A DNA stretch of 64,000 nucleotides from Octopus vulgaris (taxonomy: Eukaryota), in the NCBI GenBank assembly GCA_951406725.2, contig OX597823.1:10850001-10914000 (forward strand), read 5' to 3'. Below, one piece after another: positions 1-64,000 of this stretch. Both the position numbers and the translations under genes were made by a program. Every line of letters begins with the position of its first letter. The stretch's first letter is position 1. Below the pieces are notes generated by a model. The model saw nothing but the letters and a program-made list of their open reading frames with translations. It did no database searches and had not been told where the DNA came from.

Positions 1-297
1 TCAGGATTGAAATACATGGCTGACAGGTTTATAATATCCGACTTACCATAAAACAATATCAGAGAATAGCTATTTACACAGAGTGTTATATTTTCTTTAA
101 TTGTCCATTAGTATTATCTACAACAATCGGGTTGCTGCTTGAGAGGATTTTTGTAATTTTTCTAGCAACTATGATCGTATCCAGATCACCAATAGGGCGG
201 TTATAATATGAGAAAGATTCGGTTGTTATTTATAACAAGGAAAGTGACTATATAGGAGCTCTCTGTCGTTTTAAAAAAGGATTCCAGATAAGCTAGT

Positions 298-706
298 CTA
301 TTTCTTTACTACCCACAAGGGGCTAAACACAGAGGGGACAAACAAGAACAGACACACGGATTACATCGACCCCAGTGCGTCACTGGTACTTAATTTATCG
401 ACCCCGAAAGGATGAAAGGCAAAGTCGACCTCAGCGGAATTTGAACACAGAACGTAGCGGCAGACGAAATACCTATTTCTTTACTACCTACAGGGAGATA
501 AACACAGAAGGGACAAATAAGGACAGACAAACGGATTAAGTCGATTACATCGACCCCAGTACGTAACTGGTAATTATTTAATTGACCCCGAAAGGATGAA
601 AGGCAAAGTCGACCTCGGTGGAATTTGAACTCAGAACGTAACGGCAGACGAAATACGGCTACGCATTTCGCCTGGCGTGCTAACGTTTCTGCCAGCTCGC
701 CGCCTT
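298..706 (-). mobile_element. tRNA-headed SINE family A, composite copy (full unit plus second headless body)
   Basis: Minus strand begins GGCGGCGAGCTGGCAGAAACGTTAGC (A-box-like) and has a B-box GAGTTCAAATTCC. Body CCTTTCATCCTTTCGGGGTCGATAAA, 3' end AAAGAAATAG. Flanked by a 17-18 bp target-site duplication (TSD) ATTCCAGATAAGCTAGTC (281-298, 707-724). Confidence 0.85.
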
Positions 707-1219
707 ATTCCAGATAAGCTAGTCACCGATATGTAACATTATAGGATGATTACGCCTCTAACCCACTTGGTTATAGGCCTGCTCGTTCAGGTCTCGCTTG
801 TAGATAAACAACAAATACAGCAACACTTTGTTAATCAAACCGCAAATGTTTGTTCGACATGCATGACACAGCAACCAAATCCGCTTCAAATCACAGCGTG
901 CTGTCTTAAAGAAATTGTAAACGAAGAAAATAGTGCAGCTAAAGAAAAAGTAACGTTACCCAAGTAATGTTTTGTAGATAGCAATCAAACTACATCCTTA
1001 TCTTAAAATTGTATGATTTTTGTCCCTAGTCAAGATAAATCAATGCCCTTCGTTCTTAGTCTCCAGTAAAGCACCACAATGTTACATAAATAGTAATGTA
1101 ATGTATTCATGTATTGATTGCTATCGAAAAGCAAAACCTGTTTTCCTCTCTTCCAAGCCTTGAGAGATGCCCTAATTGCCAGTGCATAATTCCAATGTCA
1201 AGGTGATCAGCTGAGATAA

Positions 1220-1228
1220 AACACACAC

Positions 1229-1283
<55 letters not shown>

Positions 1284-2175
1284 CACGTGCTAGTATATGT
1301 ATATATATGTGTGTGTGCGTGTATGTGTACCTGTATGTGTATACGTGTATGCACGTCTGTATGTATACATATACATATATATATGAATGTGTGTGTGTGT
1401 ACTTGTATGTGTATAGTGTATGTATACATATGTATATGAATGTGTGTGTGTATTTGTATGTGTATATGTGTATGTACGTGTGTATGTATACATATATATA
1501 TGAATGTGTGTGTGTATTTGTATGTGTATATGTGTATGTACGTGTGTATGTATACATATATATATGAATGTGTGTGTATATGTGTATGTGTATATGTGTA
1601 TGTACGTGTGTATGTATACATATATATGTGAATGTGTGTGTGTGTACTTGTATGTGTATAGTGTATGTATACATATATATATGAATGTGTGTGTGTATTT
1701 GTATGTGTATATGTGTATGTACGTATGTATGTATACATATATATATGAATGTGTGTGTGTACTTGTATGTGTATAGTGTATGTATACATATATATATGAA
1801 TGTGTGTGTGTATTTGTATGTGTATATGTGTATGTACGTGTGTATGTATACATATATATATGAATGTGTGTGTGTGTACTTGTATGTGTATAGTGTATGT
1901 ATACATATATATATGAATGTGTGTGTGTATTTGTATGTGTATATGTGTATGTACGTGTGTATGTATACATATATATATGAATGTGTGTGTGTATTTGTAC
2001 TTGTATGTGTATAGTGTATGTATACATATATATATGAATGTGTGTGTGTACTTGTATGTGTATAGTGTATGTACGTATGTATGTATACATATATATATGA
2101 ATGTGTGTGTACTTGTATGAGTATACGTGTGTATACGTAAGTATATACGTATGTACATACATATGTGTATTTGTG
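1220..2175. repeat. (CA)n followed by a higher-order TG/TA satellite with ~54-64 bp units
   Basis: Recurring unit TGAATGTGTGTGTGTA(T/C)TTGTATGTGTATA...GTATACATATATATA; source of the spurious H/T/Y/I ORFs. Confidence 0.95.
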
Positions 2176-2394
2176 CATATATGTGCTTGTAAGTGCGCAT
2201 GTACCCAGTCCCTCACATTTAAAAATAAAACTGAATAATAACGATTAGACTTTGTTTTTTTAACCTTGATCATAGAACTGCTTGATCAGAACTCGCCTGG
2301 GTTCAATCAATAACGTCAACGATAAACAGTGCTGGGCTCAGAGAATATGCAATAAAATTCTCTCTATGTAGAAACAGAACGAAACCTAGCAATG

Positions 2395-2932
2395 ATTGTT
2401 TTGTTTGTTCCTTCTCGATCCACACCTGGCACATTGGGGCCGGTTTCCCGGTTTCCTTAGCGTATAGTTTCCCCACCTGGACGGGGCGCCGGTCCGTCGC
2501 TGGTGAGCTGCAAGATGCAGAAGGAAAGAGTTGAGAGAAAGTTGTGGCGAAAGAGTCAGCAGATGTTCGCCAATACCTTCTGCCGTAGCCGCGTGGAGCT
2601 TAGGTGTTTCGCTCATAAACACACACAACGCCCCGTTTGAGATTCGAACCTGTGATCCCTTGATCGCGAGACCGCTGCTCTAACCTATTTCTTTACTACC
2701 CACAAGGGGCTAAACATAGAGAGGACGAACAAGGACAGACAAACGGATTAAGTCGATCATATCGACCCCAGTGCGTAACTGTACTTATTTAATCGACCCC
2801 GAAAGGATGAAAGGCAAAGTCGACTTCGGCGGAATTTGAACTCAGAACGTAACGGCAGACGAAATACCGCTAAGCATTTCGCCCGGCGCGCTAACGTTTC
2901 TGCCAGCTCACCACTAGGCCATGTGCCTTCAC
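2395..2932 (-). mobile_element. tRNA-headed SINE (group C) interrupted in its head by a family A SINE
   Basis: Minus-strand head GTGAAGGCACATGGCCTAGTGG|...|TTAGAGCAGCGG...GGTTCGAATCTC is split by 2685-2912. Middle shared with 16731-17119, tail shared with 50744-50995. Confidence 0.7.
2685..2912 (-). mobile_element. SINE family A, nested in a group C SINE
   Basis: Near-identical to the unit at 474-706. Confidence 0.85.
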
Positions 2933-3276
2933 CAATGATATACAAATATTGATATACAAATATAAAAATATCATGTTATCAGCAACGATATACAAGTATA
3001 AAGATATCGTGATATAAATTGTATATCAGCAATGATATAGAAATAGATAAATATCTTCTTATCGATGAGTCTTTTGCACAGATATCTTGTTTGTATAATT
3101 GTTGTTGTTGTTGTTGTTTTCTGCCGCTGCTGCTACTGTTGTTGTTTTTGTTGTTGTTTAACCTCTTTCAACACTCGACAGACTATAACTTATGATCAAG
3201 GACATTCCAACCGCGGCCATCCTATTTCTTTTCAGAGTTAGTACTTTTCATGAATTCTATATATTTTAAAATTCGT

Positions 3277-3805
3277 TTACTTGCTTCAGACAATTGACTG
3301 TGGCCATGCTGGGGCATTACTCTGGAGGGTCTTCTTCATTAAATCCACTTCAACATTTATTTTAAGTGTAGTATATTTTTCTATCGAATTCCTTTTGCTG
3401 AACCGCCATTTTACAAAGATAGAACTAATTAAGCGGTGAAACATATATTCACACACATACATATATAAAGATATAAGTGCATATAAATATATGTGTTTGT
3501 ACGTGTGTGTACATATGTATGTGCATACATACATATACACGCACACATACACACATACGTACAAACATACATACATACATACATACATACATACATACAT
3601 ACATACATACATACATACATACATACATACATACATACGTATTCGGTATATGTTAAGCGGCTAAACAATTTCCGTCTATCAAATTCGTTGACAGTTGGTC
3701 AGCCCTGGGCTATTACAAAAGATGCTCATAGTGTGCCATATGGAGTCACTGAACCGGAAACCACGTGGCTGCAAAATAAATTTCATTTCATAGCAATGCC
3801 TGGTT
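3277..3805 (-). mobile_element. Old SINE family B copy with expanded internal (CATA)n microsatellite
   Basis: Diverged tail half (TTGACTGTGGCCATGCTGG, 3277-3420) and diverged head half (3668-3805) flank a (CATA)n tract. Confidence 0.55.
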
Positions 3806-5491
3806 TAGAACTTTATATTTGGAGTACCTTCTTTTGTAACGTTTGAGTATGATTTTAGAGGGGAAATATCTGTTACTTCTAGCAGATCGAATAATTCCTT
3901 AGAAGCATCCTCGTTGGTTCATGCTTGCTAGTTTTATAATAGACTCGCTGTAGTAGTCAGCACTAACATGGCATTTACTTGATGTGGGTTAGATTTGAAT
4001 AAAACCTCCGAGCAGATTTATTGTAACGATTGACAACCAAAATGAAATCAAAGTATGAATGAAATATCTTAAAATATACTTTCTATTATAATCAGATGAC
4101 GATGATAATTTTGCGCATGCGTTTAAATAATTGGCATATTCTGATATTTCACTCTTTGACTATGTACACACACTATTCAATGAAAATATTTCTGCCTTTA
4201 CATTAGAGTCACGGTTGCGAGTGTCGTAATAGATTGAATGTTATTGCTTTCTCTGAGGATAATATTAACAGTCACGTCTGAAGTTTTATGGTCTTTCCAC
4301 AAGAATAAATTTAGTTTAAAAGGTTTTGTTCATATACATCACGTGATTCTGTTAATACTTCCGGTTAATTAAAAACACAAGCTTATTATTGAAATTTTGC
4401 TTTGAAATCGGCCCATTATTATTTGATTAGGAAACTACTTCCTATGATAATATTGCTCTCACACGCACACATCCTCATTTGAATTTGCTTGAACACAATC
4501 TGAACACATAGGCAGGGATGTTTTAACGGCCCTTATCGCCATTATTACAAATAGGCATTATTTGTGTTATTGTTTTCGTTTCCAATTCTTATTGACACGA
4601 TTTCATAGTCTCTAACTATATTTTATTGCATGTCAAAGCAAACGTTATTCTATTATCTCAGTCGAATACATTATTATTATTATTATCATGTCTATCTCTT
4701 GAACGATCTCTGACCACCCAATCAATGATTTTCAAAGCGTATTTGATCTCAAACCGACCATTTCAAACTGATTGTCTTCGGATAAACAACAGCCTAGAGA
4801 TGTTATCTGAACTCTCGGCCAGGAGGTAAAAAGTCGAACAATAGGCTGTTATGACTCATAATTATAGCCAACAGACGGCATGAAGCTTTTAATATCGACG
4901 TCCTGTAGCGAAATCCTCACTATCAATGCTAGATTGAAAACAAGGCGACAAAACTGTATCACTAATATCTCTTGTACTGTTTTATCGCTGTGAAATCTAA
5001 GAGAAATGATCAGAAATATGGTTAACAGTGCAATCATTGATTCAAAACTACAAGATATTTCTGAATATAACTCATAAGTTATTGAAATAATGCCTGATAT
5101 CAAGCAAAGATAATATTCATAAGTTCATAGCTGAACAAGTTTCCCAATACTAAGGACAATATTATTTAACGATAGCCATCAATCTTTCTAAAAATGAAAA
5201 TTCTATTGTTGTCGGATTTGGGGACGAAAGTATCAAAGAATAAGGAGCTTTGAATGATGTTGGTGGGGGAAGGCTTGAGACGGAATACGGGATCTTTTAC
5301 ACAAACTATATTCTTATGTATATAGTCATTTCTGCTTCTGTTTGAGTGTATGCGTTCGCGCGCTCGTGTGTATACGTGTGTGCATGCATGTGCGTGCATG
5401 TGTGTGTGTGTATATGTGTATGTGCGTGCATGCGTGCGCACATAATCGCAGAAAAGCATTTAGTATGATATTTATAGGTTTAAAAAAATTA

Positions 5492-5724
5492 TTCTTTTAC
5501 TCTTTTACTTGTTTCAGTCATTTGACTGTGGCCATGCTGGAGCATCGCCTTTAGTCGAGCAAATCGACCCCAAGACTTATTCTTTGTAAGCCTGGTACTT
5601 ATTCTATCGTACTCTTTGCCGAAGCGATAAGTTACGTAAATACACCACCATCAGTTGTCAAGCGATGTTGGAGGGGGGGACAAACACAGACATACAAACA
5701 TATACACACACACACACACACACA

Positions 5725-5779
<55 letters not shown>

Positions 5780-5946
5780 TACGATAGGCTTCTTTCAGTT
5801 TCTGTCTACCATCTCCACTCACAAGGCTTTGGTCGGCCCGAGGCTATAGTAGAAGACACTTGCCCAGGGTACCACGCAGTGGGAATGAACCCGGAACCAT
5901 GTGGTTGGTAAGCAAACTACTTACCACACAGCCACTCCTGCACCTA
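5492..5946 (-). mobile_element. tRNA-headed SINE family B, full length
   Basis: Minus strand AGGTGCAGGAGTGGCTGTGTGG (A box), GGTTCATTCCC (B box), CTGGGCAAGTGTCTT central motif, internal (TA)n/(TG)n, tail (AAGAGTAA)n; many homologous copies in the window. Confidence 0.85.
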
Positions 5947-6315
5947 TATGACAAACTTAATAGAATGTTAAATAGAATGCCCCACAGTATTTCTTCTGAC
6001 ACTCAGCTCCCTGAGTTCAAATCCCATCGTATATAAGCAAGCCTGAGCAAGTTGCTTTTGAGGAAGACCGGTAGTTGTCCATGCATCAAAGTCTTCTCTT
6101 GTCGTAATATCAATGTTATCTAATGGAAAGGCCGTCGACTTGAACCGACACTGCTTGACACCAGTGTCGTCGTAGGTGCTGTTATCAAAACACAAAGTTA
6201 AAATAACTCGCCTGATTCTCTGTTATAATTCGGGGTGGTGGATTAGTGGATCCGTTAGAGAAAATGCCTTACGTTATCTTCTTCCGTCCTTTACATGCTG
6301 ACAGGGGGGGGGGGG

Positions 6316-6478
6316 GGAGCACTCCGTCGGTTACGACGACGAGGGTTCCCGTTGATCCGAATCAACGGAACAGCCTGCTCGTGAAATTAACGTGTAAGTG
6401 GCTGAGCACTCCACAGACACGTGTACCCTTAACGTAGTTCTCGGGGATATTCAGCGTGACACAGAGAGTGACAAGGCT
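6316..6478 (-). mobile_element. 3' fragment of group C SINE
   Basis: Matches 16735-16895 (AGCACTCCGTCGGTTAC...GAGAGTGACAAGGC). Confidence 0.75.
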
Positions 6479-6479
6479 T

Positions 6480-6642
6480 TTATGTATGTATGTATGTATG
6501 TATGTGTGTATATATGTGTGTGTATGTATGTATGTATGTGTGTGTGTATGTATGTGTGTGTATGTATGTATGTATGTATGTATGTATGTATGTATGCATG
6601 TATGTACGTATGTGTGTGTATGTATGTGTGTGTATGTATGCA

Positions 6643-6673
<31 letters not shown>

Positions 6674-7116
6674 ATGTGTGTGTGTGTGTATATGTGTGTG
6701 TGTATGTATGTATGTGTGTGTGTATGTATGTGTGTGTATGTATGTATGTATGTATGTATGTATGTATGTATGTATGCATGTATGTACGTATGTGTGTGTA
6801 TGTATGTGTGTGTATGTATGCATGTGTGTGTGTGTATGTATGTGTGTATGTATGTATGTATGTGTGTGTGTATGTATGTGTGTGTATGTATGTGTGTGTA
6901 GGTATGCATGTGTGTGTATGTATGTGTGTGTATGTATGTATGTATGTGTGTGTGTATGTATGTGTGTGAGTATGTATGTATGTATGTATGTATGTATGTA
7001 TGTATGTATGTATGTATGTATGTGTGTATATATGTGTGTGTATGTATGTATGCATGTATGTACGTATGTGTGTGTGTGTGTAAGTATATGTATGTATGTA
7101 TGTGTGTGTGTATGTA

Positions 7117-7153
<37 letters not shown>

Positions 7154-7210
7154 ATGTATGTATGTATGTATGTATGTATGTATGTATGTATGTATGCATG
7201 TATGTATGTT
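6480..7210. repeat. Compound (TATG)n/(TG)n microsatellite with ~180-bp higher-order duplication
   Basis: Direct reading; the marker TGCATGTATGTACGTATG recurs near 6595, 6775 and 7031. Confidence 0.95.
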
Positions 7211-7239
7211 CATGAATTTATGCATATATTCTTTACCGC

Positions 7240-7700
7240 CAAAGAAAAAATAGCAGCTTATTATTCGCCTGCATGAGAGACAACCATGCATTAGAAAGCA
7301 TAATAATCCTTGATCACCACATTTATTGATGTTCACGATCTATTTTGTTGTTGAAAACTCACTTCTTTGCTTTGATTACACCGTCATTCATGTTCTTGAT
7401 ATCTCTTAATCTTTTCAAATTTCATATTTTTTTCTTTTCTTCTGTGCTATCTATATTTCCAGTCACAGTGAATACTAACAATTCTGGTTGATATTACATG
7501 ACCTTGGTGAACTCTTTGGCCGCTTAATCCTGGATGCAAAAATTAATCTTCAATGTCAACGACTAAATCTTGATCCGTTCATAATCTCGCTATTAATTTC
7601 TTTTCTGTTCAGTCTCTTTCAATTTCTCATAATGTTCACAGCTGCTTAAACCGTTTCTAACTTGCATGTTTTGTCAGCAGCGCTGATGGAAGACGTGAAT
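7240..7700 (-). pseudogene. Possible highly decayed DNA-transposase relic (Merlin/ISXO2-like?)
   Basis: Frameshifted peptides DLVVDIED, RVHQGHVI and IMLSNAW loosely recall Merlin VEIDE / KYxRGR / IxSDxW motifs in the right order; weak. Confidence 0.2.
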
Positions 7701-8233
7701 GGAAGAAAATAAGAAAGGATTCTTAGAAACTAGGACAACCAATATAATTATTTCCAGCATGCAGCAGTTCTAATCAAAAAAAATAATCATCTCAGCATCA
7801 TTGTTACCAGTCTTCTTAGATGCTTTTATTTCCAGCCTAGGTATACGTGTATGTATATGTGTGTGTATGTGTGTGTGTACGTATACCTGTAGTATATATG
7901 TATATATATGAAAGTATTTTTATTTATATATATGTATATATACATGCATATACATTCATATATAGGAATATATGAGAATATATATATATATATATTATAT
8001 TATTACATGATCGAACGCCACATATCCATTTCCAAGTAAGTTTTATCTTAATAATTCCGATGTGCACTCTATAGCCTATCTCTATTCTATCTCCCTCTCT
8101 TGTTCGTCTTCCTTTCTATTTTTCTCTCCCCTCCTTTCTGTAATTCTTCTCCTCTCTCCTTCACCGCTTTCTCTCTCTCTCTCTCACTTTTCCTCTTTGA
8201 CTCTCTCGTTGCTCCCAAGTGACCAACGGCTAT

Positions 8234-9066
8234 CTATCTTTCTTTTTTCTTCAAAACTTCGATCAAACGCTCTAATTGCTGACAGTAGACTTGAGAATTG
8301 ATTGTTGCATTAGGTGGTAACAATTCAAAGTGAATTACTCCTTTGCAATCCCACCAGATAGAGAGAAGAAATTTTTCCCACGAAGTTTCCTTCACGGTTG
8401 TGGTTGAGCTTTTTTTTCCTTTTACCAAGCCACTATCTACGACCATTTTTCGTCACCTGTCACAAGTCCATCCAAAAAGGATGAAATGAGTTCACGAGAA
8501 TGGATAGAAGAGCAGATGTCAATTCAGGATTTGCGGTTGCTTTCGGACAATTCATGAGGCACCATTTTCCAAGTTCAGGAACGTTTCCAAGTTGTTGAAG
8601 ATGATGATGGACAGCTGTATGGTTTGAACTAAACTTTATTGCCAATTCTTCAACTGATAATGCAGGATTTTCTTCAAGTAATGCCTCAAGGAACTTATCA
8701 TCAAACTCAACTGGACGCCCTGTTTGATCTTCAACTTTAAGGCTGAAATCTCCACTTCTGAATTTTTCAAACTATCTTCTGCAAGTTCTTTTATTCAAGC
8801 GTTCTTTTCCATAAGCTGAGTGTGTTTCGAGTCGCTTCGACTGCAGAGTTTCCTTTTTTGTACTCATAAAGCATTATGTGCCTAAAACTTTCAGGTTAGA
8901 AAGGGTTTTAATCAAAGAAATTTTAATTCTATTAATCTGTAAAATAATATTTAATTAGTTTAAATGTACACAAATGCATAAAAACTTTTAATTCCATAAG
9001 ACATTCTAAAATACTATTAAATTTTATTCAATTTTAAAAAAGGACAGAACTTATGGGATGACCTGA
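8234..9066 (-). mobile_element. 3'-truncated, decayed mariner element
   Basis: Transposase remnants HHHLQQLG..LGKW, VTGDEKW, LLSIWWDCKGVIHFELLPPNATINSQVYCQQL; one TIR-like end (TA)TCAGGTCATCCCATAAGTTCTGTCC next to TA at ~9067. Confidence 0.8.
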
Positions 9067-9304
9067 TATATCATATATATATATATATATAGTTATCTAT
9101 TTATTCATCTATCTATCTATATATATATATATATATATTTCTTTCTTTCTCTCTCTCTCTCTCTGTATATATATATATATATATATATTGCTAGCTAGAT
9201 AGATGGATATAGTTACACACAAACATACACACAAACAAATGTACATATTTTCATATGATGTTAGCGCACCGTCGTTTCGCTCATGTTGCCGTTGTGTGTG
9301 CGGC

Positions 9305-9368
<64 letters not shown>

Positions 9369-9370
<2 letters not shown>

Positions 9371-10590
9371 CGATAGGCAAATTGTCACCATTTTATATTT
9401 TTAATTTCGCACATGCGCATTGTTTGTTCTTTGATTTTGTCAACTACATAGTATACTAGGGTCAGTTGGGCACCGTCTGTGAGAAAAACAGCACCATAAC
9501 GCAATTCACTCTGCCAGAAACTTGGAAACCACATGATGTTCTGCTTGGCGTTCGCGCCAGAAGCTCCAATACGAACGTTTCAGAGTGTTTGGGTGTCAAT
9601 CTGAGGACGTATACTGAGAGTGATAAAAATCAAACATCCAGTCAACATCTTGGTGTTTGGAGTGATCACAAGTGATGGCAACGTTAAGCCTCCATTCATC
9701 TTCCCACACGACCTGAGACTCACCATGGAGGCCTACATCAAATAATTGGAGGAGGTAGTGCTGCCTAAGGTCAAGAGGCTGGCTGCTGGAAGACCTTATA
9801 CTTGGCAACAGGACTCTGCACCATGCCGCACAAGCAGGAAGACCTAGTCATGGTTGTCAGACAATTTCTGTGATTACATCAACCCTAACACCTTGCCACC
9901 TAACTCCCCAGACTGCAACCCCCGTGATTATTACGTGGTGCAGTTGAACGAGAGGCCAACAAAACTCCTTGTAAAACCAAAGATGAACTGAAGGCAAGAA
10001 TTATGGCAACATTCACCAACTTAAACAAGGAGACCCTCCAGAAGAGGTACAGGAGATTCCGAAGTCGTCTGGAGGCTGTGACTGAAGCCAATGGCGAGTT
10101 CATTGAATAGATTTACTCTTTAGCATTTCAAGATATTTTTATATCATTTTGGTAAACATCTTTATATATAAAAGTGAGGTTGTGTGCTGTCTGTCTCCTA
10201 CGATTTAGATTCCTAACTACTCCCACATTTTGCGGTGCAGTTTAACCAAAACCGGGTATCTTATAGTCGTGATTCAAATCGAGCTTTTCTGGGTATTAGC
10301 GCGCGTCTACGATGAGTCTACGATTTAAAAAAAAAATTACCATGAATTTTTCCCATTTTTGGCATATATAAGGGAAGTAACTCTCTAAAAATTTATTATT
10401 AAATCTCAGAACGTAAAAAGCTTAGGTAACACCCCCCTCCCTTTGTGGTTAGCCATATTAAGATGGCTATTATACTTTACATCTCTAAAAATGCTTCTAT
10501 AGTTATTTCCCTTACAAACCCGAGCAACGCCGGGCGATACTGCTAGTATCTATTAAAATGAGATGTTAGTGTTATTTTCATTTTTGCATA
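9369..10590 (+). mobile_element. Internally deleted Tc1/mariner-superfamily element (maT/DD37D-like), interrupted by a Helitron
   Basis: Remnant peptides YTWQQDSAPCRTSR, SWLSDNF, PPNSPDCNPRDY, RFRSRLEAVTEANGEFIE*. Confidence 0.7.
10159..10546 (+). mobile_element. Non-autonomous Helitron
   Basis: 5' TC (TCTTTATATATAAAAGTG), subterminal hairpin CCCGAGCAACGCCGGG, 3' CTAG; inserted between A and T with no TSD. Confidence 0.9.
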
Positions 10591-10989
10591 ATTTATGCAT
10601 ATATATGTATGTGTGCGCGTGCGCTCGTGTATGTATATTTCCTTGCTGCATATCTTGCGCTTTTTCCCTCAGATCTTGACATACAATCATTTCGTTCTTT
10701 TTCTTTACCCTTTATTATTATTTGGAGGGTAGGGTTATTTGATTTCACAACAATGAATTTTAGATGCATCTTTAAAGAATCTCTAAGATATTGATATTTA
10801 GAATTTTATGGTTTTTTTATTGTCTTGTTTTATCTTCCAGTTCTTAGTTTGTAGGGTTTCCTCAATGTACTTTACATAATATTCGCCCGTAGCTGTCGCT
10901 TCTTTTTCTAGGAAATTAGTTTTCTTTGAGATCTTTCATTTGACGTCGTTTCGAAAAATCTACCTTTTTTTTTTTCATATCTTTAATTC

Positions 10990-11560
10990 AATGATAATGT
11001 ATGTGTGTGTGTATGTATGCATATATGCATGTATATATGTATGTATTATGTATGCGTATATATGAACATATGAATGTACGAGTATATGTATACGTATATG
11101 TATAAATGCATGTATATACAAATATGTGCGTATATATGTATGTATTGATGCAAGTATGTATGTATAAAGTATTATATATGCATATGTATATGATGCACAA
11201 ATATGTATATGCGTGTGTCTGCGTATATGTATTTATATGTTTATATATATATATATATGCATGTTTATATGTATGTGAGCATGAATGAATATGTATGTAT
11301 GTATGTATGTATGTATGCATGCATGTATGTATGTATGTATGTATGTATGTGTGTACGTGTGTATGTATGTATGTATGTATGTGTGTGTATGTATGTACGT
11401 ACGTGTGTATGTATGTATGTATGTATGTGTGTGTATGTATGTATGTGTGTGTATGTATGTATGTATGTATGTATGTATGTATGTATGTACGTACGTGTGT
11501 ATGTATGTATGTATGTATGTATGTGTGTGTGTATGTGTGTATGTATGTATGTGTGTACAG
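10990..11560. repeat. Degenerate TA/TG and (TATG)n microsatellite
   Basis: Direct reading. Confidence 0.9.
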
Positions 11561-11721
11561 TTCTGACGATGTCTTCAAGATGCTTATCCGTGCCTTTCCT
11601 TCTGTTAATATTATTCTCCTCTAAGGGGTTTGATATTTATTTCAAATTAAAAACCTTTATTTCAGATATCCATGTTACCCGCAAAATTAGTACAATGCAT
11701 AAAGCTGATACTGAAATAATA

Positions 11722-12121
11722 TCTTTATATATAAAAGTGAGTTTGTGTGCTGTCTGTCTCCTACGATTTAGATTCCTAACTACTCCCACATTTTGCGGTG
11801 CAGTTAAACCAAAACCGGGTATCTTATAGTCGTGATTCATATCGAGCCCTCCTGGGTATTAGCGCGCGTCTACGATGAGTCTACGATTTAAAAAAAAATT
11901 TACCATCATTTTTTCCCATTTTAATGCATTTTTTCGCTATTATATAAGGAAGTAACTCTCTAAAAATGTCTACGATGAGTCAACGATTTTAAAAAAAATT
12001 TACCATCATTTTTTTTCCCAATTTTAATGCATTTTTTGCTATTCTTTGGTTATAACTCTCTAAAAATGCTTATATAGTTATTTCTCTTACAAACCCGAGC
12101 AACGCCGGGCGATACTGCTAG
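11722..12121 (+). mobile_element. Non-autonomous Helitron (same family)
   Basis: A|TC...CCCGAGCAACGCCGGG...CTAG|T; internal ~100-bp duplication starting GTCTACGATGAGTC. Confidence 0.9.
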
Positions 12122-12379
12122 TTGTTAATAATACTATTACTGATGGTCACTCCAGTCGATTTCGACGTATGTGTGCCTGAACGAGAGGATTTAAAGAGAG
12201 AGATAGAGAGAGAGAGAGGGAGAGAGAGAAAGAGAGAGAGACAGAGACAGAGAGAGAGAGAGAGTGAAGACTTTAAAAATAAAAGAAGTTGCGTTGATGG
12301 GCGTTGATGGGTGTAATTTGATAGGTGCATGAATGTAATTTGTGTCCGAGTATGGATTTTTCTATGAAGATACAATGAG

Positions 12380-13710
12380 GACACTGATGATTTTTATATT
12401 GTTTAGGATTGAACAAATGTGTCTGTTGTTTGCAGGATATAAATCTTTTATTGTTCTGTTCCTTTGACTCAAATTGTTTTGATGCATCATGACACATTCT
12501 ACACCATGCAGATCGATCTAGACAATAACATTCCAAAGATGTCACATTACGCTGTAGAGATTTTAGTGATTGTTTCAACTTATCCTTAAACCTAAGGACG
12601 GGTCTTCCTTTACCGACCGCAGCATTCCTCTACTTGTTGGCCATACAAAAGAATCTTCTTTCATTCAAACAAGATGTCGTTGCCATCTGCACTGAATTTC
12701 CAACAGCATGCTTTTGATGCTGGAGATATCACATTTCCCTAAGATTTTGACAATTGATATCTTATCTTGCTATATTAATGTTGCAGATACTGTGGAGACA
12801 TCTTTATATATAAAAGTGAAGTTGTGTGTCTGTCTCCTACGATTTAGATTCCTAACTACTCCCACATTTTGCGGTGCAGTTTAACCAAAACCGGGTATCT
12901 TATAGTCGTGATTCATATCGAGCCCTTCTGGGTATTAGCGCGCGTCTACGATGAGTCTACGATTTAAAAAAAAATTTACCATCATGTTTTCACATTTTTA
13001 ATGCATTTTTTCGCTATTATATAAGGGAAGTAACTCTCTAAAAATGTCTACGATGAGTCAACGATTTAAAAAAAAATTTACCATCATTTTTTTTCAATTT
13101 TTAATGCATTGTTTTTGCTATTTTTTGGCTATAACTCTCTGAAATTGCTTATATAGTTATTTCCCTTACAAACCCGAGCAACGCCGGGCGATACTGCTAG
13201 TCACATATAGAGGGTTTCAAGTTTTTTTTTAAATGTCTGTAGAAGTGAATCCATGCTTTTGCCCCATACAAAAATGTGCTCAAAAAACAAGAGATGAATA
13301 CGCTTATTCTAGTTTTCAGACTGACACCATGTTCATCCCACAAACGATGGGAAAGTTTTCTAAAAGCATTGGAGCTTTAGATATCGTAACATTGATTTCG
13401 TCAGTACTCTTAAAGTTTATTGTACATCCAAGATCTGGTCAATTTGAGTGGCTTTTTACCAGTCATCACATTTGTATCCCGAATACGTTCTAGACCAGGC
13501 TTTGGTTGGAATAAAACTACGGTCTTCTTGATGCTGACAGTCAGTCCAAATGCACGAACTACCGAAGCAAACCTGTCGACTGTTTCTTGAATTACCTCAA
13601 ACGTATGAGAAATCAAAGCGCAATCATCAGTAAGCAGAAAATCACGCAGAATCTCTTCTTTGGTCTTTTAGGTTTATAAGACCTTCGCCTGCGCGAAACT
13701 GGAATTTTAC
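12380..13710 (-). pseudogene. Decayed RTE-clade LINE, RT C-terminal half, split by a Helitron
   Basis: Remnants RDFLLTDDCAL, AFGLTVSIKKTVVLFQP, CLHSICNI..QDKI, GRPVLRFKDKLKQSLKSL, CLDRSAWCR. Confidence 0.75.
12801..13200 (+). mobile_element. Non-autonomous Helitron (same family), inserted in the RTE relic
   Basis: A|TC...hairpin...CTAG|T; the RTE sequence resumes on both sides. Confidence 0.9.
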
Positions 13711-13804
13711 ACCATTTTGTTAATCCCTTTTGGTAATCATGAACAAATGTAACTAGAATCACCATAGACACTCCAAATGTTAGGCCTCACTCCCATCGAG
13801 AATC

Positions 13805-14226
13805 TACTTTTTACTCTTTTACTCTTTTACTTGTTTCAGTCATTTGACTGCGGCCATGCTGGAGCACCGCCTTTAGTCGAGCAAATCGCCCCCTGGACTT
13901 ATTCTTTGTAAGCCCAGTACTTATTCTATCAGTCTCTTTTGCCGAACCGCTAAGTGACAGGGACGTAAACACACCACCATCGGTTGTCAAGCAATGCTAG
14001 GGGGACAAACACAGACACACAAACATATACACACACACACTTATATATATATATATATACATATATACGACAGGCTTCTTTCAGTTTCCGTCTACCAAAT
14101 CCACTCACAAGGCATTGGTCGGCCCGGGGCTATAGCAGAAGACACTTGCCCAAGATGCCACGCAGTGGGACTGAACCCGGAACCATGTGGTTGGTTAGCA
14201 AGCTACTTACCACACAGCCACTCCTA
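13805..14226 (-). mobile_element. SINE family B
   Basis: Homologous to 5492-5946 and 47897-48305. Confidence 0.85.
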
Positions 14227-14683
14227 CCCCGACGGAAGTATATCCTTCACTGGTTATGCATCTCAAAGACTAACTTTTCACTTCAGAGCCAGAAGATATT
14301 TCCTCTCCCTTCTATTTGTTAACACTGAACAAACTTCAGCTAAAGCCCTCAGTGGATGGTGTTGCTGCTGCACATACTGACAGCCGAGACCACATTCATG
14401 AAAATGCCACTCAAGTGATTAGCAATAAGGTTATCCACAGACACACTCTAGCCTATGGACTATAGACTAACCGTCTCTCCTTTTGCTGCTGCCACCAATA
14501 ATAGCCTGTTTCCTCAGAGATGACTGTCTTGCATCACCCTTAATCAGACACTCCTGACGAACTTAGCTCACCTCCTCTCACCCCTCATGTCTTGTCCAAT
14601 ATCCCGGAATTTCTTTAAACACTACTCTCACTAGAAGCACCATAGACACTCCAAATGTTAGGCCTCACTCCCAACGAGAATCT

Positions 14684-15061
14684 ACTCTTTACTCTTTTAC
14701 TCTTTAACTTGTTTCAGTCATTTGACTGCGGCCATGCTGGAGCACCGCCTTTAGTCGAGCAAATCGACCCCGGGACTTATTCTTTATAAGCCCAGTACTT
14801 ATTCTATCGGTATCTTTAGCTGAACCGCTAAGTGACAGGGACGTAAACACACCACCATCGGTTGTCAAGCAATGCTAGGGGGACAAACACAGACACACAA
14901 ACATATACACACACACTTATATATATATACATATATACGACAGGCTTCTTTCAGTTTCCGTCTACCAAATCCACTCACAAGGCATTGGTCGGCCCGGGGC
15001 TATAGCAGAAGACACTTGCCCAAGATGCCACGCAGTGGGACTGAACCCGGAACCATGTGGT
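14684..15061 (-). mobile_element. SINE family B, head-truncated, duplicated together with flank from 13752-14190
   Basis: Shares a 55-bp unique flank CTAGAA.CACCATAGACACTCC...GAGAATCTAC with the previous copy. Confidence 0.85.
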
Positions 15062-15472
15062 AAATGAGCCTATATTGATATTTACGGGTACTTACCGGTG
15101 TATCGATCTGCGTCACTTTACGTCAGAACGTATATGCCTGAACTCTAAATACAGATCGATGAAGAAAGCCTCAAACTTAAATCACTGGAGATGATAAAAC
15201 TGGCTAAGTTCCTTGAATGCATTACCCTAGTTCGGCTTTATTGACATTCCTGGACTACTAGAAAATTGAAAAATGCATAATATAATGTTGCCTTCTGGCA
15301 CTTAACACAGATCTCATCTTTCAAGGCGTTATAACTTGTTACAGGATGTTTACAGAATTTATTAATTTTCTCTTTTATTTCTGTTCGGTGAGTGGAAGGA
15401 TTGATTATATTTCACTTGAAATATTTGTTTTCAAAAGCAAATGGGCATCGACAGCTAGCAAGCCGTGCTACT

Positions 15473-15513
15473 CCAGACTGATGATGAGCAATGACTCCGA
15501 AACTAGTCTCTGG
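15473..15513 (+). ncRNA. Minimal type I hammerhead ribozyme-like motif
   Basis: CCAGA-CTGATGA-tGAG(caatga)CTCc-GAAA-CTAG-TC-TCTGG: helix I CCAGA/TCTGG, intact core, palindromic helix III ACTAGT, GUC cleavage triplet. Confidence 0.75.
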
Positions 15514-15540
15514 TTGCTGGCTTTGCTGGGTGGAGGTGAT

Positions 15541-15868
15541 TGTCTTCTGCTATAGCCCCGGGCCGACCAATGCCTTGTGAGTGGATTTGGTAGACGGAAA
15601 CTGAAAGAAGCCTGTCGTATATATGTATATATATATAAGTGTGTGTGTATATGTTTGTGTGTCTCTGTTTGTCCCCCCAACATCGCTTGACAACCGATGG
15701 CGGTGTGTTTACGTCCCCGTAACTTAGCGTTTCGGCAAAAGAGTCCGATAGAATAAGTACTAGGCATCCAAAGAATAAGTCCTGGTGTCGATTTGCTTGA
15801 CTAAAGGCGGTGCTCCAGCATGGCCACAGTCAAATGACTGAAACAAGTAAAAGAGTAAAAGAGTAAAG
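15541..15868 (+). mobile_element. SINE family B, 5'-truncated
   Basis: Homology to other B copies; ends GTAAAAGAGTAAAAGAGTAAA. Confidence 0.8.
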
Positions 15869-15964
15869 GAGTTATCTGTTGAACCACGGTGTCCTTGTTT
15901 GTACTCTCTGTGTTTAGCCCCTTGTGGGTAGTAAAGAAATAGGCAACGGTTTTACTCTCTTTCT

Positions 15965-16430
15965 TATATATAATGAAATTATTGTATACAGTGCTCAGGT
16001 GCACCACAACTTGTCAGAAAGTGCATATAAAGTACATGCAGTAATGTAAAAATGTCTGGAAAGTGAACAATGTATGAGTCAGTTACATGCTTGTGTGTGT
16101 AAGGAGGGGAGAAAATCAGGTGTAGTGTTGGCGAATCTCAGGAAGCATGGAAGTTTTGAAGGATGCAGTGCTCCGACAACTAACAACTGATGTCGGCAGT
16201 TTGTTCCATGCTTCAGCAACTCCCAGCGTGAAAAAATGTTTCCTGAAGTCATGGGAGCTGTGCTGTTTTCTGACTTTGTAAATATGTCCACGGGTGTTAG
16301 ATGGGTGGAGTTTGAAAAGGTGCTTAGAGTTATTGTTTGTACGATGGTTGATAATTTTATGGGTGTCTGCCAAGTCAGCTGCCAGACGTCGGAGTTTCAA
16401 TGTGTCCATGCCCAACACCTTACGCAAAAT
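15965..16430 (-). pseudogene. CR1-clade LINE 3' end fragment
   Basis: ORF 16116-16427: TLKLRRLAADL..HKII..NTRGH..RKHFFT..V..AWNKLPTSVV...SFK, the typical CR1 ORF2 C-terminus, followed by a short 3' UTR. Confidence 0.8.
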
Positions 16431-16730
16431 TATGGTTTACTGCATATTTCCACGCTCAGCTTAAAATCGCCAACCAAGGAGTTCCAACATGATCAACCGG
16501 CTTACTAGAAATACCAGCCGTTTCTCATTCATATTATATCATACCCTGCTTTCTTAAAGCAGAAAAATAACGCATTACATAAAGTGGGCCTTCATAGACA
16601 ACCCTAAAAGGATTAGATTGTCACGATTGGAATGTTTTGGTTGTGCAGATCCGGGACTGAATAACTAAACTAAAGCTCGAAAATGTCTCTGGCCCCTTGT
16701 ATCTATGTCCCACTACTCTCCCTTTACTAT

Positions 16731-17119
16731 GTGGAAGCACTCCGTCGGTTACAACGACGAAGGTTCCGGTTGATCCGAATCAACGGAACAGTCTGCTCGT
16801 GAAATTAACATATAAGTGGCTGAGCACTCCACAGACACGTGCACCCTTAACGTAGTTCTCGGGGATATTCAGCGTGACACAGAGAGTGACAAGGCCGGCC
16901 CTTTGAAATACAGGCACAACAGAAACAGGAAGTAAGAGTGAGAGAAAGTTGTGGTGAAAGAGTACAGCAGGGTTCACCACCATCCCCTGCCGGAGCCTTG
17001 TGGAGCTTTTTTATGTGTTTTCGCTCAATAAACACTCACAACGCCCGGTCTGGGAATCGAAACCGCGATCCTACGACCGCGAGTCCGCTGCCCTAAGCAC
17101 TGGGCCATTGCGCCTCCAC
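16731..17119 (-). mobile_element. tRNA-headed SINE group C, full length
   Basis: Minus strand GTGGAGGCGCAATGGCCCAGTGCTTAGGGCAGCGGAC...GGTTTCGATTCCC; 11-bp TSD CCCTTTA(C/T)TAT at 16720-16730 and 17120-17130. Confidence 0.85.
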
Positions 17120-18330
17120 CCCTTTATTATACACGTATGTCTAACTGCTATAGACCAGTGTTTAAAACGCAAATAAACGGTAAGTTGGAATCATTTCAGA
17201 GGGTAATGTATTTCAACTATATTTACACGGCTCAACAGTAAACAACAACATATGCTCGAAGGTGAGACGGTTCCTATGTATTTTAGCAACAGTTTTAAAT
17301 CAGTGATTTAAAACAATTCGTGCATTTTAAACACGGCGAGTCACGACTTTGTTTGACATCGATAGGTTAAAAGAAAATATCGATAAAACTTTACTTTGAA
17401 CAGCAGAGCGGAGAAATGAACTTAACAGAGGTTAAGGTCATCTGTTGTTTTATGTAGTTGTAATATTTATATATTTACTTCTTTATACATTTATTCAATT
17501 TTACAGGAAATGGTTAACAAAAGTCTATATCTGGATAGCAGAGATTTTTATCTTTCAATTACTTTGTAAACAAATTATTCGTGTTCTTTGTTCATTAATA
17601 CTGTTATATATATTTTTCCTTGCTAACGATCTAATATTTAATTACAAGAATATTTGTTTTCTAAATAATAAAAATAATTTAATTACTCGACTGAGATTTC
17701 TCGGTCATGCTTTTTGAATTTCTTAATTTCATTTTTATTTTTTCGGAATAATTAAATATATTTTCCATATCGAAGCATAAAAGGAAAAACAAGCGAAAAG
17801 CGATAGAGAGTGAGAGGGGTGGAGAAAACAGAGCGGTAAATGAAGATGGGGGTGGGGGTGGATTTCAGTGAACCCACGAGGAAATCTCTACATGGGGACT
17901 TGATCAGCCAAATCCGCATAAAATTGCACACTACAATCTTAAGATAAAAGAACGGGGCATTGAATAAATTCGTCCTAATTGAATAAAACGGGGTGGCCGT
18001 GGCTGATATGCATTTGGTCATAGGCGGCGATTCGATCAGGGCTGACTTATACTAAGCAACAAGGACGTATGTGCACCTGCTCACACCAATTAAGACATCA
18101 TTGTGTATGACTAAACAAGTATACAGACATAAGAGGAACAAACTGTTGACCTAATCAAAAGTGTTCGAGTTTACTCGGAAGGAGAGTTTACATGCCATTA
18201 ACAGTTCTATCTGAGGAGTTTTACTGTGTTCATAGCAACGATACATAACTTTGGCACGTGGGAGTGCACACCCAGTCTGAGGTTTGAAACCGGTTCCTGG
18301 TCACTGTATGCATTCTCTGATTTAAAAAAA

Positions 18331-18923
18331 TTTTTTTACTTACTTCAGTCATTTGACTGCGGCCATGCTGCAGCATCGCCTTAAAGGGTCTTTAAGCCGA
18401 AGGAATCAACCCCAGGACTTATTCTTTCTAAGTCTAGTACTTATTCTATCGTTCTCCTGTCGAACCGCTAGTTTACAGGGACGCAAACACACCAACAACG
18501 GTTGTCAAGCGATGGTAGGGGCCAAGCACAGACACAAGTAAACACACATGAATATATATATATATATATATATATAAATTTGTGTGGAAAAAAGTCATTC
18601 TTTCCTAGGGATATTTATCCAAGAGCACACGGGTTTAGCTCCATACTAATTAACGAAACTGGAAATTCCACATATGCGTGTGTACTAGTGTTTATCGTTG
18701 GTTCTTCTTCGATATTAGTACCTTACACTTTTGAAATTCCACTTGTCGCTATAGATGTTTCCATACGACGAGCTTCTTTCAGTTTCCGTCTACCAAATCC
18801 ACTCACAAAGCTTTGGTCGGTCCGTGGCTATAGTAGAAGACACTTGCTCAAAGTGCCACGCACTGAGACTGAACTCGGAACCATGTAGTTGAGAAGCAAG
18901 CTTCTTACCACACAGCCACGCCT
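18331..18923 (-). mobile_element. SINE family B with ~190-bp unidentified insert in its internal (TA)n
   Basis: Tail half 18331-18550 and head half 18763-18923 flank non-B sequence 18576-18762. Confidence 0.75.
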
Positions 18924-21118
18924 TCACATTGTTACAAACTGTCAAACCAAGACCTGGGGCCCTCTCTGCCAGCGTTTTATCTAGAGACACTGATCTTTAG
19001 ATGTTCAGCCTTAATATTTATCGCATGTATCAATATTATCAAGGCACATGAAAAGGTCATGGGCGGGCATACTTTGTCCTTCCTTTTGTGAACAAGACAT
19101 CTGTCCATTTAGGACTTCTAGTATAGTCTTCTTTTATTGCGATCATTCAGACAAGATCCCGAGTTTTCAGAATAAGCCATTATGAGGCCCGCAATATAAC
19201 CACAAGATGCTGCCCTTTCTCCATTGAGTAAATCATAAATATTTCTTCATATAGGCACAGGGCCAGAAAATTGGGGAAGATATTTTATCGATTACATCAG
19301 CCTCATTACATGACTGGTAACAACTTATTTTATCAACCTCAAAACGACGAACGATCATGTTGACCTCGGTGGAATCGGAATACAAAAGGTAACGAAAGCT
19401 GCCGAGCAAAGCTATTTCTTTGATGCTGTAATGACTCCACCAATTTGTTGCCCTTAATTTTTGTGGTGTAGGTTCTTTCTCAAATGTCTGGCCTTGATTT
19501 TGTTTGACGTTAGCAAGATAATAGGGGAAGTTGAAAACTGAACGCAAAGCCGAATCAATTGCCGCAAATAATATTTTTTGAGGCTCTAACAATACTGAAA
19601 ACGCACTGCCTTTATAAAACATCGATAATAATAAATATATGAAAAGGATATCTAAGGAATAAAAAATTATCATAATGTTGTAAAATAATTCACTTTTGCG
19701 TTTAATTTACGAGTGTTATACACAGATCAATTCGTGGCCTGGTAGACTGAGAACAAAGTGTCAGTTCGGTGTCTTTCTTAAAATAGAGATGTTCTCCTTT
19801 CAAGCCATATCCCAAAGAATTCATAGTTTGACATTCAAGAAGAATGTAATAATATTACATCATTGTTGGCCCGAGCATCCTTGCGCGGTTAAAACGTTTC
19901 CATTGCAAGCACATGGATTTGGCTTCGATTCCACTACGCGGCACCTTGCCCAAGTGTTTTCTATCGTAGCCGCGTTTACACCAAAGAATAATGTCGAACA
20001 CATTCGGTTGACAACAACTGTGTAAAAGCCAACCGGAGATGACCTCCTTGTTTTGGATGTTAGACCTCAACTGTGACCCGATTTAATAATATCGCTTGGT
20101 CATTGACGACTTTAGCGAACTCTACTCTGCTGCAAGCATTTGGGCTAAATTTGCTTCGGCAACAATCAATCCATAATAAAATCCGTTAAGTTCACTCGCC
20201 GTGTGAAATGAAGAATCTACCGTTTCGTCCTCTTGCATTGTTTGAAGACAGAAAAATAGATGGAGTTCATAGTCGTTTTAGTTACAAATATAATTTTTTA
20301 AAATGGCTTTGCAAGGCAGTTGCAGTGTCATATATTAACTGTGCGACGTGTTATCTATATGAGGTATTAAATATGAAGCGTAGTCATTAAGGGAGTTGTC
20401 TAACGGTTATGCTGTTTGTTTCACTATCATAATATCGTGAGTAAAATGCCTGGACTAGGCTGTACGTTGTGTCCTTGAGCAAGTGTCTTCAATTCGTTTC
20501 ACGTTGCTGCAGTCTAATCATATGAAAGTGAGTACCAGCCAAGTTTTGCTGCAGCATTTTCCCTCCAGCCTCTGGGCAAGCAGTGAGAAAGTCGACAGAG
20601 TATTTATGTCTACTCTCGAGTACATGCCGAAGACAATTTTCAAAACTGTGGTGGTTCCTGTTACCAAACCACTCTCGTTATCAAGTGACAGGGAGTGTCT
20701 CTAAATAAACAACAGTTGTATGACATAATACTAATGCGTTTTACTAGTTTTCAGATGCTTCAGATATATTTCATATCACGTGTTTGCATTCTCACTTCTT
20801 AACTCTGTGTCAAATGAAGATGTGTGCAGTAATTGACGCCATGAAGTTTCACAATCCCATTTCTTTCATTTATGAATTTCATATTTAAGTCTTGCTGGTG
20901 AAAGATAAGGGGATAGGTTGTAACTCTTGTCCCAGACTAAAAGTATAGGAAATATTTCGGAGGAAATTCTCAGTTCAACTGTTTACAATAGTTAAGCCTT
21001 ATGCTCCATGAATGTTAGCTATCGGTCTGTTGCTGGTAACTTTGTCTGGTAAAGCGATATTTTATGTCCCAACATTTTCCCCCATCCCCCAAGTACATAA
21101 TTACGCAGACAGGCAGGC

Positions 21119-21155
21119 ACACACACACACACGCACACACATACACATGTATATA

Positions 21156-21186
<31 letters not shown>

Positions 21187-21430
21187 AATACATACATACA
21201 TACATATAAACATATATATGTATATATATATATATATACATATAAGTATGTATATATGTATATATATACATACAAATATGTATATATATATATATGTATA
21301 TATATATGTATATATATGTATATATATATATGTATATATATATATGTATATATATATGTATATATATATATATGTATATATATACATATAAGTATGTATA
21401 TATGTATATATACATATATACATATAAGCA
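21119..21430. repeat. (CA)n/(TA)n/(TATATG)n microsatellite
   Basis: Direct reading. Confidence 0.95.
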
Positions 21431-21693
21431 CATATATGGATTAATATATTCTTTCAATCTCTTACTTTTGTACTCATTTCAGTCATTTGACTTCGACCAT
21501 GCTGGAGCACAGCTTTAAAAGGCTTCTGTTTTAGTCGAAGAAATTGACTTATTCTTTTTATGACTAGTACTTATTCTATGGATGCCTTATGCTGAATTGC
21601 TAGAATATATGGGAGCCTGAACACGCCAGCATCTGTTGTAAAGCGATGGTGCGGAAACAAAGATAGACATAAAGTCACACACATATAAATATA

Positions 21694-21926
21694 TATTTCT
21701 TTACTACCCACAAGGGGCTAAACACAGAGGGGACAAACAAGGACAGACAAACGGATTAAGTCGACTATATCGACCCCAGTGCGAAACTGGTACTTTATTT
21801 CTCGACCCCGAAAGGATGAAAGGCAAAGTCGACCTCGGCGGAATTTGAACCCAGAACGTAACGGCAGACGAAATACGGCTACGCATTTTGCTCAGCGTGC
21901 TAACGTTTCTGCCAGCTCGCCGCCTT
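21694..21926 (-). mobile_element. SINE family A
   Basis: Homologous to 474-706. Confidence 0.85.
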
Positions 21927-21991
21927 TATATATAAACATATACCTATACACACACACATATATATGTGTGTGTGTTTGTGTGAGTGTTATA

Positions 21992-22180
21992 GTTGTCGAT
22001 TTACTTTTCTTCCTCCGTCTTCCCTTCCTTGGACCTTTCCTTTTTCTATGTTTCTGACGAAGAGCTCCGCTCGAAACGTTAAATCCTCCTTCTTTCTTTC
22101 CTTTCCTGAGCGTCCAATAACTATACTTGTTCTACGTCCTCGCGTTGTTGTGTTTTCTCTTTGTTCTTGTTCGCATTAAC
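21992..22180 (+). mobile_element. ~190-bp hammerhead-bearing short element (solo PLE pseudo-LTR/retrozyme-like)
   Basis: Contains TTT-CTGACGA-a-GAGC(tcc)GCTC-GAAA-CG-TT-AAA at 22051-22083; homologous to 22854-23043 and 28955-29165; sits between microsatellites. Confidence 0.7.
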
Positions 22181-22409
22181 CATATATGTGTTTGGGAAGG
22201 AAGCTACTTACCATACAACGACGGCTGTCTTTTATATTTGTATATACTTACAAGTGTGGCTGTATGGTAAAAAGCTTGATTCCCAAGCACATGTTCCTGG
22301 GTTCAATTCCACTGCGCGGCTCCTTGGGCAAGTGTTTTCTATTACAACTTCGAGCCGACCAAAATGCCTGTAAGTGGATTTGCTAGACGGAACCTGAAAG
22401 ACACCCGTC

Positions 22410-22454
<45 letters not shown>

Positions 22455-22455
<1 letters not shown>

Positions 22456-22850
22456 CTCTTTTATTCTCTTTTACTTGTTTCAGTCATTTGACTGCGGCCA
22501 TGCTGGAGCACCGCCTTTAATCGAGCAATTCGACCCCGGGACTTATTCTTTGTAAGCCCAGTACTTATTCTATCGGTCTTTTTGCCGAACCGCTAAGTGA
22601 CGGGGACGTAAACACACCAGCATCGGTTGTCAAGCGATGCTAGGGGGACAAACACAGACACACAAACACACACATATATATATATATACATATATACGAC
22701 AGGCGTCTTTCAGTTTCCGTCTACCAAATCCACTCACAAGGCATTGGTCGGCCCGGGGCTATAGCAGAAGACACTTGCCCAAGATGCCACGCAGTGGGAC
22801 TGAAACCGGAACGATGTGGTTGGTTAGCAAGCTACTTACCACACAGCCAC
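22455..22850 (-). mobile_element. SINE family B
   Basis: Homology to other B copies. Confidence 0.85.
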
Positions 22851-22853
22851 ATA

Positions 22854-23043
22854 GTTAATGCAAACAAGAACAAAGAGAAAACACAACAACGCGGGGACGT
22901 AGAACAAGTATAGAGTTATTGGACGTTCAGGAAAGGAAAGAAAGAAGGAGGATTTAACGTTTCGAGCGGAGCTCTTCGTCAGAAACATAGGAAAAAGGAA
23001 AGATCCAAGGAAGGGAAGACAGAGAAAGAAAATCGCCAACGAT
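22854..23043 (-). mobile_element. ~190-bp hammerhead-bearing short element
   Basis: Reverse-complement homologue of 21992-22180; motif at 22952-22986. Confidence 0.7.
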
Positions 23044-23075
<32 letters not shown>

Positions 23076-23359
23076 ATGCGTGTGTGTGTATATGTATATA
23101 TCTCCGTATGTATATATCTATGAGTGTGTGTCTGTGTGTCTGCATTTGTCACCGCTTAACAACTGGTGCCGGTGTGTTTACTTCCCCGTAACTTAGCGGT
23201 CCCTGCAAAAGAGACCGATAGAATAAGTACTAGGCTTTTACAAAATAAGTTCTGGGGTTGATTTGTTTGACTAAAATCGTTCAAGGTGGTGCTGCAGCAT
23301 GGCCGCTGTCAAATTACTGAAACAAATAAAATACAAGAATATACGCACCCGCGTAAGTT

Positions 23360-23396
<37 letters not shown>

Positions 23397-24049
23397 GTAT
23401 ATATATATATATATATTATATATGTATGGATATATCCATATATATATATATATATGTATGTATATATACATATATGACTATGTATGTGTGTATAGATAGG
23501 CGTCTGTATGTATATTCAAAAACAAGGACAGTGATTGTGTGTCTATAAACTTTTGTATAAGAGAGTGCATATATGTATTTGTGTTTGTGTGTGTGTGTAT
23601 GTTTGTGTGTGTGTGTGTGTGTGCGTGTGTGTGTGCGTGTATGTGTGTGTGTAGTTAACGCAAGATTATGATGAATGTTAATGTGGTCCCATGTATCACA
23701 TTTTATGTTCCATAATATATTCTTGCATAGACCAGTCGTATCATTTCCTTCAGTAAGTTAGACTAGATGTAGCAAATACCGCCATTCTAGAATACAGCAT
23801 TCTGAAAAACAAGTTCATGTGAGGTTGTGTAAACATTGATACCACCATGGTTTTATGGCAATTAATGTTCTACACACCATAAAACATAAAACGCTTGGAA
23901 GAAAATATGAAAATGTAATATGTAAAGTAAATATGAACTAAGAGATATAGTCGTATACCAAAGTATTTTGTTATATCTAACAATTATATTTTTCCAATGA
24001 ATGCTACGCAGAATAAATGCACATACATACTCATAAATATATATACGCA

Positions 24050-24199
24050 TAGGTGCAAGTGTGTGGCTTGCTTAGCAAGCACATGGCTCCAGGTTCAATC
24101 CCACTGCGTGGCACCTTGGGCAAGTGTCTTCTACTATAGCTTCGGACCGACCAAAACCTTGTGAGTAGATTTGGTAGGCGGAAACTGAAAGAAGACCTC

Positions 24200-24202
<3 letters not shown>
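24050..24202 (+). mobile_element. SINE family B head half
   Basis: GGTTCAATCCCACTGCGTGGCACCTTGGGCAAGTGTCTT...GAAACTGAAAGAAG. Confidence 0.75.
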
Positions 24203-24238
<36 letters not shown>

Positions 24239-24286
24239 TGAGTGTATTGTGCATGTGTGTGTATATCTATTAGCGTGCATATATGG

Positions 24287-24325
<39 letters not shown>

Positions 24326-24470
24326 CAGTATTCTCTCAGTTATCGCGGTTGTCACGTTCCAACCCCACCTCCGCGAAGGTGAAAATCAGCGAAGGTGAAA
24401 ATCAGCGAAGGGGAAAATCAGCGAAGGTGAAAATCAGCGAAGGTGAAAGTCCGCGAAGCAGAAACAATAT
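24326..24470 (+). mobile_element. Tigger/pogo-like terminal fragment with a 16-bp tandem repeat
   Basis: TA|CAGTATTCTCTCAGTTATCGCGG end, followed by 5.4 copies of GCGAAGGTGAAAATCA (24373-24458). Confidence 0.5.
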
Positions 24471-24721
24471 TCTTTCATTCTTGTATTCGTTTCAGTCATT
24501 TTGCCTGCGGCCATTCTGGAGCAACGCCTTTAATCGAGTAAATCAATCCCAGGATTTATTCTTTGTAAACCTTGTACTTATTCTATTCGTCTCTTTTGCA
24601 GGGGATGTAAACACACCAGCATCAAGCGATGATGGTTGGGATTAACCCCACCACACACACACACACACAAACATACATAAATAATACATACATACATGCA
24701 TTTATATATACATATATACAC

Positions 24722-24756
<35 letters not shown>

Positions 24757-24974
24757 CATACATATATATATACATATATATATATACACATATATATATA
24801 TATATATATACGACGCGCTTCTTTCAGTTTCCGTCAACCAAATCCATTCACAATTTCTGGTCGGCCCGAGGCTATAGTGGAAGACACTTGCGCAAGGTGC
24901 CACGCAGTGGGACTGAACCCGGAACCATGTGGTTGGTAAGCAAGATACTTACCACACACCCTCTCCTGCGCCTC
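24471..24974 (-). mobile_element. SINE family B with expanded internal (TA)n
   Basis: Homology to other B copies. Confidence 0.8.
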
Positions 24975-25489
24975 TTTACTTTTTATTAATATTTTCATTA
25001 ATATTTGTATATATACATTATTATAAATGCAAAGCAACACCACACACACTCCTCGAGGGTTTCAATTCCCATTAAAGTATGTGCGATTCTCTGCTTACTC
25101 ATCTACGGTACTCTACATATTTTCTTTTAATATATTTTAATTAATCAGTTATACAGTGCAGTTCTATACTGTATTTTTATTTATTAAGTATTTTTTTTAG
25201 GCAAGAATTTAGGCAAAATTCTATCACAGAAATAATTAAAATCTAAAATAATATAATACCTATCGGACGCAGAATGTATTAATGTACGCACAGAGAGTGG
25301 ATAAAGAAGTTGTTTCCATGAATAATGGGCTGAAGAATGTGTGTTTGTAAAAAAAAAATGCCCGCAGGTTTTTACATGCAAGCAATTTGACATGGTTTCT
25401 AAATATGAATTTATCTTTCTAACAGAAAGAGATATATCCGTCTTACAGAAGGAGAGCATCAAAGAATGAACGATGCCAAACTTTGGTTG

Positions 25490-25855
25490 GGCAGTACAAA
25501 ATTTAAATGGATGTATAGTTCTAACAGACCACTTCTGCAAAAATATTTAAAACTTAATCGATACCCAGCACTGCAATTCAAATATCCCAGAAAATTTATT
25601 AGCAAGGGACCTGACGCAACAGTAATTGCTCTGTCGCAAGCAAAGGCAGATGCGATGAATTTCCCCAAGTCTATCAATAAAAAGATTCCTCAGAAACAAC
25701 AAGGCTTTCTGATAGATTACATATACGAAGATATCGTAACATTCAGCAGCTTTCGGTCCACTTGAGAAATGGTCAACATGCTTATTTAACGCAAATAACT
25801 GCTGTGCAGTAAGTCCAGATCCAAGGGAAACAACGCCTACAGCTATTTTATAAGC
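25490..25855 (+). pseudogene. Decayed Helitron Rep/helicase fragment (mirror copy ~31715-32075 on minus strand)
   Basis: Frameshifted peptides KIFK..CNS..KYPRKFISKGPDA, IQQLSVHLRNGQHAYLT and PRETTPTAIF match, in order, Helitron motifs CNSVKSIKY.CKY.NKG.D, L.VHLENGQRVYF and TTLTAFF. Confidence 0.7.
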
Positions 25856-26075
25856 CAGCCCTAACCCTGACTATATATTGGTGTAGCATCAGAGTCTTTC
25901 CTACTATTCAGGAAACAGCGATGGCGACTACGAAAGTGCTTTTGATGAAGGCCGATTTAGCACCAATTTTGACAGTAGCCACACTGAAGACATTACAAGC
26001 GCTTCTTTCTTCGATTTCCAACCCATTAAGTGGAGGTTCCTGTTCAAGATCTTTGAAGAGGGAGAGGCAAAATAT

Positions 26076-26478
26076 ATATTCTTTCCTACTCTTGGCACAA
26101 AGCCCGAAATTTTGGGGGAGGAGGCTAGTCGGTTAGATTGACTCCAGTACGCAACTGGTTCTTAATTTATCGACCCCGAAAGAATGAAAGGTAAAGTCGA
26201 CCTCGGCGGAATTTGAATTCAGAATGTAACGGCAGACGAAATACCTATTTCTTTGCTACCCACAAGGGGCTAAACACAGAGAGGACAAACAAGGACAGAC
26301 AAACGGATTAAGTCGATTACATCGACCCCGGTGTGTAACTGGTACTTAATTTATCAACCCCGAAAGGATGAAAGGCAAAAATGGCCTCGATGGAGTTTGA
26401 ATTCAGAACGTAACGGCAGACGAAATACGGCTACGCATTTCGCCCGGCGTGCTAACGTTTCTGCCAGCTTGCCGCTTT
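26076..26478 (-). mobile_element. Composite SINE family A (full unit plus headless body of an alternative-tail subfamily)
   Basis: Junction GAAATAG|GTATTTCGTC; TSD AGGCAAAATA on both sides. Confidence 0.8.
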
Positions 26479-27132
26479 AAAGGCAAAATAAATATTGCTT
26501 GACAATCAAACTGACATTTCAGGCCTATCTAGCTTGATTAGAACAGTCCTGAGTAAAACACTTGCCAATATAATTCTTTTAATGCGAAAAGATATTTCAA
26601 GAGAAAACGATCACGATGACGACAAGAATCATTGGAGGGGAGATAGAAATATACATATACACATACATACAGACACTATAAATTGGTGGGCAGGGATTTC
26701 TTTTTAAATGCTTGAAGATTACCACGTGTTTCAAATGAATACAACAGCGTTCCTAAATAACAAAGGAAAATCGTCACAACTTTGCACTGTTTTTTAGAAT
26801 TGACATACAAGAACATGAGTATTATGAAGGAATCTGATTATAAAAAGCTTCTGAAAAGTCGTGAATGATTCAGATTGCTGCGATTGAGTAACTTCTCAAG
26901 TCTGTTGTTCAGGATGGAGAAGGAAATATTTAGCGATTGAGAGTTGTTCATTCTTCTACTCTAAACTAACACTTGTTAGCAATCTTGTAGCAAATATAAA
27001 TTAGCCTCCTCACATCAGAAAGCCCCGAAAAATCAGGAAAGTTTGTTGTCTCTAGCATTGCTTCAGACTGAAACTGGAACCAAAAGTGACGATATGGATG
27101 TAGGTGTATCGTCAAAAGTAACCGCTGATTGT

Positions 27133-27177
27133 CACACGCTGATGACGGATCAATACCCAGAAACTCGAGTCCGTGTG
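27133..27177 (+). ncRNA. Minimal type I hammerhead ribozyme-like motif
   Basis: CACACG-CTGATGA-cGGaT(caat)AcCCa-GAAA-CTCGAG-TC-CGTGTG: 6-bp helix I, intact core, 8-nt palindrome ACTCGAGT, GUC triplet; helix II imperfect. Confidence 0.75.
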
Positions 27178-27599
27178 TATCATAGGTTGAAGACGGGAAG
27201 GATGGCTTCCCTTTGCAAATACTGATAGGGCACAGAAAGTGTGTTAATAGCCAGCTGGAAGAGGTGTCCTCCTGGGGCTACAAGCTACAGTAGCATCCAC
27301 CCTTAGGGGTTAGCCATAGTCAAGTGGCAAATATACTTCACGATGTCGTGCAACTACAGTTTATACCTCGCTCAGAGATTTACTATTGCTTTCAAAACTA
27401 AGAATGTTATTGATTTAAGATGAAACTCAAAATTATTCATATAAACGGTCAACGGTGTGCTCAAAGCATTTTGTATAATTACTATAATTTCATTTCCATA
27501 AATGTTTACTTATTTCGGTATTGTTTTGCTTGTGAATGTATTAATAATAGTTTTAGGAGTTTCGTATGTGTTTATATATATAACTCTTTTTCATTTGGC

Positions 27600-27755
27600 A
27601 TAAAACAAACTTCTTAAATGCAAGTTAGAATTACGATACCGTGTTTCTAGTTTGATTACCATAATAGGATTCGGCTAGAATTGTAAAGAATACTGGATAT
27701 ATGGGCGTCAATTATTGATTTGCTCTGGGCGCCACCGACCCTAGATACGCCTCTG
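27600..27755. mobile_element. Possible hAT-like transposon end
   Basis: Ends GCTCTGGGCGCC...CTAGATACGCCTCTG (CAGAGGCGTA terminus with GC-rich subterminal motif); partner end not found. Confidence 0.3.
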
Positions 27756-28741
27756 TTTTTAAGTGATGTAAACAGCTTCGGATAAAAGACATTAGTATGG
27801 CCTTGTGAAATCCTATACTAAAAGATATCTCATTATTTACCATATGTTTGGTTGAAATCTTCAATTGTATGACAATAGCCGTGTAATAGTCTTTATATTG
27901 CTTATTTTCATCATTTTATTTCCATTTTAATCACTCGATCAATAACACAAAATTAAATGCGCTCTCCTTTTTTGTCTGTTTACTCTCTCTCCTCTCTCTC
28001 GTTCTCTCTGTCCATTTCTCCTTCTCTCAATCATTAAACATCTTTTTCCCTTTTTTATATCCACATCTCTTTCTAAAATTCTGTGATCATAATTTCGACA
28101 AGTTCCTTTAAACTTTTAATCTAATCTTTAGACTAAATGTCAAGAACATGGTGATATTTCATTGTGTTGCGTAAACATAGAAAAACAAATGTCATCTGTC
28201 AACCATTTATGTGTAACTAATCTTGGTATTTCTGCAGAAGGTACGGAAAACTCAGAACTAATATATACAATACCAATAAAAGAAAAATAATGTTTTTAAA
28301 TATCCACCCCCAATTCCCTAAAATGTAAAAATAAGCAACACAACTCTTTTATCTATAAAGAAAATAAACAAGCATAATATATCATAAAAAATAATGAACG
28401 TATTACTTGTTATTGTCAATAAAATTTTTATAATCAATAAAGTCACATTACTATATCTCCAAGATGTTTCCTATTTCAATAATATCATTTTTTTACTTCC
28501 ACTTCGATAAATATTTTGAAAATGTCACAGCAATTTTAGAATTAAAATCAAATTTCCAATAAAAAAAAGTGAAAGAAAAAATTAATAGAACAGTTAATGG
28601 CTATCATCCTATTTAAGTGCATACTTTTCTAATATTATACATTATAAATCTCTTATACATAAATACACAAATGCATGCATGTATATACACAGACACATAT
28701 ATATGTATATATACAGATATATGCATTTATATATATATATA

Positions 28742-28780
<39 letters not shown>

Positions 28781-28884
28781 TTACATACATATATATCTAT
28801 ACACACATATATCTATATGCATTACCTACCTAGATATGTATGTATGCATGTATGTACGTATGTATCGATCTATCTATCCATTTA

Positions 28885-28954
<70 letters not shown>

Positions 28955-28956
<2 letters not shown>

Positions 28957-29165
28957 TAATCCAAACAAGAAAACACAGAAAAAAAGAGATAAAAAACACA
29001 GCAACGCAGGACGTGGAACAATTAAAGTATTATTGACGCTCAGGAAAGAAGGGAAGGAGGGTTTAACGTTTCGAGCGGAGCTCTTCGTCGGAAACAAGGA
29101 GAAGGAAAGATCCCAAGAAGGGAAGACAGAGGAAAAAATATTTGAGCTGGTGGTGCTCAATAGAT
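28955..29165 (-). mobile_element. ~200-bp hammerhead-bearing short element between two (TA)n tracts
   Basis: Minus strand GTTT-CCGACGA-a-GAGC(tcc)GCTC-GAAA-CG-TT-AAAC at 29061-29095 (U4C variant). Confidence 0.7.
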
Positions 29166-29166
29166 C

Positions 29167-29233
<67 letters not shown>

Positions 29234-29272
29234 AAAGTACGTATATTGTAACAGTTATTCGTCATTAATTAT

Positions 29273-30923
29273 TGTAGTATCGTCACTATTTATCACAATA
29301 CTTGTTTACTCTATAACCGTGTAGTAACAATAAAACATATAACGAAGCAGGGTTAAAACAACGTAACAAACCAACAAACTCTCCACGAATTTTACACGAA
29401 CCGACAAACTCCCAAAACGACACCTTACGACACCCTGCGATTAACGCTGTCTGTCTCTCACTCAGACCGTTACTATTTATAGGTCGTTCGGTCGGTCAAG
29501 TCTATTTTCAGAGGGGGTGTCGTGGCTCTCGACACAACATCTCCCCTTTTGAGATTTCGACTTCCGTAGGAAACGAAATTTATTTTATTATTTATTATTC
29601 TTTCTTTCCAACACCTTTCCCTTTTTGAAATTTTGCTTCCCTAGGTATTTCAGTATCTTTTCCGGTTAGGAATTATTTCTATATGTTCAGTCTGTTTACG
29701 TTTTCTGTTACTGCTCCTTCTAGGCCCAATCTCTTTCGCTACTGGCACATCGAACATATTGGAATTTCCTTCCTTTCTGCCGTATGTCCGGTATTTAATT
29801 GATCTAGGTGTCGTTTATGCTCTTTTCATTGGCCTTTTATTAAGTACATCATGTTTCCAATACTTCTAGTCACTACACCATCCTACCAACTCTCTTTGGT
29901 TGGCATCCTTTTTGTCTCGGGAGACAATGGAGTTGCGCATAAAGTAGTCTAGTCCGGCTTTTACATTTCATGTGAGACTTGGAAGTGAGACTTGGACGCT
30001 ATACACACGCCAAGAGCGTCGCCTAAACATCTTTCACCTGCGCTGCCTCCGGAAAATCCTCCGCATCAAATGGCAGAACCATATCCCCAACAAAGATGCC
30101 CTCAGGCAAGCAGGAATACCAAGCATGTTTGCACTCTTCACACAAAGACGTATGAGATGGCTTGGGCATGTTAGCCGTATGAAAGATGGCAGAATCCCCA
30201 AGGACAACTCTCTTTACCGTTCTTTTATACTTTGAAATGAACTTTGTCTCAGACAACAAAATGTTCAATTGAATTTTTCTGTATTTTCTATATACGCTTT
30301 TTCCTTTGCCAACAATTTGTCGAAGATCGATTTAATCTTTCGAGGGAACATTAGCTCTGCAGGTGATTTGCCTGAACTGAGACTCGGATTGGGTGTTATT
30401 CTGAACACCCTTAAGAATTTAGTTAATGCTTCGTCATTTCCTAACTCTCTCTTTGCTTTTTTTTAGCGCTCTCTTGAAATTATCTAGGAAGCGTTCTGCT
30501 CGTTCATTTAACCTCGGGTGGTTGGGCGGGGTAAACATGTACTTGATTGCATGCATTTTGCAGAATTTCTTGAACTCGTATTCTGTAAATTGTGTTCCAT
30601 TGTCCGATACTATGATGTCGGGAACATTGTATCGAGCATAGACTTCATGCAGGAACTGTAGTGTTGCTTTCGAGGTAGGTTGCCTGCACCTACATACTTG
30701 CAGCCACTTGGTAAAGCTATCAAAATTGATCGACTAGTACGCGCCATTCACTTGTTATGTACCGTGGACCACTGACTATCCGTTTCAGGCCACGATTGGT
30801 ATTTCACTGGTGGTGCCTTGGCTGCTAGCGCACAACCTCTACTTGATTTTACCAAATTTTCAATGTCCCTGTCCATAGTCGGCAAGTACATGTAAATCCT
30901 CGTCAAAGCTTTAATTCTTGACA
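29273..30923 (-). mobile_element. Gypsy (Mag/K02A2.6-like) LTR retrotransposon 3' portion: integrase relic, polypurine tract and 3' LTR
   Basis: Integrase peptides GMSRIKAL...DRDIENLVKS..GC, ARYNVPDIIVSDNGTQFT, TPPNHPRLNERAERF. Polypurine tract AAAAGGGGAGA (29540-29550) abuts LTR start TGTTGTG; LTR ~29273-29539 contains TATAAATA. Confidence 0.8.
29975..30207 (+). pseudogene. Internal fragment of an RTE LINE ORF embedded in the Gypsy relic
   Basis: GSETWTLYTRQERRLNIFHLRCLRKILRIKWQ...QRRMRWLGHVSRMKDGRIPKD, the typical RTE post-RT region, without stops. Confidence 0.85.
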
Positions 30924-32265
30924 TCCCCTCCAATGATTCTTGTCGTCATCGTGATCGTTTTCTCTTGAAATATATTTTCGCATTAAAAGAATTATACTGG
31001 CAAGTGTTTTACTCAGGACAGTTCTAATCAAGCTAGATAGGCCTGAAATGTCAGTTTGATTGTCAAGCAATATTTATTTTGCCTTTAAAGCGGCGAGCTG
31101 GCAGAAACTTTAGCACGCCGGGCGAAATGCGTAGCCGTATTTCGGCTGCCGTTACGTTCTGAGTTCAAATTCCGCCGAGGTCGACTTTGCCTTTCATCCT
31201 TTCGGGGTTGGATAAATTAAGTACCAGTTACGCACTGGGGTCGATCTAATCGACTTATCCGTTTGTCTGTCCTTGTTTGTCCTCTCTGTGTTTATCCCCT
31301 TGTAGGAAACAAAGAAATAGGTATTTCGTCAGCCGTTACGTTCTGAATTCAAATTCAGCCGAGGTCGACTTTGCCTTTCATTCTTTCGGGGTCGATAAAT
31401 TAAGAACCAGTTGCGTACTGGAGTCAATCTAATCGACTAGCCGCCTCCCCCAAAATTTCGGGCTTTGTGCCAAGAGTAGGAAAGAATATATATTTTGCCT
31501 CTCCCTCTTCAAAGATCTTGAACAGGAACCTCCACTTAATGGGTTGGAAATCGAAGAAAGAAGCGTTTGTAATGTCTTCAGTGTAGCTATTGTCAAAATT
31601 GGTGCTAAATCGGCCTTCATCAAAAGCACTTTCGTAGTCACCATCGCTGTTTCCTGAATAGTAGGAATGACTCTGATGCTACAGAAATATATAGTCAGGG
31701 TTAGGGCTGGCTTATAAAATAGCTGTAGGCGTTGTTTCCCTTGGATCTGGACTTACTGCACAGCAGTTATTTGCGTTAAATAAGCATGTTGACCATTTCT
31801 CAAGTGGACCGAAAGCTGCTGAATGTTACGATATCTTCGTATATGTAATCTATCAGAAAGCCTTGTTGTTTCTGAGGAATTTTTTTATTGATAGACTTGG
31901 GGAAATTCATCGCATCTGCCTTTGCTTGCGACGGAACAATTACTGTTGCGTCAGGTCCCTTGCTCATAAATTTTCTGGGATATTTGAATTGCAGTGCTGG
32001 GTATTGATTAAGTTTTAAATATTTTTGCAGAAGTGGTCTGCTAGAACTATACACCCATTTAAATTTTGTACTGCCCAACCAAAGTTTGGCATCGTTCATT
32101 CTTCGATGCTCTCCTTCTGTAAGACGGATATATCTCTTTCTGTTAGAAGGATAAATTCATATTTAGAAACCATGTCAAATTGCTTGCATGTAAAAACCTG
32201 CGGGCATTTTTTTTTTTTACAAACACACATTCTTCAGCCCATTATTCATGGAAACAACTTCTATA
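30924..32265 (-). repeat. Right arm of 1.34-kb inverted duplication (contains composite SINE A at 31088-31490)
   Basis: Mirror of 25302-26641; truncates the Gypsy integrase. Confidence 0.95.
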
Positions 32266-32721
32266 GCGGGGTTTTTTCCAGAAACTACATTTAGTTGTGA
32301 CCGTAATCTGAACGGGCATCCACGAAATTAGTGTTCCCGTTCAAATTAATTAAAATTGCTGTTATGTGAAGTCAGTATGTGACACTGGGTTTTCACCTTA
32401 ATCAGCTCTTCATTAATCAAGACTTCTGCTTTCACTTTCAATTTCATACAGAAATCTAGAGGAAAAGGGAAAGAAGATCAAAATGAAGGAGGTGCCAAAA
32501 GTATTAAAGTGGGAGTGAGATAAAGAAAAAGATACGAGAAATAGAGAGTGACAGAGTTAGAGAGAGAGAGAGGGAGAGAGGGGGGAGAGAGAGATGCCGG
32601 AGATTTAGCGATAAGAAAGTAGAAAATGCAATGAGACTGAGAAACAGATGGACAAAAAGAAGAAAAAGCGAAGCAATAGAAGTAGGAAAGCTTTTAGTCA
32701 GGAAAAGGAAGAGGTATACAA

Positions 32722-32740
32722 AAATAATAATAATAATAAC

Positions 32741-32805
<65 letters not shown>

Positions 32806-32815
32806 CAATAATAAT
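32722..32815. repeat. (AAT)n microsatellite (second tract at 33137-33223)
   Basis: Direct reading. Confidence 0.95.
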
Positions 32816-33135
32816 CGTAGGAGCACTAATAATGATCAATAATAACAACCGAAAATTATAATGAGAATGATCCCTGGCTTATTCTGCTCATCCCTGCAAT
32901 TTGCTTGTCAAGTGCAAAAGTATGTCTTAACTGGTACATCACACGTATTGAGAAGAGCATTGTCGAAGTGAGAACTGTTGCTGCTCATGTATTTTAATTT
33001 AACTTTAAAAAAAAAAAAGAACGAACTATTGAGTTTGGTTTAATGGCCTACCAATGTATACTATGAGTTTCTTTGTCCTAGGAGTCGGGAAGACACTCGG
33101 CAAGAAATGGAAGCAAATTTGAAAGAGGAAAAAAA

Positions 33136-33217
<82 letters not shown>

Positions 33218-33408
33218 TAATAATATACACTGATTCAACTCTGTGGTGTCAGCTACGGGTTGTGATGCTATATCAAACTGAGAGAGGTGTAGATAACTAC
33301 ACACACACACACAAACTTTCTCAAAATTATAATGCATTTACATATATGTATGTATGTGTGTGTAAATATATGAACGAATATATGTACGTATGTATATATA
33401 TATATAAC

Positions 33409-33586
33409 GGGAATGTTTACGAAAATAAACAAAAGACGAAGGCAGGTGGAGTACAAACAAACAAATGTATTAGTATGGCGCTCAGGAATAGAAATAAAAC
33501 AAGTCTTTTACGTTTCGAGCCTACGCTCTTCGACAGAAAGATACACAGAAAAGAAACAAGAAGAGAAAAAAATGCGTTTAGGAGCT
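33409..33586 (-). mobile_element. Related short element with hammerhead-like motif, between (TA)n tracts
   Basis: Minus strand TCTTT-CTGTCGA-a-GAGC(gtag)GCTC-GAAA-CG-TA-AAAGA at 33504-33541 (A6U core change); shares CGCTCAGGAA with the 28955 element. Confidence 0.6.
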
Positions 33587-33609
33587 AATATATATGCATA
33601 TATATTCAG

Positions 33610-33656
<47 letters not shown>

Positions 33657-34139
33657 GAGAGGAGAGAGAGAGGGAGAGAGAGAGAGAGAGAAGAGGGGAG
33701 AGAGAGAGAGAAACTATTTTCAATCAATTGACTTTTATCACCGGACTGTTTCACCATGCATCTTTCTATAATTTTAGTTTTTCTTTGCGCAAATTGGCAA
33801 CTCGAATGAAAAGATAAAAGAGAAAGGAACTATTTAAATCTATATTATGCTGTAATATAATTATAATTCTTCTTTATCATTTAACTTCATTACTCAATTT
33901 AAGTTTATTATCTAAATTTTATAGTTTCGTATTATTTACTTTTATTTATGTATGATTAAATAAAAAGTAAACCACGACTTTATGAGCCACTTTAAAAATA
34001 TCGAACAAAACAAATGCCACAATTGTCATTTGCGGCTTCGTTATAAGCCGTTTTTCTAATACCCCAATCTTAGCGGTATTTTATTATTCAATTTGGAACT
34101 TTGATATATACATAAACATGGATGCGTTTGATATATAAA

Positions 34140-34256
34140 CATGTGCGTGTGTGTGTGTGTGCTTGTGTGTGTGTGAGTATGTGTGTGAGTGTGTGTGAGT
34201 GTGTGTATGGGTGTGTGTGCGTACAGAGAGGGAGAGAGAGAAAGAGAGGGATTTAT

Positions 34257-34305
<49 letters not shown>

Positions 34306-34502
34306 TGTGGGTGTGAGTATGTGTGTGTGTGAGTGTGTGTATGGGTGTGTGTGCGTACAGAGAGGGAGAGAGAGAAAGAGAGAGATTTATGTGTGAGTGT
34401 GTGTGTGTGTGTGTGTGCTTGTGGGTTTGAGTATGTGTTTGTGAGTGTGTGTATGGGTGTGTGTGCGTACAGAGAGGGAGAGAGAGAAAGAGAGAGATTT
34501 AT

Positions 34503-34533
<31 letters not shown>

Positions 34534-34630
34534 CTTGTGAGTTTGAGTATGTGTGTGTGAGTGTGTGTATGGGTGTGTGTGCGTACAGAGAGGGAGAGAG
34601 AGAAAGAGAGAGATTTATGTGTGAGAGTGT
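34140..34630. repeat. Minisatellite, four ~110-135-bp units built from (TG)n and (AG)n
   Basis: GTGTATGGGTGTGTGTGCGTACAGAGAGGGAGAGAGAGAAAGAGAG..ATTTATGTGTGAG repeated four times. Confidence 0.95.
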
Positions 34631-34688
34631 TTTTACTCGAACATATATACACACACATATACACACATGCACACACACATACAAACAT

Positions 34689-34733
<45 letters not shown>

Positions 34734-34992
34734 TATTCATGCTAATGTGTGTGTGTGGCGGGCTTGTGTGAGCATTTGTATACAGAGAGAGAACGAAAGA
34801 GTGTAACAGAGATAGTTACATCTTCATTTTCAAAAAGGATATATTTTAAATGGAAATATAAATCCATGATCTAAAATAGTAACCCGTAAAATTTGGCACC
34901 TGTGGTCCGTACTCTACCTGCCGAATTCTAGAAACCTTACAGCTTAATTTATAACTTTGGCACAATGTTCTACTTCGGTGTGTCGAATCGAA

Positions 34993-35443
34993 GGATCTTT
35001 TCGATTTGAAAGGCAGTTTTATTTAGCGGTGTCATATGAAATTGTCACCCATAATTTTTACCCTAGTAACGATCTGTTGCATTTCAATCTGTTTTAGGGT
35101 TAGGGTTAGTCAGGGTTAGTTACGGTTAGTTACGGTTAGGGTTAGGGTTAGAATTAGGGGTGGGGGGAAGGTATCTTTTTTTCTTCACAAATGTAAATAA
35201 ACCCAATCTGTTTCTTAAACGAGACGGCACAGAATGTTTTTACCTCAATACACGTAAGTGATTGGTTGAAATTGCAGAAATTGAAGAAAAAAGACAACAA
35301 ATATCTTGCAAACTATAGAATTTTCTCAATAAAGTCAACAGAAAAAGATGTTTTATAAACACATTCTACCAGTATACGAAGTTTAAAATTTTTTAGTTAC
35401 TTAGAAATTATGTTAAAAACTGCCGTTCAAACCGAAAAGATCC
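34993..35443. mobile_element. MITE with 28-bp TIRs (Merlin-like) carrying internal telomere-like repeats
   Basis: TIR GGATCTTTTCG(A/G)TTTGAA(A/C)GGCAGTTTT; imperfect 8-bp TSD GAATCGAA/GAGTCGAG; degenerate (TTAGGG)n at 35093-35160. Confidence 0.75.
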
Positions 35444-35556
35444 GAGTCGAGTAAATAACTGATACTTTTCTTATTCCCTGTACCTTGATAAGCAAATCTG
35501 CAGAAGTAAAGATCCGTTTGTATTTTCTTGTTTTATTTATTTATATATATATATAT

Positions 35557-35603
<47 letters not shown>

Positions 35604-35801
35604 TTACCCTGCGCGCATAAGCGAAATCAGGGTATTGTAATCAATTGTCTTTGTCTGTCTGTGTGTTTGCAAAATTACTAAAAAAAAGCCGAACGGATTT
35701 TCACCACATTTGATAGAAATACTCATTGGTGAGTGACTCGAAATGATGAAAATTTGGTTTGATTATCTTCAAACATATATAAATACATACATAGATATGT
35801 G

Positions 35802-35841
<40 letters not shown>

Positions 35842-36056
35842 TGTGTTTATGTGTGTATGTGTGTGTGTGTATGAAAAAGAAAGCAAACAAAATGTATTAC
35901 TTATAGAAAATACTAGCAGTATCGCCCGGCGTATAAATACCTATAATGGTGATATTTAAAAAAATAAAATAAAATAAAAAAATAATAATAAAAATCGAAC
36001 TTACAAATTTCTCGATAAGCATATTATTTATATCCTACACCGAACTAAAGTACGTT

Positions 36057-37558
36057 TTACTCACTTGCCATTATTGAACGACGTTCAAAACACTTCTCAA
36101 ATTCTATGCAATATTTTCTATAAGTAATACATTTTGTTTGCTTTCTTTTTCATAATTATCATTATTATTTCATTCAGTTCAATTAAAAAGCATGGTTAAG
36201 CAACGCATTCTAAGCCGCACAATAATTTGTGAAAAAAAAATGTATCTGCTCTCAGGGTATGCATCGTCCCTCCGGTGTCTTTTACTCATTTATTAGTTTC
36301 GATGAGTATAACTGTCTATAGTCCTTACAAACGGTCTGTGACTGGTTTAAGGAAGAGTTTAAGGAAGAGTTTTCATAGGAATAAATTTTGGATTCGTGAT
36401 ATTGATGATGTAAGAAAGATTGGTAGTTGAGTTCATGGGACTGGATATGTACTCAGTAAGTGCAGAGAAGCTTAGGTCATTGTAGAGACTACAAAATGGG
36501 CAGAGTGAGCAGACAGGTAGATTGTATGATTGTCAGTTAAATTTTGTAGCTTGTTGGTGAATGCCTGTTTGTTCAGTGGGGTACGATTTAAGAAGGCGGC
36601 GAGCTGGCAGAAACGTTAGCACGCCGGGCGAAATGCGTAGCCGTATTTCGTCTACCGTTACGTTCTGAGTTCAAATTCCGCCGAGGTCGACTTTGCCTTT
36701 CATCCTTTCGAGGGTCGATAAATTAAGCACCAATTATGCACTGGGGTCGATGTAATCGGCTTAATATGTTTGTCTGTCCTTGTTTGTCCCCTCTATGTTT
36801 AACCCCTTGTGGGTAATAAAGAAACAGGTGTACGATTTAAGAATAATTGGAGAGGAGTTGGGGGACCTTGCTAATTTATTGCAACTGACAATGTATTTTC
36901 ACTTTTCTTACTGCCTTAGTCGAGAGTAAGGAGCTAGAAAACAATCCATCTGAAAGGGAGAAAAAGGGGGGAAAAAGTAGTGTTGACCCTTTGGTCTGGA
37001 AAGTGTTTCTCATTATATTTTTCCCTAACCAATCAACAACGTCATTTTTCCGCTTTTCTTCATTTTCAGGTAGGAAGCTCCTATGTTTCACTCCATCAGC
37101 CACAAATAGGGGCCAAATGACTTTTATACAATTCGCCATTGTCTTTAACAAAAAGTACTTACTTTAACTGACAATCATACAATCTACCTGTCTGCTCACT
37201 CTGCCCATTTTGCGGTCTCTACAATGACCTAAGCCTCTCTGCACTTACTGAGTACATATCCAGTCCCATGAACTCAACTATCAATCTTTCTTACATCATC
37301 AATATCACGAATCCAAAATTTATTCCTATGAAAACTCTTCCTTAAACTCTTCCTTAAACCCTGAGAGCAGATACATTTTTTTTCACAAATTATTGTGCGG
37401 CTTAGAATGCGTTGCTTAACCATGCTTGTTAATTGAACTGAATGAAATAATAATCATAATTATGAAAAAGAAAGCAAACAAAATGTATTACTTATAGAAA
37501 ATATTGCATAGAATTTGAGAAGTGTTTTGAACGTCGTTCAATAATGGCAAGTGAGTAA
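36057..37558. repeat. Inverted duplication, arms 36057-36541 and 37163-37558
   Basis: Arms are near-identical reverse complements; the right arm lacks an ~87-bp block. Confidence 0.9.
36595..36829 (+). mobile_element. SINE family A, full length
   Basis: 14-bp TSD GTACGATTTAAGAA at 36581-36594 and 36830-36843. Confidence 0.9.
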
Positions 37559-38807
37559 TAATGGCAAGAGAGACATTAAGTAACATAATCGGAGCTAGAA
37601 AATGTCAGGATGGTCAAAGCTGGAGCGCTTTTCACAATAAATCTGCTCCCATCCACTTCTTCACACTCTCAAGCGAAAAGCAAAGACAGAGATATTCATG
37701 GTTTTTAGGCACGGGGTACTTCGTTCAGCGAACATAATATATTATAAAAGCACGTAAATACGCTTATCAACAAACCATTAATATTTACCTGCCAGCTCCA
37801 GGAATGCGTTTAATATGTAAATTGGTATATCCATTAATTTAACGCCGCTCTATGCAGGGATTATAAAAGCATTGTGTTCGAGACGAGAATGGGCTATCAG
37901 GGTGCTGATGAAATGGAACGACCCCACCCCCCGAAATATAGCATGTATACGCATTACTCACTTTTGTCTTCGATCTCATTGTTTGTGTATATCTGACGTT
38001 GCGATGCGAAACGGTGTAGCAAAGATCAGTGCTGGCTGTAAGTTCTATTGAATATCTCTCTGTAGAAATGAACTTATCAAACTCTTCTCTCCAAAATGTA
38101 TTATTGAATTATTCGATAAAATCTTGACGACATTCACCATTATTTCTTCCTTCAGATTCCGGATTTTACACTGAAAAACAATAGCTGCACTCTTGTTAAC
38201 ATACCTAATGTAAGGAAAAGTAGATATTTTAACTGTTAGTCTGTAGATGTCTCTGTTTTTGACATATCTCAATATTCTCATGTGAACATAATTTTTTATC
38301 GAAATTAATGGTAGAAATAAGTTTCTGTGTAGAAGAACATATTAGCTGAAGAAAAAATGAAAATAAGATAGATTTATTAGATGCTGTCATATAAACTGTT
38401 TCGTATGTTAGAAATTTTCTACTCTTAAAAAAAATTGTGTGTCTTTAAATTAATAATAGCGAAAACAATTTTGGTTGTAGCACAATTCTCAGACAACACT
38501 GTTTTCCAGGACACTAAGTTGAATCTATTAACTCTTCTATCGGAAAGAGATTGGAAAACGAATATTTAGAGTATATGTATCGTAAAAAACCATTTCCTAT
38601 TCTTTTGTGGTGAAGTCTATCTTTGCATAAAAGAGGCTTGGCAAATAGAACGCCACAGATAAAACCAACGTGATGCTGAAATGGGTGTGTCTGTTCTATC
38701 ATGGATATAATAAATATTATAATCGAAAGCTGCTTTCTGTCAATTCCATATTTTGCCGAATGGAATGAAAGTAACAATTCTTGAAGGAAAAATAAGCATA
38801 TGCATAC

Positions 38808-38866
<59 letters not shown>

Positions 38867-39277
38867 TATGTGAATGAATTATCCTAGTATTCTTTCATTT
38901 ATATATATATATATATATATAATGCATAAATCATATATGATTATATATATATACGTTTGTGTCTGTGTGTATGTGTTGTGTATAAGTGTGCGCCTGTATA
39001 TATATATATATATATATACATACATACATATGTATATATACATATTCACATACGCATATATATGTGTGTGAGTGTGTGTGTGTGTGTGTTTGTGTGTGTG
39101 TGAGTGTGTATGTGAGTGTGTGTGTGTGTACTTCCCTAAGCGTTATGTAAATATTTCACATACATGTAGCAAGGGATAAATAACTACGCGTGTGCAACAA
39201 GCATATATGAGTGTGAATATATAAATTATATATCTACATCGATTATTATTGCCAAACGCAAAAACGCATGCACCAGT

Positions 39278-39395
<118 letters not shown>

Positions 39396-39872
39396 ATATG
39401 TTTGCATGTTTATATCGGGTATGTTGCTGTTGATGCACTATTTCCGAGTCTGAAAGAACAGGAGCCATTAAATGGCGTTGGAAAGCAAAACTTGATGTCT
39501 TTTTAATGTTCTGAGAAAAGAAATATAAAATTTTAGATATTTTGCACCAAACGAATAACAGAAATTTTAGAACTGTGAATCTAGTTTTCTAGGAACTGAT
39601 CCACTTTTAGATGAAAATTGTTAGAAATTTACTGAGGACATGTTTACAGCGTAAGATATTTTTAATTTTAGGATAGTTTATTTAACAGAGAGCAACATCT
39701 ACAAAAACGTTGAGAGGTCGGTTGATTGTTAGAACTTTCTGTAATCCGGGTATGATAATCAGAAAGTAAAAAGAACGAGAATCAAGGATATGACAAACAA
39801 AATTTTGCTATTATAGTTGGTAAAATACAATCAAGAAGCTACGTGAGTCACCGGTCACGGTTTGTTTCTTAT

Positions 39873-39927
<55 letters not shown>

Positions 39928-40453
39928 TATATATATCTTTATAAGCATAAGATGGGCCATGGATAGAAAGCAGGATGGGCTTGTGCCAAGAACATATATT
40001 ATTTCTACATGATAAATGTTATCATCAACCTCACTTTTGTGGATAGGATACAAGTAGCCATGTTGACCTAATGACTTTGAAGATGAGGAAATTGCGTGAA
40101 GATATCATAGACATGCGTGAAATGATTAAAGAGCTAATGGATGCAGCCGATAAGCGATTACTTTAAACTCTATGTTATCATTGGCTGAAACAAACAGCGA
40201 AGAAATTCTGGTTGGACTTAAGACAAGTTTTATTTAACCCGTATATGACTATATTAAGGAAGAATATCCTATATCCTTCGGAAAGAATATCCCAGAGAAA
40301 CTGATATCACACCATATCATATCATATCATTCATTCATTCATATATGTATGAATGTATGTATGTATGTATGTATGTATGTATGTATGTATGTATGTATGT
40401 ATGTATGTATGTATGTATGCATGTATGTATGTATGTATACATACATATTCATA

Positions 40454-40497
<44 letters not shown>

Positions 40498-40512
40498 GAC
40501 ACACACACTCAC

Positions 40513-40571
<59 letters not shown>

Positions 40572-41018
40572 GGAGCACATGCATACAAACATATATATAT
40601 ATTTTAAGACATAAATTTCTCTGTACTGTTAAAGAAGGCAGGGAATCAGCGGAGATGACGACAGGGAATCCTGCTCAAGTAATTGGTTGTTAAGTCTTGC
40701 CAATGTATTAATGGGTTCTGATCTTTATTCCATCTTAGAAATATATACCAAATATTACAAACATTCCATGTTTACACACATACACACACACGCACAAACA
40801 TACACACATACAAATGCATACATATACATATATATATATATATGCACATATGAGTACATATGCATATATGTGCATGCGTACATAATACATATACATACGT
40901 ACATACATTGGTGCGTACGTACAGAAAAAATTTCAATGATGTCTAGGTGCATGTGGGACCAGCCATGCTGTCTACCAAGGAGATTATGAGAAACTGCATA
41001 CAGGCTGTGTTGTTCCGG

Positions 41019-41034
41019 GTGATGATGATGGTGG

Positions 41035-41088
<54 letters not shown>

Positions 41089-41305
41089 CGACAACGACAT
41101 TGATGATGATGACGGTGATGATGGTGATAATGACGATGATGATGATGACGATGATGATGGTGTTGGTAGTGTTGGTAGTGGTAGTGGCAGCGGCAATGGT
41201 AGTCGCGGTGACGGTTGTAAATGGGTGACTGTTGTGGTACACGGATGGGAGGGGCGATTATTGATGGTGGTGGTGGTGGTGGTGGTGGTGGTGGTGGTGG
41301 GGAGA

Positions 41306-41366
<61 letters not shown>

Positions 41367-41806
41367 CGACAACGACGTCGATGATGATGACGGTGACGAT
41401 GGTGATAATGACGATGATGATGATGACGATGATGATGTCGACGACGATGGTGTTGGTAGTGGTGGTGGTGGTGGTAGTGGCAGCGGCAATGGTAGTCGCG
41501 GTGACGGTTGTAAATGGGTGACTGTGTTGGTACACGGATGAGAGGGGCGATTACTGGTGGTGGTGGTGGTGGTGGTGGTGGTGGTGGTGGTGATGGGGAG
41601 AATGATGAGATTAAAGATCGCAACGACGACGACGGCAGCGATGATGGTGACGCTGATGACTAAAATGATGATGATGATGGTAGAGATGATGATGATGATG
41701 ATGATAAGGAGGAGGCAGAGGAGGAGCAGGGGGTGTATACTGGTGCTGGTGATGATGCTGATGATACTGATGACTATAATGATGATGTTAGAGATGATGA
41801 TTCTGT

Positions 41807-41862
<56 letters not shown>

Positions 41863-41865
41863 GTA

Positions 41866-41898
<33 letters not shown>

Positions 41899-41902
41899 CT
41901 GT

Positions 41903-41943
<41 letters not shown>

Positions 41944-41946
41944 GTA

Positions 41947-41979
<33 letters not shown>

Positions 41980-41983
41980 CTGT

Positions 41984-42016
<33 letters not shown>
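41019..42016. repeat. (GAT)n/(GGT)n compound microsatellite with ~295-bp tandem duplication
   Basis: Block GGCAGCGGCAATGGTAGTCGCGGTGACGGTTGTAAATGGGTGACTG occurs at ~41186 and ~41479; later TCTGTT(GAT)n GGTAAT(GAT)n units repeat. Confidence 0.95.
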
Positions 42017-42018
<2 letters not shown>

Positions 42019-42208
42019 GTGCAAGAAGTTATATGATGGATTTAATATTAATAACACTGTGGGTGGTGAGTCATTTATCCAATGTTTACAGATTTTTAAA
42101 TTTTGGTTTTTATTTTTAATCTTCCATTTAAAGAAAAAAACTACGTGATATGAAAAAATAATGCTGCAGATGGTTACATTTCTCTGGGACGCGTTTTATA
42201 GAATTTGG

Positions 42209-42993
42209 CTCAAAGCAGTAATTGTAACACGAGTAAGGGAACAAGCGACTTGTTTAGGTTTTTCGACTGGAAAAAAGAATAATACAGCTTTTGCTGACAT
42301 TGTTATCGTAAAGCAGCCCTTTTCAAACCCTGTCTATACAGACATATGAACAAAGATATTCCATCTGTGACTATCCTATCTTTTCTTTTCAGACGCCACA
42401 GATCTGGGACTACAGATGGGTCGACGTTTGCCCAAGATACCATGCAAACGTTTGAAAGTCCCATGTAGAGGTATCGAAACCAGGGTCTCGTCTTTGCAAA
42501 GAAAACTTCTTAACCATTCTACCATTCGGTGCCTACAAATTAGACAGGCAGGGAGGCATACAGGCAGACATACAGACTGACAGAAAGATAGATAGATAGA
42601 TAGATTGATAGATAGATTGATAGATAGACATCTGTATGTCTGCCTGTATGCCTCCCTGCCTGTCTAATTTGTAGGCACCGAATGGTAGAATGGTTAAGAA
42701 GTTTTCTTTGCAAAGACGAGACCCTGGTTTCGATACCTCTACATGGGACTTTCAAACGTTTGCATGGTATCTTGGGCAAACGTCGACCCATCTGTAGTCC
42801 CAGATCTGTGGCGTCTGAAAAGATAGGATAGTCACAGATGGAATATCTTTGTTCATATGTCTGTATAGACAGGGTTTGAAAAGGGCTGCTTTACGATAAC
42901 AATGTCAGCAAAAGCTGTATTATTCTTTTTTCCAGTCGAAAAACCTAAACAAGTCGCTTGTTCCCTTACTCGTGTTACAATTACTGCTTTGAG
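42209..42993. repeat. Near-perfect fold-back: arms 42209-42576 and 42631-42993, (GATA)n spacer
   Basis: Arms appear identical by eye except for a 5-bp TTTTC indel. Confidence 0.95.
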
Positions 42994-43307
42994 ACTGATT
43001 AATTGATACACACACACATAGAGAGAGAGAGTTGTCGCTGTATAGTTACGTATTTAGGAGTGGTTGTAATTTACTTATTGGATTTATTTACCGATACATT
43101 TGTACATAGGGTAAATGTGTTTGAAAGTTGTGATTTATTTGGTTTGTTTGTTCCCTAACAACGCTTATTTTAGTGCTGTTGTCACCGCCGGATTGAATGG
43201 TACTGCCCAGGTATCGAAACCACAATTATATCCGTAAAGCAGCTGATGATGGAGGTATGTTGGATTGTTGTTATGGCTGTGGAATAGTATTATAACACAT
43301 CCTTTTG

Positions 43308-43345
<38 letters not shown>

Positions 43346-45394
43346 TATACCTTTGTGAGGTTACTTTTTCAAGGACTTAATTGCGATTTTCTAAAGTTTG
43401 GTACAAAGCAGTACGTTTAGTGCAAGGGGACATAGTTCAATAATCCCCTCAAGTACGCAACTTTTATTGCATTACGGTCTAACCAGGAAGCTTTTGCCCG
43501 AGCTGCTATAAATGGTAGCCAAATCTTTCTTGAATCCCACTATGCTATATTGAAAACAGGAAGGACATACTAGAAAATTTAACCCTGGATACACAATGTC
43601 AAATTGACAAAAGATCGAATGGACATTGTTGGTTCGTCTTTGATCAGAGTTTGGGAGTGACCTGGAACTAAAACAAATACAACAGAAATAACAACAACAA
43701 CATCAACTATAACAATTGATATCTATGGCTAGCGATCCCCGAAGGTTACAATGTAAACTCTACCACGATCATAATTTGGAGATTAGAATTTAAGGGAATT
43801 GAAACTGAATACTATAAAAGACTTAATCTGACACACCACAAACTACCAACCTTGAGGTCTAATTAAAAATGAGAGATTAGCAAATATTATCATAAACTAG
43901 TGCATTATTTTATCTCCGCTCTTAGAAGGGAGAGAATAAATGATTAGATTCCGAGCAAAAGCGATGACTCGTTGATGCAAACACGCTATTAGAATATTTG
44001 CTAATGCTATTAGAACCATTAAAACGTTTGCTCTTGGTTGTTGATGTTGTTGGTGGTGGTGATAGTGGTGATGATGATAGTGGTGATGATGATGGTGGTG
44101 GTGGTGGTGGTGGTTTTTGGTGGTGGTGGTGGTGGTGTGGTGGGAGAAAGGGTTTTTTTTTCTGAAGTTCGGGAGTTGTTGAACGTGATTGGATAGAGAA
44201 TTGTCATAATGATTTGAGCTTTCTTTTTATCTTTTATAATTGTAACCGTGTCGTTTGGAGTTTATTCTAATCCGTTGAGTAATTAACTGACTCAGTTTGA
44301 AATTTGAATATCAAATGATGATGTGCTATGCTGGAGGAATTGGGGAGGACGCATTGTGGGAGCAGTAAAAACGGGGTTGACGGCAGAGCTAGAGGGAGAG
44401 AGAGAGAGGGGTAGAGAGAGAGAGAGACTGGGAGACATAGAGAGAGAGAAAGGGAGAAAAATAAAGTAATAAAGAAAAAGGTAAAGAAAAAAGAGTGGTA
44501 GAATGAGATGAGTGAAACAGGAAGGGGAGATCTTGACTATGTCGGTTACAGGAAACCTTTATTTTTTATGATAATAATTATAATAATGACAATAGCAGCA
44601 ATAACCGGAAGTCGAAATGAACCCGTTGGTCCGAAAATAAAGTCATGGAGAGGATGAAGAACTAGGAGAACAAGGAGACAGTGTCAAAGGAAAAGACTTC
44701 ATGTCAGTAATAATGAGCGTTTCAAATTTTGGTAAAGGGACTGCAGTTTTAGGGGTGCTTCGTTAGTATTTTATATCATCAACCCCAAAAGGATGAAAAG
44801 CAAAATTAACCCCCGCGAAATTTGAACTCAGAACATAAAGAGTAAAATAAAAATCCCGTTAAGTGATTTGTCCTACGCGCTGACTATTCTGCCAACTCGC
44901 TGCCTTGATGATGATGATGATGATTTTCTCTACTATAGGCACAAGGCCTGAAATTTGGGGTAGGGGACTAGTCGATTACATCGACCCCAATGTTTCAGAA
45001 GGCTGGAGAGTATATCAGGTGAAATGTTGTGTTAACAACAAACAAGATGAGGACGAATATCCGTCGAATGTAAATAGTGTAAATAATGTAAATAATCTAG
45101 AATAATTTCTGTAACGATATATCTGTTTCAAGAACTCAGTGCTGAATCTGGCTGAAATGTAATTGAAAATGGGTATTTCAAAATATTAATGTCCAGATCA
45201 CAAAAGTTAAGTTTGACTGGAATAGTAATCGTTTTCTTTGAATTCTAGATAGAAGCAAATTGGAAATAACAATTACTGACCAAAGGCAAAAAAAAAAAAC
45301 AAATTTCGTTACACGGTGTTATCACTAGGGTTATGGTTAAAGCAAATACATAAAACAATCTTGGAAGATATTACTGTGCTTACAATATCTAACA

Positions 45395-45607
45395 CTTTTC
45401 TACACTAGGCACAAGGCCCGAAATTTTGGGGGAAGGCGCCAGTCGATCAGATCGACCCCAGTACGCAACTGGTACTTAATTTATCGAGCCCGAAACGACG
45501 AAAGGCAAAGTCGACCTCGGCGGAATTTTAACTCAGAACGTAAAGACAGACGAAATGCCGCTAAACATTTCGTCCGGCGTGACACGTTTCTGCCAGCTCG
45601 TCGCCTT
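45395..45607 (-). mobile_element. SINE family A, alternative-tail subfamily
   Basis: Same head and body; tail CCCCCAAAATTTCGGGCCTTGTGCCTAGTGTAGAAAAG. Confidence 0.8.
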
Positions 45608-45845
45608 ACAGTGATATCCAACACTGATACAAATATCACTGTATGAGTGAGAATGGCACGATTTCATTGTGTTCCACTACGACCACCGTCACCACAACCC
45701 AATCCACTTCGTAGCTTTACTTTCACTTTCGACCCTGGGATAGAGCCAACCTCAACGGCAACATCTGAAAGCAGAGGATTCTTCATTTTCCATTCTCAAG
45801 TCTTTAAAAAGAAGGTTATGAGCACTGCTCCTTCCTCCGTTTGGT

Positions 45846-46320
45846 TGGCGAGCTGGCAGATTCGGTAGCACGCCGGACGAAATGCTCAGCGGTATTTCGA
45901 CCAAGGCGGCGTGCTGGCAGAAACGTTAGCACGCCGGGCGAAATGCTTAGCGGTATTTCGGCTGCGTTACGTTGTGAGTTCAAATTCCGCCGAGGTCGAC
46001 TTTGCCTTTCATCCTTTCGGGGTCGATAAATTAAGTACCAGTTACGCACTGGGGTCGATGTAATCGACTTAATACCCATGTCTGTCCTTGTTTGTCCCCT
46101 CTGTGTTTAGCTCCTTGTGGGTAGTAAAGAAATAGGTATTTCGACCATCGCTACGTTCTGAGTTCAAATTCCGCCGAGGTCGACTTTACCTTTCATCCTT
46201 TCGGGGTCGATTAAATAAGTACCAGTTACGCACTGGGGTCGATATAATCGACTTAATCCGTGTGTCTGTCCTCGTTTTTCCCCTATGCGTTTAGCCCCTT
46301 TTGGGTAGTAAAGAAATAGG
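45846..46320 (+). mobile_element. SINE A nested inside the head of another SINE A
   Basis: Inner copy ~45904-46135 is flanked by a 13-bp TSD GGTATTTCGACCA (45890s and 46136-46148). Confidence 0.85.
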
Positions 46321-46689
46321 TTAACTCGAAAAACTTCAATAAATACTTGAACAGCACAATTCAGCTGCATGCCGTTAAAACACTGTGGTTGACAATTGAA
46401 GGGGTGGTGCCATCGGTAAAGTTACTGACGCCAACCATTTGGTCCTAAACCATTGACAAAAGAAGCAATAATCAGCTGATCTGCATGCCCGTTAGGAATT
46501 GAACAATGCAAGATAATAGCGAGATTGAGTCGCCTGAAAAACATTGATACGAGAAAATGAGCAGAGTTTTAGTTTCTAAGTAGAACGATAAACCTTATGC
46601 TCATGCATTATTCATTGGCTCTCCTCTATCTCTAACTCTGTATCCCTAAATCGCACTCACGCGCCCTCTCAATCTCTCTTCCCCACTTT

Positions 46690-46721
<32 letters not shown>

Positions 46722-46819
46722 TACTATTTCTCTCCTTCTCTTTCGCTCTTTTGTCTCTATTTCTCGCTCTGCTCTTTATTTATTCATTTGTATACACAAA
46801 GGCACACACATATACAGGC

Positions 46820-46884
<65 letters not shown>

Positions 46885-47152
46885 CTATTGTGTATATGCG
46901 TGTGGATGTGTGTATGCATGTAAATATATATATATAATATATGATAGATAGATGCATATATATATACATATATATATATGCATATATAAGCATATTTACA
47001 TACATTCATGGAGACAGAGATGCATAGATATAAATGCATGTATACACATAAAAACACACATAAATGTACGTATGCGTGCATATACATATAGATTTTCTCA
47101 TGAATGTATAATAGATATCTGTACAATGTATGTATATATAAATAGGCGCACA

Positions 47153-47241
<89 letters not shown>

Positions 47242-47324
47242 GAGATACTTATATCTTATATTTCAATATCAAATTTTCAGTTACGCTAAGTATATGATTA
47301 GTAAACAGAATTCACATGATCTTC

Positions 47325-47386
<62 letters not shown>

Positions 47387-47896
47387 TTATGAGATACTGA
47401 ACTGAATAATATGAAGACATTATGGTGGAAGTAATCATACTATATATGTAAGGGGTAAGATCAGCCGCGATGGATATATGATACCGAAAGTTTCGGATGA
47501 TATATATTTATGTGTATATGGAGTATGCACACCTTACGTCTGCTAAATTTACAATTCTGAAACTATTCGCCGACCTGGGCTACAGAAGATGACATTTGCC
47601 GAAGGTGCCGTGTAGTGTGTCTGAGCCCGAAGTCACATGAATAGAGGCGAAATTATTTAATACACATTACACAATGTACAATCTTGGTGAAACCTCAAGT
47701 ATATGAGTGTGCATGCGTGCATGCGTATGTGTGTGTATGTGTAGATGATCTCTGTAGATCGGTTCTTCATCTCTATGGGAAGGGAAAGACAGAACCGTCA
47801 GGACAAAAGTTTATATTTCATTGATGTTGGTGAAGTGAAAGATATATAGTAATCTTTATGCATTAATTTTTCATTTTATCATATAATCTTCAACAT

Positions 47897-48305
47897 AGGC
47901 GCAGGAGTGGCTGTGTGGTAAGTAGCTTGCTAACCAACCACATGGTTCCGGGTTCTGTCCCACTGCGTGGCATCTTGGGCAAGTGTCTTCTGCTATAGCC
48001 CCGGGCCGACCAATGCCTTGTGAGTGGATTTGGTAGACGGAAACTGAAAGAAGCCTGTCGTATATATGTATATTTATATATGTATGTGTGTGTTTGTGTG
48101 TCTGTGTTTGTCCCCCTAGCATTGCTTGACAACCGATGCTGGTGTGTTTACGTCCCTGTCACTTAGCGGTTCGGCAAAAAAGACCGATAGAATAAGTACT
48201 GGGCTTACAAAGAATAAGTCCCGGGGTCGATTTGCTCGACTAAAGGCGGTGCCCCAGCATGGCTGCAGTCAAATGACTGAAACAAGTAAAAGAGAGTAAA
48301 GAGTA
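47897..48305 (+). mobile_element. SINE family B, full length, young
   Basis: AGGCGCAGGAGTGGCTGTGTGG...GGTTCTGTCCC...tail GTAAAAGAGAGTAAAGAGTA. Confidence 0.9.
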
Positions 48306-48954
48306 TTCGTATATACCTGGTATTTTGATCGCAAAACACTATATCTATTATACATTGCTCTACATTGAGTTAAAATACTTACTTTATAATAGAAGGTGGA
48401 ATAAGAAAGATGAAGAAGGACGCTATCGTTCATAGTTCATTTGTAGCATAAAACAGAGACAGACGGTTCAAGAAAGATATTATGTTACATAATTTGACAT
48501 TTACGTACAGGTTGAAATGTTATTCAGAACAGCAGAGTACATGGCTTCTCTACTAGTCTAACTAATTCATATTTATTGAAAGTAGAAATGCACCTCCATC
48601 GTTAGTATTCTTCGGTCTTCAGAAGACGTTTATTTAATTCCAGTCGCCATTTTCATTAACGTGCTTCAACGCTTTTCTTTATAGAGTGTTTTTTTTTTGT
48701 TTTTTGTTGTTTCTTTTTAACAAACTATCCATTCATGTGCGTACATAGTCACTACCACATATTTTACAGATATTCATAGATCTTCGGTATGAATCTTTAT
48801 TTGTTTAATCCCACACTCGGCTGGTTATTCATATATAGGGCAAAGGAGAAAATCGCATAACTAGTAATCCATATTTCAGGTCATATATATGTGTGTCTAT
48901 TAGTATAGAGTGTATATGTATACATACATACACATACATACATACATACATACA

Positions 48955-49032
<78 letters not shown>

Positions 49033-49316
49033 AAATAAGAAAATGGAGAAATACATCTAAATCATTTATCAACTACCAGATAATACCCAATCATATACTT
49101 TATTAAACCACTACATTAGAACATTAGGGTTAAACATCCCATGGAGGGTTGAATTTGCAACCCCTATCTCAATTTGTATATATATCTATATATATATATA
49201 TATATGTATACATACATAATTAATAATATCAGGGTAATAAAGATTTTAGAAAGTTTTACTACAAGTGGCCTAGCGTATAAAAAAATTAGTCAATAGCCTA
49301 TATATTATTCATATAA

Positions 49317-49490
49317 AATACAGTGTACATTTAAACACATTAAGAGGTATCCATCATAAGACTCCCTTACGCTAGAAGGAACACCTAAAGTTCAAACCAC
49401 TAATTAGTGATTTGGACTTTAGCTGTTCCTTCTAGCGTAAGGGGGTCCTATTATGGATACCTCTTAATGTGTTTAAATGTACACTATATT
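49317..49490. repeat. Spacerless imperfect ~170-bp palindrome
   Basis: Centre CACTAATTAGTG (49398-49409); arms AGTGTACATTTAAACACATTAAGAGGTATCCAT.../...ATGGATACCTCTTAATGTGTTTAAATGTACACT. Confidence 0.9.
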
Positions 49491-49634
49491 ATATATATAC
49501 ATATATATATACATATAGATGCGCATGAGTCGTTCAAGAGACCCTAAGTCAAGGAAAGATGCATTCGTATATGGTCAGTAAAGTGGGTATATTTTCCGAA
49601 ATGTATACTATTAAATATCCATCACGGTTGATCA

Positions 49635-49707
49635 TACCAGTCGGTTTCGCGTAAAGAATACACTGGAGTGTTAGGTAACAATCTGATTATATAACTACGC
49701 TCATCAG
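49635..49707 (-). ncRNA. Hammerhead ribozyme-like motif with long loop II
   Basis: CTGATGA-GCGTA-(42 nt)-TACGC-GAAA-CC(gact)GG-TA; helix I is decayed. Confidence 0.6.
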
Positions 49708-50706
49708 AGTTAGCCGATATGGAAGGGAATATAGCGACTGCTCTTTATTGTCGGAGGGAGATTAGCACAAACGGTCAGCGGCTGCTGTGAAAAAAAAGGT
49801 GGGCATAATCAAAATTAATTATTAGTGTCTGAAGCAGAATTTTGTCTGCTACAATCTATATATGCACCAAGCGCCTGCATAAGGTCGACTTTCATCTTTT
49901 GGGGCTCGATGAATTAAGTACCAATTGTACACTGGGCCCGATGTAATTGACTAGCTCCTTTCCTCAAATTTCAATTTTTTGCCTCTAGTTGAAAGGATTA
50001 TTGTCGAAAAAAACCAAGGTGAAAATTACTTAGCGGCACGTCGTCCATATTTACGTTCTGAGTTCAGATTCCGTCAAGGTTGACTTTGCCTTTCATGCTC
50101 CCGAGTTCGAGGGAATAAGCTTTGTGCCTGTAGTAAAAGGATTATTATCAGAAAGACGTCAACCCAAAGAAAACAATATGAACGGGTTCCAGTACAAATG
50201 CTAATTTATAAATATACACATGGTATACAATTATATATAAACGCACACAGACACACACACACATATTCATACATACATTCATGCATACAAAGATACATAT
50301 ATATATACATACACACGCACATACATACACATACATACACACATACACTCAGACACACACACACACACACACCTGCACATTCATACTCATACATGCATAT
50401 GCAGGCGTATATCAAATGAATATGTGAGTAGAGGTGGGTGAGTGGTTGTAAAATTGCTCTATATAAAAGATGTGTGAGTGTGTGTGTGTGTGTATGGAAA
50501 ATAAAATAAATTATCATTTAAATAAGGATACATATATAATTTTCTTTCAAGAAAACTTCAATAAGAAAATCGATAAAAATAGTACAGGAATTCTATGAAG
50601 GCAGACGAGAAATATGAAGACAGAACCAAAAGCAACCATTCTATATTTGTTATATAACAGATAATTGTATAGTATCTACGAGGATATATGTTTGTCTAAG
50701 TGTGGT

Positions 50707-50741
<35 letters not shown>

Positions 50742-50743
50742 TT

Positions 50744-50995
50744 GTGTGGAGGCGCGTGGCTCAGTGGTTAGGGTGTCAGCATCATGATCGTAAGATTGTG
50801 GTTTCGCTTCCTGGACCGGGCGACGCGTTGTGTTCTGGAGCAAAACACTTCATTTCACGTTGCTCCAGTTCACTCAGCTGGCAAAAAAGAATAACGCTGC
50901 GATGGACTGGCGTCCCGTACACCTGGGAAACACATACGCCATTGAAACCGGGAAACCGGGCTCATGAGCCTGGCTGGCTAGGCTTTAAAAGAGCG
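50744..50995 (+). mobile_element. tRNA-headed SINE (group C relative) with CORE-like and V-like modules
   Basis: TGGCTCAGTGG A box, GGTTTCGCTTCC B-box-like, GTTGTGTTCTGGAGCAAAACACTT and CTGCGATGGACTGGCGTCCCGT modules (module names from memory). Confidence 0.7.
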
Positions 50996-51047
<52 letters not shown>

Positions 51048-51195
51048 TCAATAAATGGTGGGGTTGTGTTGACCGCACGTGGAGAAATGATAAGTAAGGA
51101 AAAATTTTTTTTTTAAAATACAGAATGCTCAAAGGAAAGAAAAATTTTAATAATAATAAAATGAGAAAATGATAAAATATATAAATATATATATT

Positions 51196-51236
51196 TATTC
51201 AACCGGTTTTCGTCAATGTATGACTTGTCAAGAATA
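51196..51236 (-). ncRNA. Variant hammerhead-like motif in PLE 3' end (left copy)
   Basis: Exact mirror of 56737-56777. Confidence 0.55.
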
Positions 51237-51871
51237 TTTATGTTTTAAGAAGTTTTTTTAAAAATTAGAAAGGGGAAAAAAAGAAAATTGCAATGTTTTT
51301 TGTAAAAGAATAATGATAAAAATGTACAAAAATTAAAAAACAAGTTCTCCGATACATTGTGAGTTCGTTGTGTATCTTGAGTTTTATGGTTGTTTACCAA
51401 AAAATTACCTTGAGGTGTTAAGATCCAAAGGGATTAAGAGCATGTGATGTGTTGTGTTGTTAAATTCAGCATGTTGCAGGACAGGAAGTAGTAGTAATTG
51501 TGGTCCTGGTTCTTCAGTTCCTGTGTTGTGAGTAAGGGGAGACAACTCTTTTGAGTTCTTCAATAAAACCCAAATTATAAAACTATCATTTTAGCTTCAT
51601 TTGCATTATCTTTTTTATATAATTGCTTGTTAACTTAACTTTCAGATTTTAACACTTTATTTATATTATTTTCTAATAATATAAAACTGCATAGACAATT
51701 GCATTTCAAATTGTCATATCATTTATAATAAAAATGATAGTAGTAACAACAACAATAGTGAAAATGATATTTAAAGAATATAAGTTTTAGCTTGAAGTGG
51801 TGAATGCATGGTATCTTTATATATTTGTGTTAGTCCATCCATGAAGAGTGAGGTAGAGAAAGGAAGTTTGA

Positions 51872-53071
51872 TCAACGAGGAGTTTGCATATTAAGTTGTG
51901 TTTGGAATTTTTCAATAAAGAGATTCTCCTTGTTAATTCTCTCCTGTGTGGTGATCCCGTCTTTACATTGGTAGAAGGGGAATATATAGAATTTGGGGTT
52001 TAAGTCTTTAGCACATGAGTCTAAGTGGTCACTCAGTGGAATTTGTCGGTATTCCGGGAGATTTATTTGTTCTTTATGCACCGTTACTCGTTTACGTAAC
52101 GGGAGACTCGTTTGTCCCACATAATTATGTTGGCAACCAGCGCATGTGAGAACGTAGATAAGGTTCTCGGAGGAACAGGAGAAGTTAGTCTTGATTTTAA
52201 ACTTCGTACCTTGTTTGAAGGTAAATTCAGAGCCTTCAAGTAGAAAGGGGCAGGTACCACAGTTTGAGCGTGCACATTTTTTTACTGTTGGGGGTGGATG
52301 TGGTGTGTGAAGTTTGGCATTTGTCAAGAGTTTTTTTAAAGATTTGTGTTGCCTTTTGCATTTGAGGATTTTGTGTGTATTTATAATGTTTTTCATTTTT
52401 GGGTCTGTTGACAGTAGACTGAGGTTTTGTATGATTGTGGTGTATGCTTCGATATTTTTGGGGTTGTGGGTGGAAATGTATGGAAGTATTTTGAGGTTGT
52501 GTGTGGTGTTAGGTTGGGTGGTTATCAGTGTAGTGTTGTCTAGTTCTTTGGCGCGTTTTATTCCATACTCTATAAGGGTGGAGGGATATTGACGTTGTAA
52601 TAGTGTTTTTTTGAGGTCTTGAAGGCGTATTTCTCGTGTTTTTGGATCCGAGACAATGGTGCATACCCTTTTAGCTAAATTGAAAGGGATATTTGTCTTG
52701 GTGTGTTTTGGGTGGCATGAACTAAAGAGGAGGTATTGTTGTGAGTCTGTAGGTTTGTGGTAGATGTCTGTTATGATTTGGTTCTTAGGTGTTTTTATAA
52801 TTAGGAGATCAAGGAATGGGAGGTGATGTTTGCTAAATTCCATAGTGAATTGGATGTTGGGATGTATGTTGTTTAGTATGGTTTTGAATTCCAGGAGTTT
52901 TTCATAAGGTTCTTTCCATATGATGAAACAATCATCTAAATACCTTTTCCAGTTTTCCATTAGGTAGGTGTGGAAAACATGTCCAAATTTCTGGCTTGAT
53001 ATTTCATAGAGTGACAGTTCGAAGTAACCCATTATGAGGTTCGCAAGGACTGGTGCAGCCTTGGTACCCAT
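51872..53071 (-). CDS. PLE ORF C-terminal part: RT palm/thumb, Cys linker, GIY-YIG endonuclease
   Basis: MG..AP..ANL, WKRYLDDCF, PFLDLLI, CARSNCGTC, NLIYVLTCAGCQHNYVGQT; 399 aa, identical in protein to the + copy. Confidence 0.92.
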   Translation of the reverse strand: MGTKAAPVLANLIMGYFELSLYEISSQKFGHVFHTYLMENWKRYLDDCFIIWKEPYEKLLEFKTILNNIHPNIQFTMEFSKHHLPFLDLLIIKTPKNQIITDIYHKPTDSQQYLLFSSCHPKHTKTNIPFNLAKRVCTIVSDPKTREIRLQDLKKTLLQRQYPSTLIEYGIKRAKELDNTTLITTQPNTTHNLKILPYISTHNPKNIEAYTTIIQNLSLLSTDPKMKNIINTHKILKCKRQHKSLKKLLTNAKLHTPHPPPTVKKCARSNCGTCPFLLEGSEFTFKQGTKFKIKTNFSCSSENLIYVLTCAGCQHNYVGQTSLPLRKRVTVHKEQINLPEYRQIPLSDHLDSCAKDLNPKFYIFPFYQCKDGITTQERINKENLFIEKFQTQLNMQTPR

Positions 53072-53940
53072 CGCAATGCCACATTTTGACGGTAGTGTGT
53101 GTCGTCGAAGAGAAAAAAATTGTTTGTCAGAATGAACTTAAGAGATTCTGTAATAAAAGACTTGTTAATGCGGTCAGGGAATGTCTCTGGGTGTTTTTCT
53201 AGCCAGAAGTCAATTGCCTCTATACCATACTCATGTGGAATGTTGGTGTAGAGGTTGATGACATCAAAGGATACCAGGAGTGCCTCCTCGTTAACTGTTT
53301 TCGGGAGGTGTTTGAGCATGTCCAGATCATCCCTAATGAAACTTTTGATGTGGGTAAGGAAAGGTTTCAAAAGGATGTCTAGGAAGTTACTCAGGCGGTG
53401 TGTTTCACAGGAGGTACCAGCCACGATGGGCCTTAGTTTTAGGTCCTCCGGTGCTTTGATGTTGATGTGGATGTCAGTGGAGAGTTTGCAGGCTTCGGTG
53501 ATGTATTTGTTTTTATGGATTTTAGGAAGGCCATAAAAAAGGCTGGGCTTGCATTTGAAAATGGTGATATAATCCCTTTCTTTTTCTGTGAGTCCCTGAC
53601 CGTGTTGGCGTATGAGTGTGGTGAGGTTTCTGATTGTTTTTTGCTGTTTGTAGTTGTTAATAACCTCATAGAAAATGTTATTGTTAAGCATGGAGAACAC
53701 TAGGTGTTTATAAAATTCCGTGTCCATAAGGACCACAGCACTCCCTTTGTCCGCTTCTTTGATGGTGAGGTTTTTATCCAGTTGTATGTCACGTAGGTTT
53801 TCCCATTCTTCCTTACTGAAATTGGATTTTACCTTGGTTTTGCTTGGGGTAAAGGGGAGACTCTGGATGTGTTTACAGAAATCGTCCAGTGTTTTATTTC
53901 TCCCTTTTGGTGGTAGGAAGTTGCTTTTATTTCTGATCAA
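53032..53940 (-). CDS. PLE ORF N-terminal RT part (5'-truncated; frameshift at A-run 53084-53087)
   Basis: IKEADKG, FYGLPKIHK, LRPIV, SFDVINLYTNIP motifs. Confidence 0.9.
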   Translation of the reverse strand: MIRNKSNFLPPKGRNKTLDDFCKHIQSLPFTPSKTKVKSNFSKEEWENLRDIQLDKNLTIKEADKGSAVVLMDTEFYKHLVFSMLNNNIFYEVINNYKQQKTIRNLTTLIRQHGQGLTEKERDYITIFKCKPSLFYGLPKIHKNKYITEACKLSTDIHINIKAPEDLKLRPIVAGTSCETHRLSNFLDILLKPFLTHIKSFIRDDLDMLKHLPKTVNEEALLVSFDVINLYTNIPHEYGIEAIDFWLEKHPETFPDRINKSFITESLKFILTNNFFLFDDTHYRQNVALRWVPRLHQSLRTS

Positions 53941-54941
53941 GAACACCCAAGGTCAAGGAAGACGTTTCTGAATTCTGCAGAAAACTTCGCCTAACAGAAG
54001 CTTTGACAGATATCAACAATGGGGACGACTCATTGATCAGAAATAAAAGCAACTTCCTACCACCAAAAGGGAGAAATAAAACACTGGACGATTTCTGTAA
54101 ACACATCCAGAGTCTCCCCTTTACCCCAAGCAAAACCAAGGTAAAATCCAATTTCAGTAAGGAAGAATGGGAAAACCTACGTGACATACAACTGGATAAA
54201 AACCTCACCATCAAAGAAGCGGACAAAGGGAGTGCTGTGGTCCTTATGGACACGGAATTTTATAAACACCTAGTGTTCTCCATGCTTAACAATAACATTT
54301 TCTATGAGGTTATTAACAACTACAAACAGCAAAAAACAATCAGAAACCTCACCACACTCATACGCCAACACGGTCAGGGACTCACAGAAAAAGAAAGGGA
54401 TTATATCACCATTTTCAAATGCAAGCCCAGCCTTTTTTATGGCCTTCCTAAAATCCATAAAAACAAATACATCACCGAAGCCTGCAAACTCTCCACTGAC
54501 ATCCACATCAACATCAAAGCACCGGAGGACCTAAAACTAAGGCCCATCGTGGCTGGTACCTCCTGTGAAACACACCGCCTGAGTAACTTCCTAGACATCC
54601 TTTTGAAACCTTTCCTTACCCACATCAAAAGTTTCATTAGGGATGATCTGGACATGCTCAAACACCTCCCGAAAACAGTTAACGAGGAGGCACTCCTGGT
54701 ATCCTTTGATGTCATCAACCTCTACACCAACATTCCACATGAGTATGGTATAGAGGCAATTGACTTCTGGCTAGAAAAACACCCAGAGACATTCCCTGAC
54801 CGCATTAACAAGTCTTTTATTACAGAATCTCTTAAGTTCATTCTGACAAACAATTTTTTCTCTTCGACGACACACACTACCGTCAAAAATGTGGCATTGC
54901 GATGGGTACCAAGGCTGCACCAGTCCTTGCGAACCTCATAA
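53940..54941 (+). CDS. PLE ORF N-terminal RT part (5'-truncated; frameshift at T-run 54854-54859)
   Basis: Frame open from the junction: RTPKVKEDVSEFCRKLRLTE..., then IKEADKG, FYGLPKIHK, LRPIV, SFDVINLYTNIP. Confidence 0.9.
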   Translation, partial: RTPKVKEDVSEFCRKLRLTEALTDINNGDDSLIRNKSNFLPPKGRNKTLDDFCKHIQSLPFTPSKTKVKSNFSKEEWENLRDIQLDKNLTIKEADKGSAVVLMDTEFYKHLVFSMLNNNIFYEVINNYKQQKTIRNLTTLIRQHGQGLTEKERDYITIFKCKPSLFYGLPKIHKNKYITEACKLSTDIHINIKAPEDLKLRPIVAGTSCETHRLSNFLDILLKPFLTHIKSFIRDDLDMLKHLPKTVNEEALLVSFDVINLYTNIPHEYGIEAIDFWLEKHPETFPDRINKSFITESLKFILTNNFFSSTTHTTVKNVALRWVPRLHQSLRTS

Positions 54942-56101
54942 TGGGTTACTTCGAACTGTCACTCTATGAAATATCAAGCCAGAAATTTGGACATGTTTTC
55001 CATACCTACCTAATGGAAAACTGGAAAAGGTATTTAGATGATTGTTTCATCATATGGAAAGAACCTTATGAAAAACTCCTGGAATTCAAAACCATACTAA
55101 ACAACATACATCCCAACATCCAATTCACTATGGAATTTAGCAAACATCACCTCCCATTCCTTGATCTCCTAATTATAAAAACACCTAAGAACCAAATCAT
55201 AACAGACATCTACCACAAACCTACAGACTCACAACAATACCTCCTCTTTAGTTCATGCCACCCAAAACACACCAAGACAAATATCCCTTTCAATTTAGCT
55301 AAAAGGGTATGCACCATTGTCTCGGATCCAAAAACACGAGAAATACGCCTTCAAGACCTCAAAAAAACACTATTACAACGTCAATATCCCTCCACCCTTA
55401 TAGAGTATGGAATAAAACGCGCCAAAGAACTAGACAACACTACACTGATAACCACCCAACCTAACACCACACACAACCTCAAAATACTTCCATACATTTC
55501 CACCCACAACCCCAAAAATATCGAAGCATACACCACAATCATACAAAACCTCAGTCTACTGTCAACAGACCCAAAAATGAAAAACATTATAAATACACAC
55601 AAAATCCTCAAATGCAAAAGGCAACACAAATCTTTAAAAAAACTCTTGACAAATGCCAAACTTCACACACCACATCCACCCCCAACAGTAAAAAAATGTG
55701 CACGCTCAAACTGTGGTACCTGCCCCTTTCTACTTGAAGGCTCTGAATTTACCTTCAAACAAGGTACGAAGTTTAAAATCAAGACTAACTTCTCCTGTTC
55801 CTCCGAGAACCTTATCTACGTTCTCACATGCGCTGGTTGCCAACATAATTATGTGGGACAAACGAGTCTCCCGTTACGTAAACGAGTAACGGTGCATAAA
55901 GAACAAATAAATCTCCCGGAATACCGACAAATTCCACTGAGTGACCACTTAGACTCATGTGCTAAAGACTTAAACCCCAAATTCTATATATTCCCCTTCT
56001 ACCAATGTAAAGACGGGATCACCACACAGGAGAGAATTAACAAGGAGAATCTCTTTATTGAAAAATTCCAAACACAACTTAATATGCAAACTCCTCGTTG
56101 A
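54902..56101 (+). CDS. PLE ORF C-terminal part: RT palm/thumb, Cys linker, GIY-YIG endonuclease
   Basis: YLDD catalytic motif; CxxxxCxxC linker typical of the Neptune clade; LIY-x10-YVG GIY-YIG with CxxC; conserved R, H, E, LN. Confidence 0.92.
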   Translation: MGTKAAPVLANLIMGYFELSLYEISSQKFGHVFHTYLMENWKRYLDDCFIIWKEPYEKLLEFKTILNNIHPNIQFTMEFSKHHLPFLDLLIIKTPKNQIITDIYHKPTDSQQYLLFSSCHPKHTKTNIPFNLAKRVCTIVSDPKTREIRLQDLKKTLLQRQYPSTLIEYGIKRAKELDNTTLITTQPNTTHNLKILPYISTHNPKNIEAYTTIIQNLSLLSTDPKMKNIINTHKILKCKRQHKSLKKLLTNAKLHTPHPPPTVKKCARSNCGTCPFLLEGSEFTFKQGTKFKIKTNFSCSSENLIYVLTCAGCQHNYVGQTSLPLRKRVTVHKEQINLPEYRQIPLSDHLDSCAKDLNPKFYIFPFYQCKDGITTQERINKENLFIEKFQTQLNMQTPR

Positions 56102-56736
56102 TCAAACTTCCTTTCTCTACCTCACTCTTCATGGATGGACTAACACAAATATATAAAGATACCATGCATTCACCACTTCAAGCTAAAACTTATATTCTTT
56201 AAATATCATTTTCACTATTGTTGTTGTTACTACTATCATTTTTATTATAAATGATATGACAATTTGAAATGCAATTGTCTATGCAGTTTTATATTATTAG
56301 AAAATAATATAAATAAAGTGTTAAAATCTGAAAGTTAAGTTAACAAGCAATTATATAAAAAAGATAATGCAAATGAAGCTAAAATGATAGTTTTATAATT
56401 TGGGTTTTATTGAAGAACTCAAAAGAGTTGTCTCCCCTTACTCACAACACAGGAACTGAAGAACCAGGACCACAATTACTACTACTTCCTGTCCTGCAAC
56501 ATGCTGAATTTAACAACACAACACATCACATGCTCTTAATCCCTTTGGATCTTAACACCTCAAGGTAATTTTTTGGTAAACAACCATAAAACTCAAGATA
56601 CACAACGAACTCACAATGTATCGGAGAACTTATTTTTTAATTTTTGTACATTTTTATCATTATTCTTTTACAAAAAACATTGCAATTTTCTTTTTTTCCC
56701 CTTTCTAATTTTTAAAAAAACTTCTTAAAACATAAA

Positions 56737-56777
56737 TATTCTTGACAAGTCATACATTGACGAAAACCGGTTGAATA
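56737..56777 (+). ncRNA. Variant hammerhead-like motif in PLE 3' end (right copy)
   Basis: TATTC-TTGACAA-GTCA(tacat)TGAC-GAAA-ACCGG-TT-GAATA: helix I TATTC/GAATA, U3-A8 instead of C3-G8, palindrome AACCGGTT, one extra A. Confidence 0.55.
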
Positions 56778-56888
56778 AATATATATATTTATATATTTTA
56801 TCATTTTCTCATTTTATTATTATTAAAATTTTTCTTTCATTTGAGCATTCTGCATTTAAAAAAAAAAAAAAAAAAATTTTTCCTTACT

Positions 56889-56948
<60 letters not shown>

Positions 56949-56980
56949 TGTATGTATGTATGTATGTATGTATGTATATA

Positions 56981-57011
<31 letters not shown>

Positions 57012-57168
57012 GTATATATATATATATATCATTGCCTATCTATCTGGCTATCTGTCTTTCTCTGTTTCTGCGTGCATATATGTCGAATATATTTGCGCAC
57101 ATATTTGTGTGAATATCGTGTGGTTTACATACGCATATACATATAACTATATATAATAGTGACTCACG

Positions 57169-57205
<37 letters not shown>

Positions 57206-58050
57206 TCACTCACACGCTCACACACATAGATCTAAATAAGAATACTCCAAAGAGCATGTATGTACGTATGTATAATATTCAATGTGTTTGATAAACAAAG
57301 AGTTTCACATCTAAATTGGTTTAGTCTTGTTGTTTCGAAACACTTCAAACCTGGAAGGTTAATGGTAACAATCGTAATTTTCTTCTTGTTTCTGTTGCTG
57401 CTGTACCTTCGTTTTGTATGTTACTATTGTTATTAGAGGTGGGCTGGGGCGAAAAACAAAAGAAAGATTAGTAAAAATTGAATCTGTATTGACCGTTTTC
57501 AATCATCAATGAGAAAGATAAATAGGAAATTGTGTGTGTGTGTGTGTGTGTGGGTTTGTACTATTTTTTTTACCTCCATTATTTTTTTAATTTCATGATT
57601 TAGCTGTCGGTGTTGGTGCAAGTGAAAGCACTTTTCATATCATTGTTGCTGCTGCTGCTGCTACTGCTGCTGCTGCTGCTGCTGTAGTTGTCGTCGTCGT
57701 TGTTATTATTGTTGATGTTTAGGTTTTGTATGTACGTGCGCGTGTGTTAGTAGTCTTTGTGTATGTGTGTGAGAAAGAGAAAGATGAGGATGTGTATGTG
57801 TATGTGTGTGTGTGTTGTTGCTTTTTTTTTGTTGTTTTTTTTTTTGGGGGGGGGGTGAGAAGGAAATGCTAGTCTTAGAATTGTTTACAGCTGTTCTGTG
57901 ATCTCTTGCAGAAATTGGTAAAGCAGAATTCCAGTGGCTGTTTATTCATCTCAGTTGAAATTATTGCTGTTTAATAGAGCAGCTATACTTTGAAAAATGC
58001 AAGAGAACAGCAACAACAACAACAACAACAATAATGACAATAATAATGAC

Positions 58051-58102
<52 letters not shown>

Positions 58103-58579
58103 GTAATAGCTTCTTAAAGATTTTTTTTTCAGTAAATTTAGCTCCATTAGTGTGAGAGGAATTTTTGCATTTGCGCATTTCCAGACTTTTAATCAAAAAC
58201 AAGGAAGTGGAGTTCAGACAATGAGAAGAGTTTTGATTCTCGGTTGTTGTTTTATCTTTCTTTTTGTTCTCTTTTTTCCTGCTGCTCCTGTAGCTGTTGT
58301 TGTTGTTGCTGTTGTTGTTATTGTTGTTATTGTTGTTAGTGGTAGTGGTATTGTAGCTGGCGCTGTTTTTCGTTTGCCCCAAGGTTACCCATGATTGTGC
58401 ACACATGATCAAATGTGGTCAAACTTTAAACATCCTGGTTTCTTTTGCTGAGCATTTTGCACCGAGTACGGAATTATCTACTAAGACCTTCATTTATAAA
58501 GTTACAGCTCTTGCTTATAAATGGATTTACTTGATATGTCTAGCAGATCAAGAAACTACATACATAGATATGTACATAC

Positions 58580-58820
58580 ATATTACAAGTTCAGGTTTAT
58601 CCCTGTAATTATTGGGTCACTGGGATATGTAACATACAGCCTAAGCATTAGGCTGCTCAAAATCAGAAAAGAGAAAGCAAATTCCAAGACCACAGATCTA
58701 GGCCATCACTGGAACTATAAAAATCTATAAAACTTTCCAGAAGTTTATCATTTAAGTGTATATCAACATGTCCTAGACATGCAGCTATATGCATGAGAAT
58801 ACATACATAAAACAAAATAT
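58580..58820 (+). pseudogene. 3' end relic of a restriction-like-endonuclease non-LTR element (R4/Dong-like)
   Basis: YKFRFIPVIIGSLGYVT...ITGTIKIYKTFQKF* resembles the IP.VIGALG...LLGT.KI C-terminus. Confidence 0.5.
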
Positions 58821-58862
58821 ACATACATACATACATAATACATACACCCACATGTATATATG

Positions 58863-58922
<60 letters not shown>

Positions 58923-58988
58923 TATATAAATATAGATATACACATACATATATATATATATGTATATATATATGCATAAATGTACATA

Positions 58989-59019
<31 letters not shown>

Positions 59020-59086
59020 GCATTCATGCATATATATACATATATATATGTATGTATATATATATATCTGTATATTTATATATGTT

Positions 59087-59160
<74 letters not shown>

Positions 59161-59509
59161 TATATGTATATAAAAGCGCACACACACGTATCTATGTATG
59201 TATGTATGTATATATATTCCAGAGATATACTTCTCTGACAAGTCATCTGATTTGAAACCACGTATTGAAACTAAAACAACAGCTACAGTGTGGAAGTCTC
59301 ATCAGTCATTTAAAATACATACTAAACTGTAAGAAGCATTGAAGCATTTAGAGAGTTCCACTATTTTCCTCACACTAGCTGGGACCTGGTCACTGACACC
59401 AAATAATAAATGTTTAAATGAAATTAACACCTTTAGTGTGTGCCTTTGAATGGCTAATACGTGTAACACACACACACACGCACACACACACATATATAGA
59501 AGAAGATTG

Positions 59510-59565
59510 CACAAGTGGGCTTCAGAACTCACAACAACTGTTGTGAGTTTTGAAGCCCACTTGTG
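59510..59565. repeat. 56-bp near-perfect hairpin
   Basis: CACAAGTGGGCTTCAGAACTCACAACA-ac-TGTTGTGAGTTTTGAAGCCCACTTGTG. Confidence 0.9.
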
Positions 59566-59736
59566 TTTTGCTTTTACACATACTCGACTAAAGGCGGTGC
59601 TCCAGCATGGCCGCAGTCAAATGACTGAAACAAGTAAAAGAGTAAAGAGAGAGTATACTCCACACATGGAAGCAAACCTGGATTGGATCTACAGCTTATA
59701 TTGGATTTGGCACCCATATATACATGTATATGTCAA

Positions 59737-59767
<31 letters not shown>

Positions 59768-59770
<3 letters not shown>

Positions 59771-60159
59771 CGTAGGAGTGGCTGTGTAGTAAGTAGCTTG
59801 CTTACCAGCCACATGGTTCCGGGTTCAGTCCCACTGCGTGGCAACTTCGGCAAGTGTCTTCTGCTATAGTCTCGGGACGACCAAAGCCTTCTGAGAAGAT
59901 TTGGTAGACGGAAACTGAAAGAAGCCTGTCGTATATATGTATATATGTACGTGTCTTTGTGTTTGTGTGTCTGTGTTTGTCCCCCCAACATCGCTTGACA
60001 ACCGATGCTGATGTATTTACGTCCCCGTAACTTAGCGGTTCGGCAAGAGAGACCTAGGCTTACAAGGAATAAGTCCTGAGGTCGACTTGCTCGACTAAAG
60101 GCGGTGCTCCGGCATGGCCACAGTCAAATGACTGAAACAAGTAAAAGAGTAAAAGAGTA
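59768..60159 (+). mobile_element. SINE family B
   Basis: Homology to 47897-48305; a separate tail fragment lies at 59582-59652. Confidence 0.85.
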
Positions 60160-60529
60160 TATATATGTACATAGATAAATGTGCGCGCGCGCATATGTGT
60201 GTACGTGCGTGTCTATGCGTGCATGTGTGTGTGTGAATATATGCAGTATACTACCATCATTCGGCTGCTAAGATTTGCTTTACAATATTGTGAGGGCGAT
60301 ACTAAGTACTCAGCCATTCTAATTCGAATGAATCCTGTAACTGATAAATACATAAATGTGTGTGCATGAGCGTGTGTGTGTGTGCGTGCGCGCGTTATTA
60401 CTTACACAGGCATTTGACGAAATGTTTTGGCTGTTGAGTTAACCGATTAAATTGACATTTATAATTGCATGTAATTTCATCAGATTAGTCCCGGAAGAAT
60501 ACAACGAGATTTGAACTTCGCAAACATAT

Positions 60530-60943
60530 AGGCGCAGGAGTGGCTGTGTGGTAAGTAGCTTGCTAACCAGCCACATGGTTCCGGGTTCAGTCCCACTGCG
60601 TGGCATCTTGGACAAGTGCCTTCTACTATAGCCAGCCTCGGGCCGACCAAAACCTTGTGAGTGGATTTGGTAGACGGAAACTGAAAGAGGCCTGTCGTAT
60701 ATATGTATATGTATATATATGTATGTGTGTGTTTGTGTGTCTGTGTTTGTCCCCCTAGCATTGCTTGACAACCGATGTTGGTGTTTTTACGTCCCTGTCA
60801 CTTAGCGGTTCGGCAAAAGAGACCGATAGAATAAGTACTGGGCCTACAAAGAATAAGCCCTGGGGTCGATTTGCTCGACTAAAGGCGGTGCTCCAGCATG
60901 GCCGCAGTCAAATGACTGACACAAGTAAAAGAGTAAAAGAGTA
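60530..60943 (+). mobile_element. SINE family B, full length
   Basis: Homology to 47897-48305. Confidence 0.88.
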
Positions 60944-61082
60944 TTTGAAAAGAGTCGTGAATACTGAAAATCATTTTGTTTGGATAGTTTAACTATTCTG
61001 CCACTTTCTTCAAAACATGTGAAACCAATTTCCGGATAAAGTGTATTGAAGCAAACTGACCACTTTACTGGAACACACTTTA

Positions 61083-62067
<985 letters not shown>

Positions 62068-62130
62068 AGCATATTAAATTCGAAGCTATGAATGTAGGTA
62101 GATAACACTGTGCAACAAAATTTTTATTTA

Positions 62131-63423
62131 CGAGGGGCGTTCAATAAGTAATGCCTCTGACCCACTTGCCGTTGATTGATCTAGCTGAGATTTTGCATGT
62201 GTAATTATTTATATCTCTATAGATTAAGTGGCAAATTACAGCTCCGAACTAATAGTGGTTTCTGATTTACATGTGTTTGAAATGAGTCAAGTGGGAAATG
62301 GAGCCTGTTGAGTGTCGAGAAGTGATCCGGTTTTTGTATTTGAAATGACGCACACCACAGGAGACTTTTGATGAAATGAAAATAACTTATGGTGATGATG
62401 CCCCATCATATGACCTTGTAAAACGCTGGCATCGTGAATTCAAACATGGTCGGAACTCTGTGGAAACAGCTCCCAGATCTGGTCGCACCCCTTCTGCCAT
62501 TGATGAGGCATCTGTCCGTCAAGTTGAGGCTGCCATTTTGGAAGATCGACGCATAACTATTCGCCAAATAGCCCATGAGGTCAAGATTAGTACCGGGTCT
62601 GTGGAAACTATCATTCATGACCATTTGCATATGCAAAAGGTGTCTACCAGAGGGATTCCCAGGTTGCTCACACTTTTCCTGAAGCAAGAACGCGTCGAGT
62701 GCTCGAGGATGAATTTAGGGATGTGCCAAGAAGATGAGTCAAAAATTTTTCAAAAGACTGATTACACAGGATGAGACCTGGGTCCTTCACCATGATCCAG
62801 AGACCAAATCCCAGCCAATGCAGTGGAAGCACCATGACTCACCTCCTCCAAAGAAGGCAAGTGTGCAGCCCTCCGCTGGCAAGGTCATGCTCACAGTCTT
62901 CTGGGACCAGGACGGAGTAGTGATGACATATTTCCTGGCAAAGGGTACCACAATTACAGGAGCCTATCATGCTTCACTTCTGAGGAAATTAAGAGAAGCT
63001 ATCAAAACCAAGAGGCGGGGCAAGATCAGCAAAAGCATCCTCCTCCTGCAGGACAACGCTCCGGTCCACAACTCGCGTGTCGCCAGATCAGAAGCACAGG
63101 CGTGCGGCTATGAACACTTCCCCCATCCCCCTACTCTCTTGACCTTGCACCCTCTGATTTTCACCTCTTCCCAGCCATGAAGTTGTTTTTGAAAGGAAAG
63201 CGTTTCCCAGATGATGCAGCCTTGATTTCTGAAGTCACGTCGTGGTTGGAGGACCAAGCTGGGGTCTTCTATGAAAACGGTCTTCAGAGCTGTATCAAAC
63301 GATGGAAGAAATGCGTAACTCTGGGTTGTTCCTATGCTGAAAAAGACTAATACCTGTGCCAAGTTTCGTTACTCTACTGCTATGGGAAGTGGGTCAGGGG
63401 CATTACTTATTGAACGCCCCTCG
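62131..63423 (+). mobile_element. Full-length mariner transposon (1293 bp, irritans/Hsmar2-like ends)
   Basis: 37-bp TIRs CGAGGGGCGTTCAATAAGTAATGCC(T/C)CTGACCCACTT with one mismatch; TA TSD on both sides. Confidence 0.95.
62298..63350 (+). pseudogene. Mariner D,D34D transposase, disrupted by a stop and two frameshifts
   Basis: HTH region, IPRLL (WVPxxL), ITQDETW, GKVMLTVFWD, QDNAPVH, HPP/YSLDLAPSDF; early TGA near 62346; frameshifts near 62740 and 63125. Confidence 0.9.
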
Positions 63424-64000
63424 TATTTATTGTCTTTGGTCAGTAAGTGCTATTTCCTATTTGATTCTATCTAGAAATCAAAGGAAACATCTATTGTTCC
63501 TTTCAAACTTTACTTTTGAAACTCAGGCATCAATGCTTTGAAACTCACTTATTTTCCATTAAATTTCAGAAAGATTAAGCAAAGATTCGCTTGTTATTTG
63601 CTTGTCCGTAACCACTTGTGCATATTCTTTAGTGGCTGATACGTGCAACTCTGATCATGAGCAGTAGCGGGGGAGCAGCATTGCCATGTGTTGAAAGGGA
63701 TTATTTGGGGTTTGAATAAATGTAACAAGCGCAAAGTTCCAAGGAAATATTAGGCATTTTTCATACTTTTTAGGGGAAAGCAAATAGGAAAAAAACAGTT
63801 GCTATCGAAGGACAAAAATTGTGTTGCACGATGTAATGTGATATAAAGATTGAATAAGTGATGAAAAATACGTGACAAGAAAGCAAGATATATATATATA
63901 TATAAATTGAGGGAGTGGAACGGGTAAAATCCAGGCTACATATGTGCCTTAGCTAATTGACCTTAAGATGTAGTAAATACTCAACGGGGAGTGCTGAATC

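Follow-up and report, generated by a model that had tools for sequence, protein, structure and literature searches.

The window analysed here, a stretch of 64,000 nucleotides from the Octopus vulgaris genome (assembly GCA_951406725.2, contig OX597823.1, positions 10,850,001 to 10,914,000), carries, as assembled, at window positions 51046-56891 two inverted arms of a Penelope-like element (PLE), arranged head to head and listed with their features in Table 1. The arms are 99.75% identical across 2,837 nt; what separates them is four substitutions, an A run of unequal length and two homopolymer indels of one base each. Alignment and motif reading recovered what a preliminary description, made from the sequence alone, had seen, namely, two arms of about 2.85 kb with few differences, each harbouring a reverse transcriptase (RT), a GIY-YIG domain, a 3′ region of about 790 bp (in the right arm, 790 nt lie between the stop, 56101, and the arm end, 56891) and a ribozyme-like motif, and a left 3′ end, in that arm alone, running 44 bp further before (TA)n. 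Measured against the family unit of 4,616 bp (taken from locus L039), each arm amounts to about 63% and lacks the first 1.6 kb. The earlier wording of nearly full-ORF arms is apt for the RT-endonuclease (RT-EN) frame, most of whose 753 residues are spanned (from residues 33 and 65 onwards), but not for the unit, of which both arms are missing the 5′ pLTR and ORF1; the conserved N-terminal INLS...GLKFTPTP motif of the RT protein is also absent. The 5′ truncation points, previously placed 92 bp apart, are separated by 103 nt on the family unit (1731 versus 1628), the discrepancy being due to an 8-nt deletion within the spacer. No further copies of the same RT were found within the window, nor were tRNA genes; no host exon was recognisable by eye in frames of at least 110 aa at window positions 1-50000, and no target-site duplication was readable in the right flank. 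The window arms are dead on arrival, and as a locus the insertion is an ordinary dead copy.

Table 1. Features of the head-to-head insertion (window coordinates)
Feature	Position	Strand	Basis or remark
Target flank, (TA)25, at the 3′ end of a high-copy SINE-like repeat	50996..51045	.	left of the insertion
Left arm, tailed 5′-truncated PLE copy	51046..53940	-	family unit 1731-4616
44-nt tail, left arm only	51046..51089	-	arm alignment
Private indel haplotype, left arm	51135-51165		exactly twice in the genome, once per arm
Mirror hammerhead motif	51196-51236	-	left-arm copy
RT-thumb-linker-GIY-YIG frame, left arm	51872..53940	-	1-nt homopolymer frameshift near 53087
RT-thumb-linker-GIY-YIG frame, right arm, N-terminally truncated	53937..56101	+	1-nt homopolymer frameshift near 54853
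Right arm, tail-less 5′-truncated PLE copy	53938..56891	+	family unit 1628-4572
Head-to-head junction, 3-nt microhomology CAA	53938..53940	.	arm alignment
92-nt unpaired spacer, element sequence of right arm only	53941..54032	+	8-nt deletion and one substitution versus sister copies
YLDD of right-arm RT	55031-55042	+	translation
Linker CX4CxxC Zn-finger-like motif CARSNCGTC, Neptune/Nematis/Naiad type	55697..55723	+	translation
GIY-YIG core (LIY...YVG) with CCHH residues	55811..55951	+	translation
Minimal type-I hammerhead motif, U3-A8 core variant, palindromic ACCGGU replacing helix III	56737..56777	+	sequence and fold
Private indel haplotype, right arm	56808..56838	+	exactly twice in the genome, once per arm
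Target flank, (TA)n/(TATG)n/(TG)n	56892..57029	.	sequence

With regard to the encoded protein, the RT is recognised above the Pfam cut-off (RVT_1, E = 7.7e-08), and the GIY-YIG domain falls below it (E = 0.0015), its LIY..C..C..YVG, H, H residues being read directly. This domain occupies residues 658-745 of 753, and a Naiad or Chlamys assignment, which needs an N-terminal endonuclease, was rejected on that ground. The family displays the hallmarks of EN+ Penelope-like elements (an RT with a C-terminal GIY-YIG carrying the CCHH residues, the pLTR structure and a minimal hammerhead motif), and also those of Neptune, with a CX2-5CxxC linker before the C-terminal GIY-YIG and (TA)n targets. The CX2-5CxxC motif lies within the last 260 aa of all 120 listed homologs, and the spacer is, by eye, closer to the Neptune than to the Nematis rows in Fig. 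S2 of PMC8557442. On these sequence features, the family may be described as a Neptune-like EN+ Penelope element, a class set by motifs, targets and the by-eye spacer, clade names being absent from all 120 listed homologs. The linker, spacer and (TA)n targets agree with the young Neptune-type PLE announced earlier, and the youth of the family shows in its full-length copies, most of which match the L039 unit at about 99% identity. Neptune-1_Ac and DrerioNep1 likewise possess a C-terminal GIY-YIG with CCHH, a CX2-5CxxC linker and (TA)n targets, and share the long spacer ending in FKI...F.C; the octopus family differs in its separate ORF1, which belongs to no Pfam family.

In its pattern, the ribozyme-like motif matches a type-I hammerhead of the minimal kind, and it may be regarded as a candidate ribozyme. 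Helices I and II are present in the centroid fold, and the core is near-invariant in about 150-160 sampled segments; covariation of the U3-A8 core has been described for PLE hammerheads (PMC4209133). The folding z-score of the motif was not significant, and Rfam gave no hammerhead match, only microsatellite- and hairpin-driven miRNA matches below the gathering score.

Full-length copies carry an upstream ORF1, for which five homologs were found, no relatives being confirmed in metagenome contigs. ORF1 terminates in overlap with the RT frame, where an in-phase U UUU UUA lies; the T6 run is present in 31 of 31 copies, and the RT frame has no ATG ahead of its first conserved motif. An FL[DE] motif lies shortly ahead of the stop in four of the five ORF1 homologs, and no strong stimulatory structure was seen behind the slippery site (z = -0.1). 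As far as the sequence tells, ORF1 is probably joined to the RT by a programmed -1 frameshift; a systematic assembly error turning T7 into T6 in the window family is a possible alternative. The legend of Fig. 1 in PMC8557442 mentions that some PLE types may have an ORF1 separated by a frameshift, and our literature search, of partial coverage, found no paper on programmed ribosomal frameshifting in Penelope-like or Neptune elements, so that an earlier description is possible. A second family is present in this genome, with an RT 58% identical to that of the window family; there the heptamer recurs in identical phase 123 nt ahead of the GLKF motif, although an ATG just downstream is present as well.

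In the assembled copies, the C run in the RT frame is five long (25 of 25), whereas it is six long in loose contig ends of all four public runs, six being the sole length that keeps the RT frame aligned with homologs; an extra base at 53083 is present in the contigs of three of these runs. The assembly seems to shorten homopolymers, and the frameshifts of the two arms may therefore be errors. Such homopolymer errors could also be cited in favour of the palindrome itself being a fold-back artefact of the assembly or of a read, together with the fact that, among the pieces listed over 50300-54032 from the four runs, no read or contig spans the window junction, the joint seen in these contigs at 53940-54032 being the element's normal continuation. 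However, the two flanks are unlike each other, the outer ends are set apart by the tail typical of the family, true upstream sequence of the element makes up the 92-nt spacer, and the same form recurs at 67 other sampled loci, and we consider such an artefact very improbable. The window insertion is thus very probably real, but ordinary, and the family is a new one of a known kind.

To place the locus within its family, the genome was searched with the junction region (386 candidates, of which 40 were scored) and with exact patterns, which gave 625 tail matches and 146 hammerhead-region matches. The 129 regions sampled comprise 20 of the best search matches, 60 covering the leading 64 entries of the tail listing, and 49 others that completed the leading 100 entries of the hammerhead listing; L078 and L130, which overlap other loci, were dropped. 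The survey bore out the inverted structure, since 40 of the 64 loci sampled independently of the tail are head-to-head, while no tail-to-tail insertion occurs among the sampled loci. Near-equal, nearly full-ORF arms had been considered unusual, but the head-to-head form is the family norm, and both outer arms reach at least 2 kb in 11 of 68 sampled head-to-head insertions. The preference for (TA)n was likewise borne out, with 120 of 124 outer ends lying in (TA)n compared with 5% of random window 40-mers. In tandem copies, the tail is directly followed by the unit start, and 21 exact tandem junctions are present in the genome. Two other possibilities were rejected, namely, an autonomous palindromic or TIR-type mobile unit, as the junction 27-mer occurs only once in the 2.8 Gb genome and every sampled locus has its own junction, and a rearrangement hot spot at unit positions 1641-1647, which is probably an effect of the search query. 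The preliminary description had supposed that read-through of the palindrome would give about 2.8 kb of dsRNA and thereby trigger self-silencing or editing, which we treat as conjecture. Among the sampled segments, no ADAR-type hyper-editing was found, save one with five T>C of eight changes.

The preliminary description was right in stating that inverted 5′-truncated arrangements were already known for PLEs, the inverted copy and one-sided tail of these insertions being described by Craig et al. 2021 (PMC8557442) and Arkhipova et al. 2013 (PMC3846280). The canonical EN+ insertion of these two papers shares with the octopus family the head-to-head inverted copy, the tail at one end only, the partial tandems, the microsatellite targets and the lack of a readable target-site duplication. 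It differs in its tail of 30-40 bp (44-47 nt in octopus) and in inverted arms that are pLTR-sized rather than kilobases long. Further, passages of the two papers describe the tail as 'optional' or 'often at one end'; in octopus, its pairing was counted and is nearly strict.

Indeed, in the tail-independent sample, 33 of the 34 classifiable head-to-head loci combine one tailed and one tail-less end; the exception, L147, is tail-less at both sides, and no locus is doubly tailed. Insertions of the same sample with a single arm are tailed or tail-less in a 12:12 ratio, and independent choice at the two ends, which would leave half of the loci discordant, is at odds with the 33 of 34 observed (binomial p = 2e-9). 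The tail-selected sample, which was able to show double tails, yielded 20 mixed loci and no double-tailed one. Across all samples, 55 of 56 classifiable head-to-head loci are mixed, a further 12 of the 68 having been left out of this classing owing to one unreadable end. The 44-bp asymmetry of the left arm in the window is this family tail rule. The rule may have been described before, our comparison with the literature being partial.

Long arms, unlike short stubs, offer kilobases of haplotype that tie both halves of an insertion to one template. Of 307 comparisons at subfamily-diagnostic sites, 302 give the same state in the two arms of a pair, as against 181 expected, and shared private variants amount to 0.79 per kb within loci versus 0.009 per kb in 1,788 cross-locus pairs. 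In 21 of the 22 simple pairs with enough overlap, the distance between the arms is smaller than that to the median other copy (the other 25 of 47, with fewer than 400 aligned nt, were left out). Apart from the private indel haplotype of the window, locus L032 has a 43-nt rearrangement found in both its arms and nowhere else. A point on the opposite side is that the arms of L033, L035 and L059 are 0.4-1.3% apart. The private-variant densities fit one RNA or two transcripts of one source locus alike. Long inverted repeats can undergo gene conversion, and later conversion or assembly homogenisation between arms may be a partial source of the shared haplotype. Taken as a full explanation, whereby two copies from different sources were inserted together or in turn and then homogenised by conversion or assembly polishing, this capacity finds an echo at L074, with arms 0.45% apart and the nearest other copy 2.2% away. 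Yet it would demand near-complete conversion at 29 of 29 tabulated loci, in spite of 0.64 unshared private variants per kb, and it leaves the tail rule unexplained. Polishing, moreover, is weak in these repeats, because homopolymer lengths differing from those of short-read contigs persist there. Homogenisation of copies from different sources is thus, in our opinion, improbable.

In a comparison of the inner ends of the arms across 47 simple pairs, the arm with the greater 5′ reach is the tailed one in 21 and the tail-less one in 24, with equal reach in 2, as would be expected of two separate syntheses. The 5′ ends lie within 110 nt of each other in 13 of 47 pairs versus 3.4 expected by permutation; without short insertions and ORF-selected loci, the excess weakens to 6 of 31 versus 2.5 (p = 0.03), and in this strict subset the rank correlation is 0.12, which is not significant. 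Most head-to-head pairs have unequal arms. Nine junctions are blunt, 17 show microhomology and 21 contain inserted bases, and as a whole they look like products of end-joining. The window junction had been reported to fall on a TGATCA palindrome; it is the CAA microhomology, and TGATCA is ordinary element sequence beside it. Although 6-bp palindromes within 5 nt of the family's 5′ ends (22 of 94) exceed a flat background of 12, they do not differ significantly from a local control (16.3, p = 0.08), nor do those within 3 nt (11 versus 10.8), and palindrome-primed fold-back was rejected as a family mechanism. With short palindromes unenriched under the local control, TGATCA at the window junction is probably incidental.

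These data bear on self-priming, in which one cDNA or antisense template folds at a short palindrome and copies itself, and to which the preliminary description had given equal standing in the form of cDNA fold-back. Shared private variants would follow directly from it, TGATCA does stand at the 5′ end of the left arm, and the antisense-template form has been proposed for rotifer Penelopes (PMC3846280). However, the right arm has extra 5′ sequence and the left arm an extra tail; simple fold-back is rejected because neither window arm is a subset of the other, a situation also met in 24 of the 47 simple pairs, and the lack of palindrome enrichment speaks in the same direction. We therefore grant self-priming only a small chance, on a par with that of homogenisation.

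The tail rule, the shared haplotypes and the (TA)n at both ends favour the single integration event already envisaged, with priming from both target strands in (TA)n. In our reading, each strand served as primer for reverse transcription of one and the same RNA, yielding a 5′-truncated head-to-head insertion. We hold this to be the probable origin, with modest confidence. The GIY-YIG domain would nick both target strands; one 3′ end would prime at an inner start site and give the tail-less arm, whereas the other would prime at an outer site, 44 nt further 3′ and still single-stranded, and give the tailed arm. The second synthesis would displace the first cDNA, both the order of events and the displacement being inferred. 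Both cDNAs would stop near unit positions 1630-1730, perhaps at a shared RNA break or pause, before being end-joined over CAA, with the host filling in the second strands. The resulting copy is unable to express RT and has not been copied onward as a unit. L1 twin priming likewise uses both target strands as primers on one RNA and joins the cDNAs through microhomology, but its second primer pairs with a distant internal site of the RNA and its two segments are free of overlap, whereas here both starts lie within 47 nt and the same kilobases are copied twice.

Biochemical precedent comes from PAc, a Poseidon PLE protein of Anolis (Frangieh et al. 2024, PMC11167929), which nicks and extends both strands of AT-rich DNA in vitro and starts reverse transcription at two adjacent RNA sites bounding the tail. 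This partly answers the formation of PLE tandem and inverted structures, an open question according to PMC8557442. PAc differs from the octopus element in its clade, its single ORF and its tail, which lies inside the ORF start rather than upstream of ORF1; its two sites are not shown as paired within one event. The in vitro study observed no start-site difference between top and bottom strands, which speaks against the model, and the pairing rule comes from sequence counts. A dimer, which is predicted for PAc in the same paper, leads to another possibility, namely, an asymmetric RT dimer carrying two transcripts of one source locus into one insertion, each subunit being fixed to its own start site. 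This would account for the shared haplotype and the tail rule no less well than priming on one RNA and sits easily with the unequal arms of most pairs. Nevertheless, both RNAs would have to share a source in spite of at least 21 tandem-junction copies and several subfamilies, and the excess of near-equal 5′ ends is not predicted; we regard the two-RNA route as unlikely, albeit the strongest of the competitors.

Returning to priming on a single RNA, we tentatively propose, at slightly less than an even chance for the proposal as a whole, that Penelope insertions arise by ordered twin priming on one RNA molecule. The tail, left single-stranded by the first cDNA, would be the sole start available to the second target strand, and the combination of one tailed and one tail-less end would therefore be obligatory. 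Near-symmetric palindromes would mark the end of the RNA or a break in it, and the enzyme would be produced by a -1 ribosomal frameshift off a separate ORF1. The counts convert a tail that is 'often at one end' into a rule that is directly testable in the existing in vitro system, and in this way the octopus family sharpens a testable model of Penelope integration.

In the Penelope family to which the palindromic element of the window belongs, the unit has a two-ORF layout, in which ORF1 and the reverse transcriptase (RT) frame overlap (see table). At this overlap, an in-phase U UUU UUA heptamer is found in two divergent PLE families of the O. vulgaris genome, namely, that of locus L039 and that of L160-L189, and ORF1 is probably joined to RT by −1 ribosomal frameshifting; a strong structure was sought downstream of the heptamer at the overlap, and none was found. 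The C run at unit 1641-1646 reads C5 in 25 of 25 assembled copies, but C6 in short-read contigs. This and other homopolymers in the repeats of the family thus appear to have been shortened by the assembly, and consequently the RT frame is broken in nearly every full-length copy.

Differences between paired arms increase toward the 3' end of the unit (4331-4572), from 0.15% to 0.25% and then 0.51%, and the last 300 nt of the window arms hold three of their four substitutions. This rise could reflect AT-rich error or mutation, or else a switch between two copies of the terminal repeat region (pLTR) on the template. Some sister insertions are more complex: both arms of L118 start at unit 1655, and an inverted segment of unit 995-1610 is nested between them; L071 is made up of short 3' pieces chained together in alternating, inverted orientation; and L032 is an 8.7-kb palindrome with an identical 43-nt inverted insert in each arm.

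With regard to the surroundings of the window element, its insertion site is the (TA)n tail of a SINE-like repeat, the head of which we take from its motif to be tRNA-like. The 1.34-kb inverted repeat pair does not belong to the PLE family.

Positions of the two-ORF layout and of other repeats in the window
Feature	Position	Remarks
Two-ORF layout with ORF1/RT overlap	L039:4880-6545	unit 24-1690
SINE-like repeat	window 50750-50995	high-copy
Inverted repeat pair, 1.34 kb	window 25302-26641 and 30924-32265	96.4% identical, 4.3 kb apart
Palindrome or inverted pair, about 785 bp	window 42209-42993	centre (GATA)n
Palindrome or inverted pair, about 210 bp	window 49299-49507	
Two inverted pairs, each about 200 bp	window 36057-37558	98%

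Samples labelled as other species contain a near-identical version of the family: in sequencing runs labelled organisms B and C, the share of sampled words present was 0.62-0.65, and coverage of the element is deep in run X9 (organism B). Close PLE homologs labelled as bacterial symbionts of molluscs (P0036, P0049, P0060, P0067, P0081, and P0094) are probably host DNA in those assemblies. Furthermore, among 134 scored places in G000, many more PLE families carry this ORF1, with open frames of about 437-500 aa and some copies arranged as tandem or head-to-head pairs. These families represent a second data set for the rule that head-to-head insertions nearly always pair one tailed (44-47 nt) and one tail-less outer end.
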